From: a virus
Taxonomy: Duplodnaviria > Caudoviricetes
Strand: one strand, 5' to 3'
Virus record (IMG/VR): IMGVR_UViG_3300008954_000051
Location: 1 to 63,520 of that record
Length of the DNA: 63,520 nucleotides
Below the pieces are notes generated by a model that saw only the letters and a program-made list of their open reading frames with translations, was not told the DNA's origin and did not search any database. Shown here one piece after another: positions 1 to 63,520 of the stretch. How positions within the stretch are numbered: the stretch's first letter is position 1; every line of letters begins with the position of its first letter. The translations under genes and the position numbers were made by a program.

Positions 1-1026
1 AATGGATTAAGAGCCAAATATCCATTAGACGTAGAAGGACCTGAAGAAGGACATTTCGTTAAATTTTATCCAGTTGACATTCGATCTCCAAGTTTAACTC
101 CACCGAAACCGACTGCTTCGGGAGGCGGTGGAGGTTTCTTTGGTAATTTAATTGGAGGGCTATCAGACCTGGCTGCTGAATTAGCAGTACAGAAGGTTAA
201 GGGTTTGGTTCTAGATAAGATAAATGATGTGATTCCTGATGAGTTAATTTCTGCTGCTGGAATATTAAGTGGGCTGTTAGATGACACCCAAGAAAAGGCG
301 AATAAAAGGAGATCTAGACTTAAAACTCTGGGGTCTATAACACTATACACTCCAATATCATTAACGGAAGATTTGCGGCCTGCTTGGACATCCACAGAGG
401 TGGGTACCCTTGGTGCAGAGTTTGGAGATTTGGTGAAAAATGGAGGAATAACTACAAGTATATTGGGCGATGCGCTGGCTAGCGTAGAGGGGGCGACCTC
501 GGTTGGAGTGCAGAGTGTTGTGCAGGAGAGATTGGGTAATGTTTTAGGGGGGATGATAAATAATAGTTCCGCCGCGGCTCAGGCACTAAAGGGAAGAGGC
601 CGAGCGGTGAACCCTCATCTAGAGGCATTTTTCAAAGGAGTTGATTTCCGAAGATTTTCTTTCAATTTCAAATTGGCTCCTCGTAGTGCAAAGGAGGCAG
701 TTGAAATTCAAACGATCATTGAAGGGTTTAAGTATCATTCGTTGCCCGGATATGCATCACTTAACACGGGAAAGGGGATACCATTTCTTCGCGAAGAAAC
801 CACGGAACATTTCTTTTCAAATCCTTCGGTATGGAATATTGTGTATCATAATTATGATAAGGCCCATAGATTTAAGCATTGTGCATTAACTGGAATTAGC
901 GTTAATCGAGGGGCTTCAGGAACTAATAGCACCTTTTTTGATGGGCAACCCGTAGAAGTTGATTTATCGTTAAACTTCATGGAACTTAGTATTATTACTA
1001 AACAAGACGTAGAAAAGGGTTATTAA
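1..1026 (+). CDS. gp48: Baseplate tail-tube cap, T4 gp48-like (5' partial)
   Basis: Frame is open from base 1 (NGLRAKYPLD...), so the start lies upstream of the window, not at 205. C-terminal NPHLEAFFKGVDFRRFSFNFKLAPRSAKEA...L.F.E motif; precedes gp53. Confidence 0.8.
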   Translation, partial: NGLRAKYPLDVEGPEEGHFVKFYPVDIRSPSLTPPKPTASGGGGGFFGNLIGGLSDLAAELAVQKVKGLVLDKINDVIPDELISAAGILSGLLDDTQEKANKRRSRLKTLGSITLYTPISLTEDLRPAWTSTEVGTLGAEFGDLVKNGGITTSILGDALASVEGATSVGVQSVVQERLGNVLGGMINNSSAAAQALKGRGRAVNPHLEAFFKGVDFRRFSFNFKLAPRSAKEAVEIQTIIEGFKYHSLPGYASLNTGKGIPFLREETTEHFFSNPSVWNIVYHNYDKAHRFKHCALTGISVNRGASGTNSTFFDGQPVEVDLSLNFMELSIITKQDVEKGY

Positions 1027-1027
1027 T

Positions 1028-2242
1028 ATGCCTAGACAGTATTTTGAAATGTTTCCTAAAACATTATACGATATGGAAGGAAAATCCGAAGAACGTTTAC
1101 TTGTTTCAGACATAATGCGTCGGGTTAGAGTTAAATTTTCTGAGCTTGCAGATAAGATACACTATGAACAATATGCAATGCGGGATGGAGAAACTATAGA
1201 ACAGGTTGCTCATAAGTTATATGGTAACTCCAGATACCATTGGGTTTTGTTGCTGATCAATAATATAATAGATCCTATACACGATATAATATTAGATGAC
1301 ATTAGTTTCAGCGATCATTTGTATGGTAACTATGGGTCCATTAAAAATACCATCTCTACTGCATTGGGCTTAACTAGATGGGATGTTAATTCTGAATCTG
1401 TAGTCCATCATGGAAAAATTGTTGCGGGGGGCGGTCCTCTTTCTCCAATGCGACCTGATACTAGGTTTTATGTTCCTAGATTTGCGGGAATAACTCCTCC
1501 TGGCGCTGCAAGTTGGCCCATCCATCCATATTATGTGGATACGGAAACTATTCAGGATCCAAATAACATCTCCATTAACATTTACCAAAATAATTCTAAA
1601 ACCACTACATATTGGTTTGAGCCTTCGGCCGAAGACCAATTATTGTCTGAGGAAGATGCTACTCCTACAATTCCAAGCACTATTAATGTTGGTGATATTG
1701 TAATCATATCCTTTCCATATACTTGGTGGGAACCAAAGGTGGGTAAAGAGAAACAGCTTAAAAGGTTGGGATATGGTGTCCCCCAACAAATTATACATAA
1801 GACTAATTTTTCAATCACCACAGATTTAGATTCTAGAAGTATTCCTGAGGTGGACATAGATGCTTCTTGGATTAATGATGGCTCTACAGGTGTTACTAAT
1901 AATGATCTTATAGTTTTAGGTGAAAATAGTTTTCTTAACAGAGTTGTGCATGATCCGGCATTGAAATTAGGGGTCGGTGAAGGTGGGTTGACTATTTTCA
2001 CAAATACTGATCATTTTGTAAAGGCCGAATACGATTCTAGTGGAAATAAAACACATGATATAATTGTTGATGTGAAGGCATATGAAAATCCTACACTAAA
2101 TCCTCTTTATGGTTCAGTTCGGCCCATTAGCATTTTTGAACAGGAAACGGCCGAAAATGATGCCAAGCGAATAATTATGGTGTTGCGTCAGGAATTATTA
2201 TTAGATTTTGTTAATGAATTTGAACAACTTATATCGAGATAG
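1028..2242 (+). CDS. gp53: Baseplate wedge subunit gp53 with central insertion
   Basis: YFEMFP...DGETIEQVAHKLYGNSRYHWVLLLINNIIDP and C-terminal E..ENDAKR.I.VL motifs. Confidence 0.9.
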   Translation: MPRQYFEMFPKTLYDMEGKSEERLLVSDIMRRVRVKFSELADKIHYEQYAMRDGETIEQVAHKLYGNSRYHWVLLLINNIIDPIHDIILDDISFSDHLYGNYGSIKNTISTALGLTRWDVNSESVVHHGKIVAGGGPLSPMRPDTRFYVPRFAGITPPGAASWPIHPYYVDTETIQDPNNISINIYQNNSKTTTYWFEPSAEDQLLSEEDATPTIPSTINVGDIVIISFPYTWWEPKVGKEKQLKRLGYGVPQQIIHKTNFSITTDLDSRSIPEVDIDASWINDGSTGVTNNDLIVLGENSFLNRVVHDPALKLGVGEGGLTIFTNTDHFVKAEYDSSGNKTHDIIVDVKAYENPTLNPLYGSVRPISIFEQETAENDAKRIIMVLRQELLLDFVNEFEQLISR

Positions 2243-2245
2243 ATT

Positions 2246-3568
2246 ATGGCAATTGAATATAAACCCGGACAAGTAAATATAGATGACATTAGCATTTCTA
2301 CTCATAATGGAAGACAGATGTCTATAACGGACATGGTTACACTTGTTAAATTTACATATGGAATATATCATGCGACTATGTTTGGTGAGATTACTATAAA
2401 CGATGCTGCTGGGTTTGAGGAAAGAATGGGAATACATGGGGAAGAGGTGTTGTACCTTAAGCTCCGTGTGCCTGCTTTAAAGGACTATACTGTTGCTTTT
2501 GAGGCTGACATAATAGGTATGTTAGCTAAAGTTCAAATTCGTGATAATTTTTATTCTTATAAATTGAGTTTTGTTAGCAAGACTCAGCGCCGAAATATGG
2601 AGATCAGATTACAAAAAACTTTAAAGAAGAATACGCCTACAAGAATGGTCGAAAGTATATTCAATAACTATTTAAAGGGGTCTTCTGATAATAATGTTTT
2701 TGCAGAGTCGCCCGTTCCAAAAAGCATCACAATTTTAGACCAAAGCATCGATGCTTCCCCGCTAGTTTGTCCTGGAATTTCTCCAATACGAGCCATAAGA
2801 AGGCTTGCATCAAAAGCCAAATCTGAAAAATATGGTACAGGATCAAGCTATCTATTTTTTGAGAATCTAACTTCGTTTGTTTTTGGATCTTTAGGTTATT
2901 TGATGACAAGAGATCCTGTAGATAGACAGTTTAAAGTTCCGGGCCCTCAGAGTAGTGTAACGAGTAAAGATATTACACACCGCACTATGGCAGACGTTTA
3001 TCACACATTTCAATCTTTTTCAGTAAGATCTATGCCGCGGGTTGATGTTTCAGTTCAAGCCGGAACATATACTGGAAAGGCAATATCACACGACCCTGTA
3101 AGGAGAACTGCTCTTACTTCTGATTACAATTATTTTAACCAATTTAATAAACAAATACATTTGAATGCGACTCGACTAGTTGATGATGTGGATTTAGGAA
3201 AATCTCATTCTACTAATATTATTTCTTATCCTAAGCAATATGGAATGTGGGAGTTTGATGATTCAGACGAATATGGGCCCAAAGAATTTTTGCATAGAAA
3301 TGCAGTTATGACTCAACTATATAATGGTGTAAAATTTAATGCTGAGTTGTATGGATATCCAGCATTATTTCCTGGTCAAATTTTATATATCAAAATGCCT
3401 TCGGTCGGAGCGGCTCAGGATTTTGGTGATAACTTAATGTATACTGGAAAATATATAATTACTGCAATTGAACATGTGATTAGTCGTGATATGACGCAAG
3501 AAAATCCTGTTCCTGAAATGAGAAGTAACTTAGTTTTGGCTAGTGACACTTATGGAAGTCGAGCATAG
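2246..3568 (+). CDS. Putative baseplate hub protein (gp27/VgrG-N-like)
   Basis: Lies between gp53 and gp5; GEITINDA..F.E..GI.GEE, YLFFEN and G.P.L.PG...YTGKYIITAIEH motifs typical of hub proteins. Confidence 0.6.
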   Translation: MAIEYKPGQVNIDDISISTHNGRQMSITDMVTLVKFTYGIYHATMFGEITINDAAGFEERMGIHGEEVLYLKLRVPALKDYTVAFEADIIGMLAKVQIRDNFYSYKLSFVSKTQRRNMEIRLQKTLKKNTPTRMVESIFNNYLKGSSDNNVFAESPVPKSITILDQSIDASPLVCPGISPIRAIRRLASKAKSEKYGTGSSYLFFENLTSFVFGSLGYLMTRDPVDRQFKVPGPQSSVTSKDITHRTMADVYHTFQSFSVRSMPRVDVSVQAGTYTGKAISHDPVRRTALTSDYNYFNQFNKQIHLNATRLVDDVDLGKSHSTNIISYPKQYGMWEFDDSDEYGPKEFLHRNAVMTQLYNGVKFNAELYGYPALFPGQILYIKMPSVGAAQDFGDNLMYTGKYIITAIEHVISRDMTQENPVPEMRSNLVLASDTYGSRA

Positions 3569-3580
3569 GAGTATTTGGTT

Positions 3581-3892
3581 ATGATGTCTGATGGCAAATT
3601 TTTTTGGTTTTCGGGAATAGTAGAAGATAGAAGAGATCCTTTAGGTATTGGTAGGGTTCGTGTTCGTTGTTTAGGTATAGATAATGATAATAGAAAAATA
3701 CAGCCCACAGGAGAACTTCCTTGGGCGTATCCTATGTTGTCATTTAATAATGATCAAACAGTACACCCTCCCAAAGAAGGCACTTGGGTGATTGGTTTTT
3801 TTAGAGATGGTGAAAGCGCACAAGATAGAATTGTGTTAGGCACAATAAATACAGGAGCGTTTGACAAAAGCTCTAGTACGGAAGTGGAATAG
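3581..3892 (+). CDS. gp5: gp5 N-terminal OB-fold domain as a stand-alone ORF
   Basis: FFWFSGIVEDRRDPLGIGRVRVRCLG...LPWA...GTWVIGFFRDGESAQ..IVLGTI; AGGAG at 3567-3571 before ATG 3581. Confidence 0.85.
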   Translation: MMSDGKFFWFSGIVEDRRDPLGIGRVRVRCLGIDNDNRKIQPTGELPWAYPMLSFNNDQTVHPPKEGTWVIGFFRDGESAQDRIVLGTINTGAFDKSSSTEVE

Positions 3893-3904
3893 GAGGGTAT
3901 AAAA

Positions 3905-4609
3905 ATGGGTGTAGTTACTGGTGGTGAATGTCATGTGAGTATGTTTCCCGACGTTGATTTCTTTGATCCGGCGTCCATATTTACTGTCTTCGAGGCATTA
4001 GAAAAGGGTGTTAATACTCAGGTAGAAAAGGCCGGAAAATTAATGACAAAGGTTACAACCGCATTGGCAAATCCAACCGATGTATACAATAGTGCAAAAA
4101 AAGCATTAAGTAAATTGGTTGATAGAATTATCTTAGAGGCAGAAAATCTTCTTGAAACTTTGATAGAAAAGGCAATGGAGAAGTTGTTAGAAGAGTTTAA
4201 TAAGTTAATGCAGGCTTTATATGAAACCTTTCTGGCTATCAAAAACCTTATTAATTCTATTATAGAGGGGTTTGTTCAAGGTGTTTGTGATGTGATAGAA
4301 GGTGTTTTAAATGTATTGAAACATTTTGTTGATGCTATTAAGGCTGGAATTGATACTGTAACTGGTCCCATCTTCAATCTTATTGACAAGGTGGAGGCTT
4401 TTAATGTGCAGATGGCAAAAGATGCGGCGGAAAGGGAACTGGAGGGATCTAAGCCCGAAGAAGAAAAAAATGTAGAAATGAAATATTTAACCTTTAAGAA
4501 TGGAAAATTGGAACTTGCTAATAAGACAATTAACATTAATGTTGATCTTGGTGTTCACGATAAATTGGGTCCATTTCTTGGAGGTACTGTGGACCAAAAT
4601 GCCAACTGA
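3905..4609 (+). CDS. Amphipathic alpha-helical protein between the two gp5 parts
   Basis: AGGAGG RBS; long amphipathic helical pattern; no catalytic motif seen. Confidence 0.65.
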   Translation: MGVVTGGECHVSMFPDVDFFDPASIFTVFEALEKGVNTQVEKAGKLMTKVTTALANPTDVYNSAKKALSKLVDRIILEAENLLETLIEKAMEKLLEEFNKLMQALYETFLAIKNLINSIIEGFVQGVCDVIEGVLNVLKHFVDAIKAGIDTVTGPIFNLIDKVEAFNVQMAKDAAERELEGSKPEEEKNVEMKYLTFKNGKLELANKTININVDLGVHDKLGPFLGGTVDQNAN

Positions 4610-5927
4610 CACTAAATCATATCCTTATGGCTCATTGCGACAAACTAAACTCGGCGCACAGACATGGCGCGACCGAGAGGCGGGAGTTATGGCATTTGGT
4701 GATCAGGCCCTGTATGATAATCGGGTTCGCCTGCCTGGTGGTGTAGTTCCTGGGGCTCCTAGAAAATTTAAGATTAAAACGGACGAAGAGTATGCAGATG
4801 GTGGTATAGAGGTTTCTGAAAATTATCCTTTCGCAGATACGTTAAAGAAGAAGGTGTTAGAATCAAATACACACAGGCTAACCAGGGGAATTAGACAGGG
4901 CACAGTTTCGGATGCATCTAAAGATGGTGAAGTTTCCTCTGATGGAGGAGGCCATAATGCCACGCACACATTTTTCGCCGGCCTACCCGCTACCGCCGCA
5001 TTTGGACCGAGCATTAGAAATCCTATTATTGCATTTCCTCCTGAACAGGCTTCTCCAGAATATCCTTATAATTCTGTTCGTTCAACAGAGAGTGGCCATT
5101 TATTTGAAGCTGATGATACGCCCGGATACGAAAGAATTAAAGAGGCCCATAGACGAGGAACGTTTTATGAAATCTTACCTGACGGAACAAAAGTAACTAA
5201 AATAGTAAGGGACAATTTTTCTTTAGTTGTTGGTAATGATTTTGTGAATGTTCGTGGTGCTGCAATAGTTACTGTTGAAGGAGATTGCAATCTATATACA
5301 AAGGGAAATCTTACTCAACAGGTAGATGGTGATTATAATCTTAGGATTAAAGGTGCGTATAACATGAAATGTAAGGATGACGTTTCTGTTAAGGTTGGTG
5401 GAAATTATCATGAAACTATTGATAAGAGTAAAAATAGTGATATTAAGCATGATAAAAAAGTAGATATTGGGGCCAATGAATCTAGAACAATTGGAGCAGG
5501 TATGATGTTTGGTGGTGCGCTTAGTGTAGGCTTTTTAGGTATGGGTAATAGAAGTATTTCTGTTGTGGGAACAGAAAACAAGAAGGTTAGATTGAAGAAA
5601 TCTACATTTGCTGTAATGCACGAATCTGATGGGATGACATTTGAAAAGACGGCATTCTTTAAAGACAGTTCTCTTACGGTTTTAGGAAACACCACTTTAA
5701 CCTCTGGAGGATTTACATCGCTGATAGGAGATTTGGGTTGTAATATGTATTCTGGTGTATTGATGTCTAAAGTGGATTATATTAGTACACCCACAAGCAC
5801 CATATCAGTAAGCCCCTTTATGGCTTCAGTAAATTCTAAATTGATTACTAGAGTAAAGGGTATGTTAACAGAAGTCAATGCAGATAGTTTATTAAGATTG
5901 AGTGGTGGTATAATCACTATTAATTAG
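4599..5927 (+). CDS. gp5: gp5 C-terminal beta-helix spike protein, no lysozyme domain
   Basis: YPYNSVRSTESGHLFEADDTPGYERIKEAHRRGTFYEI.PDG followed by V.G 8-residue beta-helix repeats; ATG 4599 with GGAGGT upstream preferred over 4500. Confidence 0.85.
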   Translation: MPTDTKSYPYGSLRQTKLGAQTWRDREAGVMAFGDQALYDNRVRLPGGVVPGAPRKFKIKTDEEYADGGIEVSENYPFADTLKKKVLESNTHRLTRGIRQGTVSDASKDGEVSSDGGGHNATHTFFAGLPATAAFGPSIRNPIIAFPPEQASPEYPYNSVRSTESGHLFEADDTPGYERIKEAHRRGTFYEILPDGTKVTKIVRDNFSLVVGNDFVNVRGAAIVTVEGDCNLYTKGNLTQQVDGDYNLRIKGAYNMKCKDDVSVKVGGNYHETIDKSKNSDIKHDKKVDIGANESRTIGAGMMFGGALSVGFLGMGNRSISVVGTENKKVRLKKSTFAVMHESDGMTFEKTAFFKDSSLTVLGNTTLTSGGFTSLIGDLGCNMYSGVLMSKVDYISTPTSTISVSPFMASVNSKLITRVKGMLTEVNADSLLRLSGGIITIN

Positions 5928-5938
5928 GAGTATTTTAG

Positions 5939-6253
5939 ATGGGTATTGCTGCAACAATTACAGATATGTGTACTGGACATCCTCCCTGGCCACCTAGGAA
6001 TTGTATTGGTCCTGGTGTTCCAACTGTATTGGTGGGCGGCCGCCCCGCCTCTGTTATGGGTGATATGTATAATGTACATTGTGCTATGTTGGGGATGACG
6101 CTTGAGTGTCATGTTGGTTCTGTTGTTATGGGTTCTGGAACTGTTCTTATAGGAGGAAGACCAGCAGCTAGAATTGGGGACCAAATTGCTGGTGGTTTAT
6201 GTGTGTCAAAGATTATGGGTCCAGGCGTTCCTACGGTTATTATAGGGGGATGA
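5939..6253 (+). CDS. PAAR spike-tip protein (T4 gp5.4-like)
   Basis: CTGH, GRPASVMGD, HC, CH, GRPAARIGD motifs; follows gp5. Confidence 0.92.
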   Translation: MGIAATITDMCTGHPPWPPRNCIGPGVPTVLVGGRPASVMGDMYNVHCAMLGMTLECHVGSVVMGSGTVLIGGRPAARIGDQIAGGLCVSKIMGPGVPTVIIGG

Positions 6254-6254
6254 T

Positions 6255-9200
6255 GTGTCTATAACGGCAAATACGCGGGCTGTTAATGCAGTACGAAACA
6301 TGGTCGACAATGATGATGTTTTCGTAAATCCATATTTGCGTCCTCCTGTCGTAGGAGGATATACTTTAACTGATATTGTTAACGGTTCATTAGAACAGGC
6401 ATCAAAATTACATGCGGCTTTTTGGCAAGGTATAGTTGACCCCACAGGCGAAGTAAGCAATGGAAAGCTGCGGGGGGATTTAGCATCTGTTGGTCCTGGG
6501 GGTTTTGCATACATAGCTGAACCGACCGAAACTATTCCAGATCCTAATGATTTCAATTTAACTATACCTAATTGGATGTATCCTGATGCTAATGGGGTTT
6601 TATTATATGATAGCACAGATTGGGCTGTCGATCCAACTACTGGTGCTAGATCAACTACACATCCTTCTGGTCATGCAAATTCATTTACAATGTATCATCT
6701 TGGTTTAATTATGACTGCATTGGGGGATAGACATCATGTTTTAGATTTTAGTCCACAGATAACTGCGCCTATTGTGCCCAATTCTGGTGTTGCGCCAGGG
6801 GCTTATAATATTCATTCATCTGTTAAGAATTTTATCCAACACACAAATGTTCGATCTGGTGTGAAGTCACATGATGATACTTCTCATCTTAACTCAGCCG
6901 AAAATAGTGCGTTTGGAGATCAAATGCAAGCATATGTTGAATATAGGGTTCCTGGAACATATAAACTTTCTTTAGAAAGAGAGTTTTTGGGCCATCAGCA
7001 TAATATTGTGAATTTATTAGGCCTAGGGTCTACTTATGATAATGATCAAAATATAGGACGCCTTTCGGCTATAGAAACATATACCTCTGGTACAGGAAAT
7101 GTTATTTCTTTTGGACCTGATGCAAATACGGTTACTCTGAGTAATTTGAGTAAAATTTCTGGAATTTATAATGGTGCAATATTAACGATAGGTAAGGAAG
7201 GTTCACAAACTTTCGATCCCAAAGAATTTGCACAGCCGGGTGAAAAGTCTCCTGATGTTCTTGATGCAGACGGAAATGTTCTTCAAGCAGGAAAGCCCAT
7301 ACCTCCTGAAGCACTTGCTGCTGTTAAACCGCTTTCTAATGATTTTATGCCCAGCATTTCTTATGATGTTCCATTGGGCGCAGATGGCAGCCAATCTCAA
7401 GAATTTACTATTATAAGTGGCCCTACGGTCGAAGGGGGGAGTGATGTAATAACCGATCCTGATGTTATTGATTTTATAGATGTGGTCGCAATTGAACGGG
7501 ACGATCCTGACTATATTGTTCCTGATTATAGGTATAATGTGGATCAGGTTTCCAGAATAACCAATTTTAATTGGACTATGAATAAGTTGAATGTGAATCC
7601 CTTTGTTCTGGGTCTGAGAAGTTTGCATTATAGGGGTACTGTGAATGCCCAAGTCCCGGCCGGAGTTTACTATGGATTGAATGCCTTTTTGGATGATACA
7701 TATACTACATTAGATGAAGATGGTGACGTTATACAGCCAACGATATCCTTACCTGTTGAGACACAGGGTCTTGAGCATGATTCTGACGTATTTACTCCTG
7801 ATGGAGGTAAGGCATTTTTTGAGAATGATAATGTTTGGTCGTGGTCTGATAGATATGTGTTTGGGCCCCCTCAAGCAACCCATCCAAGTATTTCTCCAAA
7901 TGGACTTAATGTGGCCTTTTCGGGTCGATATTTAGAATATGATATTTCTTATAGCGGAGCATTCCCATACCAATGGGACGCACACGACGGAACGGCTTCA
8001 CATGATTTTACCTCTTGGAATGGAGGTCCAACTATACTAGATGCCTATAATGATGACGGGACTGGTTCTGGATTTAAGGGAGATTTCCTACCAGAGCTTA
8101 CGCTTCCTGAAGCACATCTTTTAAGTCGCCTTACTGGAGAGGGATCAAGAACACATTGGCAATATGAGGCATCCTCGGTCCACGGGGCCTCTGGTGAGGG
8201 TTGGAGGCAGGGGATGAACAACCATATAGATGCTGTGGCATTTAGGACAGGAATATGGATATCACCCATTCACCATAACAATCAATATCAAGATCAATAT
8301 TCTATTCTTCCTCCAGATTTGGTTAATATAACTCGTACCGCAAATAATTTCTTTCCGGGCCCGTATGGATATAATCCAGCGACAGACAGTTCGGCTATAT
8401 CATATCCTCATTTTTGGGACAATAAGGCTGATATAGGTAGAGATACTTTTGATCCAGATTGGTCTCCTGACGGAAATAAGATTGCGTATACAAATTGTAT
8501 GTTCGCCCATTATCCAGTTGATGTTCTTAAGGCGGCTCCGAAGTTGTATTATCAAGTAGCAGGGGCTGATGATTGGATTATACCTCCTACGAACTTTCCT
8601 ATAGAATACGAAGCCGGCGGGCCCGACAGGGCTTTTACGGACGATGATATTCGCGGAGCCGTTTGGGGTAGGTGTAGGGTTATTTGGCCAAATATAACTG
8701 AGTTTACATGCTTACCAGATACATTTGATGACTGGAGTGCCTTCGGTTGGATTCCAGAAAGTATTCATGATAACTATACGCCTGCGGGGTTAGCATATTA
8801 TAGAAATAAGTTAATGTTCTATGCGACCCCGGCCTACACTAAGTTAGGAATGGCCGCCCGTGGGTGGAGGAAGTCTGATTTAGATCGAAGCGATGCTGGT
8901 TTTCCTGGTGGGCAATTTTTACCCCAATGGTCAACTCCAGGACAAGCATCGGGAATGTGGGGTGATCAGACAGACCGGGAGGTCACGGGACCTCGAAGAA
9001 ATAGGAAAACCTCGGCAGGCACTATACAGGTCATGCTTAATACTGGTACGGGGCCTGATGGAACAGTTAAGCCGGTGAATGTCATTGGAGGAAACACTAC
9101 TATAAATGAAATTGCAACTACTTATAAAAATAATGTAAGGGATGATCATTGGTTTAAAAAATATATTGATAGTGATACATATTCTGAGGTAATGGGGGAA

Positions 9201-11360
9201 TTGGGGGATAATATAATAACCGCCTTTCCCTATTGTTGGCATCCATCATGGGCCCCAAGTGGGGATGAGATTATATTTGTGTCTAATCGTGATTCCCCTA
9301 TTGATTGGATTCCAGCAGGTGTTGTGGATCCTTTGCACAATCATTTTGCTTTAGAGGATCCCGACGATGAGACTAAGCAAATGGCATACGGAGAATTATC
9401 TCAGCATTTTAAATCGCAATTGATGGCTTTAAATTTTTCACCAGAAGATATAGATAAAGCCGCAATGGAGCTTATTGTAAAACAATGGGAGCCTATTCCA
9501 GTAATAGGATATCGATATTATATGGGCCCTGGAATAGATCGTGCGTTGGCAGAAACCCATAGGTCTTCGGAGATCGCTGATGCGGGGTCAAGTTGGATTA
9601 GTGATGATGGTTTTCTCAAATTTTATATGAATATATCTGCTAATCATGGTTGGGCGGGCCCCATATTTGTTTCTAAAGACATTAGGTTTAGAAGCCCTAG
9701 TCAACCTAAAGGTTATGTTGGAGAATTTTATTCTACACTAGCCACGGGACACGCCTCCTCGGCCGCCGGCATCGGCGGCACAGATTTAAGTCCTCGTTTA
9801 TTTGATAGTGCAGTCTCTTATACAACTCCTGGATTAATACCGTCTCCTACTGCACCGGGTGGATTTGAATTTGATACTACACTTTATGGCGCTTCCAGCA
9901 CTACTCTTAACGAGCTTCCTGGAACCCATCGCAAACAAACGACTTTATATGGAAGATCCCTACGAGCAGTAATGGATACTGATTATAATGAATGCCCACA
10001 ATACTATCCAAATGATATTTATATTATCGGTTGCGATCAGACTAATCCAGAGGCTAATACTCCTGCAAATATGATTAGGTTGACTACTGAGACTGGAGCA
10101 TATGGTCGACCAGTATTTTCTCCAGATGAAACTATGATCGCTTATGAAAAGTGGGCTTTGGGCCCAGATGGCCAGCTTGAACAGGGGAAATATTCTCAGA
10201 TATGGATAATGGATTTTGATAAGACTACAAAAGTTTCCAGTAATCATAGGGTGGTTGTTTCCCAAGCGGCTTCGTTTAGACCAAGGTGGTCTTCAGACTC
10301 TAAGCGAATTTTATATTCTTCTAATTTAAATAGGGAAGGGTTGAACTCGGTTGGGGTGATTTATGGGGGCAGAAAGGCTCCTGGGCCTACTGGAGGTAAT
10401 GATAAGTATAATACGGTTGATAAGAGGAAGGCGTTTTATCCAATTCACAATTTAACGTCTTGGGTTTTAGATCTTGATAATAACAATATCGCCAGAATGG
10501 ATGACAAACAACTTTCAACTGGTAATATTATTGTACAGGATTACACAATGGCGGATTGGCACGAAGGTCCTAACGGAAAGACGCATCTTGTATATCAGAC
10601 AACATCCCATTCTGATAACTATAGTCATCAAAATGCATTTGAATTGGCAACCGCTGAAGTTAGATTTCATAATGGGCCTTCGATCCGACTTTCTAGAGAT
10701 AGGTATAGGCCGAAACTTGATGGGGTTGAATTTAAAATTTCTAATCCTGACGGCACTACGTTCTTGCCGACTCCGCCTGCGTCTAGTGGAGAAGCAATGC
10801 TTCCCATATGGACTTCTCTTTCTAGCGATTCTCAGAGGTTGGTGCTTGACCATATTCCTGCCCCAGCAAATTCTACTCATAATAGTTCCACTACTATCCC
10901 TGCTGAAGACTATTATAAGCGAATTAACGCAGCCGCGGCAGGCTCTGGAACTACGGTGAAGGATGAGGCCGAAGCAATTCTTGCAGAAATTTACAACCAA
11001 GGATTAGGGCCTTCTATAGACTTGGGGTGGAATTCTATAGTTCCGGCCGCACCGCCTCCCGTGCTTGGAGGAATCTTTAACATTATTCTAAGGAGGGCTG
11101 TGTACATTACACCATCCGCGGCGACCATTGATATTGATTTTATTATAGATCGAGGACCTTCTTTGGCTGCTAGTCTTTATTATTTGGTTGGAGCTGATGT
11201 GACTCAAACCAATATAATTTCTAGAGAGGTGCAGGAGGTGTCTCAAGCAAAGACTATACTTTCTATGACAGAATCTTCTGGTAGTGCAAATGTAATGGCC
11301 GGAATAACTTCGCTTGAATTTAGATCAGTTGCCAACTTAGTTTCTAAATCTTCCTTATAA
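6255..11360 (+). CDS. 1701-aa protein with TolB-like (PD40) beta-propeller repeats; putative virion protein
   Basis: Five clear P.[WFI][SA].[DNS] repeats (HPSISPNG, DPDWSPDGNKIAY, HPSWAPSGDEIIFVSNRD, RPVFSPDETMIAY, RPRWSSDSKRILYSSN); GTG start 1 nt after the PAAR stop. Confidence 0.7.
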   Translation: MSITANTRAVNAVRNMVDNDDVFVNPYLRPPVVGGYTLTDIVNGSLEQASKLHAAFWQGIVDPTGEVSNGKLRGDLASVGPGGFAYIAEPTETIPDPNDFNLTIPNWMYPDANGVLLYDSTDWAVDPTTGARSTTHPSGHANSFTMYHLGLIMTALGDRHHVLDFSPQITAPIVPNSGVAPGAYNIHSSVKNFIQHTNVRSGVKSHDDTSHLNSAENSAFGDQMQAYVEYRVPGTYKLSLEREFLGHQHNIVNLLGLGSTYDNDQNIGRLSAIETYTSGTGNVISFGPDANTVTLSNLSKISGIYNGAILTIGKEGSQTFDPKEFAQPGEKSPDVLDADGNVLQAGKPIPPEALAAVKPLSNDFMPSISYDVPLGADGSQSQEFTIISGPTVEGGSDVITDPDVIDFIDVVAIERDDPDYIVPDYRYNVDQVSRITNFNWTMNKLNVNPFVLGLRSLHYRGTVNAQVPAGVYYGLNAFLDDTYTTLDEDGDVIQPTISLPVETQGLEHDSDVFTPDGGKAFFENDNVWSWSDRYVFGPPQATHPSISPNGLNVAFSGRYLEYDISYSGAFPYQWDAHDGTASHDFTSWNGGPTILDAYNDDGTGSGFKGDFLPELTLPEAHLLSRLTGEGSRTHWQYEASSVHGASGEGWRQGMNNHIDAVAFRTGIWISPIHHNNQYQDQYSILPPDLVNITRTANNFFPGPYGYNPATDSSAISYPHFWDNKADIGRDTFDPDWSPDGNKIAYTNCMFAHYPVDVLKAAPKLYYQVAGADDWIIPPTNFPIEYEAGGPDRAFTDDDIRGAVWGRCRVIWPNITEFTCLPDTFDDWSAFGWIPESIHDNYTPAGLAYYRNKLMFYATPAYTKLGMAARGWRKSDLDRSDAGFPGGQFLPQWSTPGQASGMWGDQTDREVTGPRRNRKTSAGTIQVMLNTGTGPDGTVKPVNVIGGNTTINEIATTYKNNVRDDHWFKKYIDSDTYSEVMGELGDNIITAFPYCWHPSWAPSGDEIIFVSNRDSPIDWIPAGVVDPLHNHFALEDPDDETKQMAYGELSQHFKSQLMALNFSPEDIDKAAMELIVKQWEPIPVIGYRYYMGPGIDRALAETHRSSEIADAGSSWISDDGFLKFYMNISANHGWAGPIFVSKDIRFRSPSQPKGYVGEFYSTLATGHASSAAGIGGTDLSPRLFDSAVSYTTPGLIPSPTAPGGFEFDTTLYGASSTTLNELPGTHRKQTTLYGRSLRAVMDTDYNECPQYYPNDIYIIGCDQTNPEANTPANMIRLTTETGAYGRPVFSPDETMIAYEKWALGPDGQLEQGKYSQIWIMDFDKTTKVSSNHRVVVSQAASFRPRWSSDSKRILYSSNLNREGLNSVGVIYGGRKAPGPTGGNDKYNTVDKRKAFYPIHNLTSWVLDLDNNNIARMDDKQLSTGNIIVQDYTMADWHEGPNGKTHLVYQTTSHSDNYSHQNAFELATAEVRFHNGPSIRLSRDRYRPKLDGVEFKISNPDGTTFLPTPPASSGEAMLPIWTSLSSDSQRLVLDHIPAPANSTHNSSTTIPAEDYYKRINAAAAGSGTTVKDEAEAILAEIYNQGLGPSIDLGWNSIVPAAPPPVLGGIFNIILRRAVYITPSAATIDIDFIIDRGPSLAASLYYLVGADVTQTNIISREVQEVSQAKTILSMTESSGSANVMAGITSLEFRSVANLVSKSSL

Positions 11361-11363
11361 ATA
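11356..11363 (+). promoter_or_regulatory. T4-type late promoter
   Basis: Exact TATAAATA ending 24 nt upstream of gp25; gp55 is encoded in the window. Confidence 0.8.
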
Positions 11364-11387
11364 GATATAATAACATTAGGATTAAAT

Positions 11388-11768
11388 ATGGCAATTTATA
11401 CCGATTTAAATTTAGATTTTAAAATACACCCAAATACAAAAAATTTAGTTTTAAGTAAAGATGATTTGGCTATCCAGAGGGCTGTTGCATATTTATTATT
11501 AACTAACAAGGGAGATCGGTTATTTGAACCGGATATTGGATGTGATATAAGGGGCCTATTATTTGAACCGGCTACCATTTCTACTGCATATGATATTGAG
11601 ACTACTATACATGAAACTATTACTAATTTTGAACCTAGGGTGAATATTATTTCAGTTAGTGCGCTCCCAGCAGTAGATCGAAATTCATATGAAATTTCGA
11701 TTAAATTTAAGGTTATAAATAAATCAACGGTGCGTAATTTAGAGTTTACGCTAGAGAGATTACGGTAA
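11388..11768 (+). CDS. gp25: Baseplate wedge subunit gp25
   Basis: YTDLNLDFKIHP, LLTNKGDRLFEPDIGC, NFEPRV motifs. Confidence 0.95.
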   Translation: MAIYTDLNLDFKIHPNTKNLVLSKDDLAIQRAVAYLLLTNKGDRLFEPDIGCDIRGLLFEPATISTAYDIETTIHETITNFEPRVNIISVSALPAVDRNSYEISIKFKVINKSTVRNLEFTLERLR

Positions 11769-13660
11769 TGGCATCTAAAATCAATAAAATTAATGTAGCA
11801 GAATTGGATTTTGATAACATTAAAACCACCCTTACAGAATATTTGCGACAACAGGAAGAGTTTACAGATTATGATTTTACTGGTTCTGGGCTATCAGTCC
11901 TTATAGACCTTTTAGCATATAATACACATTATAATGCATATTATACTAATATGATTGCTAATGAGATGTTTTTAGATAGTGCGGCTGATAGAAACAACGT
12001 TGTTTCTAGAGCAAGACAATTGGGATATGTTCCATCTTCTTCTCGCGGAGCAGAAGTCTCAGTTAATGTTGTTATAGATCAGCCCAATCCGACCTCCACG
12101 GGGGGAGGAGGAATTTCTTCCCTGACTATAGTAAAGGGGCATCCGTTTATAACAACAATTGAGGGCACTCCGTACACGTTTTTAGCAAAATCTTCTGTTA
12201 ATATGGAACTTAAACCTGATCCGGATCCTACGGCTCAGCAGGGCAGTAAAATATTTACGGGCGATGTTGATCTTGTTGAGGGGATTCAATTTGACATTAG
12301 TTACATAATGTCGTCCAATCTTAGCAAGAAGTATATTATTCCTAATTTGGGGGTAGATGTTAGTTCTATTTCTGTTCTCGTAAGAGATTCTGTTACAGGA
12401 ACGTCTGCAACTTCATATACACTAGCATCTAATTTGGTCGAAGTGTCTGGAAGCGATACTGTGTATTGGTTGGAAGAAGGTCCTGATGGAAAATATCAGT
12501 TGTATTTTGGGGATGGTATTATTGGGAAAAGCCCAGAAGCGGGTAGCGTTATTCAAATAACATATAATATATGTAATGGTGAACTAGGTAATGGTTCTAG
12601 GATATTTAATATCACTCCTATTCCATATCTATATGGAACTGAAGAGATTCCCCGTACTGCAACCGAGGGTGCTATAGTGACAACATTAAGCGATTTTGCT
12701 TCTGGGGGAGCGTCTAGAGAATCTATAGGTTCCATTAAATATCTTGCTCCTCTGTCGTATGAAACTCAAGGAAGGGCAGTTACTGCTGAAGATTATAAAT
12801 CTAGGTTGCTACAAGAATATAGTGACATAGATTCGATACGGGTGTGGGGAGGCGAAGAACAAACGCCCCCCGACTATGGGGCAGTATATATTTCCATTAA
12901 ACCTAAATCAGGATTGGTGTTGACTGATTCTCAAAAAACTTCTATAATCAAAGATATTTTAGATAAAAATAGTGTCGTTTCTGTTAGAAAAACGATTGTG
13001 GATCCCGAATATATTCATCTTATGTTGACTGTAATTGTGAAATATGATAGTACGATAACTACATTGACTCAAGACACATTGAAAGCGTTGTCCTTACAGA
13101 CCCTATTATCTTTTGGCCAAACTGAATTGGATCAATTTGAGTCTTATTTTAGATACTCGTCTATATTAAGAGAACTTGATCTTTCCGATTCTGCCATCAC
13201 AAATAGTTTAGTTGATGTTAAGCTCAAAAAACATATTACCCCCACCTTTACGAAAAAAGAAACACATGTTGTTGATTTTGCAAACCCCATATACAATCCT
13301 CATTCTGGGCATAGAGGTGCTATTACTAGTACCTCTTTTGTGTATAATGATAGTAGAAACTCTGTCGTTACTATTACTGATAGGGGTACCGGAAGGTTAA
13401 TTTTAAGTGAAGTTGGAACCGGTAGGGAGGTGATCAATGATATTGGGAGTGTAGATTATGATACGGGAACATTAACTATTCGACTAGATCCTAAATCTGC
13501 GAGTGACAATATAATATCAATTACTGTGGTTCCAAAACATCGTGATGTTGTGACCAATACTAATCAAATTCTTTCTCTCGCCTCTGAAAACATAACTATA
13601 CAAATGGTTGATGATTCTTCTTCTGGTCAGGGAACAACGACTAATCCTAATTATATATAA
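11768..13660 (+). CDS. gp6: Baseplate wedge subunit gp6
   Basis: ELDFDNIK, FTDYDFTGSGLSVLIDLLAYNTHY, FGDGIIG, QGRAVTAEDY, VWGGE. Confidence 0.95.
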   Translation: MASKINKINVAELDFDNIKTTLTEYLRQQEEFTDYDFTGSGLSVLIDLLAYNTHYNAYYTNMIANEMFLDSAADRNNVVSRARQLGYVPSSSRGAEVSVNVVIDQPNPTSTGGGGISSLTIVKGHPFITTIEGTPYTFLAKSSVNMELKPDPDPTAQQGSKIFTGDVDLVEGIQFDISYIMSSNLSKKYIIPNLGVDVSSISVLVRDSVTGTSATSYTLASNLVEVSGSDTVYWLEEGPDGKYQLYFGDGIIGKSPEAGSVIQITYNICNGELGNGSRIFNITPIPYLYGTEEIPRTATEGAIVTTLSDFASGGASRESIGSIKYLAPLSYETQGRAVTAEDYKSRLLQEYSDIDSIRVWGGEEQTPPDYGAVYISIKPKSGLVLTDSQKTSIIKDILDKNSVVSVRKTIVDPEYIHLMLTVIVKYDSTITTLTQDTLKALSLQTLLSFGQTELDQFESYFRYSSILRELDLSDSAITNSLVDVKLKKHITPTFTKKETHVVDFANPIYNPHSGHRGAITSTSFVYNDSRNSVVTITDRGTGRLILSEVGTGREVINDIGSVDYDTGTLTIRLDPKSASDNIISITVVPKHRDVVTNTNQILSLASENITIQMVDDSSSGQGTTTNPNYI

Positions 13661-13683
13661 TTAGATAGGATGATATTTTATAA

Positions 13684-16600
13684 ATGTCCATTAAAATAAA
13701 AACCTCATCTGTTGTTCAAAGTCAGGCACCAGATTTTGTTAAAAGTGACTATCCGTTGTTTCTTCGATTCTTAGAGTCGTATTATGAGTATATGGAGCAT
13801 AAAAGCCCTCCAATAATATTGGATCTGAATGTTAAAGTTCCAGTTTTTACTCTTTCTCAACCCAATATAGATAATTATGGCCCTTCTCATTTTTCGATGG
13901 GGGAATTAGTAGAACAGCGGGCCGACATTAACAATCCTGGTGTGGTAACTGGAACCGGAGAAGTGTTTGGGATTAATTTGGATGGAGATATTCCTACTCT
14001 TTCGTTGATCAATATTTCTGGTCGAGATAAAAAATTCATACCTTTTACTATAGGTATGGAGGATCCAAATTTATCAGTAATTAGGGGGGTTGAAACTGGC
14101 TCTACTGTTACTTGTAAATCTGAAGTGAAAAGTAATATAGCAGGGGCACTAAATGCTTCTCATAGTCTATTAGATTATCAAAATTTTGATACTACTCTTG
14201 ATGAATATATGGAATTCATTAAGAAGGAATTTTCGCCCACTTTTCCATTGACACTCGATCCTGATGTTGATGCACGAAAGGTGTTTATGGGATTGAGGGA
14301 TTTTTATCGAAGTAAGGGTACTGAATCTTCTTATAAGTTTTTGTTCAGGGCACTTTTTAATGAAGAAGTCGACCTTTACTTTCCAGAAAAGAATGTGCTG
14401 CGTGCTTCGGGAAGATTGCGAAATCAGTTTCCATCAGAATATGAGTCACAGACACCACAAAGAACCAGTATTAAATTAAATATTATAGCAGATGTTATTT
14501 CTGAAACTAAACAATTATCTTCAGGAACTATAGTTCCAATTTCAGACTTAAAAGGCCGAACTATTTTAGGTAAGACTTCTGGCGCAACAGCAGTAATTGA
14601 TAATATTTACAAACTGCAATATCCTACTCGGGCTGTGATTGGTATTGAAGGAATCAATGTGATCGGCGGCCCGTTTCATTCCTTCGAGAAAGTGACTACG
14701 GTAAATGTTCCAGGAGAGATAGATATTGATAATTGGAATATTTTGGGTGGTGTAGGTACTGCCGAGCTTATTGATTCGGGCACAGGATATTCTCTTGGCC
14801 AAAAGGCGATTATTACTGGTGGTGGTGGAACTGGAGCTGAAGTGAGGGTGTCGGAGATTGGAAAAGTTGGAGAGATAAAGAGATTGGAAGTAACAAACCA
14901 AGGTGTTGGATATTCTTCAGAAATACCAATCAATGTTGACCTATCTTACTCTGATATACATTCCGAATCTTCATTTACTACTGGTGGTGTTAATGTTTCG
15001 TTGAATGAGCCCTTTAGGTTTGACGACCCAATACTTATGCTATCTCCTGACGATAAATTGGGAAGAGGAAATACAGCATTATCTGCGCTATTATCTTCCG
15101 ACCCCTGGCAAGGTAATATTAAAGATCTTGGAGATCTTGTTCCATTGGCAGGTGTGTCGCGAAAGAATTCTAAACAATTTATCAGTTTTGATGTTTGGCT
15201 CCCCGACTTTACGGCCTGGTCCCAGGCCTGGCTCTCCGGGCCTCTTCTTGATTTCACTAATGTTCCGGGCAGGGATAATGTGGATGCAGATGGTGGTGGG
15301 GGATATGTTATTGGGGCCCCGAAGATGTTAGATGTTTCTGGTGAAAACAAACATGCAGTTGCTCCAAGAGTCAATAGCTTGGGATATACTCTTAATACTG
15401 CCAATTTATTTTATGGAAATAATCACGACCTTAGTGTCGATTCGATTGCAGGAAGAAGCTCGTTAAATATTAGAATTTTAGATGATACTGTAGCGGAGAC
15501 TACTCCCGGCATTGGGTTACAAAGCCATGATGAGGTTTCAATACAACGTAATCAAACTTGGAATTTTTGGTATAAGCCCACATCGAATGTTGCGACCGGG
15601 GGGAGAATTATTGCAAGAGATTCTGGTTGGCCAGACGCTAATGGATTTTTTGCATTATCAGTAAACACTTTTCCTGCGGTGGATGCAACTGGCTATTGGG
15701 ATACGGCGAATCTAGATTTTCATACAAGAACGACATCTCCTCTTGACCCGTCAACTCCAAATTATGCTGCTCATATTCCAGATGGTCTTCATCAAAATGA
15801 ATGGCACATGTTTACAATAACAGAACATTATGATCGTTTCGGGACTCTTCCCGGAGAAACATCATTATACATCCATTATACGGATAGTGTTACTCCCACA
15901 TATGTCAATACTTTTACTACGATTACTGGAGCAAATTCATTTGTTGCGGATAATGGAGAAAAGTGTGCAGTAGTTCTTGGTGGAATAAGTGATGGTGTGG
16001 ATAAAAATTCTGCTAATGTTTATGGTGGTCATGGTGCAGCAGGGTTATATGATGAGTTTAAATTTTATGATAGGCCTATAATTAAAAAGGTGGCCGATAA
16101 ATTATTTAGAAATCCTGGGGAAATTAAATCCCTTACTGGAGATTGGTTTGTTTCTCTTACAGAAGATGTTTCTAATAATATTTTTCATCAAGCCTATTCT
16201 TTATTCAATGAAAAGGATGCTAAATATAATTATTTCACATATGGAACAGATGCAGATCACATTTTAGGAGAATCTGCTCCTACTTGGACGACATTAGTTA
16301 ATCCAAGTAAAATAGTAACTGCTAATGGCCATGATCATGGAGGTTCTGTTGGATTTGAAAATAGAGATTCTTTGGGGCTTAGTGCTGATGAATATGATTT
16401 GATTAATTCAACTAAAAGCATAAATGATCGAGCATATGATCCGGGTGCAAAGTTTAAAATAACATCTCGTTCTATGAATGCAAGTGATGCATCTACAATA
16501 TATCACCACTCTTTTGGAACACAAATTGTTAAGCGAGATTCTATACCTGGAGCTGTCCCCAAATTTGGGGAATCTGTTCTCAGAATAGTAAATTCAGCAA

Positions 16601-19095
16601 ACGCATCAGGCTCCGTATCTGGCACCGGGCAAGTTCAGAATAGGTATAGTAATACTACTGTTACTATTGGCGCGAATCACGGTTATCATGAAAAGAGTAG
16701 GGTCACTTTAAATACTACCAAAGACAGTCCATGGTCATTTCCATTTTTAAGTTTTCCCAACAATAAAAGGTACATATTATCGTGGTATTATAAAACCTCA
16801 AATGGACACTTGTTTGATTCCGGGGTAAATCATCTGCCCGCTGCTTCTGGTTTAAGTTCTCCCACAGTTAAATTTATTGTAAGTGATGGTCATCAAGATA
16901 CCACAAATCAGAGATATGCAGTAATCACAAAGCCAGGCGCAACTCTTTCTAGTTTAGGTGTGGCTGCCTCCAATTCAAGCTATCATAATTGGGTTCGTGA
17001 TCATATGATTCTTGATTTTGCATCTGCCGCTAGTGTTACTGGTGGGGTAGGAGATGCCAACACTAGTGCGACTATTGTTACAGGAACAGATTCTGCGTCA
17101 GGAACTTTAGCTAGGAATAATATTATTGAAGGATTTATTGAATTTAGCATATCGGCTAATGACGATGGTTCTGGAGGAAGAAGTTGGAATACTTTGGTGG
17201 ATTATTATGATGAAGTTTACATTGATGGCGTGCAGCTAGAGGAAGTTGAATCAACAGTCAACTTTCCCACAACATACAATATTTGGCCTCGTAGTTATCC
17301 AGAAAATATATTCAATTTTGTTCCCGATACGACAGCAACATCTAATACTAAACTTGTGGTGTCTGGTCCTGAAGTGCATTTTAGTTACGCCAATAATATT
17401 CCATATGATAAGAAGGCATTATATAAAATATCGGCCCGCGTAAATGGTACTGCATATGGAACAGGAAACATTTCTGTAGGTGTTATTGGAATAGAACATG
17501 CTGATGGTGTGGGAAAATATGTCACCCTTGGTGAAAATTATGATGCCTTTTCTTCAGGGGTTTCTAGATATGAGGCACCTATTGCACAGTCTAACATGAC
17601 CTTAAATACAGGAGGTGGTTGGACAACAATCAATGCATATTTTCAAGGAACACAGACTAAGAATTATATTCCTAGGGCATATAGATCTTTTGAGGCCAAT
17701 AATTATGCTTTTGGGTCTGTTGTTATGTCTAATGGTTTAGGAACAAATGAAACAAGCACACCACCATATTCAATATTTCTTAGAGGTCGGTCGACTGGAG
17801 GCATTGGATATGCAAATGCTGTAATCGATACCACATTAGGATACGGTGGAACATCAAGTCTTCGACATTATATTCCTACTCAGAATCCTTGGGAGCCTCG
17901 GTTTGTATCTTTTGCAAATTCATTGGCAATTAGTGGTACGGATGAATATGTAGGTTCTGCTTGGGGTGATGATGATGGGGCGGATTGGGTGATCAAGATC
18001 CCTAAAGCAAAGAGATGGATATTTTCTTATTATGCTCGTTCAAATAGTGCAGCAGGATTTCCAACATCAACGGGGTTAAGTACACAACTATATCTTAGAA
18101 ATTCTGATAAACCTGAAGCGAACGTGGCTTTGATTGCTGGTGTGGCTCCTGCGATTACTGTTGCTGATACGTGGCAGAGATTTTCAGGAGTTCTTAATTT
18201 TACGCAAAGTTCTGAGCTTGATGCCTCTGATCATTCTAACTGGGTGACTGTCATTGATACTTATGCCAATTCTTCTATAACATCATTTACTTCTGCTCAT
18301 GCGCTTAAAGGAAGTGATGTTAATCAAATTATTCTTAATGTTGGTCCAAGTGCATCTGTAGGTGGGACTGGATTGAATACGGACGATTCTGGAAATACTG
18401 TATGGTATGATGGATTTATGTTGGAGGAACAAGCCAACACTCTTATCACAACTCCTTCAGAATATTATTCTGGTAATTGGAATGGACCCGGGTTTGGATA
18501 TTCAAATCCCGCACCATTAGGAGAAGAAACGACCCATATTAGACCGTATATAGCATTCAATCAGGGCCCGGGTTATACTGGATATGATACTATAGATCTT
18601 GATTATGTTAAGTTGGAGTATGCAACTAACGCTACCGCAACTCTTGGGATTACAGGTAACTATATTGGATTGGGGAGGCAGGTGGATACAACGGCTGAGA
18701 TTAGTGGCAGGCAGAGATTATATGATAATAATTATTATCAAATCTTTTCATATCTAATTAAGTCTGGTGTTTCTGTTGATAGATATGAGAGTATTGTTAA
18801 GCAGTTGGTGCATCCTGCGGGTATGAAAATGTTTGGGCAAGTGTTTCTAGAAAGTGAAATGGATTCAATTTGGCCACATAGTTCTGAATTTGGTCCCGGA
18901 CAAACAGCAGAAATGTTTCCCACTAATGCTGCATTGCTTGATTCAAATGTAGATGGTATTTTCGGTGGAGTTGCACAAATACTTAGATCATTTTTCTTTG
19001 GACCCCAAACAATTTCTGAACTTGGTGGGGATACTTTAATAGCAGGAGAAAATTCTTCTGTGATATGGGATTTTAATCCTGGAGATAACGATTAA
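13684..19095 (+). CDS. gp7: Baseplate wedge initiator gp7-like with about 1200-aa LamG/jelly-roll insertion
   Basis: N-terminal QAPDFV..DYP.F..FL..YYE, FYRSKGTE.SYKFLF; C-terminal YYQIFSYLIKS...VKQLVHPAGMKMFG. Confidence 0.85.
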   Translation: MSIKIKTSSVVQSQAPDFVKSDYPLFLRFLESYYEYMEHKSPPIILDLNVKVPVFTLSQPNIDNYGPSHFSMGELVEQRADINNPGVVTGTGEVFGINLDGDIPTLSLINISGRDKKFIPFTIGMEDPNLSVIRGVETGSTVTCKSEVKSNIAGALNASHSLLDYQNFDTTLDEYMEFIKKEFSPTFPLTLDPDVDARKVFMGLRDFYRSKGTESSYKFLFRALFNEEVDLYFPEKNVLRASGRLRNQFPSEYESQTPQRTSIKLNIIADVISETKQLSSGTIVPISDLKGRTILGKTSGATAVIDNIYKLQYPTRAVIGIEGINVIGGPFHSFEKVTTVNVPGEIDIDNWNILGGVGTAELIDSGTGYSLGQKAIITGGGGTGAEVRVSEIGKVGEIKRLEVTNQGVGYSSEIPINVDLSYSDIHSESSFTTGGVNVSLNEPFRFDDPILMLSPDDKLGRGNTALSALLSSDPWQGNIKDLGDLVPLAGVSRKNSKQFISFDVWLPDFTAWSQAWLSGPLLDFTNVPGRDNVDADGGGGYVIGAPKMLDVSGENKHAVAPRVNSLGYTLNTANLFYGNNHDLSVDSIAGRSSLNIRILDDTVAETTPGIGLQSHDEVSIQRNQTWNFWYKPTSNVATGGRIIARDSGWPDANGFFALSVNTFPAVDATGYWDTANLDFHTRTTSPLDPSTPNYAAHIPDGLHQNEWHMFTITEHYDRFGTLPGETSLYIHYTDSVTPTYVNTFTTITGANSFVADNGEKCAVVLGGISDGVDKNSANVYGGHGAAGLYDEFKFYDRPIIKKVADKLFRNPGEIKSLTGDWFVSLTEDVSNNIFHQAYSLFNEKDAKYNYFTYGTDADHILGESAPTWTTLVNPSKIVTANGHDHGGSVGFENRDSLGLSADEYDLINSTKSINDRAYDPGAKFKITSRSMNASDASTIYHHSFGTQIVKRDSIPGAVPKFGESVLRIVNSANASGSVSGTGQVQNRYSNTTVTIGANHGYHEKSRVTLNTTKDSPWSFPFLSFPNNKRYILSWYYKTSNGHLFDSGVNHLPAASGLSSPTVKFIVSDGHQDTTNQRYAVITKPGATLSSLGVAASNSSYHNWVRDHMILDFASAASVTGGVGDANTSATIVTGTDSASGTLARNNIIEGFIEFSISANDDGSGGRSWNTLVDYYDEVYIDGVQLEEVESTVNFPTTYNIWPRSYPENIFNFVPDTTATSNTKLVVSGPEVHFSYANNIPYDKKALYKISARVNGTAYGTGNISVGVIGIEHADGVGKYVTLGENYDAFSSGVSRYEAPIAQSNMTLNTGGGWTTINAYFQGTQTKNYIPRAYRSFEANNYAFGSVVMSNGLGTNETSTPPYSIFLRGRSTGGIGYANAVIDTTLGYGGTSSLRHYIPTQNPWEPRFVSFANSLAISGTDEYVGSAWGDDDGADWVIKIPKAKRWIFSYYARSNSAAGFPTSTGLSTQLYLRNSDKPEANVALIAGVAPAITVADTWQRFSGVLNFTQSSELDASDHSNWVTVIDTYANSSITSFTSAHALKGSDVNQIILNVGPSASVGGTGLNTDDSGNTVWYDGFMLEEQANTLITTPSEYYSGNWNGPGFGYSNPAPLGEETTHIRPYIAFNQGPGYTGYDTIDLDYVKLEYATNATATLGITGNYIGLGRQVDTTAEISGRQRLYDNNYYQIFSYLIKSGVSVDRYESIVKQLVHPAGMKMFGQVFLESEMDSIWPHSSEFGPGQTAEMFPTNAALLDSNVDGIFGGVAQILRSFFFGPQTISELGGDTLIAGENSSVIWDFNPGDND

Positions 19096-22000
19096 TGGAA
19101 AATAAAAAAACCTGGCGGGGTCTCCCTTTTTTATCAAGCTCAACTTCAACTTCAATTGGCAATCCAGGAGAGGGAAAACATAGATCTGAAATTATAGCAT
19201 TTGGTGCACAATCAAAATGGTCGTTAGATTCATCAAGCATTGTTATAGCCCTCGATTCAAGATCACCCACTTGGGAAATAGGGGGTGAGGAGGTGGTGCA
19301 AGGAAACCTTCTTTCGTTTGGTTATCATTCGATAGTAAGCGCAGATGTGCCTTCCGCGGTTCCCCCTGGAACGGCGAACTTTTACTTTAGGGATGCGATA
19401 TTGCCGGAGGGAATTCTTCCCGCTATGATCGGGTCCAAAAATAAATTTGTTAGAATGAAGGTGCGAAGGTTGTCAGCACCAATTAAAGCCAATACTGGTT
19501 CTCAAATTTATAATAGTGTTGGCCTGCAATACAAATCTGCTGCTAATATTCCATCACCAATTTTTATTCCTAATAATTTAGAATCAACCGAACTGTCTTC
19601 AGGCTCTGGTGAATGGAAAATTTTTGAGTGGAATTTAGCTTATCCTATGATAGCGAATACTGTTACAATGGGAATAGAATCGTATACGAAAACTATAGAC
19701 AATAACACAGACATAAATCTTTGGACGAATACTGTTGTTAGGGGAATGCGATTTTTATTCGATGCATATAGAAGTTCAGAAAGATTTTCTTATGTGTGGA
19801 AACCAAAAAGATTAATCAGTCCTGCTATGGCCATAAAAGAATTTCCTTCATCCACAGGTCAAGAGCTTTGGCCCGTGCCGTCAGGAAACAAAAAAATTGT
19901 TAGGTTGACTGCAAATGTTTCTTATTCTAGAGGAACTACCGTTGTTACAAATGAATCGGCCTCCCCCGTTCATGTAGATATGCCCCAGGTTGCCACCGAA
20001 CTGTTCGGGGGTGACACTACCGCACTCTTTAATTATGTGCAGGAAAACTTAGTTTATGTATTTGGGAACCCTCTTGCTAGTGATATTCGGTTAACAACCG
20101 ATGGCCGTAGTTCAGGTGGGTTTGCTACCCTACCCCAAACAAATCATTTTCTAGATCCTCCCGGCATTGACATAATAGTATATTATAAAAAAACAGACGG
20201 AACTCGATCTACTATTAGACATGATTTTAGTGGTACCCTTCCCGGTGTTGCAGATACCTTGTGGGATAGTTTGGCCAACGATGTCCTGCCGATCTTATTG
20301 ACCTTCAGCAGCATGGGCACATTAGGCTCTGCTAACTGGGCAAGTAATTGGAATGGAGAAAAATGGAGGAGTGGAGATGCAGTCGAGCTTGATTTTACTA
20401 AGCTGATCGGGATGAGTGGTGTTGATGAAATCGATAGCATTGAGGCTATTGTTGTGAGTAAAAAGAATCACCAACAAGAGATAGGAAATCCTAATAATAG
20501 AAATATATTATATGTGGATAGTGTTGCTCTTCATTTGTCTGACGGGACCGAAGTTAGAATTCCTGCATCAGAGGCCATATATCAAACGAAATGGTTTGGA
20601 ACATTAAGTGGACATATAGATCCGGGATTAAATATTAATCATACTGGATCCTATGTTGCTATGCCATATACAGGAGATTTGGTGTTTCCTGGAGGGCAGT
20701 CTTTTGATGGTTTCATGATGGATGAAACGTCAAATTACAAGTTGGCGACTACTAGAGGACTAACTTCCCATAGTGGACCCTTAAAATTAGTTCCTGGATT
20801 GACTGATGATTATAAAGTTATAGATATGGCGACCCCCAGAAGATCGTGGATTCATTCCCAAGATGAATTGTTCCCTTGGTCCGATCCTGTTCCAGATCCA
20901 CAGAACCCTGGAGGATTTCAGGTTGTTTCTGATAGTATTGATGCGGGTTTAAGAGATTTATTATTGTTGACCCAGAATACTGCTTTTGATTTTGATTATA
21001 CTGACGGTCCAGGAGGGTCTCCACTAGTATTATTCAGACCCAACTTAGAATTACTGGAAGGGGAAAGAATACATGGCCCCAAGGCTGCACATCTTGCCGC
21101 AGATAGCAATTTTCATCTGACCATATTAGACCATGATGATATAAGAAATACTAACACTCAATCATATTCCCTTTGGTATAAGCCCACTTCAGAAAGGGTT
21201 GGAAAGTATTATCCTGGTTTGGCTTCGGCTTCAACAACAATGGCCGAAGCAGCAAGAATTATTACACGGGACAGAAGCGAGTTTTGGTCTTTGGCTGCAC
21301 ATCATGGAAAGAATTGGATGCCGGCTGCGTATTCGACTTTTAATAAGAATCCCGATGATTATATTATTCATAATTCCACCGTGAGTGAACCCTCAACCAC
21401 TCTGGCCAATAAACATTATTTAAATTATAATAGTGATAACCGGATTGAAAGTCTTACTGTAAATACTTCATTTGGTCTGTTTGGCAATTCGAGTCTAGAA
21501 GCTACTAGTAAAAATGAGACCGCCGATGCGGCGCAGCCTTTATGGTCAAATGCTCCATTTACTTTAGGTCCTAGAAGGGTAGGCCATCGAGCCAATTATG
21601 ATTCGTATTTTAATCCAGATGTAATACGAATACCAAAAGGAAAGCGTTGGATCATTTCATACTATGCATATACTGATGGTCCAGGTGGCGGGAGCCAATT
21701 AGTTCTACATGGAAAGGATAGTGAAAATCCTGCATCTAAAGTATGTAAAGCTATGGCGACGACTTCGAGCGCGCATACTGGCATCCCTGGTTCATCTGGA
21801 ACAATAACCACGCCAGGAACGTGGCAAAGATTTTCTGCGGTTGCTGATTTAAGTGTGGACTCCATAATGACGGGAGCAGATGGATACGGTGGAAGCCTAA
21901 CATATGGTAATATTGGTAGACATGAAACGAAAAGAAATGAAGTTGATAGTTTAAGCATTAGACTTGATGTAGATACCGCAGCCAATACAGTATTGTTCGA

Positions 22001-24299
22001 TGGAATCATGTTAGAGCAACAGCCTGATACAGGTATTACTACTCCTTCAGACTTTGTTGCACCAAGCGAATATCTAGATTTATATTTTTCTGGAATATCA
22101 AATACGATTAATGGTGGTTCTGCTAGCGACACACACGCCTTGGATTATTTGTTGACTTCTAGTGTGGCTAATCAAATATCATCGTTTACTGCTGGTGGAT
22201 TAAAACTAGATGCCTGGAACTATATTGCACTTACGTTTGACTATGATACAAGTAACACTTCAATATATGTGTACAATGTCGATGATGGACTTACATATGC
22301 AAACACATTTGAGTTACCAAGTTCTTATACTGCAAATGTTGGAGCAGCCCCGAATTGGCCCACAAGCGCATCAGTTTATCCTGGAACAGAAGGTCGCGGA
22401 GTGGCTCTTGCGGGAGGCGTCGAATCGGCCAATGCTGTTGGTGGGCTAATTTCTTCGGCTGATACTCTATCTGCTTTAGGAACATATGACAACATTAAAT
22501 ATTGTGCCAGAACACTTTCTTACGATGAAATAAATGATGCATTTTATACCAGAGATGAATATGTTACTGGCCCTACATATGAGATAGATTGGGTGGAAGT
22601 ATCTAATGATCCTTTTGAAGATGCGTTGGCCAATAAACGAATTTCAGATACGACTGTAGATATGGCTGGTCATCAGCCCGAGATCGAAGTGTTTGTTCCT
22701 CCGTACACATTATATGTAGCAAATTCTACCTACACTTTAGATAACGATAGTGGGCAACAAGGAACAGGCACAATATATAAGGTGACTTCCAATACTCAGG
22801 ATTTTCATACGGTCGAAGTGACCCCATATGCACAATCAACCTTCATTTTAGCCGAAACTGATAGTAGTCATTTAATAGGTCCTGTTCATATGGTTGCAGA
22901 CAAGGCCGATAATCTTTTTGCATTATATTACGAAGGGACTTCTGGGGCTGCTGAACCCAATTACGGTCAATCGTGTCATATATATCAATTTACCGCAGAT
23001 TGTAATACATATAATATATCACATTCTACTCATGTTAAGGTTTATAGTGGAAATAGAACATCCATTCCTGTTGCCTCGCCCGGCCAATATAATTCTCAAT
23101 TAAATGTTTTAGAGGATAGTTATGATCCATATGGACAGAATGGATTTGATTTAGATGAATCTACAGGTGCATTGTATTTGGGTAGTCCAAATAGTTATCG
23201 CTCTGAATCTTCCAATTCTGGAATCAGATCTAGTAGTCTAAATGATCCATATAATCAAACCGGAAATATAATTAAAATTATTCCATCGACTCTAGGTTAT
23301 GAAAAATCTTCTGTCATAGAGATTGCAAATTCAATAACGACTGGCCACAGTTGTCGGGTAAGTAAAGTGTTTTCTGGTCCTGAAAATTCTGTGTTTTACA
23401 TATATGAGGACACTAATTTCTATCCCCCCAGAAAAAATCTCAATCAACTCATACATACTGGTATAGACAATATATATAAAAATATTGAAGTTATGGGAAC
23501 CAACAGTTCGGTTCCATATACAGTTAACGCGAACACAGTTTCTTCTTTGTCAAATGGTGTTGGTGACGTTAAAGCAATGGTGTTTGGTTTAGATGGATCT
23601 TTGTATGTAAGTCGAGCAGCATTGCGGACTGAATATGGGGGAGGTAATGATTTGCCTTTTGGGGAAAATCTTGGGTGGATATTTAGAATTGTTCCTGATG
23701 AGAGGGGCAGTTATGCTGTAGAAGATTCTGAAATTACTATTATTGCAGAAAATGTGGGTGTAGTTAATTCTCTTGATGTTAGTGATATTAATAACATCTT
23801 TGCATTTTCGTCCAGTAATAATGTGACTTATGATGCCAATACGATTAGCACTCCGATATATCATTTAACTCCCAATACTGTTCCTGGGTTATATCAATCT
23901 TTTGTGGTGATGGAGGGGGCTTCTGTATCGGCCTCAAATACAGGAACGGTTATGAGGCCAAGTTCAGAAAATACAAATTTTGATGGACTTAATCTTTCAG
24001 GGGCCCCGTTGTCTGGAACTATATTAGCATCTTCTAGAAAAACTATGAATGTGTATTCGTCTGATGGTGCTTCTACTGATACAGATTATTTGTATGAAGG
24101 CGCATTGTGGATAAAATCAGTTTATTCCAACACAGTAATTCGTATTACTCCAGATGCCAATGGGTCATATTCGTCGGCTTCGGCAAATGTTCATGGAATT
24201 ATGGGGACTGGATATTTAAGTGATGGGAGTTGGTCGAGTATTTCTAATAATGGTGAAGGATTCATGTCACCTATTGCATTAAAGAAGGTGTGGAGATAA
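19095..24299 (+). CDS. 1734-aa putative baseplate/adhesion protein with LamG, jelly-roll and propeller-like segments
   Basis: SYSLWYKPT, WNYIALTFD, YDNIKYCARTLS (LamG-like); shares modules with the gp7 insert; 1-nt overlap with the gp7 stop. Confidence 0.65.
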   Translation: MENKKTWRGLPFLSSSTSTSIGNPGEGKHRSEIIAFGAQSKWSLDSSSIVIALDSRSPTWEIGGEEVVQGNLLSFGYHSIVSADVPSAVPPGTANFYFRDAILPEGILPAMIGSKNKFVRMKVRRLSAPIKANTGSQIYNSVGLQYKSAANIPSPIFIPNNLESTELSSGSGEWKIFEWNLAYPMIANTVTMGIESYTKTIDNNTDINLWTNTVVRGMRFLFDAYRSSERFSYVWKPKRLISPAMAIKEFPSSTGQELWPVPSGNKKIVRLTANVSYSRGTTVVTNESASPVHVDMPQVATELFGGDTTALFNYVQENLVYVFGNPLASDIRLTTDGRSSGGFATLPQTNHFLDPPGIDIIVYYKKTDGTRSTIRHDFSGTLPGVADTLWDSLANDVLPILLTFSSMGTLGSANWASNWNGEKWRSGDAVELDFTKLIGMSGVDEIDSIEAIVVSKKNHQQEIGNPNNRNILYVDSVALHLSDGTEVRIPASEAIYQTKWFGTLSGHIDPGLNINHTGSYVAMPYTGDLVFPGGQSFDGFMMDETSNYKLATTRGLTSHSGPLKLVPGLTDDYKVIDMATPRRSWIHSQDELFPWSDPVPDPQNPGGFQVVSDSIDAGLRDLLLLTQNTAFDFDYTDGPGGSPLVLFRPNLELLEGERIHGPKAAHLAADSNFHLTILDHDDIRNTNTQSYSLWYKPTSERVGKYYPGLASASTTMAEAARIITRDRSEFWSLAAHHGKNWMPAAYSTFNKNPDDYIIHNSTVSEPSTTLANKHYLNYNSDNRIESLTVNTSFGLFGNSSLEATSKNETADAAQPLWSNAPFTLGPRRVGHRANYDSYFNPDVIRIPKGKRWIISYYAYTDGPGGGSQLVLHGKDSENPASKVCKAMATTSSAHTGIPGSSGTITTPGTWQRFSAVADLSVDSIMTGADGYGGSLTYGNIGRHETKRNEVDSLSIRLDVDTAANTVLFDGIMLEQQPDTGITTPSDFVAPSEYLDLYFSGISNTINGGSASDTHALDYLLTSSVANQISSFTAGGLKLDAWNYIALTFDYDTSNTSIYVYNVDDGLTYANTFELPSSYTANVGAAPNWPTSASVYPGTEGRGVALAGGVESANAVGGLISSADTLSALGTYDNIKYCARTLSYDEINDAFYTRDEYVTGPTYEIDWVEVSNDPFEDALANKRISDTTVDMAGHQPEIEVFVPPYTLYVANSTYTLDNDSGQQGTGTIYKVTSNTQDFHTVEVTPYAQSTFILAETDSSHLIGPVHMVADKADNLFALYYEGTSGAAEPNYGQSCHIYQFTADCNTYNISHSTHVKVYSGNRTSIPVASPGQYNSQLNVLEDSYDPYGQNGFDLDESTGALYLGSPNSYRSESSNSGIRSSSLNDPYNQTGNIIKIIPSTLGYEKSSVIEIANSITTGHSCRVSKVFSGPENSVFYIYEDTNFYPPRKNLNQLIHTGIDNIYKNIEVMGTNSSVPYTVNANTVSSLSNGVGDVKAMVFGLDGSLYVSRAALRTEYGGGNDLPFGENLGWIFRIVPDERGSYAVEDSEITIIAENVGVVNSLDVSDINNIFAFSSSNNVTYDANTISTPIYHLTPNTVPGLYQSFVVMEGASVSASNTGTVMRPSSENTNFDGLNLSGAPLSGTILASSRKTMNVYSSDGASTDTDYLYEGALWIKSVYSNTVIRITPDANGSYSSASANVHGIMGTGYLSDGSWSSISNNGEGFMSPIALKKVWR

Positions 24300-24324
24300 A
24301 GTTTAATTTAAATCAACCTGTTAT

Positions 24325-24332
24325 ACTAAATA
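24325..24332 (+). promoter_or_regulatory. Late promoter variant (ACTAAATA)
   Basis: CTAAATA variant in the intergenic region before gp8. Confidence 0.5.
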
Positions 24333-24370
24333 GTGATAACGGTATCTTTTTTCTTTGGAGTATATAAAAT

Positions 24371-26164
24371 ATGCCCGCAGTTATAACTAATAATTTTCGC
24401 TTACTAAATGCTCGAAATTTTGTAGATAGTTTCCCGGCTTCTGCAAACTCTTCTGTATATCTATACATAGGAAGAACACATAGTTGGGATAAGAACCCCC
24501 ATACACATGCTCCAACGTATAGTGATCAGAACGTTCCTTCTCCGGACAACTCATTTAAAAATAATGATTATATCATTTGGGATACTTTAACCTCATTAGT
24601 ACAACTAGCCAATACTGATGTATCTTTTGCCACGAAAAAGGTGACATGGGCTGGTGGGAGGACATATGAAAAATGGAATGATACAAATAGTAATTTGGTA
24701 AATTTAACTGATGGTGCTTCTGATTTCTTTGTAATAAACAGTAGCAATGAAGTTTTTAAGTGTTTGGATAATAATGGGGGCGCCCTTTCGTTGAGTGAGC
24801 CACAGCCTGATCCGGCTTCAGTCGCATCACTATATTATGCGGCTGATGGTTATGTGTGGAAATACATGTACAAAATACCATCAGAGTATAATACTAAGTT
24901 TACTATGAATAATTATATGCCAGTAAGAACCCTTACTGTAGCTGAAAGGGCTGCAATGGGATCCAACGACCCGTGGATAGTATTAAAGGACATTCAAGAT
25001 GCGGCAATTCCAGGAACGATTGATAGTGTAACTTTAACTGCTCCAGGATCTGGATATCCAGGATCAAACGGTACGATTGGTACCATTGCCTCAGACGGTG
25101 TAGATTTTACGTTGCCATTACTTCCATCATCACCTAGTTTGTGGGACAATAATATTGACAACCGCTTTGCTAATAGTACCATTATAATATCAAACTCCAC
25201 ATTTGAAACGTCTACAACAGTAGAAACGTCAGACGCATCTGATGGATCCATTACAATAGACGCTTCGGCGAATCCTAATATAATTACAGGGTCGGCCCAT
25301 CAATATACTTATATAATGGGCCCAGAAGCAAAGATTATAGGCGATGGGACAGCTGGATTGCTTTATGCAACAGTTTCTGTTCCATCTGGAGTAACAACTT
25401 CAGAGGGCCCCATTAGTGCAGTTGGGGTAGCAAATAGTGGATATGGTTATACCTTTGCTGATATTGAGATTGTTCCTGTTGATAATCAACAAGCGCCGCC
25501 CGTCAGTCAAGTTTCCCCTCCTGCTGGCCAGGGCGCCCGGGCTACTTCAATTTTATCTCCGCCCGGAGGGCACGGGTCTGATCCTGTTCGCGAGTTATCT
25601 GCGTATCATGTGGCCATTGCGACTGAGCTTGTGAATGAGGGTCATAATGGTACGCTGATTGTGGGGTCTCAAGATTATAGACAGATTGGAATAATAAAGG
25701 ATGCTAAAATATTCGGAGGGGCTCATATAGCCAATTCTGCTCCTGGATATGATCAAACGTTAAGAATTGTTGCAAACAGTTCATCTATTGGGTCCAGTAC
25801 ACTTTGGGTTCCTGCCCTAGATGAAATGTTAATAGGGGCGACAAGCAATGCTATAGGAATTGTGGTTGACTATGATCAACCTGCTATTACGGACTCGATT
25901 ATAAGGTTGACTGGGGTGCGGGCCAATAGCACCGGGGGAAGTTTTGAAGCAGAAGAACTTTTACATCCATATTCCTTTGAGACAGGAAAGGATGAAGCAA
26001 AGGCTTTGCGGGCGAATACTCTGGGATATCTTGGGGTAGGTGCTTCTATTATTTCCCCAGATTTAGACAAATACACGGGGTCAATTATATACAATGAAAA
26101 TAGGTCTCCCATATCAAGAACTTCTGATCAGAAAGAAGATATTAAGATTCTTGTTGAATTCTAA
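24371..26164 (+). CDS. gp8: Baseplate wedge subunit gp8
   Basis: MPAVITNNFR..NA.NF, YLYIGR, VFKCLDN, DGYVWKYMY, PPGGHG.DP..EL, ENRSPISR..DQKEDIK. Confidence 0.92.
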   Translation: MPAVITNNFRLLNARNFVDSFPASANSSVYLYIGRTHSWDKNPHTHAPTYSDQNVPSPDNSFKNNDYIIWDTLTSLVQLANTDVSFATKKVTWAGGRTYEKWNDTNSNLVNLTDGASDFFVINSSNEVFKCLDNNGGALSLSEPQPDPASVASLYYAADGYVWKYMYKIPSEYNTKFTMNNYMPVRTLTVAERAAMGSNDPWIVLKDIQDAAIPGTIDSVTLTAPGSGYPGSNGTIGTIASDGVDFTLPLLPSSPSLWDNNIDNRFANSTIIISNSTFETSTTVETSDASDGSITIDASANPNIITGSAHQYTYIMGPEAKIIGDGTAGLLYATVSVPSGVTTSEGPISAVGVANSGYGYTFADIEIVPVDNQQAPPVSQVSPPAGQGARATSILSPPGGHGSDPVRELSAYHVAIATELVNEGHNGTLIVGSQDYRQIGIIKDAKIFGGAHIANSAPGYDQTLRIVANSSSIGSSTLWVPALDEMLIGATSNAIGIVVDYDQPAITDSIIRLTGVRANSTGGSFEAEELLHPYSFETGKDEAKALRANTLGYLGVGASIISPDLDKYTGSIIYNENRSPISRTSDQKEDIKILVEF

Positions 26165-26177
26165 AGGACAATTATAA

Positions 26178-29100
26178 ATGCCTAAAATAACATCACAGAC
26201 CCCATATAATGATGATTTTAATGAAAGCAAGAATTATCATAAAATTCTTTTTCGACCTGGATATGCAGTTCAGGCTAGAGAATTAACTCAACTTCAGAGC
26301 ATTTTAGAATCACAGCTTTCGCACCATGGTCGATCTCAATTTCATAATGGAGATGCTGTGCTGGGCGGCCAGACCGCATTTTTGAGGGATGTAGAACACA
26401 TTAAAGTTTATGATCATATTGGGGCAGGAAATGATAATACTAGTGCTAAATTAGATTTAAGCGATCTTTTCAACACCACTACAGGTCGGGGTGTGGTTAT
26501 TAGCAAAGGAGAACATACCAAAGGACAGCGAGATAGTCGAAGAAAACCCAGAGCAACAGTAATGGCAGTTGTAGAAAATAATGGTTCAGATCCTGCAACA
26601 TTGATTGTACAATATGCAAATAGCTGGAGGTTTATGGCCGGAGATGCAATAGTTGTCTCTAATATTCCATTAGAAACCTCAGATCCTGATCACATTGTTG
26701 TTGCAAGAGTTCGTGATGAAAACTATGGAGGCGATCCTACTCCTACAGGACCTGCTTCTTTATTCACAGTCGAACCTGGAATTTATTTTATAGATTCAAC
26801 ATTCATTAGAACTCCTCGACAATCTATAGTTTTAGGTAAGTATACTGACAGACCAACTTATGCTATTGGATTTATTAAGTCTGATGAAATTGTTACAGAT
26901 GCTGATGATTCCACTTTGTTAGATAATGCCTCTGAAAGTTATAATGTCAATTCTCCTGGCGCCCATCGGTTAAAAACTAGCATAAAACTTGCTGTTCATC
27001 CACTTTCAGATGGAATTACCCTTCCGTCGGCCGGGGCTGTGGGTTTCCACACTATATTTAAAATTGCTAATGGTGTTCCTATCATTGAAGATATAACCAC
27101 GCAAAATTCTGAGTTTTTAAACTTATTGGCAGAGAGAACGCATGATGAGAGTGGAAATTATTCAACAGTTCCTTTTAGGGTTGATGTTCTAGAGGGGGCC
27201 ACCAGTTCTATTATTGCAAGTTCCGCAGAACTTCAATCGGTAGTTACGGGGCTTGCCCAGAACGATGACGACATTACACAGACCACCGCGCCTGAAGGGG
27301 GAACGCAATATGGGCCCAAGGGGAAAGGCAAAAAGCGGGGCGGCCGCCGTGGCGGCGCCGGGTTCCGAAGACTACAGCAAGCCTTTAATGCCTTTTCAGT
27401 CACTCAGCCTACTGAGGCTGATAAATCTAATTTTAGTGTGAAAATTAATCCAGGAACCGCATATGTTAAGGGATATAAAACTAGACTCAATGAACCTTTA
27501 ATTTTAACTGCTCCTAAGGCAAGAACGACAAAAACAGGAGTCGCCAATAATAATTTGGGATTTGGATTATATTTTAAAATTAAGGATCCGTCAGAACCCG
27601 GACTTTGGAACGTATCAAATTTGGAAGTGGTTAATTTTCATCTAGGTAATGTGGCTAGCTTAACTTCACAACAGGTGAAAGATTCTACGCGGATAGGTCA
27701 GGCCCGGGTTACTGACATGCAAGTGAAAACATTTCCTGAGGGTGAGGCGGAAACTGTTTATTATCACCTCCATATGCTTGATATGAGAACGACCCCTATT
27801 CAAAATACTGCTGGAGAAAGTGATTCTACTAGCATTATCTGTTCAAACTTAACCCCGACTGACACTAATCAATATGTTGGTGGATATATCAAGATGATTG
27901 GGGGCCCTGCTAATAATGAAGTGCGTAGAATTGTTGGATCGACCACCGGAGGTGTGATTAATGTAATTCCAGCATTTAGCACAACTCCAACTGGAACTGG
28001 CGCGGGTTTTGGTAATAATTTTCAAATCACTTTTGATAGCAGCTTTGTAGGGTGTATTGCAAATACTGTTGTGGATTCGGCTATGGCAGATGTTGCTAAT
28101 GTTGGGAAGGTGGGCACAGTATCTACAGGAGAAACAATATTATACGGAAGAAATCAAACCAAGAATTATGTTCCGATAGGACCTGAGGTTATTTCTTCTA
28201 TTGATGGGGTATCATATGATATTGTGTATAGAGACAGCCAAACTCCTGCTGGTGCGGTGGTTAATTTTCCTAGACGCAACGTTAATGAAACTATATCAAC
28301 CAATGATAATGATCATATTTTTACAGGCGGGCCCGGGGCGTCCGGGATATTATCACCAGTTTCAGTTGATTCTGATGGTTCTGGTGGAATTGATGTTACG
28401 TTTGGCGTTTCCCCAGGAACAGACGTTATAGGCATATTGAGGGCCAAGACGAACACTCTTGCCCGACAACTGTTCTCTAACATACAAGGTCCTAGATCAA
28501 ATACTGATGTTGTCTCTGGAGCTGCGGGTGCAGTTAGCTTAAATGATACGCTACAAACAGCCAGAGGAATTGGGCTTGTTGTGATTGACACTCCAAATTT
28601 GATTACGAGCGGTCTTGATAATTTAGGAATACCTAACGTATATAACATACATAAAATTATTGATACTGGAGATATTGGAACCCCTCCAGCGTGGAATGGA
28701 GATGTTTGGGATGCAACAAGAAGCAGACATTCGGATGTTACTTCTAATTATGTGTTAGACTCAGGGCAGCGTGATTCACATTTTGATTACTCTTCAATCC
28801 GATTAAAGCCTAATGTGACTCCTCCTGGAGGACAACTTTTAGTCCTATGCGATTTTCTAGAGCCGCCCCTTGGGGGAACTGTACCGCAGTCTGGTTTTTT
28901 TGATGTAGAATCATATGTGGGTGCTATTGCATATGACGATATTCCAGTCTATGAAGATTCTTCTGGAATAAGATCTCGTCTACAGAATGTTATGGATTTC
29001 AGGCCTGTGAGAAAGGCCAATAACGTTGTGGGCTCTCCAGTAGACATCTCAATAAATCAACCATTTCATAATACCAAACGATTTCCAAAGGTAGATGGTG

Positions 29101-32100
29101 TATTAGACATAGACGAAGCTTCACATTTCTTGTCTCGAATAGATCATATTGTATTAACTTCGACCGGAAGATTTCAACATATTTCGGGGGTTCCTTCTGA
29201 TTTTCCTGTGCCCCCGGAAAACGATGATGATAATCTATTGCTTTCGACCTTGAGGGTTCCAGCATACACATTTAGTTATAAAGACATTATAATTGATCCT
29301 GCGGAAAATAAACGTAAAACAATGAAAGATATTAACAAAGTTGCTCGGCGTGTTGATAGATTGGAATATTTCACTTCATTGAATTTGTTGGAAAAACAAG
29401 CTGCCGATATGAATATTATTGATTCTACTGGAGCTTATACGAGATTTAAGAGTGGAATTCTTGTTGATAATTTTACAGGCCATGGGGTAGAGTCTCAAAG
29501 TGCTGGGGATTATGGTTGTTCTATGGATAGAGCGCGAAGGGAGCTTCGCCCAGCATTCACGATGCGTGAATTTAGATTTAATTTTGATGCTATTAACAGC
29601 CAAACGACTCGGAGAACAGGTGAAATTGTAACTTTAAATTGGACTCCTGTTGAATGGCAGAAACAATTAGCGGCTACACATGCAATATCTCCAAATCCAT
29701 TTTCTTTAAAAAGTTATTTTGGTACTCTTATACTACAGCCGACTGAAGATGTTTGGTTTGAAACGAGACATAAAGACCCCGTGGTATTTAATCTTGCTGG
29801 AGATAATGATAATTTAGAATTCCTTGTTGAACACCTAAACAATAATTTACCAATTGGTACTGATTGGGATCAATGGGAAACAAATTGGCTCGGAGTTAAT
29901 GAAGCAACCAATGTTGAATTTGGTGTAGGTTCTTATGTTGGATCTTGGTCTAGGCGACATTGGAATAATGAAACTGTAACTACTACTGATACACATTTTG
30001 GTGTGATGACTAGGCAGGGGATTGAGCATAATTTTACTGTTGAAAACACCACAACATCACTAGGTAATAGGGTTGTAGATTCATCGATAATTCCACACAT
30101 GCGACAAAAAGGTGTATTTTTCAAGGCGCGGGGGTTGGAGCCAAATTCCAGTAATCGCGTATACTTCGACGGGGAGGATGTTTCGGTCAACTGCGCCCGA
30201 GCAAATGAAATATTTGTTAATCCAGTTGTAGGTGGGATCCCCTTTATTGCAGATGGCCCCTGGCCAGATAATGCAGCGGCCATTGGTGAATATAGACCAA
30301 ATGGAGGTCTTTTTCAAGAGGTGATCCAAACAAGCACTACAAGTGAAGGTGATGCCGCGGGTAGGGTTGTATCTGCGGTTGGGAACACCATTCATATTGT
30401 AACCGCAAATGGAGTATTTGTTCCTGGAGACGAACTAATCGGAGAATCGCTTGCTACTGGAGTTCCATCTCCAGCAGTTACTGTGGCCAGTTATAAACAT
30501 TATTCTGGTTTTTGTAGAGCGGCTAACAGTACGTCTATAACTCTAGAAGAGGCCGCCAACGCTGCAATAGGATTTTTGTCCAATGAGGAGGCTGATGGAA
30601 CAATAAACTTTATTGGCGCTGCTGACATAGCCGACGAAATAAAAGATAGGGCAATTTCTATTATTTCTGGAACTGGTGTCGGCCAGACGAGGAAGGTTTT
30701 AGGATATGATCCTGCTACTAGGGAAGTTGTGTTTGATCAAGAATATTCTGTCACTCCATTAGGAGCAGCAACACAAAGCGTTGTGGATCCAGCTGTAACT
30801 AGTGCATACTCTATAGGTGAGAAGTTAAATTCAGCCCTTACCAATGATAATAATGATGGTTCACCTTTTACCGCCTCGGATGCTGGAATTGCCACAGGAG
30901 TTTTTGTTATACCTGCTGATACATTTTATGCTGGAGAAAAAACATTCATGATCCGCGCAGTTGTACCTGGGGGGTCTCTTGCTAGTGAAACTATATCTAC
31001 AGCCCAAGCATCATTTTATGCTCAGGGAATTCTCCAGACCGTAGAAGAGATTTCTGTACAAACGCAAAGTATTGGAACAGCAAGCCATGTAGTTACTGAA
31101 TCACAAGACATTACTCAGGATGTAACCAGAACAGAAAATACAGGGCGTCTTGTGGTTACAGGATATTATGATCCTTTGGCGCAAACTTTCTTATGTGATG
31201 CACAGGATCATCCAGATGGAATATTTGTTTCAGATATTGATCTATTCTTTGCTTCTAAACCAACAACACAAGAAGAAATCACTTGTGAAATTAGGTTGGC
31301 TACAGACGGCACGCCAAGTGCTACTCAAATTCTCGCATCAAAAACTTTGTATCCAGGAGATGTGGTTATAACTGCTGATGCAAATCCAGATTCCCCCACC
31401 AAATTTGAGTTTTCAACACCAGTTCATTTAGAGCCTGGAAAAGAATATGCAATGGTAATAAGGACAAATGATGTTTCGGCTGATGATGGTGAAGGCGAAA
31501 ACTATACTTTGTGGATTGCCTCAGGAGAGCCGGTCACCAACGAAACGACCGGAGAAATTTTCATAAGGGAGATTGTGGGCAATGCCGAAGAAACCTACGC
31601 ACCAACTTCCACACTAGGAATGTTGTTTAAATCACAAAACACCACAACTTGGACCGAAAATCAATATGAAGATTTGATGTTCAGAATTAATAGATGTAGC
31701 TTTGAGACTGGTTCAGGTATTGCGAACTTCAAAAACAGCATAGATATTGGTCTATTAGATGCATATGGTCAGACGGCAGTTATAGATCAAAGTTTTGATT
31801 ATGATGTGCTGAATATTCAGTCTCATGATGCATTTTTCCCAGAGACTTCTGTAGAATATGATTTTTCGGGGTTAATTGAGGAGACTGGAACTACTTCGGC
31901 TACAGTATCTATTCCTGCCAATAGAAACCTATATCTAGACCAAAGGCTTCGTGTAAATTCACTTGCAGATGGTTCATTGTTAGTTGGGGCCACGTTAACG
32001 GGAATAACAGATGAAGTCTCTCCATTCATTAGAATTCCTGGACTTCATGCAATTACTGTACAAAATTTTGTTAATAATGCTGAACTAAGCAATAGTCATT

Positions 32101-32801
32101 TTAGAATAGTTGAAGGTGGAACAACTTATTCCAACACCGACATAATGGAAATACAATCTAACCGTACTGGTACTCCTACGATAGATGCCTTTCATGTAAA
32201 CACGAATCCTGCTGGTAATGTTGTTGCAATTTGGGCAAACACAGAAGCTGGATTCTTGAATGCCAATCCTTATCCTGGTGGATATGGATTTTTTGATAAT
32301 CCTAATACAGATATTATCACAACCTCCACAGGATCTGGAGCTGTCGTTGTGTATGATGGAGAAACTGGAATTTCGGGTGGAAATGTAATTGCAAGATATA
32401 GCACCAGAGAAGTTACTCTCAATCCAGAGTTTTCTGCAAAGGATCTGCAAGTTTTCTTAACAGCACATAGACCTAGTGGAACTAATGTTCAGGTGTATTA
32501 TAAGATAACTAATTCTAATGATCCAGAGAGATTCTTAGATAAAAATTGGGTGTTGATGGATCTAGAAACGTCAGAGGCCTCTGCTACTTCCTCGTCAGGT
32601 GAAACGGCAGACTATTGGAAAGAGTTGAAATTTATTCCTTTTGGCCATGCAAACGATTTGGAATTTCCTATGAAATATGATTCGGCGGAGGGTCACACTC
32701 ATACCACGTTCAATTCCTTTGCCATTAAAATTTGTTTATCTGCAACCAAACACACTCAAGTACCTTTAGTTAGGGCTCTAAGGGCAATTGCATTGGATTA
32801 A
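26178..32801 (+). CDS. DUF4815/VrlC-like large virion structural protein
   Basis: PYNDDF..SKNYHKILFRPGYAVQARELTQLQS, PGAHRLK, LAERTHDESGNY, LEYFTSLNLLE, RFKSGILVDNF, DPLAQTF, LRAIAL C-terminus. Confidence 0.9.
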   Translation: MPKITSQTPYNDDFNESKNYHKILFRPGYAVQARELTQLQSILESQLSHHGRSQFHNGDAVLGGQTAFLRDVEHIKVYDHIGAGNDNTSAKLDLSDLFNTTTGRGVVISKGEHTKGQRDSRRKPRATVMAVVENNGSDPATLIVQYANSWRFMAGDAIVVSNIPLETSDPDHIVVARVRDENYGGDPTPTGPASLFTVEPGIYFIDSTFIRTPRQSIVLGKYTDRPTYAIGFIKSDEIVTDADDSTLLDNASESYNVNSPGAHRLKTSIKLAVHPLSDGITLPSAGAVGFHTIFKIANGVPIIEDITTQNSEFLNLLAERTHDESGNYSTVPFRVDVLEGATSSIIASSAELQSVVTGLAQNDDDITQTTAPEGGTQYGPKGKGKKRGGRRGGAGFRRLQQAFNAFSVTQPTEADKSNFSVKINPGTAYVKGYKTRLNEPLILTAPKARTTKTGVANNNLGFGLYFKIKDPSEPGLWNVSNLEVVNFHLGNVASLTSQQVKDSTRIGQARVTDMQVKTFPEGEAETVYYHLHMLDMRTTPIQNTAGESDSTSIICSNLTPTDTNQYVGGYIKMIGGPANNEVRRIVGSTTGGVINVIPAFSTTPTGTGAGFGNNFQITFDSSFVGCIANTVVDSAMADVANVGKVGTVSTGETILYGRNQTKNYVPIGPEVISSIDGVSYDIVYRDSQTPAGAVVNFPRRNVNETISTNDNDHIFTGGPGASGILSPVSVDSDGSGGIDVTFGVSPGTDVIGILRAKTNTLARQLFSNIQGPRSNTDVVSGAAGAVSLNDTLQTARGIGLVVIDTPNLITSGLDNLGIPNVYNIHKIIDTGDIGTPPAWNGDVWDATRSRHSDVTSNYVLDSGQRDSHFDYSSIRLKPNVTPPGGQLLVLCDFLEPPLGGTVPQSGFFDVESYVGAIAYDDIPVYEDSSGIRSRLQNVMDFRPVRKANNVVGSPVDISINQPFHNTKRFPKVDGVLDIDEASHFLSRIDHIVLTSTGRFQHISGVPSDFPVPPENDDDNLLLSTLRVPAYTFSYKDIIIDPAENKRKTMKDINKVARRVDRLEYFTSLNLLEKQAADMNIIDSTGAYTRFKSGILVDNFTGHGVESQSAGDYGCSMDRARRELRPAFTMREFRFNFDAINSQTTRRTGEIVTLNWTPVEWQKQLAATHAISPNPFSLKSYFGTLILQPTEDVWFETRHKDPVVFNLAGDNDNLEFLVEHLNNNLPIGTDWDQWETNWLGVNEATNVEFGVGSYVGSWSRRHWNNETVTTTDTHFGVMTRQGIEHNFTVENTTTSLGNRVVDSSIIPHMRQKGVFFKARGLEPNSSNRVYFDGEDVSVNCARANEIFVNPVVGGIPFIADGPWPDNAAAIGEYRPNGGLFQEVIQTSTTSEGDAAGRVVSAVGNTIHIVTANGVFVPGDELIGESLATGVPSPAVTVASYKHYSGFCRAANSTSITLEEAANAAIGFLSNEEADGTINFIGAADIADEIKDRAISIISGTGVGQTRKVLGYDPATREVVFDQEYSVTPLGAATQSVVDPAVTSAYSIGEKLNSALTNDNNDGSPFTASDAGIATGVFVIPADTFYAGEKTFMIRAVVPGGSLASETISTAQASFYAQGILQTVEEISVQTQSIGTASHVVTESQDITQDVTRTENTGRLVVTGYYDPLAQTFLCDAQDHPDGIFVSDIDLFFASKPTTQEEITCEIRLATDGTPSATQILASKTLYPGDVVITADANPDSPTKFEFSTPVHLEPGKEYAMVIRTNDVSADDGEGENYTLWIASGEPVTNETTGEIFIREIVGNAEETYAPTSTLGMLFKSQNTTTWTENQYEDLMFRINRCSFETGSGIANFKNSIDIGLLDAYGQTAVIDQSFDYDVLNIQSHDAFFPETSVEYDFSGLIEETGTTSATVSIPANRNLYLDQRLRVNSLADGSLLVGATLTGITDEVSPFIRIPGLHAITVQNFVNNAELSNSHFRIVEGGTTYSNTDIMEIQSNRTGTPTIDAFHVNTNPAGNVVAIWANTEAGFLNANPYPGGYGFFDNPNTDIITTSTGSGAVVVYDGETGISGGNVIARYSTREVTLNPEFSAKDLQVFLTAHRPSGTNVQVYYKITNSNDPERFLDKNWVLMDLETSEASATSSSGETADYWKELKFIPFGHANDLEFPMKYDSAEGHTHTTFNSFAIKICLSATKHTQVPLVRALRAIALD

Positions 32802-32805
32802 AATA

Positions 32806-33069
32806 GTGGATGAGAATATTCCTCACATATTAAACAAAACTAAAGTGACCACAGAAAAAGATGGGCTTGTTCGTGAGATTTCATCAAAAGGTTTGTTGGC
32901 CTCTGATCGAAATGCCTTAGAGCAACATAGAATGTATGTTAATAGGGTAAAGGAACAACAAAAGTCATCAATTGAGATAAATATAATGAAAGACCAAATT
33001 GCTGGTGTTGAGCGAGACATAAAAGAAATTAAAGACTTGTTAATATCACAACTTAAAAGAGAAGAGTAA
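32806..33069 (+). CDS. Small coiled-coil protein of the type found after VrlC-like genes
   Basis: LVRE.SSKGLL..D and C-terminal DIKEIKDLL; GTG 32806 avoids the overlap of the 32788 start. Confidence 0.65.
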   Translation: MDENIPHILNKTKVTTEKDGLVREISSKGLLASDRNALEQHRMYVNRVKEQQKSSIEINIMKDQIAGVERDIKEIKDLLISQLKREE

Positions 33070-33075
33070 CGATTA

Positions 33076-36000
33076 ATGCCTACTAACACAAAACAAGTTG
33101 CAAATGTTTTTTCTTCTGACACACTTAATACTTGGCGAGAAAAAACAAATGAATTGATCAAAATAGTAAATGCTATTCCTGGTGTTCCTATTGGATCTTT
33201 GAATCGCCGGGGTGGTGTAATTGATGGTCAATCAGATTCTATTGCTAGTACCATCGGTCCGGAAGGAACGCTTTTAGTTATTGCAGGTCCTTCATCTACA
33301 TTTGCACCTTCTGTGGGTGTTGGTGATTATGCAGCACATTCTTCATGGCCAGCAGGACCTAAATCATATACACTAAGCGTAAATCGTATTGCTTCAGGCG
33401 CTTGGGCCAATGTAGAATTAACCGCAGATAAAACCGGCATTAATGCTAATGGCATATCAATAACCAATGGGCTTCTTACTATTGATGTACACGCCTCAGA
33501 CTTAATCGGCGCCAATTCAAACGATGCTGTAATTACAATAGGGGCCGGCGATGGTGCGGCATCTAGAGGAACACTTGGTGATCCCAATATAATTAATTTG
33601 TGGGACAGTCAGACTGGTCTGCCTTCTATAAATGCTTATGGTTTTGGTGTTAATGATCAGACTTTAGGATATACTTCTTTTGAACAGCACGCCTTTTTCA
33701 CAAAACGTTCTAGGCAAAATACTGATAATCCAGACATCCAGCGCCTTTTCACAATAAATGCAACTGGTATTTTTACACAATCTAATACATTTGTATTGAC
33801 TGCCCAGACGCCTGCTACAGGCGATCTTTATGTGCAAGGCAATGCTCATTTTGGAACAAGTTATAATGGTGTTGTAATCTCCAATAACATGGTTCAAATC
33901 GACACCCTTGCCGATGCCAATCCTGCCATTGATTTAACTCCTTCCACCGGGCACACGAATACTACTCGCGATACAGACAAAATTAGAATATGGTCGTCTG
34001 GATCAGATACAATGGGATTTGGTATAAGTGCAGATTCTCTAGATTATGTTGCGACTGCCAATCATGTATTTCATTCGGGGTCGACAGGATCTTTAGGTGA
34101 AAATGCAGTAATTAATTCATTGGGAATATATGCGACTACTGATATAACCGCAGGTAGTGATGTTATTGCAACTGGAAATGTTGTTGCAACGAATGTTTAT
34201 GTTGGTGCGTCTGAAGGTGTTGTAATTTCAGATCAATTGATTGAAATTAATACTGCCTCAGGCGAACCTGGGCTTGCTTTTAGTACACAATTTGATGCTA
34301 CTCTTAATACTGACAAAATACGATTATGGACAGATGGTTCCCGTGAATATGGCTTTGGTATGCGAACCAACATTTTGGATTATATGGGCAACAACCATGT
34401 CTTTAGTGATGCTAATCCAAGTGCGGGTCCAGAGTGGGCGCGAATTAACTCTACAGGTATTTTCTCAGAGACAAAGGTTACTGCGGCGACTGGACTTGTT
34501 ATTGGTTTGAACGAGCTTAGTTCTACCGAGCTTTCTATCAACTCGGGCCAATCTGTACTTGGCACTCAGGTTGATAGTGACGGATCTTCAACATCACGCA
34601 GTAAGTTGGCCCTTCAAGGTGGAGCAAATGTTGCGGCTATCGTTGTTGATTCCCCCACAACTTCTGCTGCAATTAATCCGAACATTTTAGAAATTCTTTC
34701 AGGTGGTGCTAGTGCAAATACACATGGCATAGGGAGAGTGGGCGGTGTTCAAACATATCATGCTGCCAATGCACATAATTTTTATATAGATGTGCCATCG
34801 GAGGAAAGTACACGAAGAGAAGTTCTTTCGATAACACATGATGCGATTACTGGTAATATTTTTACGCAGTTTACATCTAATGCATCCTTTTCGGGAGACA
34901 TAACTTTTTCGGGCGAGGTAACCACAACTGGTGAATCAATATTAGACCTCGTTACTGCCACCGATCCCAATGGGCCCAGCACATTTGCTCATCCTATTCA
35001 TGTAATGGGCACCCATATAAATTCTACTTCATATCTTACGCCCGGCGGGCTCACCCCATCACTCACATTTACCGGACCTACTTATATTAATGATCCGACC
35101 ATTGATCGTATTGATCTCTTCAATTCGGCCGCAGGAACGATTGGGTTTGGTATTTGGAAACCGACAAACGTGGCCGCTGGCGAGGGGATGATGTTACGCA
35201 GCAAGGCGCAGGGTCCTTTTGGATTCTATCATGGCACTATCCTTACTGCAAATATTGTGCCCGATGGAATTGAGACTGGTGGATATGTTAATGCCGCTGG
35301 AGGTTTTGATACTAGTGGAAACATTTATAATAATGAACAACCTTGGTTTTACGGTTCATCGAATACTGTATTATTAGATAACCCCGGACATATAAGCCTA
35401 GTTGGTGGCTGGACTGGCGCGGCCTCGCTTCCTGGTCCTCTAGGGTGGCACAGCGGCCGAATATATATAGAAACACTTGGCGCCGGCGGAACAGGATTGA
35501 ATATAAATTCAATATCTTCTGGCAGCGCCCACGTCGCCGTGGGGGCTAATTCAGAGGGCACCGGAGCTATTACGTTAACTCATGGTGGCATAACTATGAA
35601 GAAGGGTTTGATCATTGACGGTTCTGAAAGAATCACCCAAGCAGGCAAGTTTAATGCAACAGCATTTGAGCTTACTGGAAGCGATCTTGAACTTGGAACC
35701 GGAACCAGTCTAAATCTTTTCAGTACAACGAGTAATTTATATGTTGGAGGGAATGCACAATTTGGATCTGCTGCATCCAATGGTGTCGCTGTTCTTGCAG
35801 GAGTTCCTCGTTCTGCTGATATTATTAATGCCATCGACTTAAATCATGGTGCTACGACTAATAATGAATATGGAATGGGGCTTGATCTTGGTACTGGTAG
35901 TGTATCTTATCACACCATGAATACTCACTCTTTTTATATTGATTTTGTAGGAAAAGAAGAAAAAATGACAGTCAACTCTACTGGACTTTTTGTTCATGGA

Positions 36001-39000
36001 GTTGGTGGCAATCAAGCAAATATATATGCTGATCATATACATGGAACTAGTACGACTACTGGAACATCTACTGCAACAAATTTGGATCTTACTGGAGACA
36101 TAGACACAGAAGGAAGTGTGTTTGTAGGAAGTTCTGTTGCTGGGGCGAAGGATGGCCCTATAAGTATGCAAAAAGTTACCAGTGGCGCCGCCACCTGGGG
36201 CCGCATCGCAGCAGACGAGGTTCTTGCGTCAGGTCCAGGGAAAGGTTTTACGCACACATTTACCTCGGGAGATAATGGGGCATATTATTCAGATTTAGAG
36301 GATGCTTTCAACGACAGCGGGCCCTGTGCTTTCCTTCATAGCGGAGTTAATAATGGATATTTTGCCTCCTCGGGGGTGGGCCCGCTGGTGAACCGTACAT
36401 TAGTTTCATCATCTACTCATGATACTGCTATACTGCTGGCCCTGGGTGGAATAGGAATTAAAAAATCGTTAGAGGTTGATGGGGCCCCAATAATAGTGCC
36501 CCAATCCACAGGCAAGTCGAATGCTATAAACATTCAAACTATTGCTGCAACTCAATATGATATGTACAACGATAATGGTACTAGTACATTTCCCTTATTT
36601 ACAAAGGTCGCCGGCACAAGTACTGTTGATTTCAATGGTGCTGTCCGGAATATTCTGACGGCCGGCACCATTGAGGCTATGGGCGGCAGTAGTGAGATCC
36701 TCGCCCGGCAAAAAATATCAGCCACCGGCGATACTGCCAGCACGGGTATAGTTCAGGCTAAGCGACAATTTCAGGCTAATAATATACTAACCATATCCGC
36801 ACAAGACACGGGCAAGGCGAATCTTGTAAATATTGAAAGTGTTGATGCACAGAGATATTATAGAAACGGCCAAGAAGTTATTGATAGTAATTTAGAGGCC
36901 ACCTTCATGGGCATTAATGTATTTGATAATGGCGCCGGCGGTACCCAAGGCACAATTGCATTGCAAAATAACCTTTATTTGGGGCGCGCCTCCGATGTGG
37001 GGCACATCGGCGTGACCCAGGGCCTTTTTATAAATGATTCATTGGTACTTAATTCGCAGCGCAATTTAACTAATATTGTTGGGATCACCCTCGCTGGAAA
37101 TCTAATTTCTTCAGGCGGACCAATCCTATCAACATGGGGAACAACTGCTACCACCAATGCGATAAAAACAAATAGTGGTCGAATTGTTTCCAACTCAACA
37201 GCTGACAGCGCATTTTATGCTCCTATGGGCGGTATTACTGCAAACAGCTATACTACTGTAGGTGGGTTTGAGGTTATTAATTCAGACGGAGAAATTAATG
37301 TTCCTGTACTAAAGAGTGGGCCGGGAACATCTTTGCTGCAAGCTACCTCGGGTGCTATTGTGTCAACTGATGATGGTCCTATTGTGTCAGATGGCGCGAT
37401 GATTGCAAATAACACGGGAACAGGAACTGCACTTACAGTTACTACAGGAACAATTGATGTAGCAGATTCCACTTCTGCTGATGCTATTAAAGCTACATCT
37501 GGTGGCATAAGTGCAAATACTGGATTTAGCTCTAACGGCGCTCTTATAATAGATTCTCAACCTTCAGGCAATGTCAATATTGGATTTGTTGATAATCTTG
37601 ATACGGCAAACCTCACAACAACTAGTAATGTGAGCATGATAACTACTGGCAACCATGAAGTTGCTATTGAAGGCTCTGAAATTACTAATACATTTGATGG
37701 CACCGGCCGTCTTATTATAAATGCACACAGTACCTCTGGGGGGGTAGAAACTGTACATTTTACGGACACTGGCCCGGCGCAGGTTGCTGCAATCAAGGTG
37801 TCTAAAGATAATCTTGCTGCCGCATTTGCAGATTCTCCAGCCACTCTACAGAGTAGGGTGTCGTTTCAATCAGGAACTAATAACCAAGGGCCCGAATCAT
37901 TTAAATCCCACGCTGGGGGCATGAGTGCGAAGCTCGGTTTTACTGCTAACGGTGTTCTTGTAATAGCTCCTCAGAATAACGGAAGATCGGATCTTCAGAA
38001 TATTGGGGCAATAGGTGCAAATTCCCTAACAATCTCTGGGGCAACTATTATCACCACAGGTCAGCCAGCAGTAAGTGCAGATATTGACAATATTAGAAAT
38101 TTCAAAAGTATTGGAACAACTTCTACCTCGATTGATACTGATGGTGGTATTTCTAGCAAAACTGGATATTGGTCTAATACTGAGCAGATTATAGTGCCCA
38201 CAGCCTCTGGCTCAAACATTAATAATATTAACGACATTTCAGCAAAAACAATTAATATTAATGGATCATCGTTTGTAGATTCTTCTAGAAATATTAGTGC
38301 TTCTTCAATTTCCGGTTCTTTGATAGCGAGTGCTAGTCATATTGATGCATCTGGAGGAAATATACAAACAAGTGGTGTGACAAGAATATCTTCTACTGGA
38401 GCTTTTACTGGCACCGGTCTTGATGTTGGGGCAACTAATATAGATAGTGACGGAGCCGTTAGTGTCGGGGACATACCCGGTGGACTCGGCACTTCTCCTA
38501 TAAGTGTTACAGGCTCCTCTCCGCATAATTCTGCTATTGAAGTATCTCATTCATTTGTGTCCGCCGCATTCTCGGACGCCCCGCCGTCCCCGGGAACCCG
38601 GGCTTCCTTCGCATCGGCCAGCAACGCCACGGGTCCTAACACATTCAGATCTTGGGGTGGTGGCATGAGCGCAAAGACTGGCTTTAGTGCAAACAGCATT
38701 CTAACTATAAATCCGACTATAACAGGAAGATCAAACCTAGAAAAAATTGAGCGAATAAATGCTGTTTCGATTGCAATGGAAGGTGCTTCCACCTCAAATG
38801 TGATTGCTACGTTTACTGAGGGTTTTGGGACCTCAATGGGTAACATCAAACAAATTGGTGGTATGCAAAACGCAGATAATAGCTATCAAGATATGTTGGT
38901 TAAGGGTAAGATTAAAAATTATGGAACACAAACTTTATGGTTGCCTGTGGGAAGTTTTTTCGATATGGCTGGAACAGATCCATCAACGCTATCGACAACA

Positions 39001-39720
39001 GGAGGATCGCAAGCCTCAGGCACTACGGCTCCTCACTATGGATCTCCATATAGCTCTAGAACATTTACCGCACCACAGGCCACAGTTTTCACTCCTGCAA
39101 ATTTTAAGAGTGTTTTTACTGATATTGTATTTCCAACCTCTTGGGCCGGACCAGGAAGTAATGTTTCTGTTATAGGAACATATAGTCTTGACGGAGTTCC
39201 AGACTTTTCTGTTAACACCACACAGCAAGCAGAATTAATGTATACTTTACATTGTGTTAAGAACATGGAACCAACTGGGGTAATTAATGGAACTGCAAAT
39301 TCTCAAACTGTTGCTGAAGGGGTGTGTGTTCAGAGATTGTCAAGCGTTTCTTCATATGGATCCATTAACACACAATATACTGGTCATGATAATCATGCAT
39401 CGGCTAATTGCCATGTTAAGGTTCCCACAAGAGTTGCTAGCAATACTGCAATACCTCTTATCAGCAGCTATCCAGCAGCGGAACAAGATCCTTCTCAATA
39501 TAGGTGGATATTAAGGATTCACAGAAGAGATATTATAGATTCTATAGGTAATGGTTCATCTCCAGCAAAAGCCGGTACTGGACTTGAGGCGTCTGGATTT
39601 ACCAGTTCCGTTGCAGCCACACAAATTAATGCTGGAATCAAATTGATGGGGGTTTCTGTACAATATGAAACTACTCACCTTACTGATACTCCATTGGGCG
39701 ATTATAAGGGATTATCATAA
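33076..39720 (+). CDS. 2214-aa tail fibre / receptor-binding protein
   Basis: N-terminal SDTLNTWREKTNELI fibre-attachment motif; Gly/Ser/Thr-rich beta repeats and internal duplications. Confidence 0.8.
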   Translation: MPTNTKQVANVFSSDTLNTWREKTNELIKIVNAIPGVPIGSLNRRGGVIDGQSDSIASTIGPEGTLLVIAGPSSTFAPSVGVGDYAAHSSWPAGPKSYTLSVNRIASGAWANVELTADKTGINANGISITNGLLTIDVHASDLIGANSNDAVITIGAGDGAASRGTLGDPNIINLWDSQTGLPSINAYGFGVNDQTLGYTSFEQHAFFTKRSRQNTDNPDIQRLFTINATGIFTQSNTFVLTAQTPATGDLYVQGNAHFGTSYNGVVISNNMVQIDTLADANPAIDLTPSTGHTNTTRDTDKIRIWSSGSDTMGFGISADSLDYVATANHVFHSGSTGSLGENAVINSLGIYATTDITAGSDVIATGNVVATNVYVGASEGVVISDQLIEINTASGEPGLAFSTQFDATLNTDKIRLWTDGSREYGFGMRTNILDYMGNNHVFSDANPSAGPEWARINSTGIFSETKVTAATGLVIGLNELSSTELSINSGQSVLGTQVDSDGSSTSRSKLALQGGANVAAIVVDSPTTSAAINPNILEILSGGASANTHGIGRVGGVQTYHAANAHNFYIDVPSEESTRREVLSITHDAITGNIFTQFTSNASFSGDITFSGEVTTTGESILDLVTATDPNGPSTFAHPIHVMGTHINSTSYLTPGGLTPSLTFTGPTYINDPTIDRIDLFNSAAGTIGFGIWKPTNVAAGEGMMLRSKAQGPFGFYHGTILTANIVPDGIETGGYVNAAGGFDTSGNIYNNEQPWFYGSSNTVLLDNPGHISLVGGWTGAASLPGPLGWHSGRIYIETLGAGGTGLNINSISSGSAHVAVGANSEGTGAITLTHGGITMKKGLIIDGSERITQAGKFNATAFELTGSDLELGTGTSLNLFSTTSNLYVGGNAQFGSAASNGVAVLAGVPRSADIINAIDLNHGATTNNEYGMGLDLGTGSVSYHTMNTHSFYIDFVGKEEKMTVNSTGLFVHGVGGNQANIYADHIHGTSTTTGTSTATNLDLTGDIDTEGSVFVGSSVAGAKDGPISMQKVTSGAATWGRIAADEVLASGPGKGFTHTFTSGDNGAYYSDLEDAFNDSGPCAFLHSGVNNGYFASSGVGPLVNRTLVSSSTHDTAILLALGGIGIKKSLEVDGAPIIVPQSTGKSNAINIQTIAATQYDMYNDNGTSTFPLFTKVAGTSTVDFNGAVRNILTAGTIEAMGGSSEILARQKISATGDTASTGIVQAKRQFQANNILTISAQDTGKANLVNIESVDAQRYYRNGQEVIDSNLEATFMGINVFDNGAGGTQGTIALQNNLYLGRASDVGHIGVTQGLFINDSLVLNSQRNLTNIVGITLAGNLISSGGPILSTWGTTATTNAIKTNSGRIVSNSTADSAFYAPMGGITANSYTTVGGFEVINSDGEINVPVLKSGPGTSLLQATSGAIVSTDDGPIVSDGAMIANNTGTGTALTVTTGTIDVADSTSADAIKATSGGISANTGFSSNGALIIDSQPSGNVNIGFVDNLDTANLTTTSNVSMITTGNHEVAIEGSEITNTFDGTGRLIINAHSTSGGVETVHFTDTGPAQVAAIKVSKDNLAAAFADSPATLQSRVSFQSGTNNQGPESFKSHAGGMSAKLGFTANGVLVIAPQNNGRSDLQNIGAIGANSLTISGATIITTGQPAVSADIDNIRNFKSIGTTSTSIDTDGGISSKTGYWSNTEQIIVPTASGSNINNINDISAKTININGSSFVDSSRNISASSISGSLIASASHIDASGGNIQTSGVTRISSTGAFTGTGLDVGATNIDSDGAVSVGDIPGGLGTSPISVTGSSPHNSAIEVSHSFVSAAFSDAPPSPGTRASFASASNATGPNTFRSWGGGMSAKTGFSANSILTINPTITGRSNLEKIERINAVSIAMEGASTSNVIATFTEGFGTSMGNIKQIGGMQNADNSYQDMLVKGKIKNYGTQTLWLPVGSFFDMAGTDPSTLSTTGGSQASGTTAPHYGSPYSSRTFTAPQATVFTPANFKSVFTDIVFPTSWAGPGSNVSVIGTYSLDGVPDFSVNTTQQAELMYTLHCVKNMEPTGVINGTANSQTVAEGVCVQRLSSVSSYGSINTQYTGHDNHASANCHVKVPTRVASNTAIPLISSYPAAEQDPSQYRWILRIHRRDIIDSIGNGSSPAKAGTGLEASGFTSSVAATQINAGIKLMGVSVQYETTHLTDTPLGDYKGLS

Positions 39721-40068
39721 ATGGCTAGAACGATAAATTTAATTGTGGATCAAGGAACAGATTGGTCGGCTAATTTGGTGGCTAGAACTTTGGATGATTC
39801 TTCTGTATTAAATCTTGCAGCATATACCAAAGGTCAAGCCCAAATTAGAAAAGCATATACATCGACCGCCCATACTGCAAATATTGTTGTAGATATACAT
39901 CAAGCCAATACATCAGGCCTCGTAATTTTATCTTTGCCGAATGCAACTACTTCAGATATTGTGGCTGGACGATACCTATATGATGTTGAAATAGTAGATA
40001 GCAGTAGTAAAATATTTCGTATATTTGAAGGGTTTGTTGATGTTCAGCCAGAAATCACAAAATATTAG
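39721..40068 (+). CDS. Conserved small virion protein preceding gp13
   Basis: NLIVDQG, AQIRK, AGRYLYDVEI, RIFEG...V.PEIT motifs. Confidence 0.7.
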   Translation: MARTINLIVDQGTDWSANLVARTLDDSSVLNLAAYTKGQAQIRKAYTSTAHTANIVVDIHQANTSGLVILSLPNATTSDIVAGRYLYDVEIVDSSSKIFRIFEGFVDVQPEITKY

Positions 40069-40081
40069 ATAAGGTATAAAA

Positions 40082-41083
40082 ATGGCAAGTCCTACTACAA
40101 GAGCAGAATTGTCTAACTGGTGTCTTAGAAAATTAGGATCGCCAGTAATAGATATTAATGTAGATGAAGATCAAGTTTCGGATCGTATTGATGAGGCGTT
40201 CCAATGGTATTATGATTATCATTATGATGCTGTGGAGAAGGTATATGAAAAGTTTGAGATAAATTATTCGATACTAAAATTTGCTGATTCTATGACTACG
40301 TTTATGGATGGCATTGTAGCCGACACTAAAATTCCTATGGATGCTCCCCCTGGTTTTGAAGATACAGCAAATCTTACTGGGCTAACAGTTGTTGACATTC
40401 ATCCAACCAATCCTAATTGGATATATATCAAGTGGGATAAAGATACTGCTATACCTAGAACTGGAAATTGGTTGAATAATGCTGGGGTACTTTCACCCGC
40501 AATTTCTGGATTTTCTTCAGGTTCATTGGATACTCAATATGTAGAAATTCCTGACAATATTATAGGGATCACTAGAATATACAAACCAACTACAAGCAGT
40601 ATTGGTATGTGGGACATTAGATACCAAATGCGGTTGAGTGATTTAACCACTTTTGGATCATATACGGGAGGGTATCAATTACTTTCTTATGAAATGAGAA
40701 TGAAAAACATAGCTTTGATCGAAGAGCTTCTTACTGGAGAAATACCTATTCGGTATAATCGTCATTTAAACAAACTGTTCATTGATTGGGATTGGCCAAA
40801 TGATGCGATTCGGGGAGAGTTTATTATCATAGAGGCTTCCAAAATTATAGATCCGAACACTTATTCAGACACTTATAATGATCGGTGGTTAAAAGAATTT
40901 GCTACTGCTTTAATTAAAGAACAATGGGGAATTAATTTATCTAAGTTTGATGGTGTGCAACTTCCTGGCGGAGTTACTTTAAATGGTCGAACTATATTGG
41001 AAGACGCAAAGGCCGAAATCGACAAGCTTAAAGAGGAGTTGTCTCTTCGTTACGAGCTTCCTGTCGATTTTATGATGGCGTAA
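40082..41083 (+). CDS. gp13: Neck protein gp13
   Basis: LRKLGSPVIDINVDEDQ, YNDRWLK..ATALIK.QWG.NLSKF.GVQLPGGVTLNG. Confidence 0.95.
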   Translation: MASPTTRAELSNWCLRKLGSPVIDINVDEDQVSDRIDEAFQWYYDYHYDAVEKVYEKFEINYSILKFADSMTTFMDGIVADTKIPMDAPPGFEDTANLTGLTVVDIHPTNPNWIYIKWDKDTAIPRTGNWLNNAGVLSPAISGFSSGSLDTQYVEIPDNIIGITRIYKPTTSSIGMWDIRYQMRLSDLTTFGSYTGGYQLLSYEMRMKNIALIEELLTGEIPIRYNRHLNKLFIDWDWPNDAIRGEFIIIEASKIIDPNTYSDTYNDRWLKEFATALIKEQWGINLSKFDGVQLPGGVTLNGRTILEDAKAEIDKLKEELSLRYELPVDFMMA

Positions 41084-41102
41084 CTGTTGGAAGGAATAAA
41101 AA

Positions 41103-41783
41103 ATGCCTACCAATGTTTATGTTAATAATTTTTCAAATCAGAATGAACAGAGTCTGATTGAAGATTTAATAATAGAGTCTATAAAATTTTATGGTACTGA
41201 TATATACTGGTTGCCTCGGACTCTTGTGGAACAGGATGCGGTGTATGGAGAGGATAGATTGTCCCGGTTCAATTCAGCAATTGGATTTGAAGTGTACATC
41301 AAAAATGTAGAGGGTTTTGAGGGTGAGGGCGATTTTCTTTCTAGATTTGGTTTAGAGATTCGTGATCAAATTACATTCACCACAAGCATACGTCGGTTTC
41401 GACAGGTGGCGGGTCCTAGGGACTACAGTACAGATAAGATACGACCTAATGAGGGGGATTTAATTTGGTTTCCATTGGCTAGAGAAGGAACGGGCCATAT
41501 GTTTGAAATTAAATTTGTGGAGCATGAGGCGATGTTTTATCCTTTAGGAACACTTCCTGTTTATGATCTTAGATGCGAATCTTTTGTTTATAGTAATGAG
41601 GTTATTGCTACCGGAATTAAAGACATAGATCATCTATATAATATAACAGCACAAGATTACTTAGTTCCAGAGGGAACAACCACTACAGAACTTCCTTCTG
41701 GTCCTGGAGATGATAATGTGGATATTCAAAATGAAGCAAATACTATTTTAGACACATCGTCAAATCCATTTGGAGACTTTTAA
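41103..41783 (+). CDS. gp14: Neck protein gp14
   Basis: EQSLIEDLIIESIKFYG, YWLPR, GFEGEGDFLSRFGLEIRD, RPNEGDLI, NPFG. Confidence 0.95.
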   Translation: MPTNVYVNNFSNQNEQSLIEDLIIESIKFYGTDIYWLPRTLVEQDAVYGEDRLSRFNSAIGFEVYIKNVEGFEGEGDFLSRFGLEIRDQITFTTSIRRFRQVAGPRDYSTDKIRPNEGDLIWFPLAREGTGHMFEIKFVEHEAMFYPLGTLPVYDLRCESFVYSNEVIATGIKDIDHLYNITAQDYLVPEGTTTTELPSGPGDDNVDIQNEANTILDTSSNPFGDF

Positions 41784-41785
41784 TT

Positions 41786-42973
41786 ATGTTAGGAACCACT
41801 TTTTCACATGGCATCATTAGGTCATATGTTGTGGCTTTTGGTACTTTATTTAACAATATCTCCATCAATAGACCGAGTGATACTTTTGGTATGAGTCAGA
41901 ATGTAAGGGTTCCAATTTCATATGGACCTAAAGAGCGATGGATGGTTCGATTGACTCAGGACCCAAATTTAGATCGTGATGTGTCTATAACACTTCCCCG
42001 AATATCTTATGAACTCATGTCAACAGTATATGCTCCAGATCGAAAACTCAACACTATGCAAAAAGTGACTTTACCTTCATTGGTAGACTCTGGCAAGGCG
42101 ATGTCTGGATTTTCAGCGGTTCCATATGATTTTGCGTTTACACTTAGCATAATGGCAAGAACTAATGCGGACGCTTCTGCTATAGTTGAACAAATTTTAC
42201 CATATTTTACCCCAGAGTTTACTCTCACAATAAAAAATATGACGGCCGTGGGTGTAGATGTTGATGCCCCAATTATATTGAATAGTATAAATAAAGAGGA
42301 TATGTGGGAAGGATCTTTTGATGAAAGAAGAGCGATTATTTGGACGCTAGATTTTACTCTGAAGGGGCTATTTTATGGTCCTATTAAAGAATCTAAGATC
42401 ATTAAAAGAGCATATGTCGATTTCTTTAATGCAACATCATCGAGTTTGCTAACCGGAAATGTTAATTCTATAGGAACTGGCCTCACATTACAACAATTTC
42501 AATTACCAAAGAAAATAGCATCCCCTATTGATAACATATATCAAGGAGGTAAGGTTACTATTTTGGCCGGACCCGGTTCAGGAGATGTGAGAAATATTGT
42601 AAGCTATGATGGAACCAATCGTCTTGTTACAGTAAGTACAAATTTTTCAGAAACCCCCAACACACTATCATCATTTAGTTTAGAGTATCTTCCTCCATTG
42701 GCTCCTGCATCTGCTTTTACCGAAGCAGAAATTGCAGGGAGTAAAATTGTAGCTAGGGTTACTGTTGAACCTGGAGTAGATGCCACAAACTTTCTACCCA
42801 CGACAGATAGGACCGCAACATTGGCCCTGGAGGACATCTCAGCTAATATGGAATATGGTTATGTTACTACCATACAAAGTGCAAATTCAACAGGAGGAAT
42901 ATCTCCAATTGATTTGGGATTTATAGATCCTTTTGGGAACTTTGGTAGTGGAGAGGTAGGGGGAGGAATGTGA
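41786..42973 (+). CDS. gp15: Tail sheath stabiliser/terminator gp15 with insertion
   Basis: VVAFGTLFNNI, VPISYGPKE, TLPRISYE, IVEQILPYFTP, RRAIIWTLDFTLKG. Confidence 0.93.
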   Translation: MLGTTFSHGIIRSYVVAFGTLFNNISINRPSDTFGMSQNVRVPISYGPKERWMVRLTQDPNLDRDVSITLPRISYELMSTVYAPDRKLNTMQKVTLPSLVDSGKAMSGFSAVPYDFAFTLSIMARTNADASAIVEQILPYFTPEFTLTIKNMTAVGVDVDAPIILNSINKEDMWEGSFDERRAIIWTLDFTLKGLFYGPIKESKIIKRAYVDFFNATSSSLLTGNVNSIGTGLTLQQFQLPKKIASPIDNIYQGGKVTILAGPGSGDVRNIVSYDGTNRLVTVSTNFSETPNTLSSFSLEYLPPLAPASAFTEAEIAGSKIVARVTVEPGVDATNFLPTTDRTATLALEDISANMEYGYVTTIQSANSTGGISPIDLGFIDPFGNFGSGEVGGGM

Positions 42974-43413
42974 TGAGTATTGATAATAAAGATGTGATTA
43001 GAGAAATAATAGACGACACTATGGCTCCATTGAAAACTGTTGCCTCAGAAATTAAAAATATGGAACCTGATTCTAATGCTGTTATTGACGCTAATAATAA
43101 AAATGATGATACTGATGTTGATTATAACTTCATTAGGGGAAATTTAAAAGAGCTTGTAGATAAAGGCAACGAAGCTTTAGATGGAATTTTAGAGTTGGCT
43201 CAAGAGAGTGAACACCCAAGAGCATATGAAGTGGTCGGCCAATTGATAAAGACTTTGGCGGATGCGAATAAAGACATAATGGATCTCCAAAAAAATGTCA
43301 AGAGTGTTAAGGGAATTTCAGGAAAAGGACCCAATAAAGTTACTAATGCACTTTTTGTGGGAAGCACTCATGATTTACAAAAAATGATAAAGCAAGAGTC
43401 TTCTAAGGATTAA
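42973..43413 (+). CDS. gp16: Terminase small subunit gp16
   Basis: DYNFIRGNL, ESEHPRAYEV, NALFVGST.DLQKM; ATG overlaps the gp15 TGA. Confidence 0.93.
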   Translation: MSIDNKDVIREIIDDTMAPLKTVASEIKNMEPDSNAVIDANNKNDDTDVDYNFIRGNLKELVDKGNEALDGILELAQESEHPRAYEVVGQLIKTLADANKDIMDLQKNVKSVKGISGKGPNKVTNALFVGSTHDLQKMIKQESSKD

Positions 43414-45053
43414 TGGTGTCGAATATTCAGGCTGAAACTAAAACGGGATATTTGGGAAATCCTTTACTTAAAGGGGTGGGGTTAAATGTAGAGTGGACTC
43501 CAGACACCATAGAAGAGTATATTAAATGTTCTAAAGATCCTGTATATTTTGTCCAAAGATATGTTAAAATTGTTCACCTAGATCGAGGATTAGTTCCCTT
43601 TGATTTGTGGCCATTTCAAGAAAATATGGTAAAGACTTTTCATGAGAATAGATTTACTATTGCTAAACTCCCAAGACAGTCTGGAAAAACAACTACAGTC
43701 ATTGCATATTTTTTATGGTTCATTCTTTTTAATGAAGATGTGACAATTGCGATCTTGGCGAATAAGGGTTCTTTGGCAAGAGATATTTTGGGAAGACTTC
43801 AATTAGCGTATGAAAATCTTCCGGGATTTCTTCAACAAGGAATTAAAGTTTGGAATCGAGGCGATATTCATTTAGAGAATGGTTCTAAAGTAATTGCTGC
43901 CTCTACCTCGTCAAGTGCAATTCGTGGTGGTTCTTATAATATGATTCTTTTAGATGAATTTGCATTTGTTCCAAAAAATATTGCCGAAGAGTTTTTTAGT
44001 TCTGTATATCCAACAATATCTTCTGGTGCTTCAACTAAAGTGATTATTGTAAGCACACCTTGTGGTATGAATCATTTTTATAAGTTGTGGACAGATTCTT
44101 GTGAAAATAGAAATCATTATGTTCCAATTGAAGTGCATTGGTCTGAAGTTCCAGGAAGAGATGTGAAGTGGAAACAAGAAACGATTGCCAACACCAGTAA
44201 GGATCAGTTTCGGCAAGAATTTGAATGTGAATTTATAGGATCGGTCAATACTTTAATTACACCTGCGAAGCTGAGAACACTAGCGTATGTATCTCCAATA
44301 GAAGCTCGCAGCGGTCTTGATATATATGAACTCCCCAAAGAGGATCGGATTTATACGATGGTGTGTGATGTTTCTCATGGAGAGGGGTTAGATTATTCTG
44401 CATTCTCTGTTATAGACTCAACCGAATTGCCATACAAACAGGTGGCAAAATATCGTAGTAGTAATATATCCCCATTGTTATATCCTAATATAATAATTGA
44501 TGTTGCCAATAAATATAACGAGGCCTATGTTTTGGTGGAGACCAATGACATAGGGCAGCAAGTGGGCGAAATCTTACATGGAGACCTTGAATATGAGAAC
44601 TTAATGATGCTTTCAACAAGAGGTCGGGCCGGGCAAGTATTGACTGGAGGATTTGGTCCTGGAAAATCTCATGTTGGAATTAGAACGTCTAAAAAGGTAA
44701 AGCAAATTGGGTGTCAGAATCTCAAAAATTTAATCGAAGATGAACAACTTATTGTACAAGATTTTGATACTATTTCAGAGATGACTTCTTTTGTGGCAAA
44801 AGGAACATCATATCAAGCAGAACCTGGATATTATGATGATCTTGTAATGACGCTGGTTCTTTTTAGCTGGGTTGCACTACAGCCATATTTCAAAGAGATG
44901 AATGATGTTGATGTTAGAAAAAGACTATATGATAACAAAATGCAGGTGATAGAAGATGATGTACTGCCCTTTGGGTTTACGGATGATGGGGTAACGATAG
45001 AAGATAAATATGTGGATAATGATGGACAAGTATGGCACGTGGTTGACCCATGA
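43413..45053 (+). CDS. gp17: Terminase large subunit gp17
   Basis: YLGNPLLK, Walker A PRQSGKTT, Walker B LLDEFAF, nuclease DVSHG..DYS and DDLVM; no intein or intron evident. Confidence 0.97.
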   Translation: MVSNIQAETKTGYLGNPLLKGVGLNVEWTPDTIEEYIKCSKDPVYFVQRYVKIVHLDRGLVPFDLWPFQENMVKTFHENRFTIAKLPRQSGKTTTVIAYFLWFILFNEDVTIAILANKGSLARDILGRLQLAYENLPGFLQQGIKVWNRGDIHLENGSKVIAASTSSSAIRGGSYNMILLDEFAFVPKNIAEEFFSSVYPTISSGASTKVIIVSTPCGMNHFYKLWTDSCENRNHYVPIEVHWSEVPGRDVKWKQETIANTSKDQFRQEFECEFIGSVNTLITPAKLRTLAYVSPIEARSGLDIYELPKEDRIYTMVCDVSHGEGLDYSAFSVIDSTELPYKQVAKYRSSNISPLLYPNIIIDVANKYNEAYVLVETNDIGQQVGEILHGDLEYENLMMLSTRGRAGQVLTGGFGPGKSHVGIRTSKKVKQIGCQNLKNLIEDEQLIVQDFDTISEMTSFVAKGTSYQAEPGYYDDLVMTLVLFSWVALQPYFKEMNDVDVRKRLYDNKMQVIEDDVLPFGFTDDGVTIEDKYVDNDGQVWHVVDP

Positions 45054-45075
45054 GTCCTCTCAAGATGTGATTATT

Positions 45076-45083
45076 TATAAATA
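45076..45083 (+). promoter_or_regulatory. T4-type late promoter
   Basis: Exact intergenic TATAAATA before gp18. Confidence 0.85.
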
Positions 45084-45139
45084 TTGTCAGAGTACGCAAT
45101 TTTATGCATATAAATTTTCGATAATCGAGGAGATTTAAG

Positions 45140-47128
45140 ATGGCCACATTTCCAACCGCACCAGGAGTTCATGTTACCGAGAAGGATTTATCTACAATTG
45201 TTCCTGCTGTATCAACTACAGACGGGGCCCTGGTAGGTTACTTCAAGTGGGGCCCTGTTGAAGATATAAAATTAATTAGTAGTCAAGAAGAGTTATCAAA
45301 TGCTTTCGGAAAACCTTATCGAAATGCTAACGGAACCTTTTTTTGGTCTGCATCAAACTTCTTGGATTATAGTAATAGAATTCATGTGATGCGAGTTTCT
45401 GATGGAACTAATGCAACATGGGATGGAACGGCCGCTACTGTACTGAATGATGCCGACTATGTTACTAAATTTGATGCTGGGTCTATTGGAGCTGGATATT
45501 TTGTCGCAAAATATCCGGGAACATTGGGAAATTCTATTCAAGTCTCAATGGTTGATGGTACAGAAGGATTTAATAGTAGGGGTGTGAAAGTAGGTAGTAC
45601 AATATCCCTCTCATCGGGAGACACTACTATTGACTTTTCTAACAAGTACACAGATGATACTATAAACCAAGCCAGGGATGTTTTTACTGTTGGAGATAGT
45701 CTTACGATTGGCGGCCGGGTGGGTTGGGGCCGCAGACGAAGCACCTCTGCACTTTCTGGAGAATTTAAAGTTATAAATGTTGGCGGGCTCGCCGGCGCCG
45801 GGGATGCGAATACCATTACTATTAGCAACCCAATTACCCGAACTCTTACGTCTACTACAGTTTTCAGAAAATGGGAACATTATCATAATTTTGATAATGG
45901 TCCTTCTACATCAAACTTTTGTAAGGCCCGGGGAATAACAGATGATGAACTTCATATTATAGTGTCAGATAAGGATGGAGGAATCTCTGGTGTTCCTGGA
46001 ACAGTATTGGAACGATATATGCACGTTTCAAAGGCATCTGATGCTACAGATTCTGAGGGAGCGACCATTTATTTTAAGGATGTGATTGATGCACAATCTA
46101 AGTATATTAGAGTTTCGCGAAATGAACCCACTACAAACTGGGGCAACAGCACATCAGATTTATCCGGAACCTCATATACTGCATTAAATCCTGGGGTGTT
46201 TAGTAATACGTTTAGTGGAGGCACCGATCACACAGCCACAGAGACTTTGTTAGAAAATGGATGGCAGCTAATGGCAGATGCCGACCAAAAGGATCTTTCT
46301 CTTCTAGTAGGATCTGCTCCTGCTACAAATAATATTAATAGAACTATTGTTGAAGTTGCCGAAGATAGAACTGATTGTGTGGCATTCATTTCACCCCATT
46401 ATTCTGATGTTGTTGGATTGGTAGACCAAGAAGATATTGCACAAAACATCATAGACCATAGAAATGATGGGCTGTTGTCACTAAGCTCATCGTATGGAGT
46501 TATGGATTCTGGATGGAAGTATCAATTTGATAAGTATAATAACATATATCGATGGACACCGTTGAATGCAGATGTGGCGGGGCTTTGTGCAAGAACAGAT
46601 ACTGTTAGAGATGCGTGGTGGTCTCCAGCTGGATTCCAAAGAGGTAATATCAAAAACGTTGTTAAATTGGCTTGGAATCCCTCAGAAGTGTTTAGGGAAG
46701 AACTTTATAAGAATGGAATTAATCCTGTAGTTACCTTCCCAGGACAAGGTACCGTTCTATTTGGTGACAAGACAATGCTTACCCGTCCGAGCGCATTCGA
46801 CAGAATTAATGTTCGCCGTTTATTCATTGTGCTTGAAAAGGCTATTTCAAGAGCCGCGCAGTATTCGTTGTTTGAATTTAATGATGATTTCACTCGCGCA
46901 CAATTTAAAAATATGATCGAACCTTTCTTGAGAGACATCCAAGGAAGACAAGGAATATACGATTTCAGAGTTGTTTGTGATGAAACAAATAATACTGGGC
47001 AAGTTATAGACTTAAATCAATTTGTTGGTGACATTTACATCAAGCCTGCTCGTTCAATCAACTTTATTCAGTTGAATTTTATTGTAGCAAGATCGGGTGT
47101 GGATTTTACAGAAATTACGGGAAGATGA
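45140..47128 (+). CDS. gp18: Tail sheath protein gp18
   Basis: PGV.V.EKDLS, FKWGP, AKYPG.LGN, WWSPAG..RG, FGDKT, FDRINVRRLF, YIKPARSINFI. Confidence 0.97.
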   Translation: MATFPTAPGVHVTEKDLSTIVPAVSTTDGALVGYFKWGPVEDIKLISSQEELSNAFGKPYRNANGTFFWSASNFLDYSNRIHVMRVSDGTNATWDGTAATVLNDADYVTKFDAGSIGAGYFVAKYPGTLGNSIQVSMVDGTEGFNSRGVKVGSTISLSSGDTTIDFSNKYTDDTINQARDVFTVGDSLTIGGRVGWGRRRSTSALSGEFKVINVGGLAGAGDANTITISNPITRTLTSTTVFRKWEHYHNFDNGPSTSNFCKARGITDDELHIIVSDKDGGISGVPGTVLERYMHVSKASDATDSEGATIYFKDVIDAQSKYIRVSRNEPTTNWGNSTSDLSGTSYTALNPGVFSNTFSGGTDHTATETLLENGWQLMADADQKDLSLLVGSAPATNNINRTIVEVAEDRTDCVAFISPHYSDVVGLVDQEDIAQNIIDHRNDGLLSLSSSYGVMDSGWKYQFDKYNNIYRWTPLNADVAGLCARTDTVRDAWWSPAGFQRGNIKNVVKLAWNPSEVFREELYKNGINPVVTFPGQGTVLFGDKTMLTRPSAFDRINVRRLFIVLEKAISRAAQYSLFEFNDDFTRAQFKNMIEPFLRDIQGRQGIYDFRVVCDETNNTGQVIDLNQFVGDIYIKPARSINFIQLNFIVARSGVDFTEITGR

Positions 47129-47136
47129 TATAAATA
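47129..47136 (+). promoter_or_regulatory. T4-type late promoter
   Basis: Exact TATAAATA immediately after the gp18 stop, before gp19. Confidence 0.85.
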
Positions 47137-47157
47137 GTATCATATAGGAGAAAAAGA

Positions 47158-47706
47158 ATGGCCTTTAATGTAAATGATATTAGATCTAGATTAACGGGTG
47201 GTGGCGCTCGGCCTAATCTATTTAAAGTTTCAATGCCCTTTCCGGTTATTGCAGGAGGCGATAATGCAGCAGCCGCTGAAAAATTGACCTTCACTTGCCA
47301 TGGCGCCCAAATTCCTTCTGGGGATATAGGATCAATCGACATTCCATATTTTGGCAGATCTGTTAAGATGCCTGGAAATAGAACCTTTGGTGAATGGAGC
47401 CCTAACATATACAATGATGAAGACTTTATGATTTATGATTCAATACAGGCATGGATGAATGCGTTAAATTCTCATGTGACTAATGTTAGATCACCCAATG
47501 CATTATCATCTGTAGATTACACAACAGCCGCAGATGTTACACATTTTGCAAAAGACGGTTCAGAAATTAAAACTGTTCGATTAATTAATGTGTGGCCATC
47601 ATCATTAGCGGCAATTGATTTAGATTGGGGAACCAATAATCAATTAGAAGAATTTACCTGCACCTTTCAGTATGATTACTGGGAAGCTGTCGGTCTGACA
47701 ACTTAA
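47158..47706 (+). CDS. gp19: Tail tube protein gp19
   Basis: GGARPNLFKV, PYFGR.VK.PGNRTF..W, NDEDF, EEF..TFQYDYW. Confidence 0.96.
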   Translation: MAFNVNDIRSRLTGGGARPNLFKVSMPFPVIAGGDNAAAAEKLTFTCHGAQIPSGDIGSIDIPYFGRSVKMPGNRTFGEWSPNIYNDEDFMIYDSIQAWMNALNSHVTNVRSPNALSSVDYTTAADVTHFAKDGSEIKTVRLINVWPSSLAAIDLDWGTNNQLEEFTCTFQYDYWEAVGLTT

Positions 47707-47784
47707 TATAATAATTTTTTGGTGAAAATATGTTTAGTCGTGTAAGGTTTGATCCTTATACACAACTATAGGGATCATTATAAT

Positions 47785-49302
47785 ATGGCAGTAAAATTAT
47801 TCGGATTTACAATCGGCAGAGAGGATGAACAGGAAGAAAAAAAATTTCAATCGTTCGCCGCTGCGGATATTGATGATGGTGCATTAGAAATTACCCCCAC
47901 CGCAATTGGTGGTGCCTGGGGGGCTTATCTCGATATAGAAGGCACCGCTAAAAATGAATCTGAGCTTGTCAGTAGATATAGGGAGATGGCACTATATCCG
48001 GAGTGTGAATACGCTGTTGATGATATTGTCAACGAAGCCATCATCATGGACGAAAAAAAGCCACCGGTGTCTATTGTTTTAGATAACCTTCAACAACCAG
48101 AATCTATTAAAATTAAGATACAAGAAGAGTTTGACAATATTTGTAGGCTTTTAGATTTTAATGAGATGGGCTATGAAATTTTCCGTAGATGGTATATTGA
48201 TGGTAGATTATTTTATCATGTGATTATTGATGTTGAATCACCCAAAAAAGGTATTCAAGAACTTCGTCCAGTCGATCCTAGAAAAATGAAGCTTGTGCGA
48301 GAAGTTAGAAAGAAGGGTATGGATGGAAACCCTTCTGCGGTGTTGTACGCCAAGCCTAAAGAATATTATATTTACAATGAAAAGGGTGCTGCATCTGGCC
48401 AGGGCACCAATATCAAGATCGCCAAAGATAGTATTTGTTTTGTGCATTCCGGGCTTTTGGATGCAGCAAGAAAAATGATTATTTCTCATCTACACAAGGC
48501 TATTAAGCCTTTCAATCAATTACGAATGCTTGAAGATGCTGTAGTGATTTATCGTATCTCTAGGGCACCTGAGCGCCGTATTTTTTATATTGATGTGGGA
48601 AATTTACCTAAGATAAAAGCCGAGCAATACCTTAAAGATGTTATGACCAAATTCAAAAACAAATTGGTTTATGATGCATCTACAGGTGCAGTTCGTGACG
48701 AGCGCCAGCACCGAACCATGTTAGAAGATTACTGGCTTCCTCGAAAAGAGGGTGGTCGCGGTACTGAAATAACAACCTTGCCTGGCGGACAAAATTTAGG
48801 TGAAATTGAAGATATTGTATATTTTCAACGAAAGCTTTATAAGTCATTAAACGTTCCTGTTTCTAGATTAGAACCAGAGAGTGGATTTAACTTAGGAAGA
48901 TCTGCTGAGATTAGTAGAGATGAGGTGAAGTTTGGTAAGTTTGTGGGAAGGGCCCGGAAAAGGTTCACCCATTTATTTTCAGATCTGTTAAAAACTCAAC
49001 TTCGTCTTAAAGGAGTTATAACCATAGATGATTGGGATGAATTAAAAGAAGGAATACAATTCAGTTTCTTAAAGAATGTTCATTTCGCAGAATTGCAAGA
49101 GGCTGAAGTTTTTAGAAATCGTGTTGAATTGTTGCGTGACATGGAAGAATATAAAGGAACATATTTTTCTGGAGAATGGTTGCGTAAAAATGTCTTACTT
49201 CAGACTGATGCTGATATTGAGATTATAGACAAGCAGATTAAGAGCGAAGGCCTTGATGCAGAATCTGAAATGGGTTCAGAAGAAGGTTTAGACCAAAGGT
49301 GA
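47785..49302 (+). CDS. gp20: Portal protein gp20
   Basis: KLFGF, YREMA..PE, FRRWYIDGR, EDAVVIYRISRAPERRIFYIDVGNLPK, EDYWLPR.EGGRGTEI; ATG 47785 preferred. Confidence 0.97.
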   Translation: MAVKLFGFTIGREDEQEEKKFQSFAAADIDDGALEITPTAIGGAWGAYLDIEGTAKNESELVSRYREMALYPECEYAVDDIVNEAIIMDEKKPPVSIVLDNLQQPESIKIKIQEEFDNICRLLDFNEMGYEIFRRWYIDGRLFYHVIIDVESPKKGIQELRPVDPRKMKLVREVRKKGMDGNPSAVLYAKPKEYYIYNEKGAASGQGTNIKIAKDSICFVHSGLLDAARKMIISHLHKAIKPFNQLRMLEDAVVIYRISRAPERRIFYIDVGNLPKIKAEQYLKDVMTKFKNKLVYDASTGAVRDERQHRTMLEDYWLPRKEGGRGTEITTLPGGQNLGEIEDIVYFQRKLYKSLNVPVSRLEPESGFNLGRSAEISRDEVKFGKFVGRARKRFTHLFSDLLKTQLRLKGVITIDDWDELKEGIQFSFLKNVHFAELQEAEVFRNRVELLRDMEEYKGTYFSGEWLRKNVLLQTDADIEIIDKQIKSEGLDAESEMGSEEGLDQR

Positions 49303-49315
49303 AGTTGAATAATAT

Positions 49316-49323
49316 TATAAATA
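49316..49323 (+). promoter_or_regulatory. T4-type late promoter
   Basis: Exact intergenic TATAAATA. Confidence 0.85.
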
Positions 49324-49351
49324 GAATTACAATACCTAAGAGGAGATAAAG

Positions 49352-49756
49352 ATGTCTGATGATCTTATGAAGCATATTAGAAGAGAAGATCCTGTGGGAT
49401 TTAGATCTGCGGTTCATGATGTCCTAAACTCTAAGGTATTTGACGCATTGGAACTTAAAAAAGTTGAAGCCGCTACTGAGTATTTGGATCAAGAAGAACA
49501 AGAAGAAGTTGTGGAGGGTCGAGCCGAAATCGGCGACGATCATAGAGAAGCACAGCGCAAGGCTATGCATGGTGCGAACGATGGTGCGTTGAAGAGTGGA
49601 ATGATTAATCGTACCGTCCACAGAACGGTACAAAATAACATCACAGCCGGTCATCATGATTCTGATAATCCAAATCGACAGCCGAGAATGGGGCGCCACC
49701 AACACCTAATCCAGCAGGCCCGTCGAGCGGCCCGCCCACCGTCACTAGAAAAATAA
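49352..49756 (+). CDS. Putative prohead core protein (gp67 position) with basic His/Arg tail
   Basis: Directly after portal; L..KV.DALE.KK.E.A helix; AGGAG RBS. Confidence 0.6.
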   Translation: MSDDLMKHIRREDPVGFRSAVHDVLNSKVFDALELKKVEAATEYLDQEEQEEVVEGRAEIGDDHREAQRKAMHGANDGALKSGMINRTVHRTVQNNITAGHHDSDNPNRQPRMGRHQHLIQQARRAARPPSLEK

Positions 49757-49768
49757 GGACTATAACAA

Positions 49769-51460
49769 ATGGCAAAAACATTTACTAAATTCAGAAGTGA
49801 TCTTGACGAAGATATTTTAAGTCTCTTGGAAGATGATGAAACTGAACTCAAGGTTCAGGCTAAGACACCAGGTGTGGCTGCTAGTCTTCCTACGGACGAG
49901 GATGAATTGGAAGATGATGATTATGCCGAATGGGAAACCGTAGATGCAATTCCTCAGACATATGTTAGAGGTAAGAATGGTACAGTAACTCATCATGATG
50001 AGGGTGTGGGACAAAAAGGTGCAGAGATTCCAGAAGCCGAAATGGCAGAGGATTTAGATGAAGCCGATGAAATTTCGGAGGTACTTAATCAAGATGATAT
50101 ACATGAACCTGGGTCAAGGGCAAATCAAGACACCAAGACTCTTGAACTTAATGATAGAATTCGCCAACGTTCTCCGGAATACCGTAGGGAGCAGGCGGCC
50201 AAGAAGAAAAGGCGGGATGCTGAACGGGCCGCAGAGAAGGCCGATCCAGGAGGAATCAAACGAGGCAATGCTGAGAGACTTGCCAAGGCGAAGGCCGACG
50301 CGGCTCGCCGCAAGAAGGAGCGCCTAGCAGCAAAAAAGTCTGGTAAGGAAGTACCATCCCCTTATACTGCTCATGCTGGGACTGACCGGGCCCGCCCCGC
50401 TGCGCCGAGAAAATCTAGGGCCGGGCTGGCCAGCGACTACACCCCCGACAATCATGGGGAGGCTCTTGATGAGACAGATAGCCTGCACCCCGACGACCTA
50501 AAACGTGTTAACAAAACTCATCCAGGTAGCCCTCAATCTCGGGCCAAAACACGGGCCGAATATGATGCTCCACGGACCAGGGGTGATGTGGGGGACGATA
50601 TTAATAGAGCAAAAGAAATTAAACGCTTAAAAGCAGCACGAAGAGCCCGCGAGTTGGCATCTGATTACACCCCCGACCATGGGGAGACTCTCGGTGAAGA
50701 GGAAACCATCAATGAACTTTCCAAGAAGACATTGGCCAGCTATATTCAAAAGGCTGTCGGTGATATAGGTGTTAACAATCGAGTCAAAGGGCATCGAGGC
50801 GGGGTGAGTAGGGGAGTGGAAATGGCCACAGGCAAAACTGCTCCTAAGGGCCCAAGCAATAAAAGAATTAACCGAGAATTACTAAATCGTAACGCAGGGG
50901 TTGCTCAGGCTCTCAAAAAATTACTTAAACAAGGAGATGAGATCCTTGATCATGATGAAACATTTGCAGAAGCAAATGAGGTAATTTTCACCAAAAAAGA
51001 AAAAAAGGCCGCAGCCAAAAGAGCAAAAAAGAATAGAAAGACTCGGGCAGATAAAAGAAAGGCCAATGAACCTGATGATTCTGATTATGATAAGGGAAAT
51101 TATCCTGGATACTGGGGCCGCAAGCCAGATGGTTCACCTGCGGACGAAGATTATCACCCAAGCTTTAAAGAATTTCGAGATAGTTTTAAAGAAGAGCCTG
51201 TGTATGAAAATGTAATGGACAGCCTAAAGAAGATTGTTTCTAGGAATCAAAAATCAAGCCTGACCTTTGAGGATGGAACGGGAACTGATGTTGATCCAAA
51301 ACAGGCAACTAATATTTTGCAAGTATATGGTGCGCTTAGTAAAAATAATCAACCTAAAATGGCTGCTATGATAGCTAAAGATGGTGCGGGATTTTCTAAG
51401 GCATTAAGTTTCGCCCAATCTCATGATGGTGAGTCTCATCTCGCCACAACCGAACTTTAA
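49769..51460 (+). CDS. Putative prohead core / internal head polyprotein (gp68 position)
   Basis: Between the gp67-position gene and gp21; alternating acidic and K/R-rich blocks; INELSKKTLASYIQKA; folded-looking C-terminal KKIV...F.DG...VD..VY..L...NQ.KM domain. Confidence 0.65.
   Translation: MAKTFTKFRSDLDEDILSLLEDDETELKVQAKTPGVAASLPTDEDELEDDDYAEWETVDAIPQTYVRGKNGTVTHHDEGVGQKGAEIPEAEMAEDLDEADEISEVLNQDDIHEPGSRANQDTKTLELNDRIRQRSPEYRREQAAKKKRRDAERAAEKADPGGIKRGNAERLAKAKADAARRKKERLAAKKSGKEVPSPYTAHAGTDRARPAAPRKSRAGLASDYTPDNHGEALDETDSLHPDDLKRVNKTHPGSPQSRAKTRAEYDAPRTRGDVGDDINRAKEIKRLKAARRARELASDYTPDHGETLGEEETINELSKKTLASYIQKAVGDIGVNNRVKGHRGGVSRGVEMATGKTAPKGPSNKRINRELLNRNAGVAQALKKLLKQGDEILDHDETFAEANEVIFTKKEKKAAAKRAKKNRKTRADKRKANEPDDSDYDKGNYPGYWGRKPDGSPADEDYHPSFKEFRDSFKEEPVYENVMDSLKKIVSRNQKSSLTFEDGTGTDVDPKQATNILQVYGALSKNNQPKMAAMIAKDGAGFSKALSFAQSHDGESHLATTEL
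50426..50700 (+). repeat. Imperfect direct repeat of about 46 bp (LASDYTPD(N)HGE.L.E)
   Basis: 50426-50473 and 50654-50700 share TACACCCCCGAC, CATGGGGAG and CTCT. Confidence 0.85.
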
Positions 51461-51479
51461 ATTTTAGAGAGTATCCAAA

Positions 51480-52127
51480 ATGAAACTTATAACAGAACAT
51501 ATAGAAGACATCGAATATATCGTAGAAGAATCTGCCGGTGAAAAGAATCATTTCATCAAAGGGATTTTTATGCAAGCTGAACAGAAAAACCGAAATGGTC
51601 GAGTGTATCCTATATCCACTTTAAGAAAAGAAGTAAAGCGATATGGTGATACATATGTTAAAAATAATCGAGCATTTGGTGAACTTGGGCATCCAGATGG
51701 ACCAACTATTAATCTTGAACGAGTTTCACACATGATTACAAGCCTCGAAGAAGATGGCTATAACAACTTTATTGGCAAAGCAAAGGTTATGAATACGCCT
51801 AATGGAAATATTGTAAAGAATTTGATGAAAGAGGGCGCCAAGTTAGGTGTATCTTCACGCGGCATGGGTTCTTTAAAGTCCTTGGGGGGATCAAATATTG
51901 TACAAGATGATTTCTATCTTGCAACTGCCGCAGATATTGTTGCAGACCCTTCTGCTCCAAATGCATTCGTTGAAGGCATCATGGAAGGAAAGGAATGGGT
52001 CTGGGACAATGGACGTTTGAAAGAGCAGGAAATTTCCAATTATAAAAGAACAATTGACACCACACCTCAAAAGCAGTTAGAAGAGCGAAAGTTAGAAATT
52101 TTTAAGGATTTTCTTTCAAAATTATAA
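51480..52127 (+). CDS. gp21: Prohead protease gp21
   Basis: MKLITE, NRNGRVYP, GELGHP, GVSSRGMGS, DIVADPSAP. Confidence 0.97.
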   Translation: MKLITEHIEDIEYIVEESAGEKNHFIKGIFMQAEQKNRNGRVYPISTLRKEVKRYGDTYVKNNRAFGELGHPDGPTINLERVSHMITSLEEDGYNNFIGKAKVMNTPNGNIVKNLMKEGAKLGVSSRGMGSLKSLGGSNIVQDDFYLATAADIVADPSAPNAFVEGIMEGKEWVWDNGRLKEQEISNYKRTIDTTPQKQLEERKLEIFKDFLSKL

Positions 52128-52131
52128 AAAT

Positions 52132-52154
52132 GATAAATAGAGATAGAATAAATA
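52132..52154 (+). promoter_or_regulatory. Late promoter variants (GATAAATA, AATAAATA)
   Basis: Two ATAAATA cores in the intergenic region before gp22. Confidence 0.55.
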
Positions 52155-52176
52155 TCTCACTTTAGGAGAACTGAAC

Positions 52177-53409
52177 ATGGCAACTCAAACAGAAATCTTA
52201 CAAGAAGGGGAACTTGTTACTGAGGCGGGTGTGGCTACCCCCGGAAACTCTTCCTTTCCTAGAGAAGGCTCAACCCCAGGGAAAGCAAATGCTCCCAAGG
52301 CAAAGGCTAAGGTTGGACCACTTCCTCCTGTTACGACAGATCCTGAAGTGAGAAATAAGGATGCTGCTAAGGTTGCACATCAAACTAAAAAGGCCGCTGA
52401 GCCACAAGATGCCAAAAAGACTGGCGACCAAACAGCGGATAAGTTAAAAGAAGATGAAGATCATGATGGTGCCGAGTTGGTAGAGGGTGAAGATGTTCCT
52501 CTCACTAAAGCTGGCATGGCCATGGCCATTTTCGACGCACTACGCGAAATGGATAAAGATGATTTGGAAGCTTCTTTTGGTAATATTGTAAATGCTATCT
52601 ACGAGCAGCCAGAAGAAGAAGAAGATATTGATGTTTCTGAAATCGAAGAAGAGGTTGCTGAAGATCGACAGCCACGATATATTTCAGCCGAAGATATTGA
52701 CCTTTCTGATGATTTAGGTGCAATGACACAAGACGAAGACCTGTCGGAAGAGTTTAAGGGTAAGGCTAAAATCATTTTTGAAAGTGCTGTTGTTGCTAAG
52801 GTTAATGAAGAGATTGATCGACTTGAGGAAGATTATCGAGCAGAGTTGGTTGAGGCCATTCAAACAATTTCTGAAGATCTTTCAAAGAAGGCCGATGATT
52901 ATCTGACTTATGTAGTCAAGGAATGGATGGAAGAAAATGAATTGGCTGTTGAACGCGGTCTCAAGACTGAGGTTACAGAAGATTTCATTCAAGGGCTAAA
53001 GGATTTGTTCCAAGAACATTATATCGATCTTCCTGAAGAACAAGTAAATGTTGCAGAGGCTTTGGCTGATAAGGTAGATACTCTAGAAGCCGCTCTAAAC
53101 GAAGCCATTGAATCTAACATTGAACTCAATAACGGACTTAGCGATTATAAGAAATTTGATGTGTTAGCAGACCTTTCTGATGGTTTGGCTGATACTGAAA
53201 TTGAAAAACTCCGCAGTCTTGCTGAAGGGGTTGAGTATGAAGACGAAGATCAATATACAGCGAATTTACTGACCATACGAGATAATTATTTTCCAAAAGC
53301 GCCGCGAGAAAGTATCGAAGAGACAGTCGAGGAAGGTGGTCTTCTAAATGAAGATATTTCCCCAGTTATGGCTGCCTATTCAAATGCACTAAAAAGAACT
53401 ACCAAATAA
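52177..53409 (+). CDS. gp22: Prohead scaffold protein gp22
   Basis: LSEEFKGKAKIIFESAV, DDYLTYVV.EWMEENELAVE.GLK.E..E.F, MAAY C-terminus. Confidence 0.95.
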   Translation: MATQTEILQEGELVTEAGVATPGNSSFPREGSTPGKANAPKAKAKVGPLPPVTTDPEVRNKDAAKVAHQTKKAAEPQDAKKTGDQTADKLKEDEDHDGAELVEGEDVPLTKAGMAMAIFDALREMDKDDLEASFGNIVNAIYEQPEEEEDIDVSEIEEEVAEDRQPRYISAEDIDLSDDLGAMTQDEDLSEEFKGKAKIIFESAVVAKVNEEIDRLEEDYRAELVEAIQTISEDLSKKADDYLTYVVKEWMEENELAVERGLKTEVTEDFIQGLKDLFQEHYIDLPEEQVNVAEALADKVDTLEAALNEAIESNIELNNGLSDYKKFDVLADLSDGLADTEIEKLRSLAEGVEYEDEDQYTANLLTIRDNYFPKAPRESIEETVEEGGLLNEDISPVMAAYSNALKRTTK

Positions 53410-53440
53410 ATAGGTATCACAAACAAGGAGAAACAAATAA

Positions 53441-54838
53441 ATGCTTCTTTCTGAAGAACTTCAAAAGAAATGGCAGCCAGTTCTCGACCATGAGTCTCAA
53501 GAGCCGATTACAGACCCACTAAAGAGATCCGTGACTGCTACCCTCCTCGAAAACCAGGAGCAGGCTCTTCTATCCGGTCAGGCCGGTGAAGGGCGTGGTC
53601 TTCTTTCCGAGTCCCCCATAAACGTAACCGGCGGCTCTACAGATGCTGGTGTTGGTGTTGATAACTACGATCCCGTTCTTATCAGCCTAGTTCGACGCGC
53701 AATGCCTAATCTTATTGCGTATGACATTTGTGGTGTGCAGCCAATGACAGGCCCAACCGGCCTCATCTTTGCAATGCGTGCCTCTTATGCAAATAGCACA
53801 CTTCGTGATCCGGGCGACACCAATGCTGGTGGCTTTGGTCCTGGTGCTGATCCAAACTCAGGTCCATCAAGCGGTAAGCCCCATGAAGCTCTATACTGGG
53901 AAGCCAACACGGCCTTCTCTGGTGCTGGAACTCAGACTGGCCAGGCTGCTAATGCTGCTAGTTCAACTACTGGTACTAGTATGTCCACATCTAGTGCAGA
54001 GACCCTAACTGGTGATGCATTTCCTCAGATGGGCTTCGTCATCGACAAGGTGTCTGTTACTGCTGGTTCCCGCGCACTCAAGGCTGAATACAGCATTGAG
54101 CTTGCACAAGACTTGAAGGCAATTCATGGTCTTGATGCAGAGACTGAGCTTGCGAACATTCTTTCGGCTGAAATTCTTTCAGAAATCAACCGTGAAGTTG
54201 TTCGTACTGTTGTTGTTACTGCGAAGCAAGGTGGCCAGCAAGGTCTTGCTACAGATGGGATCTTTAACCTTGACGTTGATGCAAATGGTCGTTGGAGTGT
54301 TGAGAAGTTCAAGGGCCTCATGTTCCAGATTGAACGTGAAGCAAACCAAATTGCTAAGGACACTCGTCGCGGCAAGGGGAACATCATTATTTGTTCCTCA
54401 GATGTTGCGTCTGCTCTCAGCATGACTGGTTCGCTTGATCATGCTCCAGCACTCAAGGACAACTTGAACGTTGATGATACTGGCAATACCTTTGCTGGTG
54501 TTCTAAACGGCAAGTATAAGGTCTATATTGACCCCTATCACAATGGTGGTTCGGTAGACACAACCTTAGGTCACGTTGACTATGCTGTTGTTGGTTATCG
54601 TGGGTCTTCGGCCTATGATGCTGGTCTGTTCTATTGCCCATATGTTCCGCTCCAGATGGTGCGTGCAGTTGGCGAGAACGACTTCCAGCCAAAGATCGGA
54701 TTCAAGACTCGGTACGGCCTTGTCAACAATCCTTTCGCAACCACGAACGGCCTAGGTGTAATTGACACCTCGGGCCCCGTCACGGCGGCCGATCAGAATG
54801 TTTACTATCGTAGACTTTTGATCACAAACCTACTCTAA
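53441..54838 (+). CDS. gp23: Major capsid protein gp23
   Basis: KWQPVL, DPVLISLVRRAMPNLIAYDICGVQPMTGPTGLIFAMR, ELAQDLKAIHGLDAE, YCPYVPLQM, FQPKIGFKTRYG. Confidence 0.98.
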   Translation: MLLSEELQKKWQPVLDHESQEPITDPLKRSVTATLLENQEQALLSGQAGEGRGLLSESPINVTGGSTDAGVGVDNYDPVLISLVRRAMPNLIAYDICGVQPMTGPTGLIFAMRASYANSTLRDPGDTNAGGFGPGADPNSGPSSGKPHEALYWEANTAFSGAGTQTGQAANAASSTTGTSMSTSSAETLTGDAFPQMGFVIDKVSVTAGSRALKAEYSIELAQDLKAIHGLDAETELANILSAEILSEINREVVRTVVVTAKQGGQQGLATDGIFNLDVDANGRWSVEKFKGLMFQIEREANQIAKDTRRGKGNIIICSSDVASALSMTGSLDHAPALKDNLNVDDTGNTFAGVLNGKYKVYIDPYHNGGSVDTTLGHVDYAVVGYRGSSAYDAGLFYCPYVPLQMVRAVGENDFQPKIGFKTRYGLVNNPFATTNGLGVIDTSGPVTAADQNVYYRRLLITNLL

Positions 54839-54858
54839 TACAGTAAGTTTGTCGCAAT

Positions 54859-54895
54859 AAAAAAAGGGCATCCTCTTCGGGGGGTGCCCTTTTTT
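54859..54895 (+). terminator. Rho-independent terminator after gp23
   Basis: A7-GGGCATCCTC-TTCG-GGGGGTGCCC-T6: 10-bp stem with two G-U pairs and a C(UUCG)G tetraloop. Confidence 0.95.
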
Positions 54896-54905
54896 AGGTT
54901 TGTGT

Positions 54906-54913
54906 TATAAATA
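54906..54913 (+). promoter_or_regulatory. T4-type late promoter
   Basis: Exact TATAAATA after the terminator, before gp3. Confidence 0.85.
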
Positions 54914-54931
54914 TAGATATAAGGAGATATT

Positions 54932-55441
54932 ATGCCAGAGCCGACTAATAAAAATTTTCTATCCCCCGTTGGATTTAGATTTTCAATCGAACGCTTACCT
55001 CATGTCAATTGGTTTGCTCAATCCACAAATTTACCTGGAGTCACTTTAGGTAGAATTGATATGCCGACCCCTTTTGTCGATGTAAATGTTCCAGGAGATA
55101 AGTTAGATTTTGAAGATCTAAACATTAGATTTAAAGTAGACGAAGACTTGAAAAATTGGGAAGAAATTCAAAAGTGGATTTTTGGTTTAGGTTTTCCTGA
55201 AAGCTTCGATCAGTATGACAATTTGATTGATTCTGCCCGACCGGGTCAAGATGCAAGATATTCTGATGCCACAATGCATATCTTAAATAGCAACATGAAT
55301 CTAAATTATGAGGTACACTTTAGAGATTTATATCCAACCTCTGTATCATCTTTACAGTTTGATTCTACCGTTAGTGATATTGATTATGTTACTGCGGATG
55401 CTACCTTTCGTTATCTTTTATATGAATATAAAAAGGTATGA
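54932..55441 (+). CDS. gp3: Tail tube terminator/completion protein gp3
   Basis: NFLSPVGFRF, NLPG..LG, PGDKL.F..L...F.VDED..N..EI..W, SDAT..ILNS. Confidence 0.92.
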   Translation: MPEPTNKNFLSPVGFRFSIERLPHVNWFAQSTNLPGVTLGRIDMPTPFVDVNVPGDKLDFEDLNIRFKVDEDLKNWEEIQKWIFGLGFPESFDQYDNLIDSARPGQDARYSDATMHILNSNMNLNYEVHFRDLYPTSVSSLQFDSTVSDIDYVTADATFRYLLYEYKKV

Positions 55442-55453
55442 TTCGTTTTCCCC

Positions 55454-55481
55454 TTGACAAAGTGTGATTTCGTGCTATAAT
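55454..55481 (+). promoter_or_regulatory. Consensus sigma70 (early/middle) promoter upstream of uvsY
   Basis: TTGACA (55454-59), 16-nt spacer, TATAAT (55476-81) with extended TG. Confidence 0.85.
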
Positions 55482-55512
55482 AAGTATAATTATATCATTG
55501 GAGCGGTGCAAT

Positions 55513-55956
55513 ATGAAGATGGAAGAAATTGAAGAGGCATGGTCTAACGATTGTGGTATGGATGATACTGAACTAGATATGGAATCTATTAAGATTCCTC
55601 AGTTGCACAATAAGTATCTTAAAATCTATAACCGTGAAAATATTCTGCTTCGCAAAATGAAATACTCCCATAAACAATTGGAGCGAGATAAGTTTGAATA
55701 CTATTCGGGTAAAATGGATCAATCTGAGTTGGAAGATCGCGACTGGAAACAATTTGACCATCGCCTTCTAAAGCAAGATGTTCCTAGGTATATGGAAAGT
55801 GATGTTGATTTGATCAACGTTTTAATTAAGCTCGATCAACAACAAAGTAAAGTTGATTATCTTAAAGCTATTATATCATCAATCAATAACCGAAGCTTTA
55901 ACATCAATAATGCTATTAAGTGGCGCCAATTTATAAACGGAATAGGTCAACTGTAA
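55513..55956 (+). CDS. uvsY: Recombination mediator UvsY
   Basis: W..DC..D..ELD.ES.KIPQLH.KYL, EYYSGK, R.F.I.NAI.W..F..G. Confidence 0.92.
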   Translation: MKMEEIEEAWSNDCGMDDTELDMESIKIPQLHNKYLKIYNRENILLRKMKYSHKQLERDKFEYYSGKMDQSELEDRDWKQFDHRLLKQDVPRYMESDVDLINVLIKLDQQQSKVDYLKAIISSINNRSFNINNAIKWRQFINGIGQL

Positions 55957-56005
55957 AACATCTACATTATATGTAGTATAACGCAAGCAGTAGAAAGTTA
56001 TCCAA

Positions 56006-57514
56006 TTGAGCAGCGAGCTATTATCGTCGCACAATCTTAGAGAGACTTTAATTATATCACAAGAAAGTTCCGCATATATTACTCTTGATGCTGAACCCCA
56101 TATAATTAAAGAAATGTCGGAACATTTTACTTTTTATGTTCCTGGCTATAAATTTATGCCTGCATATAGAAATCGCACTTGGGACGGAAAAATACGATTA
56201 CTTGATACTCGAAAGAGAAGAATATATGCAGGGCTATTAAAATATATCGAAAAATTTTGTGAAGAGCGAGAATATAATGTTGTTATAGATCACACCACAA
56301 TAAAGGGTGATGTTGAGTTTTCGTTAAAGGAAGCACAAGATTTTATTAACACGTTGAAGCTTCCGTTTTCAGTAGCAGAATGGCAACTTAAAGCCTTTGT
56401 TCATGCAGTTCGTAAAAAAAGATGCTTGCTTCTTTCTCCCACCGCATCTGGAAAATCTTTGATCATTTATCTTCTCATGAGATTTTATGAGAATAAGAAA
56501 AAGCTGATCATTGTTCCAACGACATCTCTTGTTGCACAAATGTATCATGATTTCGGTCATTATGGTGAACCAGAAGGATGGAAATCAGAAAATCATGTCC
56601 ATCAAATTATGGCAGGTCGAGAAAAGGAAACTGACAAGAACATTGTGGTTTCAACTTGGCAATCATTATTTCGTATGCCAAAAGAATATTTTGATCAATA
56701 TGATGTTGTTATTGGTGATGAGTGTCATTTGTTTAAGTCAAAATCCTTGACCACAATTATGACCAATATGACCAATGCCGAATATAGAATTGGAACGACA
56801 GGAACTTTAGATGATACGCAGACACACCAATTGGTTTTAGAGGGACTATTTGGTCTAGTAAAGGCTGTCACTACAACAAAAGACCTGATAGACAAACAAT
56901 TTTTATCTGCATTTGAGATTAAGGCTATAACACTATCTTATCCAGAAGAAATCCGAAAAGAACTTAGTAAAGGTAAATATCAAGATGAGGTTGATTTTCT
57001 TGTAACAGATACTAAAAGAAACAATTTCATTCGTAATTTAACCCTAAGCCTGAAGGGAAATACTCTGGTTCTTTTTCAATATGTAGAAAAGCATGGTAAG
57101 CCTCTTTTTGAAATAATTAAAGAACAGGCTGATCCTTCTAGAAAACTATTCTTCGTCTATGGTGGAACAGATGTGGAACAAAGAGAAAAGGTCCGAGCTA
57201 TTGTAGAATCTGAAAAAGATGCTATAATAGTAGCATCAAATGGGGTTTATTCTACCGGAGTGAATATTAAGAATTTACATAATATCATATTCACCCATCC
57301 TGGTAAGTCTAAAATACGAACCCTTCAGAGTATTGGTAGAGGATTAAGAAAAGGTGAAAATAAGATAGCTGCGGTATTATATGACATCGTGGATGATCTT
57401 TCATATAAAAAGCGTGCCAATTTCTCTGTTCGCCATTTTTCAGAAAGATTCAAATATTACAAGGCAGAAAAATTTTCTGTTAAAATTTATAAAGTAGATT
57501 TACTATATAAATAG
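56006..57514 (+). CDS. uvsW: DNA helicase UvsW
   Basis: FTFYVPGYKFMPAYR..WDGKIRL, SPTASGKS, DECH, STGVNI, QSIGRGLR; exact start (TTG) uncertain. Confidence 0.96.
   Translation: MSSELLSSHNLRETLIISQESSAYITLDAEPHIIKEMSEHFTFYVPGYKFMPAYRNRTWDGKIRLLDTRKRRIYAGLLKYIEKFCEEREYNVVIDHTTIKGDVEFSLKEAQDFINTLKLPFSVAEWQLKAFVHAVRKKRCLLLSPTASGKSLIIYLLMRFYENKKKLIIVPTTSLVAQMYHDFGHYGEPEGWKSENHVHQIMAGREKETDKNIVVSTWQSLFRMPKEYFDQYDVVIGDECHLFKSKSLTTIMTNMTNAEYRIGTTGTLDDTQTHQLVLEGLFGLVKAVTTTKDLIDKQFLSAFEIKAITLSYPEEIRKELSKGKYQDEVDFLVTDTKRNNFIRNLTLSLKGNTLVLFQYVEKHGKPLFEIIKEQADPSRKLFFVYGGTDVEQREKVRAIVESEKDAIIVASNGVYSTGVNIKNLHNIIFTHPGKSKIRTLQSIGRGLRKGENKIAAVLYDIVDDLSYKKRANFSVRHFSERFKYYKAEKFSVKIYKVDLLYK
57506..57513 (+). 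promoter_or_regulatory. T4-type late promoter overlapping the uvsW end
   Basis: Exact TATAAATA ending 18 nt before the next ATG. Confidence 0.65.
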
Positions 57515-57531
57515 AAAGAGAAGTGTAAACT

Positions 57532-58023
57532 ATGGAAAACACAACAGTCTCTTACAAATACCTGAAGTTGATTACTGGAGATGAACTAGTATCTGCGGTT
57601 CATGTTTCCGATGATAATCCTTCCACCCTTATGTTGGAGAGACCTTTAAGATTGATATTCATGCCTGATCATGCTTCTGGATCTTTATCCAGTTTTTATA
57701 TTTCCTTAGGACCGTGGATACCCTGTTCAGATGATATTCACTTTACCATCAAGAAGGATAATGTGTTGGTTATGTCTAATGTCAGTCCAGAGATGATTCG
57801 GCAATATAAGATCTCTAATAAGGATATTGGCGGTAAAATTGTAAGCCCTGAAGAATCTAAAAAAATGATTGATAAGGAAATGCTTGAGGCTGATGAAAGG
57901 ATTGTAAATTTGTTAGATGGTTTATCTCAACTAGAAGCGTTGTCTGATCTGGAAGACTATGATACCTCTACAGGAAAAACTTCATTCCCTCCAAGAAAAA
58001 AGGGCAAAAAACTTTTAAATTGA
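57532..58023 (+). CDS. Conserved hypothetical protein between uvsW and gp55 (Sm-like beta-barrel type)
   Basis: KLITGDELV...P..L...PWIP.S.D..F.I.K..V pattern. Confidence 0.65.
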   Translation: MENTTVSYKYLKLITGDELVSAVHVSDDNPSTLMLERPLRLIFMPDHASGSLSSFYISLGPWIPCSDDIHFTIKKDNVLVMSNVSPEMIRQYKISNKDIGGKIVSPEESKKMIDKEMLEADERIVNLLDGLSQLEALSDLEDYDTSTGKTSFPPRKKGKKLLN

Positions 58024-58045
58024 CACTATATAATGGTGCTATATT
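58020..58045 (+). promoter_or_regulatory. Possible sigma70-type promoter before gp55
   Basis: TTGACA 58020-25 and GTGCTATATT 58036-45, the same GTGCTATA as the uvsY promoter; spacer of only 14 nt is atypical. Confidence 0.4.
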
Positions 58046-58065
58046 GATTAGGATAAAATAATACA

Positions 58066-58632
58066 ATGGAAAAAACAAAATCTAATACTAAAGCTAAAGC
58101 CAATCATTATGTTGATAATACATTGTTTTTAGATGAAATGTTAAAGTTTAGAAATTCAGTTATTGAATCTAAGCTCAACAATACCGAAAGGCCTCAGGTT
58201 CCTAATTATGTTGGAGAATGCTTTCTGAAGATTGCAGAACATCTTTCATATAAACCCAATTTCATCAACTATACCTTCAGAGAAGAAATGATTTCAGATG
58301 GAATTGAAAATTGTTTACAGTATATTGATAACTTCGATCCCGAGAAATCTAGAAATCCCTTTGCATATTTTACTCAAATAATTTACTTTGCATTTTTGCG
58401 AAGGATCCAAAAAGAAAAGAAACAGCTTTATGTGAAGTATAAATCATTAGAAAGGTCTGGAATGATGGAAGGTATTATGGCTCAACAGGCGCCCGGCGGA
58501 GGAGATGAATTTCGTTTAGGTAAATATAACGACAGCATTTATTCCAATCTCTATGATTTTATCGAGGAGTTTGAAGCTAAAGCGACGGCCAATAAGAAAA
58601 AGGCGGCCGCAAAAAAGAAGCCAAAGGCATAG
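58066..58632 (+). CDS. gp55: Late-transcription sigma factor gp55
   Basis: HYVDN, CFLKIAEHLSYKPNFINYT, DGIENCLQY..NFDPEKS.NPFAYFTQI. Confidence 0.96.
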   Translation: MEKTKSNTKAKANHYVDNTLFLDEMLKFRNSVIESKLNNTERPQVPNYVGECFLKIAEHLSYKPNFINYTFREEMISDGIENCLQYIDNFDPEKSRNPFAYFTQIIYFAFLRRIQKEKKQLYVKYKSLERSGMMEGIMAQQAPGGGDEFRLGKYNDSIYSNLYDFIEEFEAKATANKKKAAAKKKPKA

Positions 58633-58668
58633 TTGATATAATAAACATAATGGAAGGAGCATCTTACG

Positions 58669-59745
58669 ATGGCTAAGATTGTTCTATTGACGGATACGCA
58701 TTTTGGCGCCAGAAATGATTCTGCTATATTCAGAGAGTATTTTTTCAAGTTCTATAATGAATTGTTCTTCCCCTTTCTTGAAGACAATAACATTAAAACT
58801 GTTGTACATTTAGGTGATATTGTAGATCGCCGAAAGTATATTAACTTCAATACCCTAAAATCATTTCGCGATGATTTTGTATTTCGATTAGGTAGGATGG
58901 GAATTGACACCCATATTATTATAGGCAACCATGACTGCCACTATAAGAATACCAATCGTATTAATTCAATGGATACTTTATTTAGCACATTAGACGGTAA
59001 ATATGAACCTTGGATATATTCATCGCCTACTGAAGTTAATATCGACGGTTTGAATATTCTTATGGTTCCTTGGATTAATTCTGAAAATTATGACGAATCT
59101 GTTGATCTCATAAAAACCAGTGCGGCTCCTGTTCTTATGGGGCATCTTGAGATTAAAGGGTTTTTAATGGACCAAAAGATGAGAAACCCTATAGGTTTGA
59201 ACGCATCATTGTTCGATAGATTTGACATGGTTATGTCTGGTCATTTTCATCATAAGTCTGATAATGGAACAATCTTTTATCTTGGTAATCCATATGAAAT
59301 GACATGGATTGATTATAATGATAAACGAGGATTTCATACCTTTGATACTGAAACTAGAGAACTAGAGTTCATTCAAAATCCTTATCGAATGTTTCATAAG
59401 ATTTATTATGATGATACCGATAAGACATTTGAAGAGGTTACGATACAAGAATTCGAGAAATATAAGAACACGAACGTTAAAGTTGTGGTTCAAAATAAAA
59501 CGAACCCTTATTGGTTTGATATTATGTTGGATGGTCTGTATAAAGTGGGGCCGAATGATGTGAAAATTGTAGAAGACTATAGTGAAGTTATTTTAGAGGA
59601 TGAGATGGGTGTTGATCAAGCCGAAGATACTATGAGTATTTTAAACACATACATTGATTCTTTAAACTCTAATACAGATAAGACTAAGTTGAAAAGTTTG
59701 TTTAAAGAGTTGTACCAAGAAGCTAATACCCTTGGAACTGAATAA
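58669..59745 (+). CDS. gp47: Recombination nuclease gp47 (Mre11/SbcD-like)
   Basis: DTHFGAR, HLGD..DRRK, GNHD, GHLE, SGHFH. Confidence 0.96.
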   Translation: MAKIVLLTDTHFGARNDSAIFREYFFKFYNELFFPFLEDNNIKTVVHLGDIVDRRKYINFNTLKSFRDDFVFRLGRMGIDTHIIIGNHDCHYKNTNRINSMDTLFSTLDGKYEPWIYSSPTEVNIDGLNILMVPWINSENYDESVDLIKTSAAPVLMGHLEIKGFLMDQKMRNPIGLNASLFDRFDMVMSGHFHHKSDNGTIFYLGNPYEMTWIDYNDKRGFHTFDTETRELEFIQNPYRMFHKIYYDDTDKTFEEVTIQEFEKYKNTNVKVVVQNKTNPYWFDIMLDGLYKVGPNDVKIVEDYSEVILEDEMGVDQAEDTMSILNTYIDSLNSNTDKTKLKSLFKELYQEANTLGTE

Positions 59746-59753
59746 GGATTAAT

Positions 59754-61472
59754 ATGGCATTGGAATTTCAGAAGGTTCGTTGGAAAAATTTCCTTTCTTC
59801 GGGAAATAATTTTATTGAGATTGAACTAAACAAATCAACCAGAACACTTATTATAGGAAAAAATGGTTCAGGAAAAAGCACACTTCTTGATGCCATTACC
59901 TTTGGTTTGTTTGGAAAGCCGTTTCGCAAGATTAGTAAACCCACGCTGATCAATAGTATTAACGATGGATCGTGTTGCGTTGAAATTGAGTTTTGTATTG
60001 GGAATAAACGGTATCATGTGGAGCGAGGAATTAAACCCAATTTATTTAATATAACAATAAATGGAACTACACTCGACCAGGCGTCTAGTGTAAAAGATGC
60101 ACAGGAATATTTTGAAGAACAAATTTTACACCTCAATTATAAGTCGTTTACCCAGGCTGTTATTTTGGGAAGCGCAACATTTCTTCCTTTTATGCAATTA
60201 ACAGCAGCCCATAGAAGAGAAGTGATTGAAGACTTGTTGGATATTAGAATATTTTCAGGAATGAATTCTATTCTGAAAGAACGCATTAGTGAGGTTAAGT
60301 CTAAAATTTCTGATAATACACACAACATAGAACTAACTGAAGAAAAAATAGAAATTCATAATAATCATCTTAAAAAATTACAGACGAACCACCAGGCAAA
60401 ATTAGAAAAAAATAGAGAAGAGATAAAAGAGTCCCATGAAACTATCGTGGCACATAAATCTGAAATAACAACTCTTTCCAATCAAGTGCAAAATTTAAAT
60501 GTCACAATTACAGATCAAGATAAATTACAAAAATCTAAAAAATCTATAGAGGGGCTGTTGTTTAAAATACAAACAAATGAGTCTAAGATAAAAAAGGAAA
60601 TTGATTTTTATACGGACCACGATGACTGCCCGACTTGTGAACAAAAAATTGATGCAGGATTTAAATCAAAGACTATTGAAAATAAGTCTCTTAAATTAAA
60701 TGAATTAGAACAAGCATTGCTTGATCTTGAGGAAAAGGTTAAAGGAGTAGACAAGAGACTGTCAGAAATTTCTGGTGTGAAAGATCAAATTAACGAATTG
60801 CAAAATTCGATCAATGTGGAAAATAATTCGATTTCTGCTTTGACGCAGTATGTCAAAAAAATACAAGAGGAAAATGAAACCTTACAGGAAACAAAAGGTG
60901 ATCTTAATAAGGAAAAAGAAACCATAAAAACATTGTTGTCCGAAACAAAAGAATTGGAAAAATCACAAGAGGCACTATCGAATACAAAATCATTATATCA
61001 AACGGCTGGTGATCTATTAAAAGATTCAGGAATAAAAACATTAATCATAAAGCAATATATTCCTATCATTAATAAACTAATCAACCAACACTTGGCTGAT
61101 ATGGATTTTTTCGTTCACTTTACTCTAGACGAAAACTTTCAAGAGACAATTAAAAGTAGGCATAGGGATCAGTTTTCGTATTATAATTTTAGTGAAGGTG
61201 AGAAGAAGAGAATTGATCTTGCCCTTCTGTTTACCTGGAGGTCTGTGGCACGACTTAAAAATTCAATCAACACTAATCTTTTGATTTTGGATGAAGTTTT
61301 TGATAGTTCATTAGACATGGATGGTACTGAAGAGTTTATGAAAATTTTATATTCATTAGGTGAAGGACAAAACGTGTTTGTAATTTCCCATAAAACAGAC
61401 ATGCTGCATGATAAATTTGACGCATCGATTAAGTTTGAAAAAGTAAGAGGTTTTAGTCAGGTGGCTGCATGA
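59754..61472 (+). CDS. gp46: Recombination ATPase gp46 (Rad50/SbcC-like)
   Basis: Walker A GKNGSGKS, CPTC zinc hook, FSEGE signature, ILDEVFD, ISH. Confidence 0.97.
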   Translation: MALEFQKVRWKNFLSSGNNFIEIELNKSTRTLIIGKNGSGKSTLLDAITFGLFGKPFRKISKPTLINSINDGSCCVEIEFCIGNKRYHVERGIKPNLFNITINGTTLDQASSVKDAQEYFEEQILHLNYKSFTQAVILGSATFLPFMQLTAAHRREVIEDLLDIRIFSGMNSILKERISEVKSKISDNTHNIELTEEKIEIHNNHLKKLQTNHQAKLEKNREEIKESHETIVAHKSEITTLSNQVQNLNVTITDQDKLQKSKKSIEGLLFKIQTNESKIKKEIDFYTDHDDCPTCEQKIDAGFKSKTIENKSLKLNELEQALLDLEEKVKGVDKRLSEISGVKDQINELQNSINVENNSISALTQYVKKIQEENETLQETKGDLNKEKETIKTLLSETKELEKSQEALSNTKSLYQTAGDLLKDSGIKTLIIKQYIPIINKLINQHLADMDFFVHFTLDENFQETIKSRHRDQFSYYNFSEGEKKRIDLALLFTWRSVARLKNSINTNLLILDEVFDSSLDMDGTEEFMKILYSLGEGQNVFVISHKTDMLHDKFDASIKFEKVRGFSQVAA

Positions 61473-62617
61473 TGGAAGAAAAAAAACCATGGATGAAAGG
61501 TTATGAGTTAGAATACCTTAAAGAAATAGAAACATTTTATTCGTATTATAATACATATGCCATGTCTCCTTTTAATTCATTCAAAAAGAATAATGTAGCA
61601 GAAGGATTGCACGACAAATCATTATACTTTGATGGAGATGTTGCATTTACTAGTAAAATTTCAAAAGCTGCTTCTCCTATTAATATGTACCGTGGTGTAG
61701 TTATTGGGAACAAACAAAAGGGCGACTGTACTATAAAAAACTTAGCATGGAAAGAGGGCTGTCAATCAAAAGCCCTTGCAATTTTAAAAGAACATGAGAT
61801 TGATAAACCATGTTGGCTTTATGTTTGGGGGGAGGATGCGAATTCAAAAGAAGTTGCTTTGAAGGCAGGATTCTCTTGGGTTGGAACAAAAATTACAACC
61901 TTTGCTGAATTATATGGAATTTATTTCAGACCATCATTAACAGATAATGCGTTGTTTGATGTTCCAAGAATACATCCAGACAGGTTGCCTGAAGAGGATT
62001 TTTCTTTAGAAAAACTTTCGTTAGATGATGTGACTCCTTTGATTGAATTTTTATCAGAGCAAATTCAAAATTTGGACTTAGATTTCACGAATCATTATTC
62101 AAACTATAATAAAAATGGTGCATGGTCGGCACTATCGCTTCGTGGTTATACTCCTGATCCTGAATTTATTACCAAACCTATTGAGATGAATAAAAAGTGG
62201 AAAGAAGAACACGCAGACAAAATATTTGAAATGCAGGACACAATACTTAGAATGAATCTGGCTTCAGTCGAACTTATACTAGATTTGATTCCAAGCACAT
62301 TTCATCGAATTAGAATTATGCGACTTGCTCCTGGAGGAGGGGAACTTGAAAGACATACTGATCAAGTTGATCCCGATTCTGGTATTCAAGACGGAAAAAT
62401 TATGCGATTGCACTTTCCAATTATCACCAATGACTCTGTTGTATTTACCACATGGAATGTTGATGGTACTAAAAAAAATGTACATATGAAGGTGGGGGAA
62501 TGTTGGTATATTGATACTCGCAAGCCTCACCAGGCCATAAATACTGGAAAAACAGATCGACTTCATTTGGTTGTTGATGTTGATGCAAATGATGATGTGA
62601 GAGGATTATTATGTTAG
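61469..62617 (+). CDS. GNAT-like domain fused to an Asp/Asn beta-hydroxylase-type 2OG-Fe(II) oxygenase
   Basis: C-terminal RIRIMRLAPGG..ERHTD...RLHFPIITN...GECWYIDTRKPH.A.N....R.HLVVD (HxD...H); N-terminal WLYV..ED..S...A.KAGF.WVG resembles the GNAT C-terminal motif (weaker). Confidence 0.7.
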   Translation: MMEEKKPWMKGYELEYLKEIETFYSYYNTYAMSPFNSFKKNNVAEGLHDKSLYFDGDVAFTSKISKAASPINMYRGVVIGNKQKGDCTIKNLAWKEGCQSKALAILKEHEIDKPCWLYVWGEDANSKEVALKAGFSWVGTKITTFAELYGIYFRPSLTDNALFDVPRIHPDRLPEEDFSLEKLSLDDVTPLIEFLSEQIQNLDLDFTNHYSNYNKNGAWSALSLRGYTPDPEFITKPIEMNKKWKEEHADKIFEMQDTILRMNLASVELILDLIPSTFHRIRIMRLAPGGGELERHTDQVDPDSGIQDGKIMRLHFPIITNDSVVFTTWNVDGTKKNVHMKVGECWYIDTRKPHQAINTGKTDRLHLVVDVDANDDVRGLLC

Positions 62618-63399
62618 ATGGTAATGACGCAGAATACTACCTTCAAATTGTGAAAGATTGGATTGATCCAAATCCTGAGCCAGTTCTTAAAATGCACGAA
62701 GATTATATCGTGCTTCGAGATGACCTTTTAGGTGCCGGGACCAAAGTTCGAGGTGTAGATTATCTAATCGGACATATGCCAGAGTTTAAAGAAACCAAAG
62801 AGTGGGTTTTTGGTAGTTGTCCTGCCACAGGATATGCACAAATTAGTCTACCTGTGGTATGTGGCAAGTATGATAAGAAGGCTGTGCTGTTCATGGCAGA
62901 GCGAAAGCGAGAAAACCTTCATGGCTATCAGATTAAAGGATTGTCGTTGGGGGCAGACTATCGTTGGGTCCCTAATGGAATGTTAAATGTGACACAGAAA
63001 CGCGCCAAAGATTATGTAGCAGAGAATCCAACAGAACGTGCAGTTTTGCCTTTAGGCTTAGAGCATCCATCGGTGATTGGTTCTTTCATTAAAGTTGCCC
63101 GAGCGTTGCCTATTGAACCTAAAGAAGTTTGGACTGTAGGATCTAGCGGAACGCTTAATCGTTCTCTTCAATTGGCTTGGCCTGATGCAGAAATTCATGT
63201 GGTATCTGTTGGACATAATATGAAGGAACGTGAGGTTGGACGTGCTATATATCATAGAAGTGAATTAAAATTTGACAAACCTGTCAAGCCAGAAGACGCG
63301 CCTCCCTTTCCATCAGCGCCCACTTATGACGCCAAGGCATGGAAATTTATACGAGAACACGCATCTTCAGGAGCATTGTTTTGGAATGTAGGAGCGTAA
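62611..63399 (+). CDS. PLP-dependent enzyme, fold type II (ACC deaminase / D-cysteine desulfhydrase-like)
   Basis: LRDDLLGAGTKVR (Schiff-base Lys), VGSSGT phosphate loop, PTYDAKAW, LFWNVG. Confidence 0.8.
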   Translation: MLDGNDAEYYLQIVKDWIDPNPEPVLKMHEDYIVLRDDLLGAGTKVRGVDYLIGHMPEFKETKEWVFGSCPATGYAQISLPVVCGKYDKKAVLFMAERKRENLHGYQIKGLSLGADYRWVPNGMLNVTQKRAKDYVAENPTERAVLPLGLEHPSVIGSFIKVARALPIEPKEVWTVGSSGTLNRSLQLAWPDAEIHVVSVGHNMKEREVGRAIYHRSELKFDKPVKPEDAPPFPSAPTYDAKAWKFIREHASSGALFWNVGA

Positions 63400-63400
63400 T

Positions 63401-63520
63401 GTGAGAAAAGAACAAACAAGAAGACAAGCATTGAAAGAAACAGTTGTAACTCGTTTTGTTGGATTTACAGCCGCCCTTATAACGGCCGAACTATTTGTTT
63501 ATGAGATGTTTGGAGTCACA
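63401..63520 (+). CDS. Small membrane protein, 3' partial (not in the ORF track)
   Basis: AGGAG at 63390-94 then GTG; MRKEQTRRQALKETVVTRFVGFTAALITAELFVYEMFGVT, open to the window end, with one hydrophobic helix. Confidence 0.6.
   Translation, partial: MRKEQTRRQALKETVVTRFVGFTAALITAELFVYEMFGVT

Follow-up and report, generated by a model that had tools for sequence, protein, structure and literature searches.

Two intact, adjacent genes at the 3′ end of the 63,520-nucleotide stretch of ocean-phage DNA analysed here (the window) appear, on balance, to belong to a widespread phage module and to encode enzymes that tailor a side chain built by this module on a nucleobase, most likely in DNA of the phage itself. 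The core of this module is constant and consists of a large protein of about 530 aa that resembles amino-methyltransferases and carries SAM motifs (labelled C1 here), together with a PLP enzyme of the Pseudomonas phage M6 gp52 family. Frequent additions to this core are a PF05118-type 2OG/Fe hydroxylase, which may or may not have a GNAT-like N-terminal domain, and a YunG-like protein. The two proteins of the window, ORF382 (hydroxylase) and ORF262 (PLP enzyme), are placed in a methyltransferase (MTase)-centred module because linkage and fusions to C1 are seen among their relatives and the usual partners of thymidine hypermodification were not found there.

The genes at the 3′ end of the window lie on the plus strand in the order gp46, ORF382, ORF262 and a GTG-started ORF that leaves the window (Table 1). 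As the first-pass annotation had described, these four genes overlap or abut. Specifically, direct reading of the sequence gives a 4-nt overlap (ATGA) between gp46 and ORF382, a 7-nt overlap (ATGTTAG) between ORF382 and ORF262, with GAGAGGA located 5 nt upstream of the ORF262 ATG, and a 1-nt gap (TAA-t-GTG) before the small ORF, with AGGAG located 6 nt upstream of its GTG. The identities given earlier to gp47 and gp46 were also borne out by strong matches to the corresponding PHROG families (Table 1). Gene overlaps of this kind are frequent in phage genomes and are little proof by themselves. The gp46/ORF382 overlap of 4 nt is also present in L003, L004 and L005, the three closest loci with both genes. 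The overlap between ORF382 and ORF262 is not conserved: in just 17 of the 75 hydroxylase-bearing loci is the distance from the end of the hydroxylase to the PLP match 150 nt or less. More broadly, 54 of 132 loci have gp46 no more than 4 kb from the PLP gene, and in many T4-like marine phages the module follows gp46, which serves as a conserved landmark. The site 3′ of gp46 holds cargo genes that vary from locus to locus, and genes for cysH and aspartate carbamoyltransferase occur between or beside the module genes in the close relatives L058 and L003, respectively. The small membrane ORF, previously counted as a member of the cluster, is unrelated neighbouring cargo that lies outside the module. 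Its 40-aa piece within the window scores 22.6 bits against DUF7220 (cut-off 28), and its full-length homologue of 75 aa in L003, which matches these 40 residues exactly, reaches 58.8 bits against the same cut-off. L003 is the only one of 133 related loci with such a homologue, and there the aspartate carbamoyltransferase gene intervenes, so that the small ORF directly follows the PLP gene in the window only.

Table 1. Features at the 3′ end of the window.
Feature	Coordinates	Strand	Evidence or remark
gp47, SbcD-like recombination nuclease subunit	58669..59745	+	phrog_100, E 5.7e-105; Metallophos; context only
gp46, SbcC-like ATPase subunit	59754..61472	+	phrog_77, E 2.8e-172
ORF382, whole (382 aa)	61469-62617	+	ORF list
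ORF382 N-terminal domain, residues 1-165	61469..61963	+	GNAT-like but divergent fold of uncertain activity
ORF382 C-terminal domain, residues ~200-382	62066..62617	+	PF05118-type 2OG/Fe(II) hydroxylase
ORF262 (262 aa), fold-type-II PLP enzyme, M6 gp52 family	62611..63399	+	phrog_7093, E 2.5e-37
Two-helix membrane protein of 75 aa (DUF7220), first 40 codons	63401..63520	+	runs off the window end

The proposed kinship of ORF262 to phage decarboxylases of DNA side chains held up well. ORF262 and M6 gp52 belong to the same protein family, phrog_7093 (E 2.2e-159 for gp52), and BLASTP aligns the two proteins over nearly their full length (residues 33-261 with residues 19-277; 24% identity, E 3e-11), Salmonella phage ViI gp226 being a more distant homologue. 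The alignment pairs K45 of ORF262 (62743-62745) with K36 of gp52, and both proteins share the C-terminal motif PFPxxPxYDxKAWK...FWN(V/I)G. K45 and G180 are invariant across 69 sequences, the latter residue inside a GSSGT stretch that we take to be the PLP phosphate loop. The AF2 model of ORF262 is very confident (pLDDT 96.6) and places 1j0a_A first among Foldseek matches (E 2.1e-11, TMq 0.77), the best solved structural neighbours being the ACC deaminase homologue 1j0a, D-cysteine desulfhydrase and threonine deaminase. Fold-type-II PLP enzymes usually catalyse beta-elimination or beta-replacement and not decarboxylation, which weighs against reading ORF262 as a decarboxylase. According to excerpts of PMC8989533, purified gp52 and ViI gp226 decarboxylate glycine and serine on thymidine in DNA, the aldimine lysine is K36, and the template structure for ViI gp226 was 1j0a, the same ACC-deaminase-like fold-type-II template that ORF262 retrieves. 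From its family and alignment, ORF262 is probably a decarboxylase acting on the amino-acid side chain of a nucleic-acid base.

ORF382 had been annotated as an acyltransferase-hydroxylase fusion, a description that stands firmly for the hydroxylase and weakly for the acyltransferase. By profile and predicted structure, the C-terminal half is an intact PF05118 2OG/Fe hydroxylase: residues 219-372 score 40.6 bits against PF05118 (cut-off 22.6), and the metal triad formed by H296 (62354-62356), D298 (62360-62362) and H354 (62528-62530) is invariant in 43 sequences, among which R364, presumably the 2OG-binding Arg, is nearly invariant (conserved in at least 90%). The ORF382 profile aligns the HxD, H and R positions with those of the L-proline cis-4-hydroxylase 4p7w (E 3.7e-9), the AF2 model (mean pLDDT 93.9) displays a double-stranded beta-helix fold in the hydroxylase, and Foldseek matches include 4p7w, the nucleoside-antibiotic beta-hydroxylase 7v4f and AspH (E 1e-10 to 1e-6). 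PF05118 is present in all homologues of ORF382 among the matches listed (at least 120). While ORF382 resembles AspH, 4p7w and 7v4f in its Pfam match, fold, HxD...H triad and Arg, it differs from them in sequence (about 13-22% identity), in its fused GNAT-like N-domain, and in its location among MTase and PLP genes or its fusion to them. PF05118 members act on proteins, lipid A or free amino acids, and we know of none that acts on nucleic acids. Residues 1-165 may be GNAT-like, at the level of the fold only. The order of secondary structures in the AF2 model fits the GNAT topology, structural look-alikes in the Atlas are viral clusters (TM 0.66-0.70), one with PF00583 in 42% of its members, and two sub-significant PDB profile matches, 1tiq (E 0.043) and 8osp (E 0.072), are both N-acetyltransferases. 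No acetyltransferase Pfam model was matched at E ≤ 5 by any of 10 N-domains of the family. The acetyl-CoA pyrophosphate loop has the motif Q/R-x-x-G-x-G/A and precedes helix 3. A conserved loop of this type was not found in ORF382, the stretch between strand 87-94 and helix 99-108 being variable and gapped in 8 aligned members and reading 'x' in the consensus of 43 sequences.

A hydroxymethylase, a 5hmU kinase and an amino acid:DNA transferase (AADT) had been foreseen as companions of the PLP enzyme, and none of them was found with this PLP clade. Homologues of M6 gp51, gp53, gp54 and gp58 were found neither in the window nor in 135 loci totalling 1.41 Mb, and PF00303, gp51 and gp54 had no match in five relatives of 117-170 kb (52-84% complete), in searches that, except for PF00303, used single-sequence queries, which distant homologues could escape. 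In functional terms, no AADT, 5-hmdU kinase, radical SAM isomerase or ThyA-type hydroxymethylase was found in the 1.41 Mb of loci or in these five relatives, and no dUMP or dCMP hydroxymethylase in the related loci or the same relatives. Since the pathway partners of gp52 were not found, its proven chemistry cannot simply carry over to ORF262, and since the ORF262 clade is partnered with amino-MTase-like proteins instead of a 5-hmdU DNA kinase, AADT and radical SAM isomerase, the base and the side chain probably differ from those of gp52.

The constant partner is C1, which had not been foreseen as a companion and is not encoded in the window. Among the 54 well-flanked loci (at least 3.5 kb on each side of the PLP gene), 53 contain C1 within 4 kb of the PLP gene, and 35 contain both C1 and the hydroxylase. 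When PLP proteins are merged at 90% identity, C1 occurs in 21 of 21 clusters and the hydroxylase in 11 of 21. The MTase motifs YDPSxGWGGR and TSPPYF of C1 are invariant in 19 sequences. C1 matches PF01555 and the phrog_498 DNA methyltransferase; it has no match among solved structures, and its N-terminal region of about 290 aa is unexplained. Gene fusions add to this linkage: of the 30 PLP-domain representatives of at least 400 aa, 17 also bear an amino-MTase domain (14 recognised via the C1 profile; P0304, P0326 and P0372 via PF01555 only), two (P0241 and P0254) unite MTase, hydroxylase and PLP domains in a single chain, and P0247 does so for hydroxylase, YunG-like and PLP domains. Erythrobacter phage R6L gp1 is an N6_N4_Mtase-PALP fusion, and in Microcystis phage Mae-JY30 an MTase gene is directly followed by the PALP gene, the two genes 5′ of the latter being annotated ParB/sulfiredoxin. 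On the hydroxylase side, gp4 of mycobacteriophage LilMcDreamy is a full-length homologue (hhalign 99.9%) whose gene overlaps the end of gp3, a PF18724 amino acid:DNA transferase (47.3 bits), and the gp3-gp4 pair is an independent tie of the hydroxylase to amino acids on DNA. The surroundings of this homologue (ParB-like, a weak Tet_JBP match and AADT) are similar to those of the ParB-dependent T-dioxygenase clusters described in excerpts of PMC13229309.

One could envision RNA (tRNA, rRNA or mRNA ends) or protein as the target of the module instead, with C1 a relative of RNA or protein amino-methyltransferases and the hydroxylase and PLP enzyme tailoring there, a reading that we consider unlikely. 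RNA and protein-glutamine methyltransferases do occur among the amino-MTases with the (D/N/S)PPY/F motif, no DNA-binding domain was recognised in C1, and the nearest chemical precedent known to us is on tRNA, where wybutosine synthesis involves aminocarboxypropyl transfer by the MTase-fold enzyme TYW2, followed by hydroxylation of the derived side chain by the cupin TYW5. However, the Pfam, PHROG and Eco57I models matched by the MTase domains are DNA methylase families, and both the ParB/sulfiredoxin annotations upstream of the Mae-JY30 PALP gene and the position of the LilMcDreamy hydroxylase homologue after an amino acid:DNA transferase gene argue against an RNA or protein substrate. Furthermore, the sole characterised relative of ORF262 acts on DNA, as described in excerpts of PMC8989533.

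A role of ORF382 and ORF262 as auxiliary metabolic genes whose products use free metabolites is very unlikely; ORF262 would then be an ACC deaminase, a D-cysteine desulfhydrase or an enzyme like cysteine synthase, and ORF382 would hydroxylate, and perhaps also acetylate, free amino acids. The solved neighbours of ORF262 would suit such a role, as would the free L-proline substrate of the hydroxylase's best solved neighbour, the cysH (L058) and aspartate carbamoyltransferase (L003) genes adjoining the PLP gene, and the variable cargo of the post-gp46 site across loci. Yet the resemblance of ORF262 to ACC deaminase and D-cysteine desulfhydrase, the alternative left standing by the first-pass annotation, is a likeness of fold only: ORF262 has no match in Pfam or NCBIfam, the AcdS, DcyD and CysK families included, and the profile of its family scores gp52 at 70.2 bits, compared with 26.8 bits for the best solved PLP enzyme, 24.1 bits for 1j0a and 14.8 bits (E 0.13) for DcyD. 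These same results place ORF262 outside AcdS and DcyD by sequence. In addition, near-universal linkage and repeated fusion to amino-MTase domains are without rationale in free amino-acid metabolism.

No C1 was detected by tblastn in the 63.5-kb window; an MTase-like gene is not seen there, as only 121 nt of the contig remain beyond ORF262. A longer contig, of 143.6 kb, encodes an identical ORF262. L003, the closest relative (PLP protein 86% identical), has genes for aspartate carbamoyltransferase and DUF7220 and then a 221-aa ORF between its PLP gene and the contig end, and no C1 was seen in the 1.9 kb 3′ of the PLP gene. Since C1 was found neither in the window nor in this 1.9 kb, the phage may carry an incomplete set. 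The next relatives contain C1 downstream of the PLP gene, past a cysH insert in L058 (79%), directly in L004 (75%) and past one ORF in L005 (73%). There is thus a slim chance that the set is a remnant in this lineage, with loss or displacement of the C1 gene and with ORF382 and ORF262 either in decay or recruited to another substrate, a scenario that accords with the missing C1 in the window and L003 but not with the full length of both ORFs, their complement of every invariant catalytic residue and the C1 genes of L058, L004 and L005, the window and L003 ending too early to decide on C1.

If ORF382 and ORF262 are tailoring enzymes of the C1-centred module, a four-step chemistry can be envisioned. 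C1 would put an alpha-amino-acid-bearing group onto the exocyclic amine of a base, and this group would be 3-amino-3-carboxypropyl, the sole such group offered by SAM. The C-terminal domain of ORF382 would then hydroxylate the side chain, and ORF262 would, like gp52, strip its carboxylate. This would leave a cationic aminoalkyl arm, the amine of which the GNAT-like domain may acylate afterwards. TYW2/TYW5 provide a precedent for an MTase-fold enzyme moving a non-methyl group to a base, in mechanism only and with no sequence kinship claimed; unlike the proposed module, they act on tRNA. Our literature search found no paper in which this aminocarboxypropyl chemistry is proposed for DNA. A second precedent, again limited to mechanism, is CmoX of Synechococcus phage S-B43, a DNA carboxymethyltransferase that, unlike the proposed module, acts at cytosine C5 with carboxy-SAM (PMC12783734). 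The overall logic is similar to that of thymidine hypermodification clusters in general, PaMx11-type tailoring by the acetyltransferase gp48 included, in which, according to excerpts of PMC8989533, an appended amino-acid-like group is sculpted by a decarboxylase, an oxidoreductase and an acetyltransferase. Here, a SAM-motif amino-MTase relative is the likely installer, in place of the kinase and AADT that work on 5-hmdU. Through fusions and gene neighbourhoods, both proteins of the window are linked to predicted nucleic-acid-modifying enzymes, and the module is probably an uncharacterised, MTase-centred system of base hypermodification that builds an undescribed decoration on viral DNA, which would be expected to shield the phage DNA from host nucleases.

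The two genes at the 3' end of the window, ORF382 (a 382-residue protein with a GNAT-like and a hydroxylase part) and ORF262 (a 262-residue PLP enzyme), are in our estimation probably part of a base-hypermodification module, with DNA as its most likely target. This reading is founded on family memberships, intact catalytic residues, near-universal linkage to a third gene, here termed C1, and covalent fusions; the pathway beyond these we infer. The virus record is a single contig of 63,520 bases, all covered by the window, and represents part of the genome of a T4-like marine myovirus. In it UvsW, gp55, gp47 and gp46 come after a long structural module; gp46 is 49% identical to its counterpart in Synechococcus phage S-RIM2. 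Five very large plus-strand ORFs (1701, 1803, 1734, 2207 and 2214 amino acids; window 6255-39720) take up about half of the window.

Genes at the 3' end of the window
Feature	Position	Strand	Basis
gp46	59754-61472	+	ORF call
ORF382	61469-62617	+	ORF call
ORF262	62611-63399	+	ORF call
Small ORF, GTG start, incomplete at window end	63401-63520	+	ORF call

Direct reading of the sequence confirmed the overlapping or abutting junctions described in the first-pass annotation: an ATGA overlap between gp46 and ORF382, an ATGTTAG overlap between ORF382 and ORF262 with GAGAGGA upstream, and TAA-t-GTG between ORF262 and the small ORF with AGGAG upstream. Gene overlaps by themselves say little; the gp46/ORF382 overlap is seen again in three related loci (L003-L005), and that between ORF382 and ORF262 is not conserved across related loci. 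Where ORF382 and ORF262 overlap directly in the window, the two closest relatives having both hydroxylase and PLP genes carry an intervening ORF of ~110-116 residues (L003:7659-7971 and L004:7665-7944). The small membrane ORF had been counted as a member of the set, a proposal rejected on its occurrence across related loci: it is probably a DUF7220 gene, carried as cargo outside the module. A blastn search with the region returned no match among cultured phages. The G+C content is 0.39-0.44 across the PLP gene versus about 0.29-0.36 upstream (window 62250-63499), a possible sign that this gene came from elsewhere or is more strongly constrained.

ORF262 has no match in Pfam or NCBIfam and matches phrog_7093 (E 2.5e-37), a PHROG whose archetype is gp52, the PLP decarboxylase of Pseudomonas phage M6 (E 2.2e-159). 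Pairwise BLASTP aligns it with gp52 over almost its full length (E 3e-11), setting K45 opposite gp52 K36, and a C-terminal PFP..YD.KAWK...FWN motif is common to both proteins. Purified M6 gp52 and ViI gp226 are reported to be PLP proteins that remove the carboxyl group from glycine and serine carried on thymidine in DNA, with gp52 K36 as the predicted aldimine lysine and structure 1j0a as the template for gp226 (PMC8989533). An alignment of 69 family members is invariant at two columns only, K45 and G180. The AF2 model of ORF262 (pLDDT 96.6) has 1j0a as its nearest solved structure (TMq 0.77), and a profile of the ORF262 family scores gp52 at 70.2 bits, versus 26.8 bits for the best solved PLP enzyme and 14.8 bits for D-cysteine desulfhydrase; the scores for solved enzymes came from this family profile, ORF262 as a single-sequence query retrieving nothing from the PDB. 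Because PHROG, BLASTP, lysine, fold and profile scores agree, ORF262 is assigned by homology to the gp52 family and rejected as an AcdS or DcyD orthologue. The ACC deaminase or D-Cys desulfhydrase function that had been kept as an alternative is improbable on the profile scores and the lack of an NCBIfam match, and what ORF262 has in common with ACC deaminase is the fold only. ORF262 shares sequence, lysine and fold with the gp52 family but not its genomic context, in which a kinase accompanies an amino acid:DNA transferase (AADT). A BFVD fold search gave one strong match, an 810-residue protein of 38% identity that, judged from its length alone, is probably the R6L fusion described below; M6 gp52 was not among the matches listed. 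A complex prediction for ORF382 with ORF262 scored 0.00 and, run without controls, weighs neither way on binding.

The hydroxylase half of ORF382 held up well: residues 219-372 match PF05118 above the cut-off (40.6 bits versus 22.6), so that the protein is classed as a member of this family, and its catalytic residues are intact. Specifically, H296, D298 and H354 are invariant and R364 nearly so among 43 sequences, and these residues align with the iron triad and arginine of L-proline cis-4-hydroxylase (4p7w), whose fold, together with those of the nucleoside-antibiotic beta-hydroxylase 7v4f and AspH, is matched by the AF2 model (pLDDT 93.9). The acyltransferase half fared less well. The N-terminal ~165 residues are conserved in the 43-sequence alignment, the order of secondary-structure elements in the model is compatible with GNAT, and Atlas look-alikes of residues 12-165 (TM 0.66-0.70) include a viral cluster, 42% of whose members carry PF00583. 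A profile of eight N-domains placed two N-acetyltransferases at the top of the PDB, at non-significant values (1tiq, E 0.043; 8osp, E 0.072). Topology and look-alikes are compatible with the claim, whereas the sequence-family and cofactor-loop tests fail: acetyltransferase Pfam models were matched by none of ten N-domains at E <= 5, and the acetyl-CoA pyrophosphate loop of GNAT enzymes is not conserved in the N-domain alignments. We call this region a divergent GNAT-like domain, predicted from the model and of uncertain activity. Other hydroxylase clades (428-467 residues) have a different N-terminus, and by tblastn 32 loci have the N-domain as against 75 with the C-domain. The YunG-like c11 protein was rejected as a counterpart of the N-domain, only on separate blastp clusters and dissimilarity by eye.

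Independent evidence on the hydroxylase comes from cultured phages, among which the sole homologue of ORF382 is gp4 of Mycobacterium phage LilMcDreamy (ORF382 residues 76-382 against gp4 56-361; hhalign probability 99.9%). Its gene overlaps the end of gp3, a PF18724 AADT (47.3 bits, cut-off 26.2) that was rejected as a PLP enzyme (hhalign probability 0.1% against the ORF262 family). Upstream of gp3 lie the ParB-like gp1 and then gp2 (gp1-gp4, L137:1-3759); gp2 is annotated as a queuine tRNA-ribosyltransferase, and its only Pfam match is a weak, sub-cut-off one to Tet_JBP (E 0.0022). ParB-dependent phage T-dioxygenases are reported to be consistently linked with P-loop kinases and AADTs (PMC13229309). 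Given this linkage pattern and the content of gp1-gp4, the hydroxylase family also occurs in an apparent thymidine-hypermodification cluster: gp1-gp4 looks, by analogy, like a ParB-dependent T-dioxygenase cluster with an extra tailoring enzyme.

The most constant neighbour of the PLP gene is C1, which encodes a SAM-motif, amino-methyltransferase-like protein of ~530 residues. Across loci encoding ORF262 relatives (53 from IMG/VR and 80 from metagenomes; PLP gene found by tblastn in 132 of 133), 106 have C1 within 4 kb of the PLP gene; at the same distance the counts are 75 for the hydroxylase C-domain, 54 for gp46 and 36 for a YunG-like protein of 154 residues. Restricting the set to loci flanked by 3.5 kb or more on each side leaves 54, of which 53 have C1 (the exception being L111) and 35 have C1 with the hydroxylase. 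These loci are not independent; after clustering of the PLP proteins at 90% identity, C1 occurs in 21/21 clusters and the hydroxylase in 11/21. Three gene orders were found: gp46-hydroxylase-PLP-C1, gp46-PLP-C1 and C1-hydroxylase-YunG-like-PLP. The YDPSxGWGGR and TSPPYF motifs of C1 are invariant, and the protein matches PF01555 N6_N4_Mtase (29.5 bits in L004, 23.6 bits in L020) and the phrog_498 DNA methyltransferase. Its first ~290 residues gave no match in sequence, PDB profile or Atlas searches, and its profile returned only noise from the PDB (E 0.85). C1 has no recognised DNA-binding domain, which is what a module acting on RNA or protein could present; we hold such a target to be unlikely.

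The surroundings of these genes vary. A fourth recurrent module member, which the window lacks, is the YunG-like protein (PF24585, every match sub-cut-off). Its gene separates those of the hydroxylase and the PLP enzyme in many loci (for example L018:7462-7929 and L034:5888-6352), and it is fused to the PLP domain in P0247, P0267, P0276, P0338, P0242 and P0248. A second, shorter methyltransferase-core paralogue, ~29-33% identical to C1 residues ~253-508, occurs upstream of the hydroxylase in L061:6960-7628, L062:7599-8285 and L065:1367-2101, with the full C1 also present downstream of the PLP gene. Close relatives have metabolic genes inserted next to the PLP gene: a cysH-like (PAPS/APS reductase) ORF between PLP and C1 in L058:1733-2567, identified from its translation by eye, and an aspartate carbamoyltransferase gene (PF02729, PF00185) in L003:8753-9736. 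In Erythrobacter phage R6L, too, a PAPS reductase gene is found at a distance of six genes from the methyltransferase-PALP fusion. Either the position after the PLP gene seems prone to insertions, or the presence of the sulfur gene may be more than coincidence.

The same partners are found joined in single chains. Searched in full with HMMER, 1.84 billion representatives yielded 1072 ORF262 relatives at E <= 0.001, and 30 of the 150 listed have at least 400 residues. Profiles built here detected the C1-type methyltransferase core in 14 of these 30 and the hydroxylase in three, and a Pfam scan of 20 of them added three with PF01555 only (P0304, P0326 and P0372). P0241 and P0254 combine methyltransferase, hydroxylase and PLP domains, and P0247 is a hydroxylase-YunG-like-PLP fusion. 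Five others have weak, sub-cut-off YunG-like matches, one has DUF3102, three gave no partner domain and three further ones lay outside the Pfam scan. As the part of the PF01555 model that is matched differs between fusions (positions 1 to about 126, or 176-218), and both domain orders occur, the PLP domain may be fused to more than one kind of amino-methyltransferase. In cultured phages, R6L gp1 is an N6_N4_Mtase-PALP fusion, and the gene directly 5' of the PALP gene in Microcystis phage Mae-JY30 has an N6_N4_Mtase domain.

To our knowledge, thymidine is the only nucleoside of phage DNA for which amino-acid-type hypermodification after replication has been described, by way of 5-hmdU, a kinase and an AADT. 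The first-pass annotation had noted that such partners were missing from the window, and this stands, also beyond it: tblastn at E <= 1e-3 returned nothing for M6 gp51 (AADT), gp53 (radical SAM isomerase), gp54 (5-hmdU kinase) and gp58 (ThyA-like), either from the window or from 135 loci with a combined length of 1.41 Mb, whereas gp52 itself matches 112 of these sources. Nor were PF00303, gp51 or gp54 detected in five larger relatives (117-170 kb, with completeness put at 52-84%), a search that for gp51 and gp54 had no positive control and that distant homologues could escape. The linkage and fusion with methyltransferase and hydroxylase, with no part of the thymidine route found, point to a different entry chemistry and probably to a different target base. 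C1 itself has no match within the 63,520-nt window. In the closest relative, L003 (PLP 86% identical), the order is PLP, aspartate carbamoyltransferase, DUF7220, a 221-residue ORF and the contig end; in the next ones C1 follows the cysH-like insert (L058, 79%), the PLP gene directly (L004, 75%) or one further ORF (L005, 73%). Among 80 metagenome relatives none had a contig near-identical to the window, and another contig, of 143.6 kb, encodes an identical ORF262. That the window holds a remnant set, C1 being missing from the lineage of this phage, seems to us unlikely, with the contig ending 121 nt past ORF262. Auxiliary genes acting on free metabolites, to which only fold neighbours and nearby metabolic genes point, are contradicted by the methyltransferase linkage and fusions and improbable.

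Base hypermodification is the reading we favour: the module probably adds amino-acid-type groups to DNA after replication, as in the known pathways, with another kind of enzyme installing them. A gp52-type enzyme requires a substrate bearing a free alpha-amino acid, and the only alpha-amino-acid group that SAM can donate is, as far as we know, 3-amino-3-carboxypropyl. Since the constant partner is a SAM-motif amino-methyltransferase relative, we propose that the C1-type enzyme would move this group onto an adenine or cytosine of DNA, at the exocyclic amine, that the PF05118 hydroxylase would hydroxylate the side chain, and that ORF262 would decarboxylate it to a cationic amino(hydroxy)propyl arm, N-(3-amino-2-hydroxypropyl), which the GNAT-like domain might then acylate. 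In a variant, the PLP enzyme would first decarboxylate SAM, and the methyltransferase-like enzyme would transfer aminopropyl. The methyltransferase-hydroxylase-PLP order of P0241 and P0254 fits the proposed sequence and is no proof of it. Non-methyl transfer by a methyltransferase-fold enzyme has a precedent in TYW2, which acts with the hydroxylase TYW5. CmoX is reported as another (PMC12783734). A new class of DNA hypermodification built on SAM-derived aminocarboxypropyl chemistry, with SAM and not 5-hydroxymethylpyrimidines as its starting point, in abundant marine T4-like and other phages, is a tentative proposal whose specifics we regard as doubtful.

The literature yielded no pathway combining a methyltransferase, a gp52-like PLP enzyme and a PF05118 hydroxylase, and no description of an aminocarboxypropyl DNA base; such contigs may be included in the supplementary gene-cluster tables that accompany PMC8989533 and PMC13229309. 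ORF262 has 1817 relatives at E <= 0.001 (1072 representatives at 50% identity), and the phages that carry them are very common in the ocean. Cultured carriers exist (R6L and Mae-JY30, with LilMcDreamy for the hydroxylase), and the question is therefore directly testable. Should the specific chemistry hold, an aminocarboxypropyl or aminopropyl base would be known from natural DNA for the first time. Confirmation of the module would extend both the range of natural DNA bases and the set of enzymes for labelling DNA, and would help to explain the resistance of marine phages to restriction.
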